Assembly (NCBI GenBank): GCA_965200245.1
Contig: CBDATS010000005.1
Location: 1 to 64,000, forward strand
DNA: 64,000 nucleotides
From: a bacterium
GTDB taxonomy: Bacteria > UBA8248
Reading direction: 5' to 3'
Below are positions 1-64,000 of the stretch, piece after piece. Position numbers and translations under genes: made by a program. Below the pieces are notes generated by a model. The model saw only the letters and a program-made list of their open reading frames with translations, was not told the origin of the DNA and searched no databases. Numbering within the stretch: position 1 is the stretch's first letter; every line of letters begins with the position of its first letter.

Positions 1-156
1 TGCGCCGTGCGTGTCCGAAAAACCAGGAAACGGCGGGGATAAGTGCAAATCCGTCAGGGATGAAAACTTCAATTATCCTCAAATTATACTTTAAATAACA
101 TTTGTAACTATCTATAAAATAAACCTCTGAACTATCCTGAAATATATTTCTCTGGC

Positions 157-552
157 TCAAACGGAAGTTTGGCCGAACCTGTGTTCCCTTTTCCATCCCA
201 GACCCCGATAGAGAAACAGGGCCATGACGACAGGGTCGATAAGCAGCCATAATGTGGGATTCTGGAGTCCACTAGATGACACCTTCGCCAGGGTGTTGTA
301 TGCATAGAGATGCGCCGTGATTCCGAAAACGCATATCATCAACTGGTATGTCTCGCTTTTCCCGGATGAATATATGGCGCGAAAACCCTCGGCAAGGACG
401 ATCGCAAACCCCGCCATAACCAGAACGTCTATGTAGATAAACAGCGGCAGAGCAACAGCGGGATTCGTTGCGAAGAACAGATTGTTCGCCGTCAGCAGCA
501 CTGCCGTGAGAATCAGGAAATTCCCGAACCATCCGTATAGATTCTGCATCAT
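157..552 (-). CDS. hypothetical membrane protein (about 4 TM helices)
   Basis: ORF 157..645; likely start ATG 552 after GGAG; hydrophobic segments; downstream of the EamA genes. Confidence 0.6.
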   Translation of the reverse strand: MMQNLYGWFGNFLILTAVLLTANNLFFATNPAVALPLFIYIDVLVMAGFAIVLAEGFRAIYSSGKSETYQLMICVFGITAHLYAYNTLAKVSSSGLQNPTLWLLIDPVVMALFLYRGLGWKREHRFGQTSV

Positions 553-667
553 TTTTCTCCAAAACGGCGGGTGGAAAGAACAGGTTCCGAAAACCGGGAG
601 ATTCTTCACCAGAAATGTCATCCAGGCGCTGGTTTTCCCCTGCAATTCGGGGGATCGGTGCTATCCC

Positions 668-1573
668 TCACCGAAAACTCGTGATCAGGAATCCGCCCAG
701 TACCACCAGACCTGCGGCACCGAAAAGGCGAGAGTTCACACGTTCCATATCTCTCATGAAGACAAGGCTCAGGAGTACCACCCATATCGGGGCGGTGCGG
801 CTCAAGGGCAGGACGACGGTGACGTCCGAGAACGTGAGGGCAAACCACAGGATCCCCGTGGAGGTGGCGGAGAACACCGATCCGATGAGTAGCCACAATA
901 TCCCGTGCCTGTCCGCGTAGACCCTGCCTCCCTTACCCAGGAACGGTTTTGCCGTCAGAAGGAAGAAAAAGGCAGCCAAGAAAGCGAAACCCACGCCCGC
1001 GAAAGGCGTGTTCTGCTCCATAAAACCTATTTTCGCGATGACTGGCATGGCGGCGTACATGAACGAGGCAAATATCGGGAAAATGAGCGCGCGTCGAAAT
1101 TCCGGTCCCATGCCACCTTTTGCGACGTCCTTGCCCTCGCCCATCGAGATGAGCGCCACACCGCCGACGATGGAAAGCGTACCAAGAACGACCGCAACGC
1201 CCGGTTTTTCTCCCAAGAAAAAGGCAGCGAAGAAAACCGCCCAAATCGGTGCGGAAGCCTGTACGGGGCTCGTCCGGCTCGCGCCGATGCGCTGGATCGC
1301 CGTGTAGGAGGCGAGATGCCCCATCCCCGGCCCCAGACAGCCCGCCAACATGAACCACAGGACGGGCTTGAGCGATGAGGTCTGCAGCGTACCCAGGAAA
1401 AACGCCACACCCAAAAGCAGAGAGCTCGCCACGGCGCTGGTGACGAGCACCCCCGTCAAAGGGGAAGCGTTCCTGAGCCCGCGCCTGAAGGAGATGAACG
1501 CCGCCGCGTAGATGAACGATGACAACAGGGCGATGACTTCGCCGGACAGAAATATGGGTGATTGCGCTTTCAT
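668..1573 (-). CDS. EamA/DMT family transporter
   Basis: 301 aa, about 10 TM; motifs GPGMG..., IGASRTSPV, FLGEKPG. Confidence 0.9.
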   Translation of the reverse strand: MKAQSPIFLSGEVIALLSSFIYAAAFISFRRGLRNASPLTGVLVTSAVASSLLLGVAFFLGTLQTSSLKPVLWFMLAGCLGPGMGHLASYTAIQRIGASRTSPVQASAPIWAVFFAAFFLGEKPGVAVVLGTLSIVGGVALISMGEGKDVAKGGMGPEFRRALIFPIFASFMYAAMPVIAKIGFMEQNTPFAGVGFAFLAAFFFLLTAKPFLGKGGRVYADRHGILWLLIGSVFSATSTGILWFALTFSDVTVVLPLSRTAPIWVVLLSLVFMRDMERVNSRLFGAAGLVVLGGFLITSFR

Positions 1574-1622
1574 GCGCGTGACTATACACGCCCCGGGGCA
1601 CTCTGGCGAAACGAGCGGACGA

Positions 1623-2522
1623 TTACTTGAAAGCGGTAATCAGCACGCCGCCGGCCACCACCATGGCCGCCGCGAGTACGATGCGCGAGGTGATGCGCTC
1701 GAGCCCGCCCAGGAAGAGATAGGTCCACAACACGACCCACAGGGGCACGAGCCTGCTCAGCGGAAGTACGGTCGAGACGGGGGCAATGCTCATCGCCGTC
1801 CAGAACATGATGGCCGCGAGCGTGGTGGTGATTCCCGCACCCAGAAACCAGCGGACGGCCCGCGCGTCGGCTTCGAGCTTGCCGCCGTCGGGCTGCAGGG
1901 GACGCGTCACAGCCAGGAGCAAGGTCCCCGCCGTGAACGCGCAGGCGAAACCCACGATGGGAGTTTTCTGGTAGGAGAACGCGACGTTCGCCAACACGGG
2001 CAGCAGTCCGTATGAGAGGGCAGAAACAAGCGGATAGACGAGCGCACCCTGAAAGAAGTTCCTGAAACTCTGGTCCTTGCCCCGTTCCGTAATGGACAGC
2101 AGACACACGCCTATCACGATGAAAAGCGTTCCCGCGGCAACGGCGACGCCGGGCCGTTCGCCCAGAAAAATCATCGCGAAGGTAACTGAGAATATCGGTG
2201 TGGAGGATTGAATCGGCACCGAGCGGCTCACCCCCATCTTCACGATGCCGATGGCGTTCGTGAGCTGTCCCACACCCTGCCCCAGGCATCCGCCGAACAT
2301 GAATATCAAGATGGGCGTAAGCGAGGATTCCTGGAGCGTGCCTCGAGCGGCCGCGATGACGAGCCCCAAAATTGAGACGGTGGTGCTCAAGACAAGCACG
2401 CCTGCTATCGGCGTCGCGCTTCTCATCCCCTGGCGGATGGCGATGAGTGATGTCGAATAGGAAAGAGACGCCCCTATCGCCAGCACTTCCCCCCAGCCTG
2501 CCTGCGCGAAAAGACCCGACAT
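1623..2522 (-). CDS. EamA/DMT family transporter
   Basis: Paralog with GVSRSVPI, FLGERPG, VLPLSR; ATG 2522 with GGAG upstream. Confidence 0.9.
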   Translation of the reverse strand: MSGLFAQAGWGEVLAIGASLSYSTSLIAIRQGMRSATPIAGVLVLSTTVSILGLVIAAARGTLQESSLTPILIFMFGGCLGQGVGQLTNAIGIVKMGVSRSVPIQSSTPIFSVTFAMIFLGERPGVAVAAGTLFIVIGVCLLSITERGKDQSFRNFFQGALVYPLVSALSYGLLPVLANVAFSYQKTPIVGFACAFTAGTLLLAVTRPLQPDGGKLEADARAVRWFLGAGITTTLAAIMFWTAMSIAPVSTVLPLSRLVPLWVVLWTYLFLGGLERITSRIVLAAAMVVAGGVLITAFK

Positions 2523-2569
2523 CAAAGATTCATCACTCCTTTGCGATGCGTCCCGCTGCAGCGAGATCG

Positions 2570-3472
2570 TCAACGGAGCAGGGTGATCATCACACCGCCC
2601 GCCACGACGAGGCACGCCGCGAGCACCGTCTTGGCGGCCACGCGCTCAATTTTTCTCAGAAACAGAAAACCGAGCAGGATCACCCACAAGGGTGTCATCC
2701 GGCTGAGCGGCAAAACGCTGGACACCATGCCCGTCACGAACGCCGTCCACATCAGGAATGCGGCGACAATGTTAAACGGAAGTCCGACGAGCAGGACCTT
2801 TACCGTATGCATGTTGCCCCGGATAACCCCGCCACCCGGCATCATGCGCCTCGCCGCCAGCATCAGCAAAAGCCCTGATCCAAACGCCACCCCGAACCCC
2901 AGATACGGCGCCTTCTGCTCAGCAAGACCAAGCTTGGCGAACACCGGTACTATCGCATAGCACAGGGAAGAAAAAATCGGCAGGAGGTAGTCTGTCCGGC
3001 TGCGATTTTGTGTCGATCCCCCTGCACGTTCCTTCTCCGGCCAGGAAAGCAGGAAAACGCCGCCAACGATTCCAAGCGTCCCCGCAAGCATGTAGACACC
3101 CGGTTGCTCGCCCAGAATGATGATGGCGAACACCACGCCCCAAAACGGCGCGGACGAATGGACCGCTGTGGCACGGCTCACGCCCAGGCGCTCGATGGCC
3201 GAAAAGAAGATGAGGCTCCCCGTGCCGTGGCCGGCCACACCTGTCAGCGCGAACCAGCCGAGCGCCCGCGCATCAGCGGAAAACAGTGTCCCCTCGAAAA
3301 AAGCGGTGGCCAGCCCCACCAGACTCACCAACGAGTTCAGGACAATGATACTCATCAGGGGACTTCCGGTCGTCATCGCCCGGCGCACCGTCAAGAGTGT
3401 AATGGAATAGCTGAACGAGGTTACCAAGGCGAAAAACTCGGGACTTCCCCATGATGATATCGACTCGGCCAT
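2570..3472 (-). CDS. EamA/DMT family transporter
   Basis: Paralog with LGVSRATAV, ILGEQPG, VLPLSR. Confidence 0.9.
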   Translation of the reverse strand: MAESISSWGSPEFFALVTSFSYSITLLTVRRAMTTGSPLMSIIVLNSLVSLVGLATAFFEGTLFSADARALGWFALTGVAGHGTGSLIFFSAIERLGVSRATAVHSSAPFWGVVFAIIILGEQPGVYMLAGTLGIVGGVFLLSWPEKERAGGSTQNRSRTDYLLPIFSSLCYAIVPVFAKLGLAEQKAPYLGFGVAFGSGLLLMLAARRMMPGGGVIRGNMHTVKVLLVGLPFNIVAAFLMWTAFVTGMVSSVLPLSRMTPLWVILLGFLFLRKIERVAAKTVLAACLVVAGGVMITLLR

Positions 3473-3627
3473 GGGCCGGACTATACACCCCGGTTTCTTA
3501 TGAAGCGAGACGCCGGACGACTCCCATCCCGGCAATGTGCAACCGCCTCGCCTGGCCACAGCGTCGCCTTGGGCGTAGAATAGCCTTCACACCCTTGGTT
3601 ATTCATTGCATGCCCAGGAGGCGGAAA

Positions 3628-3939
3628 ATGGCGGACGAAAGAGTGTTCCTGATCGCGTGGCTCAAGCCCAAACCCGGAAAAGAAGACGAAATGGCCGAAC
3701 TCTTGAGCGGTATGTGTACCCCCTCACGCGCCGAGGAAGGATGTATCTTCTACAATCTCTTCCGGGCGACGGACAAGACAGGCGCGTTCCACTTCATCGA
3801 GTGCTGGAAATCACAGGCCGCGCTCGACGCGCACCGGGAAGAACCGCACTACAGGAATTTCCGTGAGAAGCTGCCCGACCTGCTCGCAGAACCTGTGGGC
3901 GTGAAAATCCTGGAAGCCGTAGATTCGACGATGGGATGA
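3628..3939 (+). CDS. antibiotic biosynthesis monooxygenase (ABM/YgiN-like) protein
   Basis: About 103 aa; SRAEEGCIFYNL, ECWKSQAALDAH; AGGAGG RBS. Confidence 0.88.
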   Translation: MADERVFLIAWLKPKPGKEDEMAELLSGMCTPSRAEEGCIFYNLFRATDKTGAFHFIECWKSQAALDAHREEPHYRNFREKLPDLLAEPVGVKILEAVDSTMG

Positions 3940-4048
3940 TGAGAAACGGGTCGAAACAAAGGGACAGACCCCCTGTACTTCTCTATTAAGGACGGGCACG
4001 GAGATTCGACCAAGGACGGGTCAACCCTACAAACCATCACACATTCAC

Positions 4049-4073
4049 AAGGACAAGGTCGCGACCTGTCCTT
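4049..4073. repeat. REP-like palindrome
   Basis: aaggacaaggtcgcgacctgtcctt; related gggacaggtcgcgacc at 15751-15766. Confidence 0.5.
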
Positions 4074-4385
4074 AAAATGGACACCTGGCTCACCGCCTTG
4101 GAGATGCCAGACATATTCAACGGCAAAGTAGTTCCACGAAAAATTCCATAACTTGATTAAGTGTTTTTTTGCTTGCCCAAGACTTACCACTTTCAGTCTA
4201 TAATCAAATCGAGCCCGGACTCATTCCAACACCTGGACAGACATCAGAGGTCGGGCGCATTCGTATGCTATGAAGCTGGCAACACCGTAATCCGAAGCAA
4301 CTAGTCGATGAGCGTTTTCTATTATGATCGCTCAAGATTTCGAGGCAATGATCGCCTCTACCCAAGTCCGACCCTTCAGCGTGCG

Positions 4386-6818
4386 TCAGTAGAGCACCTT
4401 GAGGCCTATGAAAAAAGTTCGCCCGCGGGTGGCCTCCCACTCCAAGACAGGATTGCCGTTGCGGGCTGCGTTCCTCACTGGCTGACGATCGCCGACATTC
4501 AGTATGCCACCCGTCAGCGCAACACCCTTGACCCCAAAGGCGTCGGTCCATTCGGCTATCAGGTCGTGGCTGACCCAGCTCCCGTACCGGGCATAGTCGT
4601 TGTCCACTCCAGATCGAGAGAGGATATGCCAGATTGCGGTCACCTTGCCGCGCCGGATACTGGCGGCAAGATGCAGGCGGTCTCGCGGCCGGGACTGCAC
4701 TTCCGGTTCGCCCCCGACCCAGTAGTCATATTCGAGGTCATGCGACCAGTAGGCCTCCACCCCGAGTTCGCCCAAGGAGGTTTCCTGGGTCATACGGGCG
4801 CGGAAGTCGAGCCCCGAAGCTTCGATCTCGCCGCTGTTGGAATACCCGCCCCTTATCGTGTCGACGATGCCATCCTTCTCCGTGACGGCGACGCCGGGCG
4901 GCAGCGCCCGTCCCGCCATGTGGAAATCGACGATGCGCTGCGTGCTCATCAGGTCCGTCAGGTCCGAGACGCTGAACGCGAACCAGTCGAGACTGAGCGA
5001 CAAAGGGCCCAGATCCACCAGAATACCGGCGCTGAGACGCTGCGACCGATCCGGTTCCAGATCCGGATTCCCGCCATAGGTACGCGTGAGTTGCCGGCAG
5101 TCGTCCTCACTGAAGCAAGCTTCCGGACGGCGCACAAACGGCGTGTAGTGCAGATGTCCCAAAAAAGGAGGGCGGGAACTCTCGCTCCAGGAGGCGCGTA
5201 GCGCGAATTGCGGATTGATGCGGCCCAGACTGGCCACGCCGTAGGAGAAGGTATCCCCCACATCGTCGTGATCGTCCCAGCGGGCGTTGGCCAGAACATC
5301 CCAGCCGTTCCCTACCGGGACCAGAATCTCGCCGAAGGCCGACAGGATATCGCGCTTTCCGGTCGAGGTGCCATCTCCATCCTGAAGGAGAGCTTCGTGC
5401 GAAACGGGCCGGTTGTCGGCGTTACGGTAATCATAGACGTCCCCCCAGTCTTCCCGGTCCGCCTCAAGACCCGCCACCCAGCGGATCCGGCGCCCCTCCC
5501 CCGGCATGGGCGCATGGCCGTCAAGGGACAATCCGGCAGTCTTGCGGGTCGATTTCCATTCCCAGTTCTTGGTCATGGCGGTGTTGTGGATAGCTGCCAG
5601 ATGGTCCGGGTCTTGCGAGAAGGGGTCGTCAAGCCGGTAGCGGTCCAACTCGATCTCGCCCACGATTTCATCGCCAATATGAGGGCCGTCCACGCTGTCG
5701 AAACCGTAGTCGTGATAACCGATATAGGCACGAAACACAGGCCCGCCACCAAGGCGACCCTGCAGGGCAAGAAAGAATTCATTCTCCACGGTGTCGTATT
5801 TCTGATCAAAATTGCCGTGGCCGACGAAGCGGTGATCAAAATCCAGTGCGCCATCGAAATTGTCGGGGAAGTCCGGGTATCGCTCCTGTATCTTGTCGAT
5901 AAGCCGGTGCGACGGCATGATGGAAAGACTGTGGTCATACGGCGCGCCTTGAGAGGTGATTTGTTCGCGGGTGCTTCGGACATCGACATGGGCGGTCAGG
6001 TTGCCGCCCAGCGGGACATCGGCATTGGCAAACAACGTTTCGCGCCTGACGCGGTCGCGCTGCCAGTCGATATCGGCCCCGCGGAAGCCGCAGCCCTCAC
6101 CCGCGCGTTCGTACGGCTCGCGGAGCGGGCCAGCATAGCCTTGGGCCGGGCTGCAATCCCCGAGGTATCCGGCCGCGGCACCGGTCCCGGCAGGGTAACA
6201 GAAGGTGTTGCCAGCGACCGAGACACCCTCGGTATCGGCGAACAAACCTCCGGGAGTCCAGCGCGCGCGGCTGTAGTCCCGGTCCGCATCGCGGATCTCC
6301 TGTCGCCGGAAGCCTTCGACGCCGATAGTCACATGGGCTTTTCCTGCACCGCCGCCCCACAACAGGCTGGCGTGCTCGGTGTCGGCGCCCGCCATGGTTG
6401 GACGGCCCGCGTGGACCTGCGCCTCAAGACCCTCCACTCCACGTTTCGTGACGATATTGATCGCGCCGGCGAGGGCAGCCCCGCCATGGACGCCACCGGC
6501 GCCTGCGCCGAGAATCTCGATGCGTTCCACCGCCGAGACGGGAAACAGGTGGAGCCCGTCCACGCCCATCGCGCTGGACATACGCCGCCCATCGACCAGG
6601 GTCGCGGTCCTTCCCCATCCGAAGCCTATGCTTCTGCCGAGGAAGAACGCCGAATGGAGACCGAAGGCATTATACAGCGCCCGGTTGTAGAGAAGTTCCT
6701 TCAGGATGCCGAGTCGCCCCGGGCTCAGCATCAAAAATAGTTGTCCCTGTTGTCCCTGATTCCACAAGGATGCAGGTTTGTTTTGCCCGACACAACCGAC
6801 GGCAACGAGGTGCACCAT
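4386..6818 (-). pseudogene. TonB-dependent receptor, probably 5'-truncated
   Basis: Plug motifs LVDGRR, VERIEIL, AGAINIVTK; barrel GGNPDLEPD; aromatic C-terminus GRTFFIGLKVLY; no signal peptide and composition shifts near 6730. Confidence 0.75.
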
Positions 6819-6860
6819 TATGAAGCGTTCGATCCTAGAGCAAACTACGCACCGAATTGG

Positions 6861-7085
6861 CTAATGGCCTCTCCCTTGCTTTCCATCCTTTGAATCTTCG
6901 ATCCTCCTTCGCACTTTTTCCTGATTCCATGGCCTGTAAAGCAATTGCAAATTCCTTATATTGTCTGACCCGCCATTCATTTTCGGAACAATATGATCAA
7001 CTTCCATCATTTTAACGCCAGAAGAGTTTGCCACACACGGCGCATCAAGCATCTTGGCTGAAAAAGAGTATTTATTTGTTGGCTC
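6861..7085 (-). pseudogene. HNH endonuclease fragment
   Basis: EVDHIVPKMNGGSDNIRNLQLL; a CAVCG Zn motif lies upstream in another frame; the second CxxC is lost. Confidence 0.6.
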
Positions 7086-7149
7086 GTGAGCTATATGGCT
7101 TGAAAATACCGGAGTTCGCGTTCCATTCCATTGGTGACGACCATCACCC

Positions 7150-7288
7150 GCGCCTCGTGCTGATCCAGCCCACGCCGTCAGAGCCGTTGAGCGCCTCACC
7201 CACGGTGCCGGACACGGGCGGATCGCAGGAATGGTCGGCTAGCGCATAGCAAGCGCTCAAGGCCACGCTCAATGATGTCGCTCCTCAT
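7150..7288 (-). pseudogene. N-terminal fragment resembling type I restriction subunit HsdR
   Basis: Manual translation across a frameshift: MRSDIIERGLERLLCA/LADHSCDPPVSGTVGEALNGSDGVGW; resembles HsdR N-termini as recalled, not searched. Confidence 0.45.
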
Positions 7289-7315
7289 TATATCCCCGTG
7301 TCAAGTGCCTATCAA
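7287..7315 (-). promoter_or_regulatory. sigma70-like promoter
   Basis: TTGATA-17 nt-TATAAT on the minus strand. Confidence 0.5.
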
Positions 7316-7346
7316 GTAAAATCAAACTTTATAAGCTACTAAATAT
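7297..7346 (+). repeat. 50-bp direct repeat, copy 1
   Basis: 40/50 identical, ungapped by hand, to 10478-10527; starts cgtgtcaagt. Confidence 0.8.
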
Positions 7347-7511
7347 ATTGATTTTAATTTGATTTGTTCGGCCAAAATGCCTGCGTTGCAATTATCCAGT
7401 CAAGTAAATCCCAGGAAATTATATACCTAACTATATAAACCCAAAGTATCCTCATTGACCCCAAATAAATCGCAATAAGTACTACGGCATTACACACTAA
7501 GGAGATTTGGT

Positions 7512-7646
7512 ATGCCGGAAAACAAGAAAACCCGATCCCCTCAAACTCCCCCGGAACCCAAAGAGACCATTCCTAAGGAAATTCATGTTATAGCAGAAAG
7601 AATGGCACGGGCCATCCTGAAGCCACGAGGGAAACCAATCACCTGA
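7512..7646 (+). CDS. small basic/Pro-rich hypothetical protein (44 aa)
   Basis: AAGGAG RBS; MPENKKTRSPQTPPEPKETIPKEIHVIAERMARAILKPRGKPIT. Confidence 0.45.
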   Translation: MPENKKTRSPQTPPEPKETIPKEIHVIAERMARAILKPRGKPIT

Positions 7647-7711
7647 AAAAATCACCATATTTTTTCCATGCTTCCTAGAGTTTGCGCATAAATATATGTA
7701 GCAGCGCCCAA

Positions 7712-7817
7712 ATTTATCTCAAAGGAGACCGAATCAGATACCTTCAATGAAACGAATCACACATGACCTGCTAGACGATCTGGATGCTCAAAAAAAATCA
7801 CCGAATAGCAAAAACCC
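7712..7817 (+). repeat. about 105-bp inverted repeat, arm 1
   Basis: Shares exact blocks aaaggagaccgaatcagat and ctagacgatctggatgctca with the reverse complement of 9075-9184. Confidence 0.85.
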
Positions 7818-7839
7818 GATTTTATGGAGGACAAATAGG

Positions 7840-8391
7840 GTGAACAAATATCACATCAAACTGACCATCAGAGAAACGGTACTTGTTAAAGAGCTCAATT
7901 TTCATTTTTCCCAAGCTAGTGATAAGGATGCACGCGCGGCCCATAAGACCAACGGCCTGCTTATCCCGACCCTTTTCAGATCCCTATCCGAACGATGCGC
8001 AATACCGAGAAAACGTCTGACCTACTGGAACGATCCCGAGTACAATACGAGTCGGCTCAAAACTTCCCACAAGGGGGCCTTCGAACGGAATGGATGCAAA
8101 GGTCAGCAAATCTATGCCCACCCGCATTTTCTGCCGTATCTTCGCTACTTCCTGTTCGGAGCGGACCTCCCCGAAGCAGCTATCGCGAAGTTCGAGGATA
8201 AGGTCGGGAATCCGGATTGGGTGACTCTCAGAGATGATATTCGCATCGCGAAATACGCGAGGGATATCACCCGACAGCATTGCCTCGACAAATATTTTGC
8301 AGCCGAGGAATTTTTCAAGCTATGTCTGGACATGCGGCTTGGGCTTTTCCTGGCAAAAAGTGTCAGGACCTCGCTGAGGCGAATGAAGTAG
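7840..8391 (+). CDS. hypothetical protein
   Basis: Within ORF 7747..8391; GTG 7840 after GGAGG; protein-like segment YAHPHFLPYLRYFLFGADLP. Confidence 0.6.
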   Translation: MNKYHIKLTIRETVLVKELNFHFSQASDKDARAAHKTNGLLIPTLFRSLSERCAIPRKRLTYWNDPEYNTSRLKTSHKGAFERNGCKGQQIYAHPHFLPYLRYFLFGADLPEAAIAKFEDKVGNPDWVTLRDDIRIAKYARDITRQHCLDKYFAAEEFFKLCLDMRLGLFLAKSVRTSLRRMK

Positions 8392-8613
8392 GCTTGACTC
8401 ACCGAGGAATGATTCGGGCCCATATCAGTTGTGGATCGGGCTTTTCTCTCGACCGATGTGCGGATGAGGTGCCGATGCTCTAAAGTGAACGGGCAAGCAA
8501 GGCCTCGAAAAGCCTGGAATGGGGCGACACAGCAGGCTGGATTCCTCTTACGAGGGCCCATCAATATGTTCACGCCGGACCTTCATTCATCGTCTCTGCC
8601 ATTACCTTGTGGG

Positions 8614-8937
8614 CTACGGTGACGATGTCGTCGAGTTCCTCCTCTCTTCGGGCGTCATGCACTCGCTCTCGGGCCAGGGTGCCGGCACATGGACCACGCG
8701 CCAAGTGGCCTCGATTAGGGCGAGTCGCCCGATCGATATCGTGGCGGAGGAAGCCTCACACAACCGGTCCCAGACGAAGGCGAGCGTATCTTTTCGGACC
8801 AGTTTGCCGACCGGGATTCCGCGTCGGACGGCAGCCCATTCGACTAGACTCCACCCGGAACCGGAAAAACGGATCGAGCGCGGCCGAGCGTTCCGAGTGT
8901 ATTTATCGTGATGTTTAGGTGGCGGAAGTTGATTCAT
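8614..8937 (-). CDS. putative ribbon-helix-helix DNA-binding protein, possibly degenerate
   Basis: AAAGGAG RBS; RPRSIRFSxxxWxLVExAAxRRGIPVGKLVR pattern. Confidence 0.4.
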   Translation of the reverse strand: MNQLPPPKHHDKYTRNARPRSIRFSGSGWSLVEWAAVRRGIPVGKLVRKDTLAFVWDRLCEASSATISIGRLALIEATWRVVHVPAPWPESECMTPEERRNSTTSSP

Positions 8938-8980
8938 TTGTTGATCTCCTTTAATGGGTTGAATGGGCCGGAAATATTCT

Positions 8981-9157
8981 CTATTCCCGATCCATCCATT
9001 CCTCGGCCACATCGAGCAATTCATCCAATGCGATTTCGTGATGCTTTTCGACAAACTCATAGACGGCTTCCTGGGGGTTTCTGCTCTCGGCGATTTCTTT
9101 TTTGTGAGCATCCAGATCGTCTAGAAGGTCATTTGTGATTTGATTCTTTCCGGGCAT
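8981..9157 (-). CDS. small acidic hypothetical protein (58 aa)
   Basis: AAGGAG RBS; MPGKNQITNDLLDDLDAHKKEIAESRNPQEAVYEFVEKHHEIALDELLDVAEEWMDRE. Confidence 0.55.
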   Translation of the reverse strand: MPGKNQITNDLLDDLDAHKKEIAESRNPQEAVYEFVEKHHEIALDELLDVAEEWMDRE

Positions 9158-9184
9158 CTGATTCGGTCTCCTTTTGATATAAAT
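9075..9184 (-). repeat. about 105-bp inverted repeat, arm 2
   Basis: Inverted copy of 7712-7817. Confidence 0.85.
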
Positions 9185-9261
9185 AAGAACGATGTTATGT
9201 GAGTATTTAGTCTCTTGAGATCATTTTCGGGCATATAGTTTCCCTGATAATGGAGAAAACG

Positions 9262-9372
9262 ATGACCCAGCCAAAACCAGCCGCGCCAAAGAAGAAACCT
9301 CTCAAGGCCGATTACAGGAATGCAACACCTGTACAAGTCGCGCAGGCCGTACTGAAATATCGGCCTAAATAG
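9262..9372 (+). CDS. small basic hypothetical protein (36 aa)
   Basis: GGAG RBS; MTQPKPAAPKKKPLKADYRNATPVQVAQAVLKYRPK. Confidence 0.45.
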   Translation: MTQPKPAAPKKKPLKADYRNATPVQVAQAVLKYRPK

Positions 9373-9435
9373 ATTTAGGTGGGTATTCTGGCGGGATGGT
9401 GCTCTCAACCCTGATATATAATTCCCAAATCAAGT

Positions 9436-10338
<903 letters not shown>

Positions 10339-10477
10339 CTACCCCCTCGCGTTACATGCGTTGCCTGTCTGTGTCCCCATCAACCGTCTCGTACTGGCAC
10401 GCCTGTGTAGGTTTGCAGCTCGCTTCGATCAGTATCCAGTGGTCGACAGTGCCGCCCTCGGTGATATCGGCCCTCCT

Positions 10478-10527
10478 CGTGTCAAGTACCCATCAAATAA
10501 AACCAGACATCATAAGTTATTGAATAT
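10478..10527 (+). repeat. 50-bp direct repeat, copy 2
   Basis: 40/50 identical to 7297-7346. Confidence 0.8.
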
Positions 10528-10717
10528 GTTTGCATTTCTTTGTTTTAACAAGAAACACAAACCATAGGTACCAAAGGGTAGCGTAACGCTAGATTCAAGT
10601 CAGCCATTTACCAGATTGACGTTGATTCGTAGATGAAAGAAAACAGAAAAATGACTCCTCTTGCGTAGGCTTCCGGCCTGAATTCGCCATTCAGAGGGCT
10701 GGAGCAGTCGGAGGTTT

Positions 10718-11603
10718 TCAAGCCAATTTGTGACTCTTTTTCCACTCATGGAATTCTCTGCGAATGCTTTCCGGCAGCGAATAACTATCTTGCTGATCGT
10801 GGCAACCAACGCACAGAGCCCGTAGATTGTTCCTAGAGTTATCGGACTTGTCCCCGTTTTTGTGATGTGCGTGGAGATGTTTTTAGGCTTCTTTATCTTC
10901 TCCAAGAAACAGGCCGCATCTCTCGCATTTCCACTGTGCTCTTTCACGGCAGATTCTTGAAAATATCGGGTTTGAGGGTGAATATTCATTTACTGGCGCG
11001 GTGACATCCGTATGCGGTGGTTCAAACGGTGGATTAGGAACACCTGCTGAATCATATTTTTCAAAGAATTCTTTCAAAGAAAATTCACAAACTCTTTTCT
11101 TTTTATCCTCTGCAGGGAGTTCAAATCGAAAGCCTTTCCATTCTATATTGGACAAACAATTTTGGCATACGAGTAAGTCTACAAGTTTGTTCTCCTCGAA
11201 AATTCTACCAAAACGCATAATGTTGACGATGAACTTTCCGTCCTCCCGGGTCGAGAGAACATATCGTTCACGTCTACCCCTGTTTTGCATGCCCTGTAAG
11301 GTTCGGCAATTCGCAATGTGGAACCGGCGATATTTTTTTTGCGTTGTCGAAGCGACAATATTGTTCACCAGAATCAATAATATTTTGGTCTCGAATATAG
11401 ACCAGAATCTTGCGGCCTTCCCAAACCAAAGTGCCGTCTGGATCAACACCAACATCTTTCAGCGTATCGGATTCTTTGCCTCTTTGTTTCAAAATGACGT
11501 CTATAGTTTCCCATATAGGGGTGTGCTCGTCTCGAACCAGTCTTTTGATGCCCATTTTGTTAAGAACCGCGTCAAGTTCGGGAAATGAAACTTCTATTTT
11601 CAT
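10718..11603 (-). pseudogene. zorE: Zorya type II effector ZorE (HNH nuclease); frameshift near 11335 and in-frame TAA at 10883-10885
   Basis: LVYIRD, RFHIANCRTL, VCQNCL, FSLKEFF, CERCG; past the stop reads HHKNGDKSDN..NLRALCVGCH; ATGA overlap with zorB. Confidence 0.85.
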
Positions 11604-12307
11604 CGCTCTCCTTTCCTCGTGAGGATCTGGACGATCCTTTTCTCCGCGTTCGTTCTTACGCGAAATTCTACCCTTCTGGATTTTTCCTTGTTCTCGCGAC
11701 CATCTTCGACAACAGGCTTGCTTGAGGAAAGCCCGTTCGCTGTAAGCTTTTCCTTAAGCCACTCGAAATCGCTGGATACCGCATTCAAATTCAAAGCATA
11801 TTCCAGAACGGCTCTCGTCCTTTGCTGGGAGAGAGCCATGTTCCTGAAGTAAGCGGTTTTGTGATCGATCGATGTCGCCCACTCACTGGAGGTGTGACCT
11901 TCAATTCGCACCTCTTCGATGTCAGTTTTATATTTCCGACCTGTGAGAATACTCACATATCGGGGGAAAAAGTCGGTCAGAATTTCCTGAAATTTCTCTT
12001 TCAAAACGGCTTCGGACTACTCGAAGAGCACTTCTGGTTCTCGGAAGGTGATGGCAAGTGTTACACGGTTGATTTCTGCGGACCATTTCGGCAAATCGTC
12101 CTTGAATTCGTACTTGAGATCTTCATAGAGACTATCTTGCAAACGATTGTATGTGACAGCGACTTCCTCAATATTCTTTTTATCCTTGTGCACCGTGACC
12201 ATAAAGATTACGGTAAGGAACATGAAAATCATCATGGTGACGGACATGACATCCGAGATGGATATCCACTGCTCCTCATTTTCTTCGTGGAGTGTATCAG
12301 CGTCCAT
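11600..12307 (-). pseudogene. zorB: Zorya ZorB (MotB-like TM Asp plus OmpA domain); in-frame TAG at 12017-12019
   Basis: WISISDVMS TM; IEGHTS, LSQQRT, SRRVEF; the two ORFs are in the same frame. Confidence 0.88.
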
Positions 12308-13813
12308 CAGCTTCCAGCCCTTCAATCATCACCTTTAGCTTATCCGCTAATAGCGTATAATCTTCGGCGAATCGAGCTGAGATACTCGCCAATCTACTGC
12401 CAAAATCTCTCAGTACTTTCGTAAGCTCTTCAGCAAGGCCTTCATCTATTTCTTTCATCCGGGCTTCGATGCTCTCGGAATTTCTTTGCGCCAACTGGAC
12501 GATTTCCTTCTCCGTCTTCTTGAATGTTTCCGTTACCAGGGAATTTACTCTATCGGCCAGATTCGAGACGAGTTTTTTCTGTTGTTCTTCGGCGTCGCTT
12601 ACGCTGGCGCGCATGTGTTCGATATGTTGCTTGGATGTTTCGCTAATCTTCTCAACAGCGGAGGTAGCAACCTCGTCGAGTTCAGAAAATCCGTCGATTA
12701 CTGTTTGATTGAATCTTTTTTGTTCGTCGAGGGATTCCTGGTTCGCCTTTAGGGCCTTTTGGACGGATTCGGAAAAATTCTCCGTGAGTTCGTTTACCTT
12801 CGCTTCAAGGGTGGGCAACAGCGTTTGCGCTTTTTCTGACATATTGGAGAAATTTTCCAGATATTCTTTCATCCGTTCTCTTTGCTCCTGAATGCCGGTC
12901 AGAATCGGATCAAGTTTTTCCGCCGCGTCGGTGATGGCGACACTACGCTCCGCAATCTGTTCGATGGTATCTCGTACCTGCTCGATAGTGGAAACCGTTC
13001 TATCAAATTGCTCAATCATAGTTTCGGTTTGCATCGCATACTTATCCTGCCAATCGACGAGTTTTTCGACACCTTCGTTGAGGTGTTTGAAATTATCCCC
13101 GAATTGTTCGTTTATCCTCGTGTTGAAATCGCGCATCACCTCTTCGAGAGCTTCGATGAGCTTTTGACTGTTTGCCTCTGCCATATTTTCCGCGAAATTC
13201 CGGAACTCCTCAATGAGATCATCCTGCTTGTCGGCGAAGGTGGTTCGCAATCTCGTGACTTGAGTGAGAAGGGAGGTATCTTCCTCGCCTGAGACCGAGG
13301 CCCGGATGTTTTCCAGGCTTTCCAGCATCTGCTGGTGGTTCTCTTTTCCCGACTCAATCTGTTCTTTCAAAAGGTCTGCCAAGGTTTGTACTGTAGCCCC
13401 ATGAGAGCTTTTTTCCTTGACCATAGCGGCATCACGGAGCTTGCTATTCTCGCGATGAGAGTCGCCCCTATACCGAATATGGAAGTCAAGAACGCCGTTT
13501 TCAACCCGGCGAGGAGCGGTGGGACGCTGTTTTCTATATTGTTGGTGTCAAAATCTTTCAGGCCGAGAGCAATGCCGATGAACGTTCCCAGGATTCCAAG
13601 AACTGTAGTTGTGGATTGCGAAAATCTGAGGGCGCTTCTTTTCCAGAAACCTAACAAAATACAGAATACCAGACATCCGAATATTCCCACGCAAAAAACT
13701 TGCGTGAGTCGCTCGGGATCACTGGAGGGAGAAACAACGGGTTGAAAAAGAGTCAATAGAGACGAAAAGATAGGGTGCAGATAATCAACGATGGACAATA
13801 CCGCAGAATTCAT
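12297..13813 (-). pseudogene. zorA: Zorya ZorA (MotA-like TMs plus long helical tail); frameshift near 13410
   Basis: LGILGTFIGI..GL..FD..NI..SVP.LL.GLKTAFLTS; tail LIEALEEVMRDFNTRINEQFGDNFKHLN. Confidence 0.88.
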
Positions 13814-14135
13814 AAATAGCACCAAACAGTTGTTATTGGCCGAACAAGTTTCCGCGATAATTCTCTAGATAGTTGGTTCGGGTCTTGAGCACCGGTTGAT
13901 TCAATTCACCTAGTAAGCCTCGAGTCGAATGGAATCCATTACATCTTTATATTCTGCTATATTCTGCGAACAATAGAGCATTTCTTTGAACTGAATTCAA
14001 GATTCTGAATACTCCGTACCTGTCGGACACAGGCTTCGGACGTTAGTGAAACCATCCTGATGAAGTGTTGCGGTAAGGTTCATCTTGGCGGCGGCGTCTG
14101 GAAACGCTCATTCTTTAACCTTTAACGCGATTGAC

Positions 14136-14930
14136 TTACCAGAGCGACTTCAAACGTCCGCCGTCGAGATTGAGGGAAACTCCAGTGATGTAGCTCGCCC
14201 TCTCCGAACAGAGAAACACGATGGCGTCGGCCAGTTCTGCGGGTCTGCCGAAGCGGCCCAGCGCGTTCTTCCTGGCCGCGCGCCGGCGGGCCTCTTCCTC
14301 GGAGTCGGCGGCGAGTTCTGCCGCGAGGCCTTCCGCGTTCATCCGCCAGAGTGCCGTGTCCACCCAGCCGGGACATACCGCGTTCACATGAATCCCCGCC
14401 TCGCCGAATTCGGTGGAGAGCGATTTCGTCAGGTTCAGGAGCGCGCTGTTCGTCATGCCGCTTCCGAACATGTAGGGGTCGGGCTCCTTCCCCGCCCCGC
14501 CGATCATGTTCACGATACGGTCCCAGCCCTTCGTGCGCATCCCCGGTTCCACGAGACGGATGAGGCGAAGGAAGCCGAACAGCTTGGTGTCGAGCTGTTT
14601 CTGGAAAGCGGCGTCATCCAGCACTTCGAATCTGCCCGAACTCATGGTGCCCGCGTTGTTCACGAGAATGTCGATGGCACCGAATCTCTCCTGCGCTTTC
14701 CGGACCAGGGGCACGAGTTCCCCCTCGTTCGAGGTGTCCGTCGCAACGAAATCGATCTCGCCACCCGTCTCCTTCGCCAGTTGCGTGCAGGTCTCGGAGA
14801 GAACTTCCCCGTTCCTTGCACAGGTGAATACGCGCACGCCTTCTTCCAGAAAACGTCTCGCCGTCTCGCGGCCGATACCCCGGCTGCCGCCCGTCACCAG
14901 GGCCGATTTCCCCTGTATTCCTAAATCCAC
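14136..14930 (-). CDS. SDR family oxidoreductase
   Basis: TGGSRGIG, DILVNNAG, VNAVCPG, YITG...DGG; atypical active site. Confidence 0.92.
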   Translation of the reverse strand: MDLGIQGKSALVTGGSRGIGRETARRFLEEGVRVFTCARNGEVLSETCTQLAKETGGEIDFVATDTSNEGELVPLVRKAQERFGAIDILVNNAGTMSSGRFEVLDDAAFQKQLDTKLFGFLRLIRLVEPGMRTKGWDRIVNMIGGAGKEPDPYMFGSGMTNSALLNLTKSLSTEFGEAGIHVNAVCPGWVDTALWRMNAEGLAAELAADSEEEARRRAARKNALGRFGRPAELADAIVFLCSERASYITGVSLNLDGGRLKSLW

Positions 14931-15024
14931 GGTTTTCTCCCCTCGGTAGTGACAGGATACTGTGCCTGTCCGGCGAAAGACACCCACGTGAGACACCCCT
15001 CTGAAACCATCGTTTCCACCCGCC

Positions 15025-15615
15025 CTAACCCGATACCTGTGCCACCTCTTCCCATTCCTTCCAGCCGATTATTTCACTGGGTGGTTCCACGGGGTTGTGT
15101 AGGCCGTCCTGCAGGCGGTTCCAGGCGTTGAAGAGACAGGAGAACAGCGTCAACTCCACGATGTCCTTTTCGCTGAAAAACTCCTTCATCGGCGCGAACG
15201 AGGCGTCGTCTGCGGCGGCGGTGTTGCGCGTAAGCGCCGTCGCCCAGCGGATCACCGCCTTTTCGCGCTCATCGAACAGATCGCTCTCTTCCCACCCATC
15301 GACTATCAGGGAAATATGTTCGTCGTTCAAACCGGCAGCTTGACCAAGCTTAATGTTGTGGTTCGTTCATATCTCGCAGTCGTTGATGAGAGAGGGGGTG
15401 AGTATCGCAAGCTGCATCAGGCGCATCCTGTCCGAATCGGTGCGCCACTGGCTTCTCAGGGCTACCGTCAGGTTCATGATGTGGCGCAAGGCTTCGGGTG
15501 AATGCGCCAGGGCGCGGTAGAAGCTGGGCACCGTGCCCCATCTTTCCCTCGATTGTTCAAACAGCGGTTCGTGAGCGCCTTTGGCGTCATCGGGTACCGG
15601 CGTGATTCTCGACAT
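15025..15615 (-). CDS. AhpD/carboxymuconolactone decarboxylase-like selenoprotein (Sec at 15367-15369)
   Basis: Two in-frame ORFs join as SLINDCEI-U-TNH (CxxU..H); SECIS-like hairpin follows; C-terminal half FSEKDIVELT...FNAWNR. Confidence 0.85.
15337..15350 (-). promoter_or_regulatory. candidate bacterial SECIS hairpin
   Basis: AGCUU-GGUC-AAGCU; loop G 21 nt after the UGA. Confidence 0.6.
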
Positions 15616-15891
15616 GCCAATCTCCTCATGCTGGGTTCGCAGCAAATTCAGTGCAGGTGTTTTGTCTTATTTTTATCAGATTTCCGGGGAGGCTACCAAG
15701 GGGTGAACACGGTCGATAGGGAAGATTCTGCGGAATCAGGACCCAGGACAGGGACAGGTCGCGACCCGCGGGACCGCTTCGTGGAGGGTCTCTCACTACG
15801 GATTTCTGAAACAATATTTGCCCTCCTTTGCAGTGGATACTTCCCCCTGCTATAAGTCGCCTTGCCGCATCGCCCGGAAAGGAAACCCCCG

Positions 15892-16602
15892 ATGGTGCAC
15901 CAGAACATACTCATTATCGCTGCCCACCCGGACGATATCGAGTTCCGTTCGGCGGGTTCGGTCGCCAAATGGGTGCGCGAGGGCAGGCGTGTAGAGTATT
16001 GCCTTGCCACGAGCGGGGACAAGGGCGTGAACGGCCCGGAATCGCGGACCATGACCATCGAGGAAAAACAGGCGATTCGCGAGAGGGAACAGCGTGAGGC
16101 GGCGGCGGTCGTGGGCGTGTCGCAGATTCATTTCCTGCGCCATACGGACGGCGAAGTGCGAAACACCACTGAACTCAGGCGTGATCTCGTGCGCGTCATG
16201 AGGGCGTGCAAGCCGGAACTCGTGATCGCCGACGACCCGGCAAACGACGCCTTCGACAGCTTCTACGGCTACCACAGCGATCATCGCGCCGTCGCCAGGG
16301 CGGCCTTCGACGCGCTCTACCCCGCCGTGGGAAACGAGAATTATTTCCCGGAACTCCTCGCCGAGGGTCTGGAACCGCACAAACCCAGGGAAGCCTATTT
16401 CAAGACGATTCGCGGCTCCGACACTTGGATCGATATCACCGACACGTTCGACCTCAAAGTAAAGGCGCTCCATTGCCACAAGAGCCAGCTCGACGAGTCC
16501 GAAGACCTCATTACCCACCTGCGCAACTGGGCGAAGCGATCAGGCGAGGCGGGCGGCCTGGAGTGCGCCGAATCCTGCCGGCGCATGGAGGTCCCGCAGT
16601 AA
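15892..16602 (+). CDS. PIG-L family deacetylase
   Basis: AHPDD, TSGDKG, RxxEQREAA, HSDH, ALHCHKSQ. Confidence 0.92.
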   Translation: MVHQNILIIAAHPDDIEFRSAGSVAKWVREGRRVEYCLATSGDKGVNGPESRTMTIEEKQAIREREQREAAAVVGVSQIHFLRHTDGEVRNTTELRRDLVRVMRACKPELVIADDPANDAFDSFYGYHSDHRAVARAAFDALYPAVGNENYFPELLAEGLEPHKPREAYFKTIRGSDTWIDITDTFDLKVKALHCHKSQLDESEDLITHLRNWAKRSGEAGGLECAESCRRMEVPQ

Positions 16603-16775
16603 GGAGGCGGCGACCAGATCCAGCCACATCTCCCTCCCGGAACAGCAAACAGCAATCGCTCTTTCCTCAGTGACGATTGACCTCCTCGTCCGGGTTTGAA
16701 CTTGCACAAAATACCCAAATGCTTACACTAGGGCTTCGAAAACACTTTTCTCATTCGTTCGCGTGAGGAGCGCAC

Positions 16776-18650
16776 ATGCTCGGATATCAAGGAAAGATTC
16801 TGCACATCGACCTAAGCAACCGCACGTCCCGCGTCGAGGAATTCGGCGAGGAGATGGGCCGCAGGTTTCTCGGCGGAAACGGCTTCGGGGCCAAGATTCT
16901 CTGGGATCACCTGCAACCCGGCACCGAGGCGCTGTCCCCTGAAAACATCATCGTCTTTGCCGTGGGACCCTATACGGATTCCGCCGTGCCGAGTGCGAGC
17001 CGTGCGTGTGCCGCCGCCATCAGCCCGCTCACCGGACTTTTCTTCGATTCCACCTTCGGCGGTGCCTGGCCCATCACGCTCAAACGCACCGGCCACGACG
17101 CAATCGTCCTTCACGGGAAGGCCGATTCCCTCGTCTACCTCCTGCTCACCGAAGAAGGCGTGGCGTTCAGGGATGCAGGCGATCTGAAGGGCAAATGGAT
17201 TCGCGAGACGTGCGATACCATCACCGATCGCGAGGGCGGCACGGACGTTCTGGCCATCGGACCCGCGGGTGAGAATCAGGTGCGCTTCGCGGCCATGGCG
17301 CACACATGGCGCAAGAGCCGTGACGGCATCAGCGGGCGCGGCGGCATGGCGGCCGTTCTGGGCAGCAAGAACGTCAAGGCCATCGCCGTGCGCGGCAAGG
17401 CGAAGACCGCCTGGGCGGACGCCAAGGCCCTGCGAACCTACGTGAACGAAACCGCCGAGGATGTGCGCACGGGCACGGCGGCTCTCCACAAATACGGCAC
17501 ACCGATTCTAGTGAACATGATCAACAAGATGGGCGCGCTCGGCACGCGGAACCTCATGAGCGAGGTTTTCGAGAATTGCGAGCCCATCAGCGGCGAATAC
17601 ATGCACGACAATTTCCTGGACAAGCACACCACCTGCCTCAAATGTCCGGTTGCGTGCGGTAAGAATTACATGATGAAAGGCGGAGATTTCGACGGTCTCG
17701 TGTGGAAACTCCCCGAGTACGAGACCATCTTCGCTCTGGGGACCATGCTGGGCATCGGCGATCCGGGCGTGATGCTCCAGGCCAACATGCTCTGTGACGA
17801 ACTGGGCCTTGACACCATATCCGCGGGCGTCACGCTCTCGCTCGCCTTCGAGTGCATGGAAAAAGGACTGTTGAGCGAAGCGGAAGTCGGTGAACCGCTC
17901 AATTGGGGCGATTCGGCCACCATGCTGAGACTTCTGGAAGAGATGACCCTCCGAAAGGGTTTTGGCGACAGGCTTGCGGAGGGCGGACAACAGTTGGCCG
18001 CAGAAATCGGCGGCGACGCGCCCAACCTGCTGTATGCCTCCCGTGGTCTCGAACTTCCCGCGCACAGCGCGCGCGCGCTCAAGGGCATGTCCATCGGCTA
18101 TGCCACGGGCACGAGGGGCGGCAGCCACCACGACACCCGCCCTACCCTGCAATACGCCTCGGATCACGACAACACCTCCACCGAGGGGAAGCCCGCCTTC
18201 GCCGTGCGCACGCAGAACTTCACCGCGCTGGGCGATTCCATCACCCAGTGTCGCTTCACGGCTGAGCGCGGCTACGGGGCGATGATAAACGAGAAATACG
18301 CGACGATGCTGAACCTCGTGACCGGGTGGGATACGACCGAGACGGAACTGGAAGAAACCGGCGAGCGCATCTGCAACCTGGAGCGCGCCCTGCACGTCCG
18401 CGAGGGGGTGGATCGTGCACGGGACATGCTCCCCTACAAGGTGATGCACGAGCCGATTCCCGACGGGCCGCACAAGGGAATGCACTGCCCGCCGGACGAG
18501 CTCGAAGCCATGAAAGACGAGTTCTACGGCATCAGGGGATGGGACAAGAACGGCACGCCCACGGCGGCGACGCTCGAAAGGCTCGAACTGAACGATGTGG
18601 CCCAGGCCCTCGCCGCTTCCCGCAATGGCGGGAGCAACGGCGCGGGTTGA
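16776..18650 (+). CDS. aldehyde ferredoxin oxidoreductase family (W/Mo)
   Basis: SPLTG, IGPAGEN, GRGGMAAVLGSKNVKAI, CxxCPVAC, PEYET, CDELGLDTIS. Confidence 0.95.
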   Translation: MLGYQGKILHIDLSNRTSRVEEFGEEMGRRFLGGNGFGAKILWDHLQPGTEALSPENIIVFAVGPYTDSAVPSASRACAAAISPLTGLFFDSTFGGAWPITLKRTGHDAIVLHGKADSLVYLLLTEEGVAFRDAGDLKGKWIRETCDTITDREGGTDVLAIGPAGENQVRFAAMAHTWRKSRDGISGRGGMAAVLGSKNVKAIAVRGKAKTAWADAKALRTYVNETAEDVRTGTAALHKYGTPILVNMINKMGALGTRNLMSEVFENCEPISGEYMHDNFLDKHTTCLKCPVACGKNYMMKGGDFDGLVWKLPEYETIFALGTMLGIGDPGVMLQANMLCDELGLDTISAGVTLSLAFECMEKGLLSEAEVGEPLNWGDSATMLRLLEEMTLRKGFGDRLAEGGQQLAAEIGGDAPNLLYASRGLELPAHSARALKGMSIGYATGTRGGSHHDTRPTLQYASDHDNTSTEGKPAFAVRTQNFTALGDSITQCRFTAERGYGAMINEKYATMLNLVTGWDTTETELEETGERICNLERALHVREGVDRARDMLPYKVMHEPIPDGPHKGMHCPPDELEAMKDEFYGIRGWDKNGTPTAATLERLELNDVAQALAASRNGGSNGAG

Positions 18651-18756
18651 ATTCACAGGGGTCCTCCGAGAACGGCCCCGAAAAGAGAAATTTGCCCCCT
18701 GTCACTGATTCAAGCCATACGATTTTCTTGCAGATTATTTCTGTAAAGAGAGTAAA

Positions 18757-19734
18757 ATGCTGAAAAAATCAATCGTATGCATGTTTTCGGTTCTGGTCAT
18801 GTTTTTTGTGTCGGGCTGTGGTGGTGGAAGCGGGGGAAGCAGTACAACGACAATGCCTCCGGTAGTTACTGATCCTGATCCAGATACTGAACCTCCTGTA
18901 GTGGATCCTGACCCCGGAACTCCTGACCCAGTGCCTGTAATGGATTTGGCTGACTTCATGGAACGACATTCCGCTTTTGTGATGTTGCGCATGCCTGATG
19001 CCGCCAATCACCAGGAAAGCGCAACTGCACCGGTCAGGTTTGCCAGGAATGCAGACGATTCATTTACCATTAAAATCGGGGAACGGCTGGAAAGTCGCGG
19101 CGACGAGTATTCAATCGGCACCCTTACGGATGCCGGCAAGAACATTGATGGTGTTCCTGGATACAGGGGCCGTGTAATTTCGGGCAGTCTCGTTCAGGGA
19201 GGAACGGATACTCCATGGCAGGCGGCCGCAGAAGTCTACCATGATGACCATGTCTCATTCGGGATGTGGATGGCTGCAAATGGAGAGCCAGCGGAGAAAA
19301 ATCAGATTCATCTGGGCGCTTTCGGTTCCAGGGCTGCTGGACGGACGAATCATGCAACCCTGGATGCATTGAAGGGAAGCGGATCATACAGCGGTACTAC
19401 CGTTGGTTATCATACGAACGGCGATTCGATTCAGCGGTTTGAAGGCAGTGTAATGCTCAATGTTGATTTTACCCAAATGACGGCATCCGGCCAGACATCT
19501 CATTTGATAGCTGATGATGGCAGTGTGGTTTCAAAGGGGGTCATGCTTGGTCTTGCCGATATCGAGCCTGTAGTTACCGGAATGGCGCATGAAGGTAACA
19601 GGGAAGGTACGTGGAAAGGTGCATTTGCAGGCAACGAAGCCATGCATATGTCCGGTTCATACGGCATCAGGAATGAACAGGAATCCTTGCTTGGTGCTTT
19701 TGGTGCAGGAGTTCCGCCAAGAGTGCTGAGGTAA
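18757..19734 (+). CDS. TbpB-like surface lipoprotein
   Basis: Lipobox VSGC, G/S and PD linker, C-terminal beta-barrel (SYSGTTVG...NVDF...GAFGA); AT-richer than flanks. Confidence 0.7.
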   Translation: MLKKSIVCMFSVLVMFFVSGCGGGSGGSSTTTMPPVVTDPDPDTEPPVVDPDPGTPDPVPVMDLADFMERHSAFVMLRMPDAANHQESATAPVRFARNADDSFTIKIGERLESRGDEYSIGTLTDAGKNIDGVPGYRGRVISGSLVQGGTDTPWQAAAEVYHDDHVSFGMWMAANGEPAEKNQIHLGAFGSRAAGRTNHATLDALKGSGSYSGTTVGYHTNGDSIQRFEGSVMLNVDFTQMTASGQTSHLIADDGSVVSKGVMLGLADIEPVVTGMAHEGNREGTWKGAFAGNEAMHMSGSYGIRNEQESLLGAFGAGVPPRVLR

Positions 19735-19773
19735 TGCCAGGAAGAAAGATGTAACTGTTCTGTGCAATCCCCC

Positions 19774-19820
19774 AAAAACCATCTCCCGGCCCTGTGTCAG
19801 GCCGGGAAATGATTTTTTCT
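19774..19820. terminator. bidirectional intrinsic terminator
   Basis: tcccggcc/ggccggga stem flanked by A and T runs between convergent genes. Confidence 0.65.
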
Positions 19821-19833
19821 TCAGGGTTTCAGT

Positions 19834-20838
19834 CTACATGAAATATTTCCGGTCGTTCATGTTCGGGTACATATCCCCCACCCATTTCTCGTAGCCGTTG
19901 AACAGGAGCGTCGGCCTTCTCTCGTTCGTTCCCAGCATGCGCTCGGTAGCCTGGGACCATCTGGGATGATTGAATTTCGGGTTGATGTTCGCCCAGAAGC
20001 CATATTCGCTGGGCCCTGCCTTTTCCCAGAACGTCCGGGGACGCTTGTCGGTAAACTCGATGGAAACGATGGACTTGATGCTCTTGAATCCATACTTCCA
20101 GGGAACCACCAGCCGCAGGGGGGCACCGTGCTGCTGCGGCAGCGGGTGCCCGTAAATGCCCGTGCCCATGATGGCGAGTTCGTTCATGGCTTCTTGCATG
20201 GTGAGGCTTTCCACGTAAGGCCAGGGATACCAGACCTGGAGCTGTCCCAACGCCACCTTGCGGTTCAGGAAAGTGGTGAATTTGACGTATTTCGCCTTGC
20301 TCGTGGGTTCCACTTTCCTGATCAGTTCGGAGATCCTGAAACCCGTCCATGGAACGGCCATCGCCCACGCTTCCACACAGCGGAAACGATACAGTCGTTC
20401 CTCAAGCGTCATGCCCTTGATCAACTCGTCGATGTCGTAGGTTTTGGGCCTCTTGACGTGGCCTTTCACCTCCACTTGCCAGGGACGCGTTTCCATGCGC
20501 CTGGCGAGCCAGGAGATCGCCTTGTTGCCGCCGAATTCATAAAAATTGTTGTACTCGGCCGCTACCTTTTCATCCGTGAGGGGCCGGTCCAGCGTAAAGG
20601 CGGGGTTCCGGCGTGCCGGATAAAGGCTCACCGTCTGATCCTTCGGATGCGCTCCCCCTTTCTTCGCCTGGGCCACGGCCAGCGGCCCGTCCCGCTCGGG
20701 CCAGTAAGGGGGTGTAACCATCTGGCTCAGCATCAGACCCGCACCGCCCGCCAGAAAATTGCGACGGTTCATGAATACGGATTCATGCGTCGCCTCGCGT
20801 TCTGGCATCGACCATTCGGGCTTTTTGATATATTTCAT
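19834..20838 (-). CDS. msrP: protein-methionine-sulfoxide reductase catalytic subunit
   Basis: Tat motif RRNFL; YNNFYEFG, RFRCVEAW, GAPLRLVVPWKYGFKSIKSI, HPRWSQATER. Confidence 0.96.
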   Translation of the reverse strand: MKYIKKPEWSMPEREATHESVFMNRRNFLAGGAGLMLSQMVTPPYWPERDGPLAVAQAKKGGAHPKDQTVSLYPARRNPAFTLDRPLTDEKVAAEYNNFYEFGGNKAISWLARRMETRPWQVEVKGHVKRPKTYDIDELIKGMTLEERLYRFRCVEAWAMAVPWTGFRISELIRKVEPTSKAKYVKFTTFLNRKVALGQLQVWYPWPYVESLTMQEAMNELAIMGTGIYGHPLPQQHGAPLRLVVPWKYGFKSIKSIVSIEFTDKRPRTFWEKAGPSEYGFWANINPKFNHPRWSQATERMLGTNERRPTLLFNGYEKWVGDMYPNMNDRKYFM

Positions 20839-21077
20839 GTTGTCCCCTTCTGGGTTGAGGCCGGAGTTATGTCTCATCTCCGGAACAGGAAAACCTGTTT
20901 CCTGTGTACCATGTATGCGGATACGCTTTCCATGTCGATCTCTGGAAAGATATCATAGAAACCTCACCGGGTTCGTGAGAAAATCCGGTTTCAGGAAATC
21001 TTGGCAGGGAGTGAGGGAGTCCACCCTCCACGTACGACGTGCGGCCAAGGGAACCACCATTTGATCGAGGAGAACCC

Positions 21078-22135
21078 ATGTCCGAGCAATGCTACCCCGT
21101 CGAACGCCTGGAACGTTTCATTCACGCCGTCCTGCGGGCGCACGACGTACTTGACGAGCACGCGCGTATTTGTGCCGTTCGCATGATGGAAGCCGACCTC
21201 CATGGTATGCACGGACACGGCATCTTCCGGCTCCCTCCCTATTGCCGCAGGATTCACGAAGGCGGCTACAACCTGAGGCCGAACATCCGCGCAGAACGCG
21301 AGACACCCGTGAGCGCGCTCGTCGACGGGGACAACGGTTTCGGCCAGGTGGTCGTGACGTTCGCGGCGGAACTCGCCATCCGGAAGTCCAGGGAAAGCGG
21401 GCTGGCATGGATCGGCATTTACCACGGAAACCACGCCGGTGCCGCCGGTGTTTACGCCGCCATGGCCCTTGAGCACGACATGATCGGTATGTACATGGCC
21501 GTCGCCAACGCCAACCACATGCCTCCCTGGGGTGGCGTGGACATGCTCCTGAGCACCAATCCCATCGCCTACGCCATTCCGGCGGGCGAGGAACCATCCT
21601 TCCTTCTCGACATGGCCACCACAGAGACCTCCTACGGGAAGGTGAAGGTCTACGCCCAGGAAGGAAAACCGATGCCCGAGGGCTGGATGATGACCAGGGA
21701 CGGAAAACCCCTCACCGACGCTTCGCACGCCGAGGAAGGGTTTCTGCTCCCCATCGGGGGACACAAGGGTTACGGGCTGAACATGATGATCGGCGCGCTC
21801 GCAGGTGTTCTGAACGGAGCGGCCTTCGGCTCCGACGTCATTGATTTCAACAGGGATTTCAGGACGCCCACGAATACCGGCCAGGTGTTTTCGCCATTCG
21901 TCCGGATATTTTCCGGGATCTGGATGACTTCAAGGCGGAGATGGACCTGAGAATCCGCGAGATAAGGAATTCCGCACCCATGGAGGGCAAGGGCCCGATA
22001 CGGATCCCCGGCGAGAACCTTGCCCGCCGAAAAGAGCAGATGCGTCGCGAGGGTGTGCCCGTCGCCGCGCCCGTGATCGCCCAACTCAGGGAACTGGCCG
22101 AAGAACTCGGTCTGGACGACAGACTCTCCGGCTGA
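21078..22135 (+). CDS. Ldh_2 (malate/L-lactate/sulfolactate dehydrogenase-like) oxidoreductase; frameshift near 21890
   Basis: HGHGIFRL, DGDNGFG, NHAG, TNPIA, DMAT, GHKGYGL; C-terminus (RIPGE) continues in another frame after a T-run. Confidence 0.88.
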
Positions 22136-23008
22136 TTACACGATACTGATCAGCGCGCCTCCCGCAACGATGAAGGCCGCTCCCAGTACCATGAGGGGCG
22201 TCAACGGTTCCATGCCTTGCGGCAGAAAACGCGAGAACAGGAGTACGAACAGGGGCTGCGCCGAGGTGATCGGCGAAACGACGACGATTCTCCCCTCCTC
22301 CAGTGCGAAGAACAGCGCCGTCAGCGCCGAGAAGCTGGCAACGCCCACGAGCACGAAATACAGCAAACCCTTCCGGGTGTAGTGCTCGCGTGCGGTTCTG
22401 GAATTTGCAAGAACCATGGCCATGACGATGCTCGAAGTACCCGCCATCACGAAAATCGCCAGCGTCTTGTAGGGCACGTCCGGCGAGGAGTAACGGATGA
22501 TGAGGTCGCGCATCACCCATATGAGTGTGGCGCCCACGGCATAGGCGATTCCGGTGAGCGCCCAGGAACGCATCTCTCCTTTCCTGATCGACAGGACCAT
22601 GATGCCGCAGATAATGAGTGCCGTTCCAAGAGCGAGTATCGGCGTGAGTTGTTCGCCAAGAAGCAACACGGCCAGCGTGCTGGAGAAGAGCGGCCCGAGA
22701 CCGCGCAAGATGCCCGAGGGGGCCGCTCCGATTCGCTGGACGCCCGCGAACTGGAAAGTCCTGGAGATGCTAGGCGTGATCATGCCGAGTCCGACGAACC
22801 AGAGCAGGTGTGGATTGGCGAAGGCGTCCAACGGCACGCTCGCCGCTATCCAGGGGAGATAGAGCAGCGCCACCGTGACCGAGGCGACGAACCCGCCAAA
22901 CACGGGAGTCGCTTCCTGCGTCGCCAGGCGCGAAAAGATGAAGGTCAGCGCGAAGAATGCCGAGGCCGCTACGGCCAGGGGAACTTCGGTCAACGTATGC
23001 CTCGCCAC
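22136..23008 (-). CDS. EamA/DMT family transporter
   Basis: 290 aa, hydrophobic; LLGEQLT, VVSPITSAQPLF. Confidence 0.88.
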   Translation of the reverse strand: MARHTLTEVPLAVAASAFFALTFIFSRLATQEATPVFGGFVASVTVALLYLPWIAASVPLDAFANPHLLWFVGLGMITPSISRTFQFAGVQRIGAAPSGILRGLGPLFSSTLAVLLLGEQLTPILALGTALIICGIMVLSIRKGEMRSWALTGIAYAVGATLIWVMRDLIIRYSSPDVPYKTLAIFVMAGTSSIVMAMVLANSRTAREHYTRKGLLYFVLVGVASFSALTALFFALEEGRIVVVSPITSAQPLFVLLFSRFLPQGMEPLTPLMVLGAAFIVAGGALISIV

Positions 23009-23048
23009 AAAAGAAAAAGCACCCCCGGTCCTTGCACCAGGGGTGCTG
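23009..23048 (-). terminator. intrinsic terminator-like hairpin
   Basis: agcacccc/ggggtgct stem followed by a U-rich run on the minus strand. Confidence 0.55.
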
Positions 23049-23066
23049 AATCAGGTGAACATCTGC

Positions 23067-24305
23067 TCAGTCCTGAATGATCAGTTCTTCGCAATAGGGA
23101 GCGCGCGTCATATAGACGGGTTCACCCTCGGTAATGAGAATGTGATCCTCGATGCGCACGCCGGCCCCGCCCGGAATGTCCGGCACGAAGATGAGCGGTT
23201 CTATGGCGAACGTCATCCCCGGCACGAACTCCACGCTCTCGGCCCCGGGCATCACCTCGCCGACATAGGGCGGCTCGTTCGGCGAAATGCCGCAGCCGTG
23301 CCCGATGAAGAGCTTGATGAAGTTGTCCTCCAAGCCCGCCGAGCGCGCGACTTCCAGGAATTCCGCCGCCGAATCGTCGTTCGTGTATCCGGGGCGCATC
23401 TTCTCGATTCCCGCCCTGAGTGCCCTGTACACGGTCGTGTACACCTTCTTCTGCATCGGATGGGGCGGACCGCCGGCCACCTTCGCGCGCCCGCAATCGC
23501 CGAAATAGCCGTTCCAGCACGCACCGATGTCGATGAACACGATGTCGGCGTTTCTGATGATTTTGTCGGTGGGAAAGCGGGTCGGCGGCGCCATGTGCTC
23601 ACCGGAAGCCACAAACGGAGACGCCAAGTGTCCGAACTCGCCGCCGTGGGTGAAGAGCGTCTTCATGGCTTCCGCCGCCACGTCGAATTCGCGCACACCG
23701 GGTTCTGCATGGTTCAGGGCCGTTATCGTCACGGCGTCGGCGATGGCGCACGCCTGGTGGAGACATGCTATCTCGTCGGGCGTCTTCTGCACCCTGCTCA
23801 TGCACATAAACTGTTCGCCGTCCACGAACGTGGCTTCGGGAAAGTATTTCTCGATCATCGCCCTCTGGGTGAATGTATGGCCGTCGAGACCGATGGTGCC
23901 GTTCGAAACCCCCCAGTCATCAAAACGTTTCTTGATATCGGTTCCTACCGTGTATTCCACGAGACCCGGTTCTTCCAGGATGCCGATGGGCACATAATCG
24001 TCAATCCAGGGCATACACTCTTCGATGCGGTGCGCCTCGCCACTCGATGCGAGCAGGGTCGGGTTGCCCTCCTGCCTGAGCAGGACACCGTAGGTGGTGG
24101 AAGAGCGGTACTGAATCATGATGACACGCGCGCTGGTGAGGTAGCGAACATTCTCGTCCTTCCAGAGGATAAGGGCGTCGATGCCCTTTTCCTTCATCGC
24201 CGCCCGCGTCTTCTCGACGCGCTCTCGGCGCATGCGATCCATGTCGATGCGGTGCTCCCAGTCGACCATCATCGACCCGCGCGCCCACGTGGGGTAGTCC
24301 GTCAT
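23067..24305 (-). CDS. M24 family (Xaa-Pro peptidase/creatinase-like) hydrolase
   Basis: ENVRYLT, KTPDEI, DIG..WNGYFGD, GHGCG, EP, GVRIED. Confidence 0.93.
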   Translation of the reverse strand: MTDYPTWARGSMMVDWEHRIDMDRMRRERVEKTRAAMKEKGIDALILWKDENVRYLTSARVIMIQYRSSTTYGVLLRQEGNPTLLASSGEAHRIEECMPWIDDYVPIGILEEPGLVEYTVGTDIKKRFDDWGVSNGTIGLDGHTFTQRAMIEKYFPEATFVDGEQFMCMSRVQKTPDEIACLHQACAIADAVTITALNHAEPGVREFDVAAEAMKTLFTHGGEFGHLASPFVASGEHMAPPTRFPTDKIIRNADIVFIDIGACWNGYFGDCGRAKVAGGPPHPMQKKVYTTVYRALRAGIEKMRPGYTNDDSAAEFLEVARSAGLEDNFIKLFIGHGCGISPNEPPYVGEVMPGAESVEFVPGMTFAIEPLIFVPDIPGGAGVRIEDHILITEGEPVYMTRAPYCEELIIQD

Positions 24306-24564
24306 TGCATCTTCCTCCTCCAAAAACAAAGATTTCGGCCTGAAAATATCGAGTCCGCAAACGATTGTCCTGAATATGAAATTCGCGGCGACGCTAGCAC
24401 CCGCGCCTTTGCCTGTCAAGAAAACACGGGTTCGGCGGACTTCCGAGGGCTGCCGAAAACGCAGACACGGTCTCCGTATCGTTGACTTCACTTCCGGGCC
24501 TCGCTACCTTCGACGTAAAAGGCACGGAACAAGCGCATTCGCCAAACCAGCAAGGAGAAACCCC

Positions 24565-25332
24565 ATGAGCCTCGTCATTTACGAAGTGAAGGATAAAACC
24601 GCCACCATCACCCTGAACCGGCCCGACAAGCTAAACGCCTACACCGAAGAGATGGTTGACGAGATGTATGAAGCCTGCCAGAGATTCATCAAGGACGACG
24701 ACGCCTGGACGGCCATCGTGACAGGTGCGGGTGATCGAGCGTTCTGCGCGGGCCACGACCTCACCCTGGTCCTGGAGAGCGAGGGCCAGTACAAGGAGCA
24801 CGATTCACCCACGATGTGGTACGGCGAGTTCGAGATATACAAGCCCATGATCGCCGCGGTGAACGGCTACGCTTTCGGCGGAGGGTGTTCGCTCGCGCTC
24901 GCGTGTGACATCCGGATTGCTTCCGAGAACGCCGTTTTCGGTTATCCCCAACCCAAATACGGCGCAATGAGCCTGGGGGGCCACCAGCGCCTTCCAAAGA
25001 CCATACCACCCGGCATCGCCATGGAGTTCATGCTCACAGGCAAACACATTCCAGCAGACGAAGCCGCGCGTTGGGGCATGGTGAACAAGGTGGTGCCCCA
25101 AGACGCGCTGATGGACGAGGCGCGCGCCATGGCCGCCCTCATCAACCAGAACGCACCGCTGGCCGTGCAGCACACGAAAGAGGCTGTATTAAAGGGCCTG
25201 AGAACGTCCGACGTGCGTGAGGGCATCGCCAATGCCAAACTCATCAGCTACCGCCTGCAGACCTCGCGCGATACGCAGGAGGGCCTCGCAGCCTTTATGG
25301 AGAAAAGAAAACCCGAATGGCAGGGCCGTTGA
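24565..25332 (+). CDS. enoyl-CoA hydratase/isomerase family protein
   Basis: LNRPDKLNA, FCAGHDL, KPMIAAVNG, AFMEKRKPEW. Confidence 0.94.
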   Translation: MSLVIYEVKDKTATITLNRPDKLNAYTEEMVDEMYEACQRFIKDDDAWTAIVTGAGDRAFCAGHDLTLVLESEGQYKEHDSPTMWYGEFEIYKPMIAAVNGYAFGGGCSLALACDIRIASENAVFGYPQPKYGAMSLGGHQRLPKTIPPGIAMEFMLTGKHIPADEAARWGMVNKVVPQDALMDEARAMAALINQNAPLAVQHTKEAVLKGLRTSDVREGIANAKLISYRLQTSRDTQEGLAAFMEKRKPEWQGR

Positions 25333-25407
25333 GAAAGTCATCTGTCCACTCTCCCTTCGTGTTCACTGGAATCTGTATCCGTTTTTCATGCACCAAGGAG
25401 CCAATAG

Positions 25408-26445
25408 ATGAGTGATACACCGAAAATCGGCATGGCCTTCATCGGTCTGGGCTGGTGGGGCGCCGTTCTCGCCGATGCTGCTCTCGCCTCCGGGAAGGTG
25501 AAGGTGACCGGCGGTTTCGCCCGCACACCCTCATCCCGTGAGGAGTTTGTCGGCAAATACGGGGGGAAGAACTTCTCCTCCATCGACGAGGTGATGGCGG
25601 ACCCCGAAACCGGGGCCGTCGTCATCGCCACGGCGAACTCCGTCCACAAGGAAATCGCCGTCGCCGCCGCACGCGCGGGCAAACACGTCCACCTGGAAAA
25701 ACCGATGGCGCTCAGTGTCTCGGACGCGAAAGCCGTCGAGCAGGCGTGCAAGGACCACGGCGTGAAACTTCACATGGGACAGAACTTCAGGCGCTGGCCG
25801 ATGTTCCGCAAGGCGAAGGAAATCGTGGAGAGCGGAGACCTCGGCCTCGTGAACTACACGGTCGCCACGTTTTCGAACAACCACGGCTTCACGGCCGGCC
25901 CCAGCAGCATGCGGTGGGACGCCACCGAAAACCCGGGAGGACCACTCTACAGCTACACCATCCATCTGGGGGACGTGATGGAATACCTCTTCGGCGATGT
26001 GGAGGAAGTAAGCGCCGCATGCGCCAAGGTGGGCGGCCCCAACCCCCAGGAAGACGCCGCCGCCGCCATCCTGCGTTTCAAGAGCGGGCTGATGGGCACG
26101 ATTTCGGGCAGCTACCTGGCACCCTTCCACTTCGCCTTCGACATCCAGGGCACTGAAGCAAACCTGAGCCTCTCGACCACCGAAAACCCGACTCTCAAAC
26201 GGCCCATCGACCTGATGGGCGGTCTCGAAACCGAAACCGTGGAACTGGAACACGATCTCGTCGAAGGAAGGCTCCTCGCCAACCGCGAGCAGTTCGACGA
26301 CCTCGTAGACGCGATTCGAGAAGACAGGAACCCCGAAGTCACCGGAAGGCACGGGGTGCGTGCGCTCGCCATCATGCGGGCGATTCTGAAGAGCAACACC
26401 GAGAGGCGGTTCGTGACGATCGAAGAAATTCTGGAGAACGACTAG
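25408..26445 (+). CDS. Gfo/Idh/MocA family oxidoreductase
   Basis: IGLGWWG, GKHVHLEKPMA, GG...H..D. Confidence 0.93.
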   Translation: MSDTPKIGMAFIGLGWWGAVLADAALASGKVKVTGGFARTPSSREEFVGKYGGKNFSSIDEVMADPETGAVVIATANSVHKEIAVAAARAGKHVHLEKPMALSVSDAKAVEQACKDHGVKLHMGQNFRRWPMFRKAKEIVESGDLGLVNYTVATFSNNHGFTAGPSSMRWDATENPGGPLYSYTIHLGDVMEYLFGDVEEVSAACAKVGGPNPQEDAAAAILRFKSGLMGTISGSYLAPFHFAFDIQGTEANLSLSTTENPTLKRPIDLMGGLETETVELEHDLVEGRLLANREQFDDLVDAIREDRNPEVTGRHGVRALAIMRAILKSNTERRFVTIEEILEND

Positions 26446-26558
26446 GCCTCGGACCGGACCCTGGCCAAAGGGAGTCCGTTCGCGTACAATCCATACTTGT
26501 TGGCCCAACGTATACCTGCGACCTGTTCCGCCCAGACTCGCTCTGGAAACAGTCCCTG

Positions 26559-27065
26559 ATGGGCAGACGCCGCGATTCACCAGACTTTATTCGCTCCAAC
26601 AAGATCCCGGCACTTGATTACCGGCCCGCAGCCCGTGAGCGCGAACTCACCCGAAAACTCATCGCATCCACCAGTGCGGGTGAGCGAGAAGTGCTGGGCC
26701 AGAATCTGCTCGACAGTATTTGCCGCAGCCTCAAAATCCCCCGCGTGCGCCTGCGTGTATTTGAAAAGCGGCAACCCCACAAGCTGCGCGACGGAAAACT
26801 CGCCTACAAACTTTTCGGTGTCTACTACTGCGACAGCGCAATAATCGAAATCGCCAACCTCACCTCCATTCGCAAGCAAACCGTCGCAGGCAAGACTTTT
26901 CTGGACACCCTCATCCACGAACTCATGCACCACGTCGACAGGAAATTTCTCAGAATCCCCTCCACCCCCCACAGTTACGGCTTTTATGCGCGCATCGCGG
27001 ACCTCAAGAACAAGCTCATGCGCGCCAAGGGAGCAGAACACCCCTCCTCTCAAGAGGCCGCCTGA
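26559..27065 (+). CDS. WLM/SprT-like zinc metalloprotease
   Basis: TLIHELMHH...PHSYGFY (HExxH plus a third His); frame stays open past the TGA to 27362. Confidence 0.7.
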   Translation: MGRRRDSPDFIRSNKIPALDYRPAARERELTRKLIASTSAGEREVLGQNLLDSICRSLKIPRVRLRVFEKRQPHKLRDGKLAYKLFGVYYCDSAIIEIANLTSIRKQTVAGKTFLDTLIHELMHHVDRKFLRIPSTPHSYGFYARIADLKNKLMRAKGAEHPSSQEAA

Positions 27066-27559
27066 CAAAGGCCCGAAAACCTGACGGCGGCTCTTGAGAT
27101 GGCGATCACAGACGCGCGGGCGAGTGACATTCCGCAAAACCCCGCAATACCGGATGCATCGGCGAGGCCCGGTACAGGAAAGCCGAGATGGAGTCCGCCG
27201 GAGAAACCGCAACCTCTCGTTCCGGCGACACAAGGAGAATCAGGCGCAGCGAAACCCCGGAACAAAACGCCGCGCACGCCGGGAGAAAAAGACACGTCTC
27301 CGAGCCATTCTCCGAAAAACACACCTTCGGAGAAAGACCCGCAATTGTCGTTCGGTTTCTGATTTCTAGAAACTACTTTAGACAAACAATATTACACCCT
27401 GAAATATAAAGTGAAAAAAATTCAGGGAATACGCCTGCCTGGAACGCTCTTCCGCCTTCCGGCTTGGACGGTTGTTTTTCATCCGGCGATTGGGTAAACA
27501 AGTGCACTGGGGATAAGTCATCATACATCCAAACACAGCTTGCAGAGGAGTTCTCTCAC

Positions 27560-28252
27560 ATGAGACCAGCTAACGATTCCGTCCCGAAACCCTGGGGCCC
27601 GATGGCGGGTTTTTGGTCCTGGCAGTACCTGAATCTCTGGAAAACGATCAAACTCGTCACCAGCAAACGGGTCAAGAGTTTTTACGAAAAATTTCCGGAC
27701 GTACTTCCTCCCGGCACCCCCTTCCCCGACTTCGAACTCAAGGACATTCACGGTAACGTCCACAGCATGTCGGGCTATCTCGGCAAGAAATACGTGGTGA
27801 TCACCACGGGCGCCATCACGTGACCGCCCTACAGGCGGCAGGTGCCGTTTTATGAGGAATTGCAGGAGAAATATTCCGACCGCGACGTGGTCGTTTTCAA
27901 TCTATACGTAAGGGAACCCCATGCGAGCGAACGCGGATTCCCGGAAATCAGAAACCACGAATCCTATGAACACAAACGCAGCTACGCCCAGAAGCTTGCC
28001 GAGATCAAGAAGATGGAAACGAATATTCTGGTCGATAAGATGGACCAGAAAGTGCACGCCATGCTCGGAGAGCTCCCGAACACCATCTGGGTCATCGGCA
28101 AGGACGGCAAGGTAGCTTACAAATGTACATGGTCCAATGCAGAACACGTGGATGAATATCTGGCGCAGATGGTAAACGAGGACCCTGCATTCGAACGGAT
28201 GCCCAAAATAGAACACACCATCTTCACCGCTCGTGCCGGCACGGCCATCTAG
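27560..28252 (+). CDS. iodothyronine deiodinase-like thioredoxin-fold selenoprotein (Sec at 27821-27823)
   Basis: PDFEL...VVITTGAIT-U-PPY...LYVREPH...GELPN; two ORFs in one frame; GAGGAG RBS. Confidence 0.85.
27834..27849 (+). promoter_or_regulatory. candidate bacterial SECIS hairpin
   Basis: GGCGGC-AGGU-GCCGUU; loop starts 16 nt after the UGA. Confidence 0.6.
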
Positions 28253-28267
28253 CGAAATTCATTCTGG

Positions 28268-28296
28268 AAAGCGCCCCTTTTTCAAGAGGCGTTTTT
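28268..28296 (+). terminator. intrinsic terminator
   Basis: gcgcccctt-tttc-aagaggcgt followed by a T run. Confidence 0.55.
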
Positions 28297-28328
28297 CGTT
28301 TCTGCAGGGAAACAAAGGGAACCGGGAC

Positions 28329-28853
28329 ATGGATGCATCGACTATCATCAAGGAGCGCCTGGAAGCCTACGGCATGAGGCTTCGGGAAGTCATGGAAGAC
28401 GTTACGGATGAGAATCTGACGCTTCAACCCGGTCCGAACGACAACCCCATGGGCTGGCTCATCTGGCATATGACACGCTTTGAGGACAGGACGTTTTCCT
28501 TCCTTGGTGGAACCCCGGAACTCTGGATAGAGGAGAAATGGCACGAACGGTTCGACATGGAGCCTGATCCCGACTGCACCGGCGTGGGCTTTACTCTCGA
28601 ACAGGTTCTGGCGCTTCAGGTCAGCAAGGATTCCCTGATGGGCTACTTCGAAGCGGTACGCGAAAAGACGCTCTCCTGCCTCTCGGAACTGAGTGCGGAA
28701 GACCTGGATCGCGAAGAAACCGATTTCTACACCCAAAAGCCCATCAAGCTCGGTCTGGTTCTCGGAAGATTTCTCGGCGACCACCTCTCACACGTGGGAC
28801 AGATATGTTATCTGAGGGGCCACATCGCAGGCTGGGGTCGATACCCCGCATAG
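28329..28853 (+). CDS. DinB family protein
   Basis: NPMGWLIWHM..ED; HLSHVGQICYLRG. Confidence 0.9.
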   Translation: MDASTIIKERLEAYGMRLREVMEDVTDENLTLQPGPNDNPMGWLIWHMTRFEDRTFSFLGGTPELWIEEKWHERFDMEPDPDCTGVGFTLEQVLALQVSKDSLMGYFEAVREKTLSCLSELSAEDLDREETDFYTQKPIKLGLVLGRFLGDHLSHVGQICYLRGHIAGWGRYPA

Positions 28854-28856
28854 ACT

Positions 28857-29858
28857 TCAATCGAGTTCGCCCAGAACCTGGAGCGCACGCCTGACGTCCC
28901 CTTCCGGCGTCTCGTCGGGGATTCGGAAAAGCGGCTGCGTGACACCCATCTCCCGGAGGGCGGCGAGCATCTCGTTGCATCTGGATTTGGGACCGCAGAT
29001 GGCGAGGTCATCCACGAGTTCATCGGAGAGCGCTTCCCCCACTGCACTGCGTCCTCCCTTCCGCCAGGCCGCGCGGATGTTGTCGGCGTCTTCACCGTAG
29101 CCCCAGCGAGTGAGCTGGGCGTGGTAGTAATCACCCATCGCGCCGATGTAAAAACCCAGTTCAGGTTTCACGAGCGCTCGGGCGCGTTCCAGGTCGTCAA
29201 AGGGCGCCGTGTAGACGAATGGCGCCACGTCGATTTCCGCCACCGGCCTGCCCGCCGATTCAGCCCCCTCTTCCAGGAACCTGAGCGCGTCCCTCGTCCT
29301 CGAAAAGGGTATGCAGAAAGGAATCCAGCCATCGGCAATCTCTCCGGTCAGCCTTGTGTAGTTCGGACCGTTCGACCCCAGGTATATCGGCAGACGCTCC
29401 TGCAGCGGTTTTCGCCTGAGCCTGAACCCGCTCATCCGGTAGATATCGCCGTCCAGCTGCACGCGCTCGCCACGAAACGCCTGGCGCAAGGCTTCGACCA
29501 TCTCTCGTGTGCGCCTGAGCGGGCTGCCAAAGGGAATCCCGTGCCAGTTCTCGATCACCGCCCGGCCGCTCGATCCGATTCCCAGATGAAAGCGGCCGTC
29601 GCTCAGGACGTCGAGTTCCGCCGCCGTCTGCGCCATGAGACCCGGCGTTCTGCCGTAAACGTTGAACACCGCCGATCCCAGCTTGATCCTGTCCACCGCC
29701 TGTGCCGCCATGGCGATGAGGATGCTCCCGTCGCGCACCCAGGTTTCGGGAAACCAGAGCGAATCGATGCCCGAATCCTCGCACCACCTCGCAAAACGCG
29801 GCACGTCGCGCGCGTCGATAATCTCCTGATGCCACAGAACGACCCCTTTCCCCGTCAT
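28857..29858 (-). CDS. LLM class flavin/F420-dependent oxidoreductase
   Basis: LWFPE, IKLGSAV, LDVLSDGRFHLGIG, GEIADGW. Confidence 0.92.
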   Translation of the reverse strand: MTGKGVVLWHQEIIDARDVPRFARWCEDSGIDSLWFPETWVRDGSILIAMAAQAVDRIKLGSAVFNVYGRTPGLMAQTAAELDVLSDGRFHLGIGSSGRAVIENWHGIPFGSPLRRTREMVEALRQAFRGERVQLDGDIYRMSGFRLRRKPLQERLPIYLGSNGPNYTRLTGEIADGWIPFCIPFSRTRDALRFLEEGAESAGRPVAEIDVAPFVYTAPFDDLERARALVKPELGFYIGAMGDYYHAQLTRWGYGEDADNIRAAWRKGGRSAVGEALSDELVDDLAICGPKSRCNEMLAALREMGVTQPLFRIPDETPEGDVRRALQVLGELD

Positions 29859-29899
29859 GAACCGTCTCTCCTCCAACTGCAACTCCCCGCATGCCGCGC

Positions 29900-29928
29900 T
29901 TGACAGATGCGGGCATCATCCCTATAAA
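29900..29928 (+). promoter_or_regulatory. sigma70-like promoter
   Basis: TTGACA-17 nt-TATAAA; implies the helicase start may be the near-leaderless GTG 29937. Confidence 0.55.
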
Positions 29929-31655
29929 TGCTCACCGTGAGAATAATCAAACGTTTAGCGAGCCTCATTCGCTCCAAAAGCAAAGCAGAAGCACCTGACA
30001 GCCAGTCAAGTTCCCAGGTTCAGGAACCAGCTTCCATTCCAACCGCAGATCATACAGTGCGGAAAAACCCGCTTTCCGCCTCTACGCCCCTGAACGGCGA
30101 ACCTCCGAAAAGCAAAAACGCCCCGGAGGAGACCAAACCCGCGAAACCGCGCCGCAGGCGCAGGCCTTCGCGCGCAAAACAAAATAATGGAGAATCATTG
30201 CATACGCAAAACGCCACGAAGGCGAAATCGAAAAAACCGGAAAACAGCGAACAACCATCCAAAAACCGAAAGACAAGAAGACGCCGCGGAAAGAAAAAAA
30301 CTGCAGCGGCGGGAACCGCGCCGCAAACCGCTCGCAAGGAGGCAGGCGCATCCTATAACGGCGTCGTCTACCAGAAAGACCCCGCCGAGTTCGGCGTGGG
30401 CGATTTCAGGGTCGAAGGTGCCCCCGAGAGCTTCCGGGAACTCGGCTTCGAGCCGGAGTTGCTTCGTGGGATACAGGGCCTTGGATTCGGAGTCCCCACC
30501 CCAATCCAGCGGGAGGCGACTCCCGTTGCGCGCGAGGGCCGTGACATCATCGGCTGTGCCCAGACGGGCACCGGGAAAACGGCTTCATTCGCCCTGCCCG
30601 CGCTTGAGCGTCTGCAGGGCGGATCGGGCACGCGTTGTCTCGTACTGACGCCCACGCGGGAGTTGGCCATCCAGGTATCAGAGCAATTCCACAGGCTGGG
30701 GAAACACCTGGAAACCACATGCGCCGTCATCTACGGCGGAGTGGACTACGAGCCGCAGTTCCAAGCCTTTCAGCAGAATGTGGACATCGTTGTCGCTACG
30801 CCCGGCAGGTTGCTGGATCACCTGAACCGTAAATCCGTTCATTTCCGGAAACTGGAGATCCTCATAATCGACGAGGCAGACCGCATGCTGGACATGGGCT
30901 TCGCCGAGGAGATCACCGAAATCCTCAACCGCCTGCCCAAAAAACGCCAGACCATGCTCTTCTCCGCCACGATGCCCGAAAAAATCCAGGACCTGGCGAA
31001 TCGTGCGGTAAACGATCCGGTAAAGATCAACATCTCGCCGCCCTCGACGCCCGCGGAGGGGATCCACCACGGCGTCTACCCCATCAGCATGGCGAACAAG
31101 CCACGCGGCGTACTGGGCATCATCGACAAATACAACCCCACCAGCGTCCTTATTTTCACAAGAACCAAGGCCGGAGCCGACGCGCTATGTCATTTTCTGG
31201 AAAACGAGAAAATATCCGTCGCCAAGATTCATTCCGACAGAAGCCAGCGCCAGAGGGAGCGTGCACTGGCGGGCTTTCGCCAGGGCAAGCACCGCATTCT
31301 CGTGGCCACGGACATCGTCTCGCGAGGCATCGACGTAACAGGCATTTCGCACGTCATCAACTATGACGTCCCCGAATATCCCGAGGATTACGTGCACCGT
31401 GCGGGCAGGACGGCGCGCGCAGGACGTATCGGCTACGCCATGACGCTCATGTCGCCCGGCGAAATAACGCCCGTCAAGAACATCGAGCGTTTCATCGGCA
31501 AGGCGTTGCCCAGGGTCGGCATCAGGGATTTCGCAGACGACGTACACCAGCAAAATCTCGAAAACGAACCCAAACCCCTGGTCCACCAGCCGAGCGTCGC
31601 TCGATACGAGCGACTCCGCAAGATGCCGCGCCGTACCGGCCTCTCGCTGCGCTAG
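29928..31655 (+). CDS. DEAD-box RNA helicase (RhlE/RhlB-like) with a long basic N-terminal extension
   Basis: PTPIQ, AQTGTGKT, PTRELA, TPGR, DEAD, SAT, HRAGRTAR. Confidence 0.95.
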   Translation: MLTVRIIKRLASLIRSKSKAEAPDSQSSSQVQEPASIPTADHTVRKNPLSASTPLNGEPPKSKNAPEETKPAKPRRRRRPSRAKQNNGESLHTQNATKAKSKKPENSEQPSKNRKTRRRRGKKKTAAAGTAPQTARKEAGASYNGVVYQKDPAEFGVGDFRVEGAPESFRELGFEPELLRGIQGLGFGVPTPIQREATPVAREGRDIIGCAQTGTGKTASFALPALERLQGGSGTRCLVLTPTRELAIQVSEQFHRLGKHLETTCAVIYGGVDYEPQFQAFQQNVDIVVATPGRLLDHLNRKSVHFRKLEILIIDEADRMLDMGFAEEITEILNRLPKKRQTMLFSATMPEKIQDLANRAVNDPVKINISPPSTPAEGIHHGVYPISMANKPRGVLGIIDKYNPTSVLIFTRTKAGADALCHFLENEKISVAKIHSDRSQRQRERALAGFRQGKHRILVATDIVSRGIDVTGISHVINYDVPEYPEDYVHRAGRTARAGRIGYAMTLMSPGEITPVKNIERFIGKALPRVGIRDFADDVHQQNLENEPKPLVHQPSVARYERLRKMPRRTGLSLR

Positions 31656-31893
31656 CACGGGGCACGACCTGCTCGGAACAAATGTACGAAAAGAGAAGCC
31701 GAATACCCTTCGTAAAGATCAAATTTTCCAACCCCATCGTACAGAATACTCAGGAATCATAAATGCCATGGCCACGATTTGTGGCGAAAAAGCATGGATT
31801 CCTGAAACATCCTGTTGACCTCTCTGGGCGGCTACGATACGCTTGGTTCCCTCGCGAGTGTTAGAATTTGTCATGGAATTTGGAGGTGTCTTT

Positions 31894-32169
31894 GTGAAAA
31901 AGTCCGACCTGATAGAAAAAATCGCCGGGGACGCTGGCATATCGAAAGCCGCCGCGGATCGGGCGCTTAGATCATTGCTTAATTCCGTTACACAAGCCCT
32001 GAAAAACGGGGGCCGCGTTTCCCTCATCGGATTCGGAACGTTCTCCATTTCCAGGCGTGCAGCGCGCACGGGACGTAACCCGAAAACGGGAGAGGAAATC
32101 TCGATCAAGGCAAGCAATACGCCCAAGTTCACCGCAGGAAAAAGCCTGAAGGACGCAGTGAACAGATAA
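31894..32169 (+). CDS. hup: HU family DNA-binding protein
   Basis: GFGTF...[12 protein letters not shown]...[12 protein letters not shown]. Confidence 0.96.
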
Positions 32170-32491
32170 ACGCAAGTCTTCGGTAGGGCTGTATTTCAGG
32201 GTTATTCGATTTTCTATCATCAAATCGTTTGGGAATTACATCCTTAATTCCGCAAGTCCGGACACCTGAATTCTGGAAGAACGTAACCTCCGGCCGCCGG
32301 TTTCCCGGGACAGCGGAGAACATGCGGACGGGCTTCCGGGAGGAAGCCTGGTCCTCACCGGAAAAACGTCAATAAATTTCCTGCTTTCCCGTCGGAATAT
32401 CCCATAACCTGTTCATGATGACGGTGCAAAAAAAAACGAAAGCATCGGGGGTATCCACTCATGCTCATTTCCTCATGGAAAGGAGACCAGA

Positions 32492-32761
32492 ATGAAATCC
32501 GTCACCGAGATGCGCGAGCACCTGATCGAGAAGGCAGGCGACAGTGAGGAGTTCCGCGCCCGTCTGATTTCTGAACCGAAGGCCGTGATATCGGAGGAGT
32601 TCGGGGTAACGATGCCGGAGAATTTCAACCTGCATGTGATGGAAGACGACGCCGAGAACAGCTATCTCGTCCTTCCGCCTCCGTCCCGGCTCACCGAGGA
32701 GCAACTGGAAGCCGCTCAAGGCGCATATCACATTGATGGTAGAGGTAATATCCACACATAG
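32492..32761 (+). CDS. NHLP (nitrile hydratase-like leader) RiPP precursor
   Basis: LIEKA..SEEFRARLISEPKAVI...YLVLPP..LTEEQLEAAQGA, then a short core; AAGGAG RBS. Confidence 0.85.
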   Translation: MKSVTEMREHLIEKAGDSEEFRARLISEPKAVISEEFGVTMPENFNLHVMEDDAENSYLVLPPPSRLTEEQLEAAQGAYHIDGRGNIHT

Positions 32762-32888
32762 GACAATCACACGAGGGGACCAGCCCCCTCTGCAAGGCTG
32801 GATCCTGTCCTTCGCAGTCGTGAGTGAACGCAAAGAACCGGGCGCTCATTGCATTTGTCGGGATTCAGCAATCAAAACGGCTTCGGCT

Positions 32889-33977
32889 TCAGGCGAGAAA
32901 ACCCTTGAGCTTCGATAGGAAACGTGCGTTTTCGGCCTGGAGTCCGACGGTGACACGAATCCATTCGGGATGCCCGAAGGCACTGCCGGGCCGAACGATG
33001 ACACCCTCGCGCATCAGGGCGTCCATCGCCGCGTCGCCATCGTCCACGCGCACGAAGATGAAGTTGGCCTGGCTCTCAGCGAACTCAAGCCCCATCTCAC
33101 GGAACGCCTGATACAGCACTTCCCTTCCCTCCCGCACGAGAGCGACGGCGCGCTCCCTGTAGCCGTCGTCCTCGATCGCGGCGAGAGCCGCCGCCTGCGC
33201 GAGTTGATTCACGTTGAAGGGTTCGCGAACACGGTTCATGTACTCGACAACACCCTCGCGGCTAACGGCGAAACCCACGCGAAGGCCGGCCAGGCCGTAT
33301 ATCTTCGAGAAAGAACGCAGGACAACGAGCGGGAAGCGAGCGATCATGGAGATGCTGTCGGGATAGGCCGGATCGTCGGCGAAATCGCCGTAGGCCTCGT
33401 CCAGAAGTACGAGAAGCCCCCCGGGCAGTTTTTCGAGAAAGGACACAAGCGCATCTTCGGTCAAAATCCCGCCCGTGGGGTTGTTCGGCGAGCAAAGGAA
33501 AACGATTTTCGTTCGCGCAGTAATCCTGGCGAGAACGTCATCCAAATCGATTCGCATGTTGCGCAGGGGTGAGAAAACGACACTGGCACCCATCACCCGG
33601 CTCACGTGCGCATAGGGGCTGAAGGTAGGTTGGGGAATGACCACTTCGTCCCCGTCGTTGAGGAATGTCCTGCTCAGGACGGAGAGTACGTCGTCGCCTC
33701 CGTTCCCCATGAATATCATGGTCCCGCAGACGCCGAGTTTCTGTGCCAGGCGTTCCACCAGTGCCCTGGCCCCGCCGTCGGGATAGCGGTGCAGGCCATC
33801 GAGCGCACCGCGAATCGCATCCACGGCGCCAGGCGTCGGGCCGAGCGCGTTCTCGTTGCTGGCAAGCTTGACGACCCCGCTCAACCCGTATTCTGCGGCC
33901 ACCACCTCGATAGATCGCCCCGGAACATAAGCCTTCAGCGAGGAGACACCCTTTCTCAGCAACTCTTCCACATTCAA
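32889..33977 (-). CDS. hisC: histidinol-phosphate aminotransferase
   Basis: KLASNEN, RYPD, PNNPTG, DEAY, RSFSKIYGLAGLRVG. Confidence 0.95.
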   Translation of the reverse strand: MNVEELLRKGVSSLKAYVPGRSIEVVAAEYGLSGVVKLASNENALGPTPGAVDAIRGALDGLHRYPDGGARALVERLAQKLGVCGTMIFMGNGGDDVLSVLSRTFLNDGDEVVIPQPTFSPYAHVSRVMGASVVFSPLRNMRIDLDDVLARITARTKIVFLCSPNNPTGGILTEDALVSFLEKLPGGLLVLLDEAYGDFADDPAYPDSISMIARFPLVVLRSFSKIYGLAGLRVGFAVSREGVVEYMNRVREPFNVNQLAQAAALAAIEDDGYRERAVALVREGREVLYQAFREMGLEFAESQANFIFVRVDDGDAAMDALMREGVIVRPGSAFGHPEWIRVTVGLQAENARFLSKLKGFLA

Positions 33978-34202
33978 TGCCCTATCCTCTCACTATCCTC
34001 GTCATCGTACTGAACTCCCCGAACGCCGACCATATAGACCAATCGAAGTGATTTGACCATACCAGATTATCAACATGGTGCGTCTTGACGTCCGGGAACC
34101 GGATTTCTTCATACGCCATCGCACCCGGAATGTCGATGCGTTGCCCTTGGTGAGGGGGACGGGATAGAATAGGCAGAACCCGCCGTCTAACGGAGGCTCA
34201 CC

Positions 34203-35051
34203 TTGAGCGATGCGATGCCGGACGCGAAACTGAAAAGACTCGAACGAACCCTGAAAGGGATGGGAAGCGTTCTGGTCGCCTTCTCCGCAGGCGTGGACAG
34301 CACATTCCTGGCCAAGGCGGCCCATGACGTCCTGGGAGCGAGGGCACTCGCCGTTACGGGGCGTTCCGTCACACTGGCGGCGTCCGAACTTGAGGAATCC
34401 AGCGTACTCGCTGCGCAAATCGGAATTCGCCACCTCATCGTGGACACCGACGAAATAGCGGACGAGTCGTTCGGGAACAATCCGCCGAACCGCTGTTATT
34501 TCTGCAAAAACGAACTCTATACCGTGTTGAACCGCGTAGCGGCGAGGGAAAACATGGCCGTCATCGTCGACGGCTCGAACTCGGATGACGTGGGTGACCA
34601 TCGCCCCGGAATGCAGGCGGCGCGGGAGTTGGGCGTGAGAAGCCCGCTCATGGAAGTGGGCATGACCAAAGAGGATATCCGCTCCCTCTCGCAATCATTC
34701 GGTCTCCCCACCTGGGACAAGCCTGCGCAGGCATGTCTCTCGAGTCGTTTCCCCTACGGAGACCGCATCACGCCCGGGAAGATCGCACAGGTGGAAAAGG
34801 CGGAAAGCGGCTTGAGGGAATTGGGCTTCCGGCAGTTGCGGGTGCGCCACCACGGCGATGTCGCCAGGATAGAGGTGCCGAAGAGCGATATCGCGCGGCT
34901 TGTGGATGAGGAAACCGCACGGCAGGTGATTACCTGCATGAAAGAGGCCGGTTTCACCTACGTGACCATTGACCTGGAAGGCTTCCGTTCGGGGAGCATG
35001 AACGAAGTGCTCAATACCGGACGTTCATCGGATCTCCTCATTCTCTCGTGA
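34203..35051 (+). CDS. larE: ATP-dependent sulfur transferase LarE
   Basis: PP-loop SAGVDS, RCYFCK, RPG, ACLSSRFPYG, GFRSGSMN. Confidence 0.95.
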   Translation: MSDAMPDAKLKRLERTLKGMGSVLVAFSAGVDSTFLAKAAHDVLGARALAVTGRSVTLAASELEESSVLAAQIGIRHLIVDTDEIADESFGNNPPNRCYFCKNELYTVLNRVAARENMAVIVDGSNSDDVGDHRPGMQAARELGVRSPLMEVGMTKEDIRSLSQSFGLPTWDKPAQACLSSRFPYGDRITPGKIAQVEKAESGLRELGFRQLRVRHHGDVARIEVPKSDIARLVDEETARQVITCMKEAGFTYVTIDLEGFRSGSMNEVLNTGRSSDLLILS

Positions 35052-35806
35052 ATCCCGACTTCATTCTCGAACTGCTTGAAAAGGTGAAAGAGGGCCGCCT
35101 TGCGCCGGATGAGGCCGTCATGTGTCTTCGGGACCTGCCCTTCGAGAATTTGGGACACACGCGGGTGGATCATCACCGCGCGCTGAGGAACGGTTTTCCC
35201 GAAGTCGTCTACGGAGCGGGAAAGACAAAGGAACAAGTCGTCGAGATCGCCAAAAGCCTGATGGCGAAAGGGCAGACTGTCATGGTCACGCACGCGGACA
35301 CAGAACAGGCCGAAGCCCTGCGTGAACTCTCTCCCCGCACGAATCACCACGAAACTGCGAGGATCGTGGAGATCCCCTGCCAGAACCCGCCCCCTGCGGT
35401 CGGGTGCGTCGCTGTCGTTTGCGCGGGCACATCCGACCTGCCCGTGGCCGAGGAGGCGGCGGTGACCGCACGCATTCTGGGTTCGGATGTAACGCGCGTC
35501 TACGACGTGGGAGTGGCTGGCCTGCATCGCCTGCTGGCGGAAGTCGAGACCCTGCGCGGGGCGAACGTCATCATCGCCGTGGCGGGTATGGAAGGTGCCT
35601 TGCCGTCCGTGGTCACCGGTCTGGTGGCGTGCCCCGTTATCGCGGTGCCCACCTCGGTAGGTTACGGCGCGAATCTGGGCGGACTGACAGCGCTTTTCGC
35701 CATGTTGAACTCCTGTGCCTCGGGGCTTAGCGTGGTGAACATCGACAACGGCTTCGGTGCTGCCTATCAGGCCCACCTGATCAACAGGCAAACGGCTAGC
35801 TCATGA
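35048..35806 (+). CDS. larB: nickel pincer cofactor biosynthesis protein LarB
   Basis: AGTSDLPVAEE, DVGVAGLHR, AGMEGALPSV, PTSVGYG, MLNSC, VVNIDNGFGA. Confidence 0.96.
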   Translation: MNPDFILELLEKVKEGRLAPDEAVMCLRDLPFENLGHTRVDHHRALRNGFPEVVYGAGKTKEQVVEIAKSLMAKGQTVMVTHADTEQAEALRELSPRTNHHETARIVEIPCQNPPPAVGCVAVVCAGTSDLPVAEEAAVTARILGSDVTRVYDVGVAGLHRLLAEVETLRGANVIIAVAGMEGALPSVVTGLVACPVIAVPTSVGYGANLGGLTALFAMLNSCASGLSVVNIDNGFGAAYQAHLINRQTASS

Positions 35807-37038
35807 AGACGATCTATTTCGACTGTTTTGCGGGCGCAGCGGGGGACATGCTCGTGGGCGCCTTGCTGGATTTGGGGCTCGAACTCACAGCCCTTGAGGA
35901 CGAGCTCGCAAAACTGGGGATCGAAGGCTATTCCCTGTCGAACAACAGCATATTAAAACAGGGAGTTACGTCAAGTAATTTCAGGTTGAACATTACCCGG
36001 AATCCGCACCATCATCACGAGGGAGAAGACGTCCACGGCGCGCATCATCACGGCCGTTCCTGCAATCAGATTCGGGAAATACTCGAAAAAACGCCGTTTG
36101 CCGAGACACCCAGGAACCGAGCCATTGCCGCGTTCCATCGACTAGGCGTCGTCGAGGCAGGGATCCACGGCGTTTCGATCGACGACATCCATTTCCACGA
36201 AGTCGGAGCGATAGATTCCATAATTGACGTTACGGGTTATTTTCTGGGTCTTCACATGCTGGGCGTCCAGCGGGTGGCGGCCTCTCCCCTGCCCGTGGGG
36301 AGCGGATTCGTGAAGTGCGCACACGGGCGGATGCCTGTACCCGCGCCCGCGACCGCCAGGCTGCTCGAAGGCGTACCTGTGGCGCAAAGCAGTCTGGAGG
36401 GCGAGATTCTCACGCCCACGGGGGCCTTGTTGCTCGTCGAGAGCGCGGAATTTTTCGGTCCCATGCCCGACATGACCATCGTACGGGTGGGCTACGGCGC
36501 GGGCGACAGAGACCTGCCGGACACCCCCAACGTGGTCCGTGCCTTCCTTGGGGAGAGCAAGACGAGCGCAGAAAGCGATGCGACGCCCTCCACCATCGCC
36601 GTGCTTGAAGCGAACATCGACGACATGAGTCCCGAACTCTTCCCGCACGTGATCGAAGGGGCACTCAAGGCGGGCGCGCTCGATGCGTTCTCCGTTCCCG
36701 TGACAGGCAAAAAGGGAAGGCCCGGGCAGTTGCTCACGATTCTGTGCCCCCCGGCGAAACAGGACGCCCTTACCCGTTTCCTCTTCCGCGAAACCTCGAC
36801 CCTGGGCATACGCCGTTACACAACGGAACGAGCTGTCGCCAGTCGTGAGTGGATGGATGTCGACCTCCCCTGGGGTCGGGTGCGCGTCAAGAGGGGAATT
36901 TTCGAGGGCGCGCTCACGAACCTCGCGCCCGAATACGAAGATTGCAGGCGGCTTGCGGAAGGGAGCGGGGTTCCGCTCAAGGTGGTGATCGAGGCAGCTC
37001 TCGCACGCGCCAGAGAAATGCCGGAAAATCGCCCATGA
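35803..37038 (+). CDS. larC: nickel insertion protein LarC
   Basis: YFDC..G.AGDM, His-rich tract, HFHEVGAIDSIID, TPTGA, NIDD, PEYED. Confidence 0.96.
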   Translation: MKTIYFDCFAGAAGDMLVGALLDLGLELTALEDELAKLGIEGYSLSNNSILKQGVTSSNFRLNITRNPHHHHEGEDVHGAHHHGRSCNQIREILEKTPFAETPRNRAIAAFHRLGVVEAGIHGVSIDDIHFHEVGAIDSIIDVTGYFLGLHMLGVQRVAASPLPVGSGFVKCAHGRMPVPAPATARLLEGVPVAQSSLEGEILTPTGALLLVESAEFFGPMPDMTIVRVGYGAGDRDLPDTPNVVRAFLGESKTSAESDATPSTIAVLEANIDDMSPELFPHVIEGALKAGALDAFSVPVTGKKGRPGQLLTILCPPAKQDALTRFLFRETSTLGIRRYTTERAVASREWMDVDLPWGRVRVKRGIFEGALTNLAPEYEDCRRLAEGSGVPLKVVIEAALARAREMPENRP

Positions 37039-37277
37039 AGATACGCCTGAAATTGTTCGCGGATTTCGCGGAGAAGATGCCGCCCGAACAGGACGGGGAT
37101 GGCGTGGCCGAAATCACGCTGCCAGAAGGCACCAATATCTACGATGTCCTCGACCGCTTCGAGATACCATATGAGGAGGCTTATATCGTATTGCTCGATG
37201 GGCGGCACGCGAAGAAATCGGTGGTGATACCCGAAGGCTCGGAACTTTGCGTGTTCCCGCCCATCGTGGGCGGGTGA
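37035..37277 (+). CDS. MoaD/ThiS family sulfur carrier protein
   Basis: 80 aa, MKIRLKLFA...FPPIVGG with C-terminal GG; ATGA overlap with larC. Confidence 0.9.
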   Translation: MKIRLKLFADFAEKMPPEQDGDGVAEITLPEGTNIYDVLDRFEIPYEEAYIVLLDGRHAKKSVVIPEGSELCVFPPIVGG

Positions 37278-37423
37278 GAATGTTTCCCCTTTCCCTGGAC
37301 AGCCGTTCCCGGAAGGGGTCGCTTGCGAACGAACCCTGTGAAAATGGCGAAGAACCAAGCTTAAATACAGTTACGACAATAAATAAGAAAAAATTCTCTA
37401 AGTAATTGATATTATTTCATATA

Positions 37424-37882
37424 CTATCCTTTTTCCCTGCGTTCCACCATGATGGTGACGTCACCCTCGTGGATACGCTCACCACGCTGGTTCAAGAGCG
37501 CAAGGGCTAGTGTCACAATACCCTTCCCCTTGCTGGAAATACGCCTTGATTTCACGACGACCTCGCCTGATAACGTATCTCCGATGCGAATCGGACCGCG
37601 AAAACGCCATTCCACGCCCAGAAACGCCTCGACCGTGCCTTCGACGATGCCAAGCCTCGTCACCAGACCCATGAGGAAGGAAAGGCCGAGCAACCCGTGG
37701 GCCACCCTTTCCCCGAAAGGGGTTTTTGCCGCCGCCTCGGCGTCGGTGTGCAGGTAGGTGTAATCGCCCGTCAGGGCGGAGAAGGCGTTGACGTCTGATT
37801 CCCCGATCGTGCGGGCGGCAGTCTTCCACGCCCTTCCCTCTTCGAATTCCTCATAAAACAGGCCCGTCGCCACGTATTCCAA
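37424..37882 (-). CDS. MaoC family dehydratase
   Basis: FSALTGDY..LHTD...FGERVAHG, F.GPI.IGDT. Confidence 0.92.
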   Translation of the reverse strand: MEYVATGLFYEEFEEGRAWKTAARTIGESDVNAFSALTGDYTYLHTDAEAAAKTPFGERVAHGLLGLSFLMGLVTRLGIVEGTVEAFLGVEWRFRGPIRIGDTLSGEVVVKSRRISSKGKGIVTLALALLNQRGERIHEGDVTIMVERREKG

Positions 37883-37892
37883 GACTGATTCC

Positions 37893-38732
37893 TCAATTCA
37901 AAAGAAAACGGAAAGTGATTTCGCCCCATTGTTCGTCATCGTCGGCGCCCGGGTGAAGCGGACTGAAGCGCCAGCGCTTCAGATGGTTCGAAGCCAGACC
38001 TTCGAGATATGCGCTCGCCTTTCGGGTCGGAATCACACGGCCCACGGTGCCGTCGGGCAACACCCAGAACCTGAGCACAATTTCGGTCGTGCCTTCAAGC
38101 CTCTCAGGCCTGGGAGGTTTCGGTCGGAAGAGAATTCTCCGCCTCGCCGCCGGTCCGGCAATGTTTTTCCGCCTCTTCCGTTCGGCCATACGGGGAACAT
38201 GCAGGCGCGACAGCTGCTCCAGCATCTTGCGGTCCATTTCGGAACCCGGCAGCGCCACCTTCCTTTTGCGCTTCAAACCCCTGGACTCCCCGACCCTTTC
38301 GTCTATCGGTAAAACGATATCGTCCACGCCCATGCCCGCATCGGAAATGTTGATTGGTGCGATTTCACCGGGTGCGAGCACCGGTTTCGGCATATCCAGT
38401 GCAGGGGCTTCGGGCAGCGGTGCGCTCTCGGGCAACGCTCCCGAAGCGGGTACTTCAGGTTTCGTATTCGCATCGAAGTTCAAGTCCCGCTCTGCGGCGG
38501 CTTCTTTCGGGAGCATATGGCTCAAATCCGGCGGATCCGGCAGGGGAACCTCGGGCAATACCTTTGGCAGCAGCGCTTCCGGTATGGGAACTTCGCGGCG
38601 CACGAGAGCCACTTCCATTCTTTCGGGTTGTTTGGCGAATATTGTCGGCAATTTGATGGTGGGGCTGAGCAGAATCAATCCGGCATGAAGAGAGACGGAA
38701 ATCAAAATTGTCAGGATGAGTGAAAAACTCAT
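37893..38732 (-). CDS. TonB family energy transducer
   Basis: N-terminal TM SVSLH, Pro-rich linker, C-terminal domain FWVLPDGTV...WRFSP. Confidence 0.85.
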   Translation of the reverse strand: MSFSLILTILISVSLHAGLILLSPTIKLPTIFAKQPERMEVALVRREVPIPEALLPKVLPEVPLPDPPDLSHMLPKEAAAERDLNFDANTKPEVPASGALPESAPLPEAPALDMPKPVLAPGEIAPINISDAGMGVDDIVLPIDERVGESRGLKRKRKVALPGSEMDRKMLEQLSRLHVPRMAERKRRKNIAGPAARRRILFRPKPPRPERLEGTTEIVLRFWVLPDGTVGRVIPTRKASAYLEGLASNHLKRWRFSPLHPGADDDEQWGEITFRFLLN

Positions 38733-38756
38733 GGTGTTCGAACCGGCCTCCCGGGG

Positions 38757-39182
38757 CTATTTCGTCGCTTTTTTCTGCACCCGTTTCGTCGGCGCCGTCG
38801 CAATCGACATGCGCACGGCGCCCGCCTGTCTGGCAATATCCATGACCTGCACCACCATCCCGTGCGGCACGCCCTTGTCGGCCCGGATGATGATCATGCC
38901 CTCCCGCTGCACCTTCAACTCCTCTATCAACCGGCCCCAAAGGGATTTCAGCGGTACCTGGTCATTGTTCAGGAACACCCGTTCATCACGCGCGATGATG
39001 AGGATCAAATCCTTGCGGACAGGATGTTCCTGCGTGACGGTGCGCGGCAAATCCACCTTCACACCTGGCTGGAGAACGAACGAAGAGCTCAGGACGAAAA
39101 ACAGAAGCAGCAGGAAAATGATGTCAATCATGGCCGTCATTCCGGGTTCGGCCCTGACACGCCTGATGTCTCGAAATTTCAT
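38757..39182 (-). CDS. exbD: ExbD/TolR family protein
   Basis: MIDIIFLLLLFF, VDLP, IRADK.VP.G.VV.VMD. Confidence 0.92.
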   Translation of the reverse strand: MKFRDIRRVRAEPGMTAMIDIIFLLLLFFVLSSSFVLQPGVKVDLPRTVTQEHPVRKDLILIIARDERVFLNNDQVPLKSLWGRLIEELKVQREGMIIIRADKGVPHGMVVQVMDIARQAGAVRMSIATAPTKRVQKKATK

Positions 39183-39189
39183 CGCTTCC

Positions 39190-39792
39190 TCAGCGCTTCA
39201 GTGTCTCTACGATCCGGTAGGAATGTTTCTCGATTTCCAGGATAAGGCGATCCGCCTTGTTGGTGAAATAGTTGTAGAAAATGAGCGTGGGGATGGCAAT
39301 GACGAGCCCGGTCGCCGTCGTGATAAGCGCTTCATAGATGCCACCCGCGAGCTGGCTGGGGTGCGCAATCCCCTTCTCGCTGATGATGGCAAAGGTTTGA
39401 ATCATGCCGAAAACCGTGCCCGTCAGTCCCAACAGGGGCGATATGGCGGCGATCGTCCCGAGAGCACCCAGATTCCTGTCAAGTGTGGTGACCTCCTGCC
39501 TGCCCGCATCCTCCACGATGGAGCGGAGTTCTTCACGGTCCCTGTCATGATTCGAAATCGTAAGGAGCAGAATTCTGCTCATCACGGACGGGTAGCGTCG
39601 ACAGAGGGTCATGGCGTCGGACACCTGGTTTTCCGAGACAAGATCTCTCACTTGCTGCAAAATGTCGAGTTGAATGATTTTCTTGGTTCTCAGGTTCAGC
39701 GTTCGTTCCAGGATGATGGCCACGGACAAGATGGAGCAAATGCCCAATGGAATCATCAACACCCCGCCTTTGGCCAGAAATTCGAACATCAA
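39190..39792 (-). CDS. exbB: MotA/TolQ/ExbB proton channel protein
   Basis: PLLGLTGTVFGMI..F, GIYEALITTATGL.IAIP. Confidence 0.92.
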   Translation of the reverse strand: MMFEFLAKGGVLMIPLGICSILSVAIILERTLNLRTKKIIQLDILQQVRDLVSENQVSDAMTLCRRYPSVMSRILLLTISNHDRDREELRSIVEDAGRQEVTTLDRNLGALGTIAAISPLLGLTGTVFGMIQTFAIISEKGIAHPSQLAGGIYEALITTATGLVIAIPTLIFYNYFTNKADRLILEIEKHSYRIVETLKR

Positions 39793-39823
39793 TACGCACC
39801 TTTACATAAATGGGATTCGACTG

Positions 39824-42800
39824 TCACCGCCTCACGCGCTTTCTGGATTGTTTCGCAAGCCGCCTGATGGCGATTCGGGCTTTCCGCTTCAATGCGGGGT
39901 CTTCCACCACTTTGCTCATTTTCCGGTAAATCCGTAAGGCGAGCTTTCGTTTACCCGCTTTTTCACACAATTCACCTGCCCGTCCCAATGCCCGTGCAAC
40001 CCATATTTTCTGATCCGGGTATCGATAGGTCAACTTCAAGTACTCGGCCGCCGCTCCATGACCGTTTTGCTCCGAGGATATTCGTGCGTGCCTGAAGAAC
40101 GCCTTCGCCGCCAGTTGCGGATCACCAAACTCGACCACGAGCCCCAGCGCGCGTCGCGCATCGACATATTTTTTCCGTTTCCTGTACAGTTCAGCCACTA
40201 TGAGGGCGGATTCGCTTCTCAAATCTACTCCCGTGGACTCATCGCGCATGACCGCCGCAAGGTGAGACAGCGCAGTGTCATTCTCGGCCAGCCGGACCAG
40301 ACAACGCCCCAAGGCGAAGCGCCCCAGCATTTCGTAGTCATGACCCGGAAATTTTTCCAGAAACTCCGTAAGCCTCTCCTTCGCCTCTGCGCATCTTCCG
40401 ATCCCGGCAAGCATTTCCCCGACACCCAACAGCCCGTCGGCGCGGAAATTGCCCGCCGGATGTTCAGTCAGCAGGGACTCGTACGCATCGAGGACCCTGT
40501 CGATGTCTTTCCTGCCCCGGTGGATGCCCGCCATACGCAAAAGGGCATGGGCGGCCAGTTCGTTGCCGGGATATCGTGTGATGACATCCTGATAGGCTTT
40601 CAGGGCTTCCGCCGGGTTCCTCTGCGTGAGCAACACTTCGCCGATCTGGAAAGCCAGGGAAATGCTCAGGTTGTTCTCCGGATACTGTTCGATGTAATCC
40701 CGTGCGCCCGACAGGAATTTCGCGTATTCGCGGAGTTGCAGGTGGCTGAGCAAACGGCCGTAGACGGCCTCGGAGAACTTCGGATGAGAAGGATACTGGT
40801 TCATCATGAGACGGTACAGGCGGTTCGCTTCCCTGTAGCGTCCTTCGTTGTAAGACGAGTCGGCCTGTCGCAAATACGCATCGCCCGCCAGGGGGGACCC
40901 TCGATGTGATTCGTGAAATGCAAGCAATTTCTTCCGCGCCAGAGCGTAATCACCCTTTCGGAACGGAATGAGCGCAAGAAGATACTTTACCTCCACCACT
41001 TTCTTGCTTCCGGGGTAGCGCTTCAAGAATGCATGCAGGTTTTTCTCCGCTGCGTCGAAACGACTGCGCCGGAACAGCAACCTCGCCTTCTGGAACAACG
41101 CTTCCCTGGCGACAGCGTTTCCCCTGTATTTTTTCTCTATCCTCTCGAAAATCTGCAGGGCGCCGTCGTAGTTCCTGAGGTTGAAGCGAGCCTCACCCGC
41201 ACGGGCAAGGGCTTCCGCTGCGAGGACGCCGCCCGGTCGGTGCTCGAAAACACGATCGAAAGCGAGCGCGGCTTCTTTCCATTTCTTCTTCCGGTATTGA
41301 ACCCAGGCAAATCCGCCCAAGGCGCTGTAGAATACGGGTGCCTTCCCGGGAACGGCCCGGAAGGCGCGCGCGGCCTCATCGAGTTCCCCCAACTCGAAGG
41401 CGGCCTCTCCGTACCAAAGCATCGCCAGACCGTCCGGGGAAAGCGCAGGTCCCGAACCCGGCAAGGAAGCCCAATGCTTGAGCACGTTCAGGGCACCCCT
41501 GAAATCCCTGAGACGAAATGCGGCGAAAGCCGCTCCCATCGCCGCGGAACGGGCGGCATCCAGTTCCGCGAGCCGCTGTATGGAAACCGGCGGATAATCA
41601 GCCCCCAACCGCAGAATCCCGTAGGCACGCTTCACCTTTCCGAGATGGTATTGAGAAAGACCTTCCACTATTCTTGCGATGCGATAGATTCTGCCAAGCG
41701 GGAACTCATCACTCACCTTCCCTGCCAGAACGGACGCTTCTTTATATGCATTGATACGGAACAACTTCCAGGCCAGTTGCAGGCGCAAGGCGGCGGCGAG
41801 CGTTTTTCGTCGATTGGCACGGGAAAACGTGGCAAGGCGACCCTTCAGCGATTTCAGTCCCTTCCGGGATTTTTTTATTGTCTGGATTTCAGCGGAAATC
41901 AGGCCCGCCTGCACGGAAACGGCGAGAAGATGTTTCGGATGACGTTGCAGGAAACCGGAAAGGGCATTCTTCGCTGCATCGACCCGGCCCAGGAGCAATC
42001 GCGTCCAACCGACGCCGTAGAGCATGTCTGCCTGAAGCGCCTCGTCAGGCTTGCCGATCCCTGGGCCGAGGGCTTCCGCGGCCGCATATCGTTTTTCCGC
42101 TCGGGCGTGCTCTCCCCTCTGGAGATGGATATGTCCAAGCGCCACGAGAGCCTGCAACGCGAGACGCCCTTTTTGATTCACAAGCAACGTCCACGTGGCA
42201 ATCGCCTCGTTCAGTGAACCCGCTTTCGCCTGTGCCCAGCCTTTCAGGAAAATTGCCTCTTCATAGGCAAACGATCCCTTGTCCCACGTCTGCCCTTCCA
42301 GCAGACCGAGGCATCCCTCGTAGTCACGCACTTCGCAACGTTCCTGCGCAAGGGCGTACCTTGCGGCCGCTACGTAACTAAGGCCGTCGGTCAACAACGC
42401 TCTCGATAAATTCTCTCTTCTCTCCCTGGCTTCGGCGTTTCTTCGCAATCCCTCGAGCGTCTCTCCCGCCCAGAACAGAGCCGCCGCGCGCCAGAAGTGA
42501 ATCTTCGTTTTTTTCGCCAATCCATCAAAAAGGGTAAGTGCCTCTACGGGCGAGCCTTTCTGCAGGTAGGCGAGCGCCGTGTTGAAATGCTCACTCTCAT
42601 CGACAAAATCATCCGACACGCTGCCGAAAAATTGCGTCAAATCCAGGTCCGGCTTTTTTTCGGGTGGAATCGGTCGGACAGGCAAGCGAATCAACGGGAT
42701 TTGAGGTTCCGCGAAAACGGACGGCAGACGAACGCCCAACCGCTTCGGTGGCACGGGGCGCACACGAGCAACAATAAGATGCTCGATGCTGGGTGATTCC

Positions 42801-42958
42801 ACCACGACTTCTGGCAAGGAAATCGTTAACTGTCTCCCGCCATCTGCGCTTTGACCTTGCGACCACGCAGAATGTACCACCCCCAGGCAGACACCGCACA
42901 CGACCGCCAGACCAGGCAGGAAACTCCGCCACAAATGATAAGCCGGGAATCGCATCAT
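39824..42958 (-). CDS. large exported tetratricopeptide repeat protein (1044 aa)
   Basis: Signal-peptide-like N-terminus; many YbgF/BamD-type TPRs (A...Y..L...YP). Confidence 0.88.
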   Translation of the reverse strand: MMRFPAYHLWRSFLPGLAVVCGVCLGVVHSAWSQGQSADGGRQLTISLPEVVVESPSIEHLIVARVRPVPPKRLGVRLPSVFAEPQIPLIRLPVRPIPPEKKPDLDLTQFFGSVSDDFVDESEHFNTALAYLQKGSPVEALTLFDGLAKKTKIHFWRAAALFWAGETLEGLRRNAEARERRENLSRALLTDGLSYVAAARYALAQERCEVRDYEGCLGLLEGQTWDKGSFAYEEAIFLKGWAQAKAGSLNEAIATWTLLVNQKGRLALQALVALGHIHLQRGEHARAEKRYAAAEALGPGIGKPDEALQADMLYGVGWTRLLLGRVDAAKNALSGFLQRHPKHLLAVSVQAGLISAEIQTIKKSRKGLKSLKGRLATFSRANRRKTLAAALRLQLAWKLFRINAYKEASVLAGKVSDEFPLGRIYRIARIVEGLSQYHLGKVKRAYGILRLGADYPPVSIQRLAELDAARSAAMGAAFAAFRLRDFRGALNVLKHWASLPGSGPALSPDGLAMLWYGEAAFELGELDEAARAFRAVPGKAPVFYSALGGFAWVQYRKKKWKEAALAFDRVFEHRPGGVLAAEALARAGEARFNLRNYDGALQIFERIEKKYRGNAVAREALFQKARLLFRRSRFDAAEKNLHAFLKRYPGSKKVVEVKYLLALIPFRKGDYALARKKLLAFHESHRGSPLAGDAYLRQADSSYNEGRYREANRLYRLMMNQYPSHPKFSEAVYGRLLSHLQLREYAKFLSGARDYIEQYPENNLSISLAFQIGEVLLTQRNPAEALKAYQDVITRYPGNELAAHALLRMAGIHRGRKDIDRVLDAYESLLTEHPAGNFRADGLLGVGEMLAGIGRCAEAKERLTEFLEKFPGHDYEMLGRFALGRCLVRLAENDTALSHLAAVMRDESTGVDLRSESALIVAELYRKRKKYVDARRALGLVVEFGDPQLAAKAFFRHARISSEQNGHGAAAEYLKLTYRYPDQKIWVARALGRAGELCEKAGKRKLALRIYRKMSKVVEDPALKRKARIAIRRLAKQSRKRVRR

Positions 42959-42965
42959 CCATTCC

Positions 42966-45629
42966 TTATCGAAGCATGGGCTCTTGATTTTTCATTTTCC
43001 ATTCACGCTCTTTGACCGAAGCCAGATAAGACTCGAGTCTTTGAATTCTCAATCTCGCTTTCCTGCCATCCTCATCCATCCGAGGCGATGCCTGCCCGTT
43101 TCCGAGCGCCGCGATGCTGCGGTAATGGACGATGGCCTTTTTCCATTCCTGTCGCGACTCACGGATCGCCGCGGCGCGCCAGGTCGCCGAGCGCACCCAG
43201 TCCTGATGCCCCTTGCCTGCGCGTGTCAGCGACTCGAACAGATCGAGCGCCCTGCTCCTTTCCCCCTCCTCCTCGAGGCGCACGGCGATCTGGAACCGCG
43301 CGGGACCGGATATGTTCACATCGTTCGATTTCGCGGCGATTCGAAAAGCCGCCGTTGCCGCTTCGGGCTTTTCCCTTCGCAGTTCAATCGTGCCAAGCCG
43401 CAGGGCCACCATGGCCGCCCTGTCGTTGCCGGGAAATTTGGCGAGAAATTCCGTATAGGCTCGGGCGGCTTCGTCGTAATCCTCCAGATTCTCGAAAACC
43501 TCTCCCAGCCGCAGCGCCACCTGAGCGTCGTGCGGGGTGAGAGCCAGAACCTGACGCAGCGACCCGGCGAATTCCTTCAAGGCGTCATTTTTCAGAAAAC
43601 ACGACGCGCGAAGGCGGTGCAGGACCAGTTTCTCGGGCTTCGGCATCTCGAATTGCAGCGCCCGGGAGGATGTCTTCACGGCACGGCCACATTCTTTTTG
43701 CTCAAAAAGCACGAGGGACCAAAGCCTGAGCCCCTCTCCCGGTTCGGGCGGAGCGAGCGTATCCCAGGAAGAAAAGGCCGCATCCGCTGCCTTCCAGTCA
43801 CGCGTGCCGAAGGCGTTTCGCGCCAGGAAATACCAGATCGAACGCCTCCGAGATGCACTCACCGCCGCATCTTCCGCAAGCGGCAGCAGATATTTCTGCG
43901 CATTCTGCAGATCGCCCTGCGCACGATAGAGGTTTCCGATTTTCAGGCGCGCCTCGCGCTTCAGTTCTTCGGGAAGAAGAGGCAAGGCGCCCCGGAAGCG
44001 GTTCAAGGCCTCCGTTCTGTTCCCGCGCTTCTCGGCCAACTCGCCGAGACGATACCGGGAGCGAACCGCGAGGTCGGGGCGTCGTTCGCCGGATGCGGCC
44101 AGACGATAATGGACTCCCGCCTCATCGAACTGACTGGCCTTCCATGCACACTCGGCTTTCAGGAAGGCGACTTCAGCCCGCAGGGGCTTCGGTACGTGTT
44201 CTTCGGGAACCGCCTTCACAAGGGCGACGGAACGTATACAATCCTTTTGGGAATTGTGGATGAACGCCGCCCGCAAAACGTCCTGATATACAGACTGCAC
44301 CATCCGGGGTTCGAGCTGTTCCTCCGATTTCCTGAGTTCGTTGAACGAAGCCAGTATCTGCCGATAGCGCGCGAGAAGTTCCTGGATTTTCGGCTTCTGC
44401 TCTTTTTCCAGTGCATCGGCCAGACGCAGGCCGGACATGACTGCCTCGCGCGTATCCGGCGCGCGCCGGATGAGTTCGCGATATTGGTTCATCGCCTCTT
44501 TCCTGAGACCCGCGCCGAGCAGGCAGTCCGCCATGCGGAACCGATACGCAGCAGGCAACGGTGCGCCCTTGCCGACGATGTCGAGAGCGAAAGCGAGATA
44601 TTTCTTGCCCCTTTCCACGCAAAGTCCTGCTTTTTCGACGCTCTGCAGGAAAAAACGGAAGTAGTCGCCGTCCTTGAGTGGATCGCGAATCAATTGCCGG
44701 TAGGCCTGCGCGGCCTTCTCGTTCTCGCCTGCACGCCACCAGGAGGACGCCAGACTCCGCTCTGCCGCCATGCGCTGTGATTTCGAGAGTTCCATTTTCA
44801 GAACGCCCTCGAACGCCGCACCTGCTTCCAGGTATTTCTTCTGCGCGAACAGGCTGACGGCCTGGCCCAACCTCAGGTCCGCCCGGTTCTTCTCCCCGGA
44901 ATTTTTCTGAAACAGGGAGTCGAACGTCTTCTCCGCCGAGCCGAATTTCTTGAGTTCAAGTTGTATTTTCGCAAGACGCAGCCTGAAGGCCTGCGCCCTC
45001 GGGTTGCGCGGGAAACGACGCACGACGAGGTCGTACGCCCTCTCGGCCTCCTTGATCAGGGGAATGCGATCCAGGGCGATGGCCCGCTCGAAAAGTGCAT
45101 CTTCCACGCGGGGATCCTTTGGCGCGGCTTCGATGAATCTGTCGAGTGCTGCGACAGCGCCGTCCCATTCACGCATCGCCAGCCTGAGCGCGGCGACCCT
45201 GTAGAGCGCCTCGATGCGGTAACGACCGAACATGATGGAAGAATAGGCGCGAATTGCCTCCTTGCTGTCCCCGATACGTTCGGCGAGCACCCCGATTCGA
45301 AACTGAACCTCACCGGCCCTTTCGTGACGGGGATGGTTTTTCACGAATGACCAATAGGCCGCGACCGCCTCTTTGAGGCGATTCTCGCGACGCAGCGATT
45401 CTGCGAGCAGATAGCGCACGATCCACGCCATTTCGCTCTTTCCTGCTTCTTTCAGATAGGCTCTGAAAGCATCTACCGCAACCTCATAGAATCCATCGCG
45501 GTAGGTGTTCAGACCGAATTCGAGATGAGACTGCGGGGTTTCCCTGAACTGCGCGCGTGTCAGGGAAATCGGCGCGAGCACGGACCATGCCAGAATAAAC
45601 GCCGCAATAACGAAGAAACTATGCCTCAT
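42966..45629 (-). CDS. large exported tetratricopeptide repeat protein (about 887 aa)
   Basis: Signal-peptide-like N-terminus from MRHSFF; TPR repeats; start overlaps the panC end. Confidence 0.88.
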   Translation of the reverse strand: MRHSFFVIAAFILAWSVLAPISLTRAQFRETPQSHLEFGLNTYRDGFYEVAVDAFRAYLKEAGKSEMAWIVRYLLAESLRRENRLKEAVAAYWSFVKNHPRHERAGEVQFRIGVLAERIGDSKEAIRAYSSIMFGRYRIEALYRVAALRLAMREWDGAVAALDRFIEAAPKDPRVEDALFERAIALDRIPLIKEAERAYDLVVRRFPRNPRAQAFRLRLAKIQLELKKFGSAEKTFDSLFQKNSGEKNRADLRLGQAVSLFAQKKYLEAGAAFEGVLKMELSKSQRMAAERSLASSWWRAGENEKAAQAYRQLIRDPLKDGDYFRFFLQSVEKAGLCVERGKKYLAFALDIVGKGAPLPAAYRFRMADCLLGAGLRKEAMNQYRELIRRAPDTREAVMSGLRLADALEKEQKPKIQELLARYRQILASFNELRKSEEQLEPRMVQSVYQDVLRAAFIHNSQKDCIRSVALVKAVPEEHVPKPLRAEVAFLKAECAWKASQFDEAGVHYRLAASGERRPDLAVRSRYRLGELAEKRGNRTEALNRFRGALPLLPEELKREARLKIGNLYRAQGDLQNAQKYLLPLAEDAAVSASRRRSIWYFLARNAFGTRDWKAADAAFSSWDTLAPPEPGEGLRLWSLVLFEQKECGRAVKTSSRALQFEMPKPEKLVLHRLRASCFLKNDALKEFAGSLRQVLALTPHDAQVALRLGEVFENLEDYDEAARAYTEFLAKFPGNDRAAMVALRLGTIELRREKPEAATAAFRIAAKSNDVNISGPARFQIAVRLEEEGERSRALDLFESLTRAGKGHQDWVRSATWRAAAIRESRQEWKKAIVHYRSIAALGNGQASPRMDEDGRKARLRIQRLESYLASVKEREWKMKNQEPMLR

Positions 45630-46473
45630 CCTCAGGATCCAGTAAGATGTTGTCGATAAGCCTGGTTTTGCCGACATAGGCTGCCACGGCCATCCGGGCG
45701 GTTCCGCTAATCTGTTCTACCCTTTCAAGTGTCGTCGGTTCCACGATTTCCACGTAATCGATCCGGGACCCGGCTTTTTCCAATTCATCCACACAAGCCT
45801 GAATAATGGCTGCGGAAAAACGCTCTCCGGCCGCCACCTTTTTCTTCGCATCGAACAATGCGGCACTGATGGAACAGGCGCGCGAACGCTCCTCGTCCGA
45901 TAAGTAGGCGTTGCGGCTGCTGAGCGCCATACCGCCGTCCTCGCGGACTATCGGGCAGGAAACGATCTCAACGCCCAAATCCAGGTCGCGCGACATCCTG
46001 CGTATCAGGACGAGTTGCTGGTAGTCCTTCTCTCCGAAATAGGCCCGGTGAGGAAGGCAGGCTGTAAACAGCTTTAACACGACGGTGGCGACACCCCGGA
46101 AATGCCCCGGCCGATGCGCTCCGCAAAGGGGCGCACCCAAGCCAGGCACGTCCACCCATGTGTCGAATCCGCCGGGATACATGGCGTCAGTCCTTGGCGC
46201 ATATACGACGGCGACGCCCATCTTCCGGCAGATATCCAGATCCGTTTCGAAAGTCCTTGGGTAGGTGCCGTAATCCTCGCTGGGCGCGAACTGGGCCGGG
46301 TTCACGAAAATGCTCACGACGACAGTTCCACATTCCTCCCTCGCCCGGGCGATGAGGCTTTTGTGCCCCGCATGAAGCGCTCCCATCGTGGGGACCAGAC
46401 CGATTGGCATATCCTCTCGCTTGAGGGTTTCGGCCAGGGCACGCATTTTTTGAGGGGTATCGACGACCTTCAT
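45619..46473 (-). CDS. panC: pantoate--beta-alanine ligase
   Basis: VPTMGALHAGH, SIFVNPAQF, RPGHF.GV, FGEKDYQQ, ALSSRN, RLIDN. Confidence 0.97.
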   Translation of the reverse strand: MKVVDTPQKMRALAETLKREDMPIGLVPTMGALHAGHKSLIARAREECGTVVVSIFVNPAQFAPSEDYGTYPRTFETDLDICRKMGVAVVYAPRTDAMYPGGFDTWVDVPGLGAPLCGAHRPGHFRGVATVVLKLFTACLPHRAYFGEKDYQQLVLIRRMSRDLDLGVEIVSCPIVREDGGMALSSRNAYLSDEERSRACSISAALFDAKKKVAAGERFSAAIIQACVDELEKAGSRIDYVEIVEPTTLERVEQISGTARMAVAAYVGKTRLIDNILLDPEDEA

Positions 46474-46565
46474 CGAAAATCACCGGGGAAACGGGAAAAT
46501 GCGCCGATGCGGGCGGCGTCAGGGTATCTTCTCAAAATTTCAGAGGGAAAAACAAGGCGTTGGCC

Positions 46566-47093
46566 TCATCGGACAAAACAGGCGTCAGGAGATTCCGCTT
46601 GAAACTTCTCGACCCAGAAATCCCCCTCCGGGAGGTTTGTCAGCAGTTCCAGGACGGATTTCTTGATTACGGGATGCACGAAATCCGGCGCGATTTCGGC
46701 CAAGGGAACAAGAACGAAACGCCTCTCGTGAAGCCTTGGATGGGGTGCTTCCAGGTCCTTTCCCCTGATGATTTCTTCGCCATAGAAAAGCATATCCAGG
46801 TCGATCACGCGAGGTCCCCATCGTTCCTTTCTCACACGCCCCATATTCTGTTCGATTTCCAGAAGGAGCGTAAGCAATTCCCGGGGGCCAAGCCTGCATT
46901 CAAGCGAAAAAACAGCGTTGATGAAGGGGGGCTGTTCTACGGGACCCACCGGTTGCGTGCGGTAGAGAGACGAGGCGGTGAGCAATTCTATCCCCGTGCT
47001 TTGGCGCAACGCACCCAAAGCCTGCCCAAGCTGACGAACCGGGTCGCCGAGGTTCGCACCCGCGCCGATGAAAACGCGCGCCTTTTCGCTCAA
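46566..47093 (-). CDS. folK: 2-amino-4-hydroxy-6-hydroxymethyldihydropteridine diphosphokinase
   Basis: [31 protein letters not shown]. Confidence 0.95.
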
Positions 47094-48265
47094 AAGCCTG
47101 CCTTCTCGATTCTCTCGAACGCTTCCTTGAGCCTTGCTTCCGAAACCGTCAGGGCGAGGCGAACATACCCTTCGCCCGAAGGCCCGAAACCGTTGCCCGG
47201 CGTTGTGACGACGCCGCAGTTTCTCAGGATATGTGCAGTAAACTCGCTTGAGGTGAAACCTCTGGGGCACCTCACCCAGACGTAGAAGGTGGCCTTGGGC
47301 TTCGCCGCTGTGAGGCCGAGTTTCTCCAGACCTTCCATCACCACGTCGCGCCTGCCCTGGTAGATATCCCTCATTTCGGCCACACAGGCCTGATCCGCAC
47401 CCATTGCCTTGATGCCTGCTTCCTGCACCGCACCGAACACGCCGGAATCTACGTTCGTCTTGATGGCGCCGAGGCCGGCGAGGACATCCGCGTTCCCCAC
47501 AGCACTTGCGATGCGCCAGCCCGTCATGTTGTAGGTCTTGGAACAGGAGTGGAACTCGATGCCGACATCCTTGGCACCCTCTGCGTTCAGGAAACTGATG
47601 GGTTCGTAACCGTCGAAGGCCATCTCGGAATAAGCGTTGTCACTGCACACGATGATGTCATACGTGCGGGCGAACTCGACGAGCGCGTTATAGAAATCCA
47701 CTTCCGCGCAGGCAGAAGTGGGGTTGTTCGGGTAGTTGATGAACATTAGCTTCGTGTTTTTCGCCACGTCCGAGGGAATCGCGCCCAGATCCGGCAGGAA
47801 ATCGTTTTCCGAGACCAGAGGCATGAAGTGCACCTTTCCGTCTGCGAAATAGGTTCCTATCTCGTAGACGGGATAGGCCGGGTCGGGTACGAGCACATGG
47901 TCGCCCGGATCCACGAACGCGAGGGGGATGTGGGCGATCCCCTCTTTCGAGCCGATCAGGGAGATGACCTCGGTGGCCGGATCGAGAGAGACCCCGAATC
48001 GCGACCCGTACCAGTCGGCCACGGCCTTGCGGTAGGAAGGCATGCCTTCATAGGAGGGATACTGGTGATTCGATATCTTGCGCGAGGCCACGTCGAGTTC
48101 TTCAATGATGTGACCGGGCGTCGGCAAATCGGGGTCGCCGATGCCGAGGCTGATGATGTCCATTCCCGAATCAGCGACTTCCTGCTTCATCCGGTCAATT
48201 TCCGCGAAAAGATAGGGAGGCAAACGCTTCAGGCGATGCGCGCGTTCGATGTTGATGGACGCCAT
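47090..48265 (-). CDS. dapL: LL-diaminopimelate aminotransferase
   Basis: [47 protein letters not shown]. Confidence 0.92.
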
Positions 48266-48753
48266 AAAATTCCTCAAGAATGATGTGGGGCAGAAATTTT
48301 CAAATCCGTTACATGCAATTATTCAATTCTTTACATTGATACCCTGATGTATTTTCTCGCAACATTCTCCACTTCCCGGATTTCATGGTCGGAAACCTAG
48401 CACGGCTAGGCACACACGGCAAGGTTTGGGGGTTGATGGGAGACACTGCCAGATCCAAAACAGGCAGCGATTTTCTGCAGGAACAGGACTGTCAGCCTTG
48501 CCCTTTGATTCCCCATTTTCATTTTGGGAATGCCAGGTCCGGCTGAAACAGGGTTATGTAACCACTGTCCGAATGAAGTCGGTATTCGTTGTTCTTCACA
48601 TTCGGCACTCGCCTTTTCCCAACAACCTTGCCAAATCCCTCTGCACGGATTGTGTTTCCGGCAAAAACAGTGCTAACATCGCCGCGTTCAGAGAGTGTGC
48701 CCGCGAGGCACCGGTCCATTGGCCCTGATACTTTATTGTAGGAGCGCATTTCG

Positions 48754-49707
48754 ATGACCCATGTCATCGCTGAACCATGTATCAACACCAAGGATACTGC
48801 GTGCGTCGACGTTTGCCCGGTCGACTGCATTCATGAAGCGGCGGACGGCTCCAGCCCGATGCTCTATATCGACCCGGTCGAGTGCATCGACTGCGCGGCC
48901 TGCGTGCCCGCATGTCCGGTGGACGCCATTTTCGCGGAAGGCGACCTGCCCTCCCAATGGGCAAAATACACCCAGATAAACGCGGATTTCTTCGCGGGAG
49001 GCGGTGCAGTGGCACCTGCGGCAACAGGCGGCGGGGCGGCACCTGCGAAGAAAAAGGAACCCGAGCCTGAACCGATGCCCGAGCCCCTGGAACTCACGGT
49101 TCAGGAGATGTACAAGGAACTCTCCGAGATCAGGGAAGATGTGGCCACCAACCGGGGCAAGGAAGAAGAAGGAAAATCGACGAAACGCTCCCCCACCCTC
49201 GTGTTACTGGCCGCGGCGGTCATATTGCTCATGGTCTACGGCATCTCGAACAATTTTTCAAAATCCGTGAACATGACCCTCTACGGAAAGCTGGGCAACT
49301 TCGCACTCGGAGATAAGAAACCTACGCTATCCGGCAGCGTCTACTCGGTCAACCAGATAATCGAAGGCAGGAAATACACTCTTGAGGTGTCCGATTCGAT
49401 ATTCGGCGGCAGGACCTTAAGGCTCCAGGCACCGGCCCAGCCGTTCCAGAAAATTTACCACGATGGCGAGAAATTCTTCTCGAACATGGCTAACCAGTAC
49501 AGCCGCTACTACTATATGTACGTGGACGACAAGAGCGACGGCTCGGTCGATTCCGTCCTCCAGGTTCGGGAACTGTGGAGCAAGGAGAATCGCTTCCTGG
49601 GCCGTTACCACAACCCGGTCACACCGAACGCCGAACTGCAGAAATCCTATCAGGAAGCGGCAAAAACGCTCGCCAGACAAATCGGCATCGTCGAATCCGG
49701 CGCCTAG
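48754..49707 (+). CDS. 7Fe (FdxA-type) ferredoxin fused to a TM helix and a C-terminal domain of unknown function
   Basis: C-x7-CVDVCPVDCI...CIDCAACVPACP; G/A/P linker; TM LVLLAAAVILLMVYGI. Confidence 0.85.
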   Translation: MTHVIAEPCINTKDTACVDVCPVDCIHEAADGSSPMLYIDPVECIDCAACVPACPVDAIFAEGDLPSQWAKYTQINADFFAGGGAVAPAATGGGAAPAKKKEPEPEPMPEPLELTVQEMYKELSEIREDVATNRGKEEEGKSTKRSPTLVLLAAAVILLMVYGISNNFSKSVNMTLYGKLGNFALGDKKPTLSGSVYSVNQIIEGRKYTLEVSDSIFGGRTLRLQAPAQPFQKIYHDGEKFFSNMANQYSRYYYMYVDDKSDGSVDSVLQVRELWSKENRFLGRYHNPVTPNAELQKSYQEAAKTLARQIGIVESGA

Positions 49708-50023
49708 GGCGGCTCTGGAAAAAACCGACCATTCGGGAACATCAAACCTGGCAGACATACTAGAACTCCCCTCTTCCTCGGGGGAAGTTCAGCAGTCTTG
49801 GGGAAACCTGAAAATTCTGGTGAGGGTTCTTGCACGAACAGACCGTAATCTGTCCCCATAACAACCATGGGGTACAGCGGCAACGAAGGGCACTACAGAC
49901 ACAGAATAAACCGGCCACAGGAGGCCGTCCTGTTACGTCCTTGTTTTCCAATCGGTATCGACACCCACCACATCGTGTGAAACTCTACTGTGCGAGGCCA
50001 CTGGTGAATTTGGTGAGGTGTGA

Positions 50024-50057
50024 CTCCGGGCCCGCGCACAGGGCGCGAGCCCGGGAG
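50024..50057. terminator. GC-rich hairpin downstream of katG
   Basis: ccgggcccgcgc/gcgcgagcccgg stem; no clear U tract. Confidence 0.4.
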
Positions 50058-50085
50058 CCAGTGAAAATTTCTCAGTTCCCCTTCC

Positions 50086-52305
<2,220 letters not shown>

Positions 52306-52691
52306 TTACGGATAACCCCATTCCGGGACGGCTCTCATGTGCGCTTCACCCGACGCCCCCCGGAAAACACCGGGCGATTCTGAGTAACAAAGGAGAGGGG
52401 TGGTGTCAATCCACGCCCGGTGGAAACTCGGTACTCATACATTGGCCACAGTTTGTTTCCCCCATGGCAAAGGCCAAAAAGCGTGGCGGAATATACCCGC
52501 GAGCGGTCCGTTCGGGTCGGCCCAAGCCATACTTCCTCGGTCGGCGATACTTACCACATCGGTCGGAATCGCTTCCCGGTCTGGTTTAAGCTGCAAAATC
52601 CAATCTAATTACTTCCCGTGCCATTCCTGAAGGTTCACAATATATACATCTGTTCCAGGAGTACCGACGCCAGGGCGGAATGCGGAGCGGC

Positions 52692-53396
52692 TCAGAACGC
52701 GCGCATCGTCGTTTCCCCGTACCAATCAGCGATGGCGGCCAGAACCCTCCGTCTTTTCTCCCCGTTCGTCCCGAAGGGTGCTCGCGAGACTTCCAGTTGC
52801 ACCCAGGGCATCTCTTCGGCATGGCTGCGCGTGATGTAGCCGCCCCGAAATGGGGGATTGATGGTCACGTCCCCCTCGAAATGTCGCCGGAATGCGCCTT
52901 GGAGGGATACGATCCACTTCTCGGGACACGTACCCTCTCCATTGCTCAGGCACACCCACGGGCGTTCTTGTCCTGGGTCCGGCCCCACGGGCGGACCGAA
53001 AGCGGCCATCGTATGGCAATCAACGGCGAGAAGGAATTCACCGCTTTCCCCCAGTTCGGTAAGACGGCTATGGTAAGGGAAATAGTATGATTCGAGCATC
53101 GAATCGATTACTGCCGGAGGCGGAAAGGGATCGTAGACGGGAACGTCCCAGCAGGTATGGGTTTTCACGACACCGTCTTTTCGCCGATCGGTCGGCTCCC
53201 GGTTCTGGTCGATTATCGCCCGTGCGATCTCCGTCGACACATAAGCCTCGAATTCATCCCGGAGGTCGAATATCTCGGCGGCACCGACATCCCCGTCTTT
53301 GGCCACCTGGGCAGGCGTGAGGCGACAATAGGGTTCGGCTTCCGGCGGAACGATGAGGCCTGCATGCGGCACGGATACGAGCAGAGGAAGACTCAC
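52692..53396 (-). CDS. N-formylglutamate amidohydrolase family protein
   Basis: SVPHAG, D.NR, YFPYH, DCHTM, N.PF.GGYIT, QLE. Confidence 0.92.
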   Translation of the reverse strand: MSLPLLVSVPHAGLIVPPEAEPYCRLTPAQVAKDGDVGAAEIFDLRDEFEAYVSTEIARAIIDQNREPTDRRKDGVVKTHTCWDVPVYDPFPPPAVIDSMLESYYFPYHSRLTELGESGEFLLAVDCHTMAAFGPPVGPDPGQERPWVCLSNGEGTCPEKWIVSLQGAFRRHFEGDVTINPPFRGGYITRSHAEEMPWVQLEVSRAPFGTNGEKRRRVLAAIADWYGETTMRAF

Positions 53397-55066
53397 CCGT
53401 TCACACCGCCGGCGGCTCCGTCCCTGCGCGGGTCTGCGACTCCGATGAATTCCCCGTCCTGGTGTGCGACCAGTTGAACGCAGCCCAGATAGAACGAGTA
53501 GGGCTCAAGGAGATTCACCCTGAAGCCGTGTCTCTGAAAGGCATCGGACATGTCGCTTCTCATACGTGATGCTTCCAGGGAAACCCGCCCGTTTACCGAG
53601 CAATGAAGACTCGGCGCGTCCACCGCCGCGAGCGGACTGCCCTTTCCCAGCCGGATGAGCACCTGAAGGATGGCGGATGTGATCCTTTCGCTGCCCGGCG
53701 AACCGATCGCCAGCCAGGGACGGTTTCCGCGGAACAAGATGGTCGGGGCCACGCTGGCCCAAGGAACTGCATTGGGGCGCAAATAATAGGGATGCGACAT
53801 GTCGGTAAATTCGAATGCGCTCAAATAGTTGTTGTACAGAAAACCCAGGTCGGGGTTCGCCTCGCATGAGCCGTACACGTTTTCGATTGACTGCGTCAGC
53901 GCCACGACGTTTCCCTCGTGGTCCATGGCCGAAAGATGTGTCGTCTCGCCGGTTCCGACGATGCGCTCGCGAATCTGGTGCGCCACCCGCGTCGCATACC
54001 TGGAACTGAGCATGGTCTTCTCCGTGACCTGGGAATAGAGATTCGGGTCAAAGGGACGATCGCGCCGATCCAGGAAGGCGCGTCGTATGGTTTCCGCGAA
54101 CAACACGGCACCGAGCGTACTGTCGATGTCCTGCATGGGTTTGGGCAGATGCTGGTAGATGTTCATCATTTCGATCAGGGTGCGGCCAGCACCGGGCGGC
54201 GGCATCGTGAATACGCGGTGTCCCTGGAAGCGGCCCGAAAGAGGATTTCTCTCCACAGGCCAGGGAATCCGCGAGAGGTCGTCCTGACGCAGGAACCCTC
54301 CGTTGCGCTTCATGTCCTCTTCAATGGAGCGCGCCATTTCTCCCTGGTAGAAGTCTTCGACACCCCGCCTCGCCAGTTGCCGCAGGGTTTCAGCCAGAAC
54401 GGGTTGGCAAAAAGTACTGCCCGCGCGATAGGAATTCCTGCCATCGCGGAGGAAAAAGGGAGCTGCCTGGGAACTGCGGAGATATTGCAGTTCCCGCCGC
54501 GTGAGGCGATACTGAAGGACGCTCACTTCATATCCCTCTTCCGCAAGGCGAACCGCTGGCTCGACAGTGCGAGACAGGTCGAGCTTTCCGTAGGTTCTGA
54601 GAGCGTAGTCGAGCACGGCCGGCGTGCTGGGTACGGTAGTGGCGCGGTGTCCACGGCGCCGTTCGGCAGACAGATTACGAAATTCCTCGATGTTCGCGCG
54701 GTTGGGCGCGCGAGACGAGCCGTCGAGGGCGATGGTACGGCCCGTGGCCGCGTGGTGGATGAGCATCATCGTCTGCCCGCCCAGACCCGAAGCCGCCGGT
54801 TCGCAGACGCCCAGGGCGAATGCGGCAGCAACGGCCGCGTCGATAGCGTTACCGCCGGCTCCCAGTACCTCGACGCCCGCGGCCGTCGCGCCGTAGTGCG
54901 CAGTGGAGATCATCCCGTGCGATGCGACCGCAACTCGCTGCGGTTCATGGATACGGTGGTCGCTCAGTTCAAGGAACTCCGTATCGACTTCCTGCCGGGT
55001 CTTGCGACGTGCGGCCGTTCTTGTGGTTTTCTTGGAATCTGTCTTTTTTGAGGATTCCGCATTCAT
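53393..55066 (-). CDS. gamma-glutamyltransferase family protein
   Basis: GGNAIDAAVA, SGLGG, nucleophile ETTHLS, GSPGS, GVADPRRDG. Confidence 0.93.
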   Translation of the reverse strand: MNAESSKKTDSKKTTRTAARRKTRQEVDTEFLELSDHRIHEPQRVAVASHGMISTAHYGATAAGVEVLGAGGNAIDAAVAAAFALGVCEPAASGLGGQTMMLIHHAATGRTIALDGSSRAPNRANIEEFRNLSAERRRGHRATTVPSTPAVLDYALRTYGKLDLSRTVEPAVRLAEEGYEVSVLQYRLTRRELQYLRSSQAAPFFLRDGRNSYRAGSTFCQPVLAETLRQLARRGVEDFYQGEMARSIEEDMKRNGGFLRQDDLSRIPWPVERNPLSGRFQGHRVFTMPPPGAGRTLIEMMNIYQHLPKPMQDIDSTLGAVLFAETIRRAFLDRRDRPFDPNLYSQVTEKTMLSSRYATRVAHQIRERIVGTGETTHLSAMDHEGNVVALTQSIENVYGSCEANPDLGFLYNNYLSAFEFTDMSHPYYLRPNAVPWASVAPTILFRGNRPWLAIGSPGSERITSAILQVLIRLGKGSPLAAVDAPSLHCSVNGRVSLEASRMRSDMSDAFQRHGFRVNLLEPYSFYLGCVQLVAHQDGEFIGVADPRRDGAAGGVNG

Positions 55067-55073
55067 TTTTCTC

Positions 55074-57221
55074 TCAGCCCCTGGTCCTGGAGGCGAGGTA
55101 TGTCGCAAGCAAGAGGGTACGCTGCACCAGGCTGATGCGTTCGATGGCCTCCTGGGGCGTGCCCGCATCGATGGTTGTTGGTCCGATGCCGCATACGAAC
55201 GGAGTGGCATGGGATATGAGGCCCGCCACACTGGGCCATGCGGAGGATTTGGCCCTCAAGGGAACCGAAAGGTCAGAAGCGATGCGCACGAGGGAATCGC
55301 ACAGTCGTCTCTGAACGGCGGTTCCGGCGAATGGAGGACGAACGGACTGCACGGAGAGGTCCCATTTCGGTCCTCCGCGTCCCAGGATGTCACGCATCTC
55401 TTCTTCGGCCCGATCGGCGATCTCCGAATCCCGGTAGTTCAACACAAGAGTTGCGGTTACCTTGTGCGGGAGCCGCATCGTGTGTCTTTGCGTCCGCATG
55501 TCGAAGATCGACAGTGCGATGCGCTCCTGCGGAGAGTTGACGCGCGAGAGGTCCTAGAGTTTTTCCATCGCCCACCGGATCACGGGCTCCCTGCGGGCTC
55601 CGCTGCTCAGGCTGAGGCTCTCTCCCATAATGTTGAGGGTGTAAATCCGCACGCCATTCCTGCGGGCGATGATACCGCCGCTGGTGGTGCCGGGCCGCAG
55701 GACGAATACCTCCTTCGCCTTTGCGGCGGCGGCCCGGATGAATCGCGCGCTGTGGCGTGCGCTTCGCCCTTCATCGGCATACAGGAGAACCCCGGCCTTC
55801 AAGTGGCGCAACCGCCGGATGCTTCTCAGGGAGCGAAACGCATACTCGAGTATCACGAGCGGGGCGCGCGAGCGACCCACACCTTCGCCGAAGAGGTGCT
55901 CGGGAGTTCTCCGGAATGGTTTATGCGCGGCGGTTGGCTCGATCGGGACGTCCAGCTGCGCGATGAACAGCACACCTCCTGCCATGCCCGCCTGCGTTTC
56001 CCAGGCAATGGTCTCAGGCTCGTCGGTGAACTCTCCTGCTTCCTTGAGACCCAGGTTTTCGAATGTTCGAGCCGCGTGCTCCGTAGCCTGACGGATTCCT
56101 ATCGGGTCGGAGGTACGGCTCGAGATACCGACCCATTGCCTGAGGCTGGCCTCAATCTGCCTTCGGCGTTGTGTGACGTAAGCGATGGCGTGGTTCTTGG
56201 GGTCGACCTTTTGCACGTCGAGTGAGACGGGCTGGGGCAACCCGAAATATCGCGCGTTGGCGACCTCGACGAGCCGGTTGGCAAACTTCTCGAAATCAAG
56301 TCCTACCGCGTTCGCCCCCACAAGATACGACCCGTGCTCTCCCAGGCTGGGCAAGCTGTTGATCTCGAGCACGTAGAAATTCCCCTCATCATTCATCCGC
56401 ATGTCCACACGGGCGCAGTCATAGAGATTGAGCGCCTTGAACGCCTGCACGGCGATCTTGCAGGCGTGATCGGTTTGCTCGGCAGAGAGGGGGGCCGGGC
56501 AGATGTGGGAAATCGTGCGCTCGCTTCTGCCGGTCTTGTCTTCATAAGTGTAGATTTTAGGGCCCTTGCCGAAATCGAGTTCGACCGGGGGGAACGCCTA
56601 GGGAGGGTTGTTTCCGAGCAGTCCGACGTTAATTTCGCGCCCCTCTATGTATTGCTTGACTAGGACAGCTTGCCGGAATCTGTCGAAGATGACTTTAGCG
56701 GCCTCCCTTAATTCCGATTCGTTGTGAACGACCTTGAGGCCGAACGATACCGCCTCGTTCTTCGGCTTGACGATAAGAGGGTAGCGAATGTCGGGGATGG
56801 GCGAATCCGGCGCCTCCAGCATGGCAAAGTCGGGTGTCGGGACGTTGTGCTGTTTCAGGATGATCTTGGCGACCGCCTTGTCCAGTGCCAGAGAGTGGCC
56901 AAGCGGCCCGGAGGCGACATATGGAATGCCAGCCATCTCGAGGATGCTCGGTACATGTGTGTAGCGGGCCTGCCCTTGGATGCCGTAGGAGACGTTGAAC
57001 ACCATGCCCGGTCGCTCACCCTCCACGACGCGGGGCATGAATTCCTCAAGGCGGTCGATCAACTGCTTGTCTCCCTCCAGGGAAACGACCTCGTGTCCTC
57101 CGTGACGGAGGGCGGTCGCTAGTCGTCGAATGGTCCTGAGACCGATCCTCTCCTGGTTCGGCATTCCGAAGAGGTTGATTACGTTTTTACTCTCCCTGTT
57201 GTAGACGATGGCGATCTTCAT
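55074..57221 (-). pseudogene. D-Ala-D-Ala-ligase-like ATP-grasp fused to an M20/M28-like domain; two in-frame TAG (56598-56600, 55554-55556)
   Basis: Three ORFs in one frame; LDKAVAK, PLIVKP.NE.VSFG, YIEGREI, RVDMR, LEINSLP; M20-like C-terminal half; AAGGAG RBS. Confidence 0.85.
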
Positions 57222-57995
57222 GTTTTCAGTAGCTCCTTCGAGTCCGATGCCTTCGACTTGCGAATTCCCGAGATGGTACACCGCGTGATGGCCAGCAAAT
57301 TTTCGAAGGGAATTGTATACGAAAATTCCGAAATGGGCGGCCTGTCCACCCTTCGGATCATCCACATATTTTACGTTCGGGTTATTGATCCTGAAACAGA
57401 ATTTAATTCCGCTTGGTTGGCGTGATGTTCCGGCTGTTTCCTCCCGTTGGTCGTTTTGGTTTATCGGTCATAATTATTCTCCACCCGTTTGGTTACGTGT
57501 CTTTGCTGCATTTATCGATTTTCTACACGTACCGATTTTGACCAGTTTCTCATTTTAGCAATCTCATCGGGATCATGAAAAACAGCATCCGGAACATTTG
57601 CGACCACGTCTCCGAAAATCCGATCATCCCTCGCTTTCCTGAAATTTTCAACTCACACTGTATTCTCTTTCGCTGACTTCAAGGGTTGAAACCAGGCGAA
57701 CATTATTGACCCTGAGGATAATTCGTTCCTTTGACGAGAAAAACCTCACAAAGAGTTATTTTGTAATGAATTCTGGCTAATCAGACCCCGGTGCGACGCT
57801 CCACCGGACCGATCAAGTAGACCCTTCGACCCACATCGTGCACCTTGCAAAGCATAGGAAAAACGGGCAAATGCGTGAAAATGGCGTTTTTCTCGCCGAG
57901 ACGTCCGGGGTTCTCTTGACACTCACAGGCCGTGTTGGTAGGTTCCCTGCCGTAAATTTCGTTACCGCAACTTCTCTCCTGAAGGATAGAAGGGT

Positions 57996-58259
57996 ATGAC
58001 CTCCAATCCTTCTCCAGAGTCGGGGCGAGGACGAAAAGCGAAGAAAACGTCCAATGCGCGGGACAAGAAGATTCGCAGGGGGGTGCGGAACGTACATCTT
58101 GCGACTTTGGGCTGGAATTTCGTGACGGCGCCGCTCGTTGGCGGCGGAATCGGGTATCTGTTCGATCGCTATGTCGGTACATATCCGTGGGCGATGGTAG
58201 TCGGATTGATATTGGGATTCGTTTCCGCTTTTATTGATCTCGTCAGAGGGGTTCGCTGA
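57996..58259 (+). CDS. AtpZ/AtpI family membrane protein
   Basis: GGGIGYLFDRY.GT.PW.MVVGLILG; first gene of the F0 operon. Confidence 0.85.
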   Translation: MTSNPSPESGRGRKAKKTSNARDKKIRRGVRNVHLATLGWNFVTAPLVGGGIGYLFDRYVGTYPWAMVVGLILGFVSAFIDLVRGVR

Positions 58260-58655
58260 ATGACAAACCAGGACCCGCCATCTCTCGTCCTCAAAAGCAT
58301 CTCGAATTCCGGCTGGTTGATACTGGCGCTCATGAGTGTCGGGGGCGTGATGCTGGGGAACCTTTCGACGGGCGCCGGTGTAGCAATTGGCGGGGCGTGT
58401 GGGCTTGGAAGTTTTCGGATGATGGATATATACTTCGCCCGCATTTTCCGTAAAAATATCAGTCGCCCCCCGTGGTGGCATCACATTCTATATGTTTTGA
58501 GATTTTTCGCCCTCATGGGTGTCGTGGCGTTCGCGATTGGCTGGATTCGGCTCCCCGCCGTGAGCGTGGTGATAGGGTTGACCATTCCGCCGTTGGCCAT
58601 ATTCATTCACGGGGCTCGCAGCGCCCTGCGGATACAAGGATCGACAAGAGCATAA
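58260..58655 (+). CDS. atpI: ATP synthase subunit I
   Basis: 4 TM helices, YVLRF; directly before atpB. Confidence 0.8.
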   Translation: MTNQDPPSLVLKSISNSGWLILALMSVGGVMLGNLSTGAGVAIGGACGLGSFRMMDIYFARIFRKNISRPPWWHHILYVLRFFALMGVVAFAIGWIRLPAVSVVIGLTIPPLAIFIHGARSALRIQGSTRA

Positions 58656-58658
58656 CAA

Positions 58659-59378
58659 ATGGAAAAATTTCACCCGTTCCTGTATTTTGACATCTTCCCG
58701 GGGCTGTCCGCATACCCGAACATCGTTTACAGCTGGCTGGTAATGGTGTTCCTCATTGTGAGTTCACTGCTCATCACCAAGGCCCTGCAAAAGATTCCCG
58801 TTGGCGGGCAAAACCTGTTCGAGGCAATTTTCGACGGTTTTTCCGCCTTCATGGAAGGCCCCCTCGGCAATGAGGGGCGACCCTTCTTCCCCCTCGTATT
58901 CACACTGGGAACCTACATTTTCCTGTGCAACGTAATCGGAATCCTGCCGGGCTTCATGGCGCCGACGAGCAACCTGAACACCAACGTGGGTTGCGCACTC
59001 ACCGTATTTTTCGCCACGCATTACGTAGGACTCAAGAGAAACGGCATGGAATACCTGAAGCATTTCACGGGCCCCATCATCTGGCTCGCGCCGCTCATGA
59101 TTCCCATCGAAATAATTTCTCATCTCAGTCGCCCCCTTTCACTCACCTTGCGTCTTTTCGGAAACATTACGGGCGAGGAATTGGTCCTCGGTGTTTTGAT
59201 GCTCCTGTGCCTTCAGATTTTCCTGCCCGTTCCCTGGGCGATGCAGATGTTCGTGATTTTCGGAAGTTTCATTCAGGCTTTTGTTTTCACCCTCCTGACC
59301 ATGATATATATCGCCGGGTCTCTCGAAGGGCACGACCACGACGAAGAACATGGCCATGAGGCCGCCCACGCTCATTAA
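58659..59378 (+). CDS. atpB: F0 ATP synthase subunit a
   Basis: PTSNLN, RPLSLTLRLFGN, IQAFVF.LL. Confidence 0.97.
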   Translation: MEKFHPFLYFDIFPGLSAYPNIVYSWLVMVFLIVSSLLITKALQKIPVGGQNLFEAIFDGFSAFMEGPLGNEGRPFFPLVFTLGTYIFLCNVIGILPGFMAPTSNLNTNVGCALTVFFATHYVGLKRNGMEYLKHFTGPIIWLAPLMIPIEIISHLSRPLSLTLRLFGNITGEELVLGVLMLLCLQIFLPVPWAMQMFVIFGSFIQAFVFTLLTMIYIAGSLEGHDHDEEHGHEAAHAH

Positions 59379-59425
59379 CAATAACGGTCCATACAGGAAT
59401 CACCTTCAACAAGGAGAAGTAAGGG

Positions 59426-59746
59426 ATGAAACGTTTGGGGATTATCGGATTTGCGCTAGCCAGCTTCGTAGCCGTGGCCACCAATGCCTTCGCCGCTGCA
59501 GCCGGCGACGCCGGAAACAGTGAAGTTCTGAAATGGAGAATGATCTCCTCCTCGTTCGCTCTGGCCATCGCCGCTGCAGCCGGCGCTTTCGCCCAGAGCA
59601 GGAGCATTGCCAGCGCACTGGACGGCACGGCACGGAACCCGGGAGCTGGCGGCGACCTGCGCGTGTCGATGATCATCGGTCTCGCCTTGATCGAGTCCCT
59701 TGTAATTTATACGTTCGTTATCTGCCTCATCATCATCCTTGGCTAG
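59426..59746 (+). CDS. atpE: F0 ATP synthase subunit c with N-terminal leader
   Basis: ARNP loop, LALIESLVIY. Confidence 0.95.
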   Translation: MKRLGIIGFALASFVAVATNAFAAAAGDAGNSEVLKWRMISSSFALAIAAAAGAFAQSRSIASALDGTARNPGAGGDLRVSMIIGLALIESLVIYTFVICLIIILG

Positions 59747-59765
59747 ATAAACCCGGATACGCAAG

Positions 59766-59804
59766 ACACGCAAGGGGGGGGCCTGATGGCTCCCCCTTGC
59801 GTGT
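59766..59804 (+). terminator. long hairpin after atpE
   Basis: acacgcaagggg...ccccttgcgtgt stem. Confidence 0.6.
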
Positions 59805-60002
59805 TGTTCGACGCTAGTTGTCACAAGCAGCGCTTGTGGGGATTCCTTCCAGATAAATTCACTTCAGGCTTCTCTTTTCCGCTTCCGCCGGATCCACCAC
59901 TTGCCCTACTCGGCAAAACGCATAGAATCAAATCTCGTTCGGGTAACTGCGTACTCTGTGTAGACTCTTTTTTCCTCTGAATTGCGGGTGCACAAAAAGT
60001 CG

Positions 60003-60643
60003 ATGTGGGAAAATACGAAAACAAGAATTCCAGAAGCTACCGTCAACCGATTGTCAAAATACGCCCGCATACTGGAACAGGCGCAATACGAGGGGGCTGA
60101 ACTCATCGCGTCCGCCGATTTGGCGCAACGCTGCGGTTTCAAGCCTGCGCAAATCAGAAAAGATCTCGCATACTTCGGCGAATTCGGCGTCCGCGGGAAG
60201 GGATATTACATCAAGGAGTTGAAGGACAATCTGAAAAAAATCCTGGGTGTAACCCACACATGGAAAGTCGTGCTCGTAGGAGCGGGAAACCTCGGTTCGG
60301 CCCTGCTGGCGTATAAGGGTTTTCTGGCACATGGATTCGAGATCGACGCAGTATTCGATAAATTCCCCGAAAAAATACCCCCTCACCGCATCGGCTCGCT
60401 TCGCGTGTTGCCGATGTCGGATTTGCACAAGGTAGTGAAAAAAAACAAAGCAAGATAGGCATCATCGCGGTACCGAGTGAAAGCGCGCAAATCGTAGGAT
60501 CGGCGCTCGTGAGCGCCGGCATTACCGGCATATTGAATTTTGCGCCCACCCAGGTTCAGGCGCCACCTCATGTGAAAGTGAAAAACGTGGATTTGGGCAG
60601 TGAGCTGGAACATCTCTCCTTTTATCTTTCCAAAAACCCGTGA
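60003..60643 (+). CDS. rex: redox-sensing transcriptional repressor Rex; frameshift in the A-run at about 60438-60445
   Basis: [30 protein letters not shown]; C-terminus IGIIAVP..AQ...GILNFAP...VDL in the shifted frame. Confidence 0.93.
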
Positions 60644-60657
60644 GGACTTGCACCCGC

Positions 60658-61401
60658 ATGGATGAACCACGCTATATCCTGGCTTTCGACACTTCTCTCT
60701 CGAAAGGAAGGTGCTCTTTGTTTTGCCCGGCGGAAGAAGCCGAGGAAGAGGCACTTCTCTCGGAAGAAATCCGAATTTCCAGGACACTCTTGCCGCAGGT
60801 AGAGCAAATTCTGAAATCAAGGAACATTCGCGCCCATATGATTCAGGCCATCGGAGTGAGCATCGGCCCGGGAACATTCACAGGACTGCGTGTCGGACTT
60901 TCTAGCGCCGAAGGGCTTTCACTGGGCTGGGACTGCCCGCTGTATGGTTTTTCATCGCTGGAAATCATGGCGATGGCTACCCTGCAAAATGCAATACGAA
61001 CGACCCAAAACCTGCCCGATTATATTCTGCCCTACCGGGATGCTCGATACGGAGAATTGTTTACCGCGTTGTTTCAGGTAACCGCAGACCCGGTTTCATC
61101 TCTTGGATTCACCCTCACCCGCGTGCGGGAGGACGAGGTCATCTCCCTGGAAGAGTTTTGTCCCCCTGCCGAAGGCGACACGCTGTTAACAGGAAGAAAA
61201 GAAGAATTGCCCGAGAACATTGCTTTCGCAGCTTCTCATGAATCGGGCAGTCACCATGAAATGGACTGCTCGGCCGCTGCAACTGCATGGCTGACCTACA
61301 ATGCGCTGCAGAACCGTTCACACCCGAACAGCACCGATATATCGCTGAATTACTGCCGGAAATCGCAGGCGCAAACCAAATGGCCTGAACGACAGGGTTG
61401 A
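60658..61401 (+). CDS. tsaB: tRNA threonylcarbamoyladenosine biosynthesis protein TsaB
   Basis: ILAFDTS, GPGTFTGLRVG, DAR.GE. Confidence 0.9.
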   Translation: MDEPRYILAFDTSLSKGRCSLFCPAEEAEEEALLSEEIRISRTLLPQVEQILKSRNIRAHMIQAIGVSIGPGTFTGLRVGLSSAEGLSLGWDCPLYGFSSLEIMAMATLQNAIRTTQNLPDYILPYRDARYGELFTALFQVTADPVSSLGFTLTRVREDEVISLEEFCPPAEGDTLLTGRKEELPENIAFAASHESGSHHEMDCSAAATAWLTYNALQNRSHPNSTDISLNYCRKSQAQTKWPERQG

Positions 61402-61508
61402 TTCTCCGTTCAACATTTCGTAGGTTAGAAGATCATTCTCTGGGTGAATTCAACGGCAAATACAGGGTTTTGAACTTTCATCGCAGATGCTCGAAAGGAG
61501 ACCGATCA

Positions 61509-61715
61509 TTGGAAACAACTGAAAAAGTTCAGGAAGCACTGAATGCAGATGATGAACTCGAAGGTCTGAGAAAAAAACACGCCATTCTGGATGAAAAAAT
61601 TCTCGCACTCGAAGAGATTCGGTTCCCGTCTTCACAGGAGCAACAGGAAATAAAGTTGCTCAAAAAAGAAAAGCTCGCAATCAAGACACAGTTGGAAACC
61701 ATGGAGAATCATTGA
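61509..61715 (+). CDS. DUF465/YdcH family small protein
   Basis: L..KH..LD..I...EIK.LKKEKL.IK; AAGGAG RBS before TTG. Confidence 0.8.
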   Translation: METTEKVQEALNADDELEGLRKKHAILDEKILALEEIRFPSSQEQQEIKLLKKEKLAIKTQLETMENH

Positions 61716-61931
61716 AGTCGCGACTTCATCCGAAAACACCAGGAACAGATTTTACGTTTTCAACCTTGACCAGTATGAAAAACCTGCAGTAGTATCACGC
61801 GTCGCGTTATTGAAACGTCAGGGTGAATGATTCACCCGAGGCGTGACCGAAACTTGGGCGCACAAATCATCAAGGGAAACGGCCATATGGGTCCGGGGAA
61901 AATGTTGTGGAATAAGGAGTCTGGCGTAGGA

Positions 61932-61975
61932 AGGGGGCGGTGCGCCCTCACGCGCCGTCCCCTGATTTCTTCTTA
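61932..61975 (+). terminator. terminator-like hairpin in the ilvB leader region
   Basis: agggggcggtgcg-ccctca-cgcgccgtcccct followed by gatttcttctt. Confidence 0.5.
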
Positions 61976-62059
61976 ACGACCTGCCGGCATCATCGGCATT
62001 TTTCGGATCAACTTCATTGCCAGAGAGTGAAAAAATTCAACTGGCTGAGAGGACTGGCC

Positions 62060-63838
62060 GTGGCGACAAAGGCGAAAAGCCAACCTGCTAAACAACCTGC
62101 AAAACTGAAACCGAAAAAAATCCCAGGGGCCGAGATTATCTATCGCGGCCTTGAGCGAGAGGGTGTGGAGTACGTATTCGGACATCCAGGTGCCATACTT
62201 CTTACGCTTCTGGACCTGTTTCTCGAAAGAAGCAACATCAAGCATCTGCTCATACGGCACGAGCAATGCGCCGCGCACATGGCCGAGGGATATGCCCGCG
62301 CCAGCGGCAAGGTCGGCGTATGTCTTACCACTTCCGGTCCGGGCGCCACGAATCTCATCACGGGCATTACGGACGCCTACATGGATTCCATTCCGATCGT
62401 CTGCCTCACGGGACAGGTGGCCACCACGATGGTGGGAAACGATGCCTTCCAGGAAGCCGACATCGTCGGAATGACCAGGACCGTCACCAAACACAGCTAT
62501 CTGGTGAAGAGCACCGATGAACTTGCCGAAACGATCCAGGAGGCTTTCTACATCGCACGCACGGGAAGGCCGGGCCCGGTCCTGGTCGACTTGCCCAAAG
62601 ATGTCCTCTTGGGCGATGGACATTACGAAATCCCGGAAAAAGTGGATTTGCGCGGCTACAAACCCACGACCAAAGGGCACCCCAGACAAATCCAGCGTGT
62701 GGCCGAAGCCATCAAGGAATCCAGACAGCCACTCCTCTACGTCGGCGGCGGCGCCATTCATGCGGAAGCGCATGAGGAAATTCTCAAACTCGCGGAAACA
62801 GCGGAAATTCCGGTCACATACACTCTTTTGGGAGCAGGTGCTTTCCCGAGCGCGCACGAGCTGTCATTGGGCATGCTCGGCATGCACGGAACGGCATACG
62901 CCAACTATGCAACCATGGAGTGTGATTTGCTCATCGCTGTCGGCGCGAGGTTCGACGACCGCGTTACAGGAAAGGTATCAGAATTCGCCAGCCGGGCGAA
63001 AATCATCCACATTGACATAGACCCCACGGCCATCGGAAAAAACAAAGCCGCCGATATCCCGGTCGTCGGTGACGCGCGCCTGGTGCTCGCCGAGGTCAAC
63101 AAACTCATCAATCCTCAAAAACGCGCCCTCTGGAAAAAGCGAATCGAGAACCTGAGGGCGGAATACCCGCTCACGTTCGATTCCTCCGAAGGAGCGCCGA
63201 TCAAGCCGCAAGAGGCCATTGTCGCCTTGAGTGAGGAAGTGGGCGACAGGGCGATCATCACCACCGAGGTGGGACAACACCAGATGTGGGCTGCTCAATT
63301 TTACAGTTTCACATTCCCGCGCCAGTTTATCTCTTCGGGCGGGCTCGGAACCATGGGCTTCGGTTTTCCCGCAGCCATCGGCGTAGCACTGGCGAGACCG
63401 GATAAACTCGCCATCGACATTGCGGGAGACGGCAGTTTCCAGATGGTGATGCAAGAAATCGCTACTGCCGTTCAGTACAACATTCCAGTAAAGGTCTTTT
63501 TGTTGAATAACGCTACGTTGGGTATGGTTCGTCAATGGCAAGATTTGTTCATGGACCGGCGATTCAGCGAAGTGAATTTCGACGCCTCGCCCGATTACGT
63601 AAAGCTTGCGGAGGCATTCGGCGCCAATGGTCGACAGATTGTGCACAAGGAAGATTTGAGATCTGCTATCCAGGAAATGATTGCCACACCGGGGCCCTAC
63701 ATCCTGGATGTGATCGTCGACCCTGACGAGTTGGTCTTTCCAATGGTGCCCGCGGGCAGCGCGACAAAAGATATGATTGTTCGGGATACCCGGAAGAAAG
63801 TCCTTAGAGGCAAGCTCAGCGCATTGCCCGATAACTAG
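62060..63838 (+). CDS. ilvB: acetolactate synthase large subunit, biosynthetic type
   Basis: RHEQ, TSGPGATN, DAFQE, GMLGMHG, RFDDRVTG, GQHQMW, GDGSFQM, LGMVRQWQ. Confidence 0.97.
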   Translation: MATKAKSQPAKQPAKLKPKKIPGAEIIYRGLEREGVEYVFGHPGAILLTLLDLFLERSNIKHLLIRHEQCAAHMAEGYARASGKVGVCLTTSGPGATNLITGITDAYMDSIPIVCLTGQVATTMVGNDAFQEADIVGMTRTVTKHSYLVKSTDELAETIQEAFYIARTGRPGPVLVDLPKDVLLGDGHYEIPEKVDLRGYKPTTKGHPRQIQRVAEAIKESRQPLLYVGGGAIHAEAHEEILKLAETAEIPVTYTLLGAGAFPSAHELSLGMLGMHGTAYANYATMECDLLIAVGARFDDRVTGKVSEFASRAKIIHIDIDPTAIGKNKAADIPVVGDARLVLAEVNKLINPQKRALWKKRIENLRAEYPLTFDSSEGAPIKPQEAIVALSEEVGDRAIITTEVGQHQMWAAQFYSFTFPRQFISSGGLGTMGFGFPAAIGVALARPDKLAIDIAGDGSFQMVMQEIATAVQYNIPVKVFLLNNATLGMVRQWQDLFMDRRFSEVNFDASPDYVKLAEAFGANGRQIVHKEDLRSAIQEMIATPGPYILDVIVDPDELVFPMVPAGSATKDMIVRDTRKKVLRGKLSALPDN

Positions 63839-63850
63839 GAGGTTTCATCC

Positions 63851-64000
63851 GTGGAGCTCAATGGCTCACAAATCATGATTGAAGAACTGAAAGCGGCAGG
63901 CATCGAGATGGCCTTCGGGATACCGGGCGGCGCCATCATGCCGTTTTACGATGAATTGCTGAAGGCGGATTTCCCGCACATCCTCACCCGTCACGAGCAG
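63851..64000 (+). CDS. ilvB: second acetolactate synthase large subunit (partial, runs off the window)
   Basis: GTG after AGGAGG; NGSQIMIEEL...FGIPGGAIMPFYD...HILTRHEQ. Confidence 0.85.
   Translation, partial: MELNGSQIMIEELKAAGIEMAFGIPGGAIMPFYDELLKADFPHILTRHEQ

Follow-up and report, generated by a model that had tools for sequence, protein, structure and literature searches.

On the forward strand of the window (the whole 64,000-nucleotide stretch of bacterial DNA that was analysed) lies a gene best explained as a SprT/Wss1-type protease tethered to the sliding clamp, present here as a nonsense allele and given a role on DNA–protein crosslinks by analogy. We hold this whole explanation with slightly better than even confidence. 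In Nitrospinota and Tectomicrobia, the layout is a catalytic domain (~155 aa) followed by an invariant Trp-x-x-Pro, a short helix, a 60-180-aa disordered linker and a terminal QLx[F/L]x[F/L]. The terminal peptide most likely occupies the hydrophobic cleft of the sliding clamp DnaN. Tethered in this way, the protease would be enriched where clamps are loaded on DNA, at replication forks and repair patches, and would then degrade DNA-blocking or DNA-crosslinked proteins, by analogy with SPRTN (PIP box, PCNA) and Wss1. In this genome the product would be an untethered catalytic domain of 168 aa, about as large as many tail-less members of the family.

The translation of the window at 26559-27362 (+) consists of 168 residues, a stop, 98 residues and a second stop. 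Past the TGA at 27063-27065 the same frame continues for 98 codons, ends in ...EKDPQLSFGF and is closed by a TGA at 27360-27362; this confirms the original prediction of a frame open for 98 codons up to DPQLSFGF. The open run proves nothing alone, since its chance expectation at about 60% GC is roughly 4% (estimated from base composition). Proof that the frame is genuine comes from the homologs of 264-289 aa, which align with all of it, end motif included. The features of the gene are presented in Table 1. P172, L175 and A178 are invariant in the homolog alignment. The helix that follows W-x-x-P lies outside the translated part of this allele.

Table 1. Features of the protease gene and its leader, in window coordinates
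Feature	Position	Strand	Remarks
Putative -10 promoter hexamer	26485..26490	+	TACAAT here, TATAAT in relatives; in the conserved leader upstream of the gene
ORF of the cut-short allele, 168 codons	26559..27062	+	Complete basic SprT/Wss1-like zincin domain (residues 1-155) and start of the linker
Catalytic motif HELMHH-V-D...H138, residues 120-138	26916..26972	+
In-frame TGA at the codon of invariant Trp169	27063..27065	+	TGG>TGA, G>A at 27065
Conserved short helix after W-x-x-P, residues 175-191	27081..27131	+	AlphaFold2, pLDDT about 70
Disordered Pro/Lys/Ser-rich linker, residues 192-261	27132..27341	+	Free of stops and frameshifts
Terminal QLSFGF, candidate beta-clamp-binding motif	27342..27359	+	QLSFDF in most of the genus

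Concerning the leader, TATAAT is kept in 16/18 aligned upstream regions, and from this sequence pattern we infer the promoter -10 hexamer. A LexA/SOS operator had been suspected at an inverted repeat around 26483-26500; it was rejected, as this is the -10 box region and the repeat is not conserved in the 18 upstream regions. RNA run X6 covers only 26459-26699, in one contig of 241 bases, which is too little for a claim of transcription for the gene or its tail.

Protease domain and wider family

The zincin domain is basic (pI 10.2), about 155 aa long, and carries HExxHHxD...H..GFY. The AlphaFold2 model has pLDDT mostly above 90 for residues 1-155, and identity to 18 homologs over these residues is 0.76. 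Across 130 family representatives (alignment A6), H120, E121, H124 and D127 are invariant and H125 and H138 nearly so. H120-E-L-M-H124 with a third His (H138) downstream is the layout of SprT-like proteases, in which the third zinc-binding His lies about 10-15 residues beyond HExxH, and the three His residues are putative zinc ligands. Of the signature originally proposed, TLIHELMHH + x12 + H was borne out, the last His being H138. The H-xx-FY part was not, as the sequence reads H-S-Y-G-F-Y, which is H-x3-FY.

Comparison of the model with solved structures by VIA-align placed SPRTN first (6mdx_A: Z 8.0, rmsd 3.2, 107 residues aligned), followed by two Wss1 entries (5xbn_A: Z 7.7, 5ln5_A: Z 6.9); however, the top Z is typically 7-8 even where a model has no true match. 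In Foldseek the best four distinct entries are all Wss1 (5xbv, 5xbn, 5ln5 and 5jig; E 0.024-0.12, probability 0.84-0.99, TM (target) about 0.55), and no match was found at E <= 0.001. The family profile has one credible match in the PDB, S. pombe Wss1 (5jig_A, E 0.0071), while the narrow profile A2 has none at E <= 10. Looking at the Pfam models, the window protein has no match to SprT-like (PF10263, cut-off 25.6 bits) at E <= 1, and its match to WLM (PF08325; E 0.18) is below the cut-off. Matches below the cut-off are also found at E <= 0.1 among the 130 family representatives: 55 of them match SprT-like (best E 6.5e-5; 14.6-18.3 bits in the six matches scored, vs 25.6) and 35 match WLM (best E 2.8e-5). 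Sequence and model together suggest that the gene product is a small, very basic zinc metalloprotease of the SprT/Wss1 type, and the structural neighbours agree with the domain assignment made beforehand.

The family, uncurated and without a model in Pfam or NCBIfam, comprises 580 cluster representatives at E <= 0.001. The related loci were searched with a 27-sequence subset and the single pattern HEFMHH[YL]D, so the family spans at least the range of taxa obtained in this way. Most members are tail-less: in 95 of the 147 representatives listed, the protein stops no more than 45 residues from HExxH. A clamp-type motif is present in 9/43 tailed representatives of the wider family (among them QLMLPF, QLTLPF, QLLLF and QLSLF), against a background for the terminal motif of 12/10294 ORFs in the window's own genome. 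Other branches have different conserved ends, namely ...IDWP[EA]TNRRKA and ...RLWxIIRxL. The gene looks dispensable, because it is truncated here, broken in genome G024, and was not found in 4/4 genomes of genus g8 or in genome G028. Annotation in Planctomycetota, Bacteroidota, Nitrospinota and other phyla would gain from a definition of the family.

Possible substrates and known systems

A crosslink-protease role is a tentative proposal by analogy, to which we give somewhat less than an even chance. The pointers to this class are the basic domain and the fold neighbours. The genes around the protease gene encode an oxidoreductase, a selenoprotein, a DinB_2-fold protein, an M24 peptidase and a DEAD-box helicase. 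No gene for replication or repair is among them, and beyond Nitrospinota this neighbourhood is not kept. The crosslink function of the original prediction thus stays an analogy, to which the gene neighbourhood adds no support.

A rather unlikely alternative keeps the clamp tether and takes the substrates to be regulatory proteins bound to the clamp or to DNA, not covalent crosslinks. The protease would then turn over polymerases, repressors or the clamp loader, for instance, along the lines of IrrE/PprI, ImmA, CapP or FAM111A. PprI (Z 5.8), CapP (Z 5.5) and ArdC (Z 5.1) do appear further down among the VIA-align neighbours, a divergent Cro/C1-type HTH gene adjoins a tail-less member in a Bacteroides locus (L077), and the PIP-box protease FAM111A may cleave replication-fork proteins, according to the accessible text of a review (PMC7782752). 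However, no repressor gene is conserved beside the protease gene in Nitrospinota, crosslink proteases take the first three places among the structural matches, and the strongly basic catalytic domain would fit activation by DNA. The crosslink reading is the one preferred here.

Eukaryotes have well-established proteases dedicated to crosslinks, Wss1 and SPRTN. SPRTN/Spartan resembles the window protein in the arrangement of HExxH and the downstream His, as the best structural neighbour, and in an architecture of protease domain, disordered tail and short sliding-clamp-binding motif. There are also differences: sequence identity is only 12%, the window protein lacks a SprT-like Pfam match, and no zinc-binding subdomain, SHP box or ubiquitin-binding zinc finger is seen in it. 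The motif here is of the QLxLxF type, for the bacterial beta clamp, and not a PIP box. The relationship to SPRTN looks like convergence and not orthology. Wss1, a DNA-dependent protease with a WLM domain, has a similarly minimal domain with an aromatic pair after the third His, whereas the WLM score of the window protein is 12.3 bits vs a cut-off of 26. What tethers Wss1 is a set of SUMO- and Cdc48-binding motifs rather than a clamp motif. The known beta-clamp partners (Pol II, Pol IV, Pol III alpha, Hda, MutL and others) likewise have QL-x-hydrophobic-x-hydrophobic at the end of a disordered segment, and the modelled cleft, with subsites I and II, is the same; they differ from this genus, which uses Phe at motif position 4.

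Our literature search, which covered papers open to read without subscription, found none on a bacterial clamp-binding SprT/Wss1-like protease. In the accessible text of PMC7782752, SPRTN carries a PIP box, and bacterial crosslink repair is described only in terms of nuclease-based routes, nucleotide excision repair and recombination. In a 2024 review of clamp partners (PMC11139829), the accessible text has 0 occurrences of 'protease' and of 'SprT'; since that review names no protease, a protease would be a new class of clamp partner. A conserved clamp-type peptide on a SprT/Wss1-like protease is a testable candidate for replication-coupled proteolysis in bacteria, and would be a clear case of an architecture convergent with SPRTN–PCNA.

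Disordered tail, terminal motif and DnaN

Residues 193-264 have pLDDT below 50 in the AlphaFold2 model, and the linker varies among relatives in both length and sequence. Identity to the homologs is 0.31 in the linker and 0.67 over the last 8 residues, vs 0.76 in the domain. Among homologs of 225 aa or more (Nitrospinota, Tectomicrobia), 43/45 have a terminal QLx[FL]x[FL]. The disordered tail and the motif (QLxFDF/QLxLxF) are thus kept, as the original prediction had expected, and homologs do not uniformly stop near residue 165, though most members of the wider family are tail-less. Other loci of the two phyla end in QLTLDFED, QLELGFDEETP, QLSLELR and QLALAFGEEEM. The Gln of the motif is invariant and the Leu nearly invariant in the homolog alignment; also, 1-12 extra residues are tolerated after the motif (FDFQ, LDFEG, LAFGDADGPP).

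The clamp-binding motifs given in the accessible text of PMC11139829 are Q-phi-x-[L/M]-[F/L] and Q-phi-x-[L/M]-x-[F/L], QLxLxF being one of the strongest forms. QLSFGF of the window and QLSFDF of the genus fit this consensus at Q, L and the last F, and have F, not L/M, at position 4. Relatives fit it in full (QLTLDF, QLALAF, QLELGF, QLMLPF, QLTLPF, QLLLF and QLSLF). Clamp binders have an accessible terminus; here the motif is C-terminal and follows the low-confidence stretch described above. The strict C-terminal motif pattern was found in 0/10294 ORFs of 100 aa or more in the window's own genome, and a looser one in 12/20325 ORFs of 60 aa or more, none of them an obvious clamp partner. A second Y-family gene (L054) ends in ...PQLEGFQ, and the Pol IV homolog of this genome (L053) has no recognisable C-terminal clamp motif, so the local form of the motif is not calibrated on known partners.

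In complex models of the tail with DnaN, ipSAE was 0.70, 0.70 and 0.69, whereas the best of 3 controls reached 0.03. The ipSAE mark is reached by 116/157 solved complexes and 2/215 mismatched pairs, a calibration set to which the present alignments do not belong. At least 59% of contacts are shared between the runs, and pLDDT of the partner is 45-46. Modelled tail residues 91-98 contact DnaN T173, G175, H176, L178, P263, V268, N338 and M380-R383, which correspond to subsites I and II as listed in the accessible text of PMC11139829. Such a model had been suggested beforehand as a check, and it did place the motif in the canonical peptide cleft. As clamp–peptide complexes are solved textbook cases, this placement may reflect likeness to them. 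Taken together, motif and model make clamp binding by the tail likely.

The terminal QLxFDF could instead be a short linear motif for some other partner, such as an acidic-aromatic tip resembling the SSB tail, a degron for an AAA+ protease, or a membrane or secretion signal. The end of the motif, an acidic residue and then a terminal Phe, is reminiscent of the C-terminal tip of SSB, position 4 is Phe rather than Leu/Met, and the different ends of the other branches would make the tail a swappable address label. We regard this as improbable: the Gln and Leu are conserved as described, relatives have textbook forms (QLLLF, QLSLF, QLTLPF), an SSB-tip mimic would need a free carboxylate and could not tolerate residues after the motif, and the complex model chose the clamp cleft over the controls.

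Clamp binding thus remains our preferred reading of the tail, and a broader proposal can be built on it, possible but held with clear reserve. The family would be a bacterial, replisome-tethered SprT/Wss1-like protease that evolved independently of the eukaryotic ones, with its terminal peptide swapped across the family and the allele of the window leash-less. It would combine a minimal DNA-dependent zincin, a disordered leash and a beta-clamp peptide in Nitrospinota, Tectomicrobia and scattered other lineages, and would do at bacterial forks what SPRTN–PCNA does in eukaryotes. The catalytic module would be re-addressed by its end peptide: a clamp motif, ...IDWPxTNRRKA, ...RLWxIIRxL, or none. 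The allele of the window would then be a natural leash-less mutant, in a population labelled as from sponge metagenomes.

The in-frame stop codon

The stop codon at 27063 is an ordinary, recent and population-specific nonsense allele, not programmed recoding, because the relatives and a near-identical contig read TGG, the frame beyond the stop is still intact, TGA is a common stop in this genome, and there is no SECIS-like fold. That this is a nonsense allele of an otherwise intact family gene is almost certain. The codon at this position is TGG (Trp) in 19/19 loci of relatives, and W169 is invariant across 43 aligned homologs. Over 1101 bases, contig X4 of another study has 1 difference to the window, A>G at 27065, which gives TGG. 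Among the 37 of 51 genomes of the phylum that gave a match, internal stops occur only in G000 and G024. The original prediction of a gene split by a nonsense change therefore stood, with the correction that the change is TGG(Trp)>TGA and not CGA>TGA.

Inspection of the base at the stop codon, also suggested beforehand, gave both states. The contig from run X1, the probable source, has A at 27065 (word depth 14.4, 0 differences over 1101 bases). G is found in X4 and in the raw reads of X9 (1/1 read). An error of sequencing or assembly, with the gene of the organism itself intact and reading TGG, is therefore to be weighed, and we consider it quite unlikely. The genome is a metagenome-assembled one with 8.1% contamination, G at 27065 comes from another study's contig and one raw read, and stray stops do occur in such assemblies (the dnaN of a relative, G015, has an in-frame TGA). 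However, the X1 contig was built independently and carries A, run X2 (a second sample of the same study) contains a fraction of 1.00 of the sampled words, and what differs is a substituted base and not an indel in a homopolymer.

Deliberate decoding of the TGA, by selenocysteine or by regulated read-through to give short and long isoforms, is highly improbable: a tRNA-SeC gene is present in the genome, a conserved selenoprotein gene with its own in-frame TGA comes next downstream, and the stop is followed by C, but TGG in the 19 relatives and X4, the lack of structure after the stop and the nature of the residue (an invariant linker Trp and no redox site) all stand against it. Recoded selenoprotein genes have a UGA conserved in orthologs and a SECIS downstream; here the orthologs have TGG, the 60 bases that follow the stop have a fold no more stable than that of shuffled sequences (z = -0.10), and Rfam gave no match within 26400-28300. 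The absence of a convincing SECIS, already noted in the original prediction, agrees with this, and its suggestion of regulated readthrough found no support in the relatives or in X4. An alternative genetic code was rejected as well, as TGA is the commonest stop of the genome and closes 1060/2169 long ORFs. UGA followed by C is a leaky stop context, and misreading by tRNA-Trp would restore the native residue; some full-length protein may still be made from this nonsense allele.

Family and fold of the protease

The protease ORF (see the table of features) is closed by a TGA, and 98 more sense codons follow in the same frame until a second TGA (27360-27362); the translation of this extended frame ends in ...EKDPQLSFGF. 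The chance of an open run this long at about 60% GC is estimated at a few percent; the case rests on comparison with relatives and not on the frame being open.

Pfam and NCBIfam do not recognise the protein, the single match being WLM (E 0.18, 12.3 bits vs a cut-off of 26). Searched against 1.84 billion cluster representatives, an N-terminal-domain profile matched 580 proteins at E ≤ 0.001, of which 245 reach E ≤ 1e-10 and 11 reach E ≤ 1e-30. Across an alignment of 130 representatives, H120, E121, H124, D127 and F142 are invariant and H125, H138, G141 and R145 nearly so, which gives the family signature HExxHHxD...H..GFYxR. Named genome records that contain one peptide pattern of the family (HEFMHH[YL]D) belong at least to Brocadiaceae and other Planctomycetota, Nitrospinota, Tectomicrobia, Bacteroidales/Prevotella, Eisenbacteria, Elusimicrobiota and Gemmatimonadales, and to MAGs of Clostridia (one), deltaproteobacteria/Myxococcales, Thermoanaerobaculia and Polarisedimenticolia.

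The AlphaFold2 model (43-sequence alignment) has residues 1-155 mostly above pLDDT 90, a helix at 175-191 and disorder at 193-264; the domain is strongly basic (pI 10.2). In Foldseek against the PDB the best matches are four Wss1 entries (E 0.024-0.12, probability up to 0.99), none at E ≤ 0.001. An exhaustive VIA-align search places human SPRTN first (6mdx_A: Z 8.0, rmsd 3.2, 107 residues), followed by Wss1 (5xbn_A, Z 7.7; 5ln5_A, Z 6.9), although Z values of 7-8 are common for unmatched models; YbeY-like proteins, minigluzincins, PprI, CapP and ArdC rank below. The only credible PDB match of the 130-sequence profile is S. pombe Wss1 (E 0.0071), and the sub-threshold matches among the 130 members are to SprT-like (55), WLM (35) and M76 (29). 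The ESM Atlas neighbours of the protein are clusters of unnamed hypothetical proteins; WLM and SprT-like clusters come lower in the list. The original prediction of a Wss1/Spartan-like protease agrees with these nearest folds and with the conserved zincin motif. Its H-xx-FY signature is correct for TLIHELMHH, the 12 residues after it and the following His (His138), but three residues, not two, separate this His from the Phe-Tyr pair (S-Y-G-F-Y). The protein is not a member of Pfam SprT-like or WLM by those families' own thresholds, and we conclude that the family is a separate, uncurated one within the SprT/Wss1-like zincins.

The sole Pfam SprT-like match in the window's genome (locus L056, G000:C12:4242-4415, minus strand; 28.8 bits, just above the cut-off) falls within an ORF of 150 aa on a contig of just 9.6 kb, and may be a second, unrelated SprT-type gene or part of a mobile element or contaminant.

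The tail and its terminal motif

Most of the wider family lacks a tail: 95 of 147 listed representatives stop at most 45 residues past HExxH, and the tail-less ones end directly after the GFYxRIxDLKxKL helix. Nitrospinaceae proteins continue with W-x-x-P, then a conserved short helix and a Pro/Lys/Ser-rich linker that varies. Across 18 homologs, the domain shares 0.76 identity with the window's protein, the linker 0.31 and the last eight residues 0.67, the mark of a short linear motif carried by a disordered leash. The end motif, scored as Q[LM]x[LFM]x[LFIY], is found in 45 of 53 homolog representatives. It is kept in 43 of the 45 with at least 225 aa, the outcome that the original prediction calls for in full-length homologs; the exceptions are P0005 (ten extra residues past the motif) and P0017 (a different end). 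The ends seen in more distant Nitrospinota and in a Tectomicrobia MAG are QLTLDFED, QLELGFDEETP, QLSLELR, QLLLDFEPP... and QLALAFGEEEM. In the wider family the motif occurs in the last 20 residues of 9 of 43 tailed representatives, with the textbook forms QLMLPF, QLTLPF, QLLLF and QLSLF among them, against a background of 12 in 10294 ORFs of the window's genome.

By the definition in a 2024 beta-clamp review (PMC11139829), clamp-binding motifs have the forms Q-phi-x-[L/M]-[F/L] and Q-phi-x-[L/M]-x-[F/L], QLxLF and QLxLxF being the strongest; the review also names the residues that make up subsites I and II. QLSFGF in the window and the genus form QLSFDF depart from this definition at position 4 alone (Phe). 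A complex was modelled from two DnaN chains (384 aa, encoded by the genome itself on G000:C4) and the last 40 residues of the tail. The ipSAE was 0.70, 0.70 and 0.69 over three runs, vs 0.03 for the best of three controls; in calibration, 116 of 157 solved complexes and 2 of 215 mismatched pairs attained this level. At least 59% of contacts agree between runs, and the partner pLDDT is 45-46. Confident contacts join tail residues 91-98 (DPQLSFGF) to DnaN T173, G175, H176, L178, P263, K264, V268, T297, M299, N338, L362 and M380-P381-M382-R383. Most correspond by position to E. coli residues that the review assigns to subsites I and II: T172, G174, H175, L177, P242, V247, N320 and M362-R365. Docking of the tail in the clamp cleft is supported by the model. 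Because many clamp-peptide complexes are already solved, the score is read as likeness to a clamp ligand in the model's eyes and does not amount to binding.

Other branches (L093, L094, L096, L097, L099, L100 and L101, from Eisenbacteria, Polarisedimenticolia, Gemmatimonadales and Bacteroidota MAGs; proteins P0127 and P0130) have different conserved ends, ...SR.IDWP[EA]TNRRKA... and ...LL[EQ]RLW.IIR.L. These differing ends suggest that the catalytic module is addressed to different partners through a swapped terminal peptide.

The idea of a protease with a clamp tether is already known from eukaryotes: SPRTN combines a SprT domain, a disordered tail and a PIP box for PCNA, and the architecture of FAM111A is also parallel (both in the relevant sections of PMC7782752), whereas in the window's family clamp and motif are the bacterial ones. 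Bacteria come up in those sections only in connection with nuclease-dependent repair. Neither 'protease' nor 'SprT' occurs as a word in the clamp review, and full-text literature searches returned no account of a bacterial SprT/Wss1-like protease that binds the clamp; in the sources searched there is no description of the bacterial family, of its clamp motif or of its swappable tails. By analogy with SPRTN and Wss1, the enzyme would carry out DNA-dependent proteolysis of proteins stuck on DNA.

The premature stop and its alleles

A search with the 168-aa product gave 54 proteins at E ≤ 0.001 out of 87 candidates. Most have 264-289 aa and all lack Pfam domains; the few named ones are hypothetical proteins from Nitrospinae/Nitrospinaceae MAGs. 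They match the read-through frame end to end, with Trp at the stop position (Trp169, invariant in the alignment of 43 homologs). All 19 relatives' loci examined read GCC TGG CAA/GAG where the window reads GCC TGA CAA; the change is TGG>TGA, not CGA>TGA as first proposed. The gene is found in 37 of the 51 phylum genomes searched and is interrupted only in the window's genome (one TGA) and in G024 of the same genus. The G024 ortholog (G024:C10:384267-385095, minus strand) is broken by a TGA and a TAG, its match falling in two pieces, and represents a second, independent loss within the genus.

Concerning the reads at the stop, a contig from run X1, the probable source of the window, is identical across 26400-27500 and has A at 27065. 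A contig from X4, a different study labelled as sponge metagenome, has one mismatch in 1101 bases, 27065 A>G, which restores TGG; the sole raw read covering this position in X9, a third study, shows G. The TGA and TGG alleles are both present in near-identical populations. The stop is a very recent nonsense substitution, as the original prediction had allowed, and for this reason the 98 codons past it show no damage.

An assembly error is less likely: an independent contig has A at depth 14.4, although single stops in essential genes do turn up in such MAG assemblies, as in the dnaN of a relative (G015:C111:1116-2267, minus strand) with one in-frame TGA. Programmed recoding, proposed earlier as regulated readthrough, is very unlikely, since TGA stands at this codon in none of the 19 relatives' loci and the predicted fold of the 60 nt past the stop does not surpass that of shuffled sequence (z = -0.10); an Rfam search of 26400-28300 gave no match, in agreement with the earlier remark that no convincing SECIS was seen. 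Reassignment of TGA is ruled out, as it terminates 1060 of 2169 ORFs of at least 300 aa in the window's genome.

With the stop taken as a nonsense substitution, the truncated product retains the entire catalytic domain, is similar in size to many tail-less relatives, and is probably a folded, untethered protease and not a dead gene. UGA followed by C is a leaky stop context, and tRNA-Trp, reading it as a near-cognate, would insert the native residue, so some full-length protein may still be made. TGA-C is the rarest TGA context in the genome (177 of the 1060), which agrees weakly with leaky stops being avoided.

Gene presence, leader and neighbourhood

The gene was not found in G028 nor in any of the four (small) genomes of genus g8. 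Because it is also truncated in the window and broken in G024, it is evidently dispensable. Its leader is conserved in an alignment of 18 upstream regions (A7), with a TATAAT box about 70 nt 5' of the start codon and two invariant blocks, GTTCCGCCC and GGAAAC/GGGAGC, that could pair; it may be a regulatory 5' leader.

Features of the protease locus in the window
Feature	Position	Strand	Remarks
536-aa ORF	22875-24485	+	overlaps the minus-strand ORF almost fully
474-aa ORF	23067-24491	-	overlaps the plus-strand ORF almost fully
Leader	26446-26558		upstream of the protease
TATAAT box	26485-26490		TACAAT in the window
Protease ORF	26559-27062	+	168 codons; TGA 27063-27065
Thioredoxin-fold gene	27560-28252	+	next downstream; in-frame TGA 27821-27823
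DEAD-box helicase	29928-31655	+	long Lys/Pro/Ser-rich N-terminal extension; also L066, L068, L069

No replication or repair gene is found in the protease's neighbourhood, which contains genes for a Gfo/Idh/MocA oxidoreductase, a selenoprotein, a DinB_2-fold protein, a luciferase-like monooxygenase and the DEAD-box helicase, with an M24 peptidase farther upstream. Beyond Nitrospinota the neighbours are unrelated; at one Bacteroides locus a Cro/C1-type HTH gene adjoins a tail-less member. The neighbourhood gives no help to the proposed function.

ORF calling splits the thioredoxin-fold gene in two at its in-frame TGA (...TTGAIT-[TGA]-PPYRRQVPFYEEL...). This TGA, with a CCGCC-N5-GGCGG hairpin starting 2 nt past it, is present in the window and at 12 relatives' loci, and contig C8 of the genome carries a gene for tRNA-SeC(tca). 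The T-U-PP[YF] site is reminiscent of deiodinase-like selenoproteins, and the gene is very likely a genuine selenoprotein.

In several Nitrospinota the helicase gene is located downstream of the protease gene, at a distance of 0.2-2.6 kb. Its product's low-complexity N-terminus is the probable source of weak secondary matches to the protease tail, some 2 kb away, in five genomes (G020, G025, G026, G030 and G031). As to the two overlapping ORFs, the minus-strand one is likely the real gene, because M24 peptidase genes hold that position in other Nitrospinota loci.
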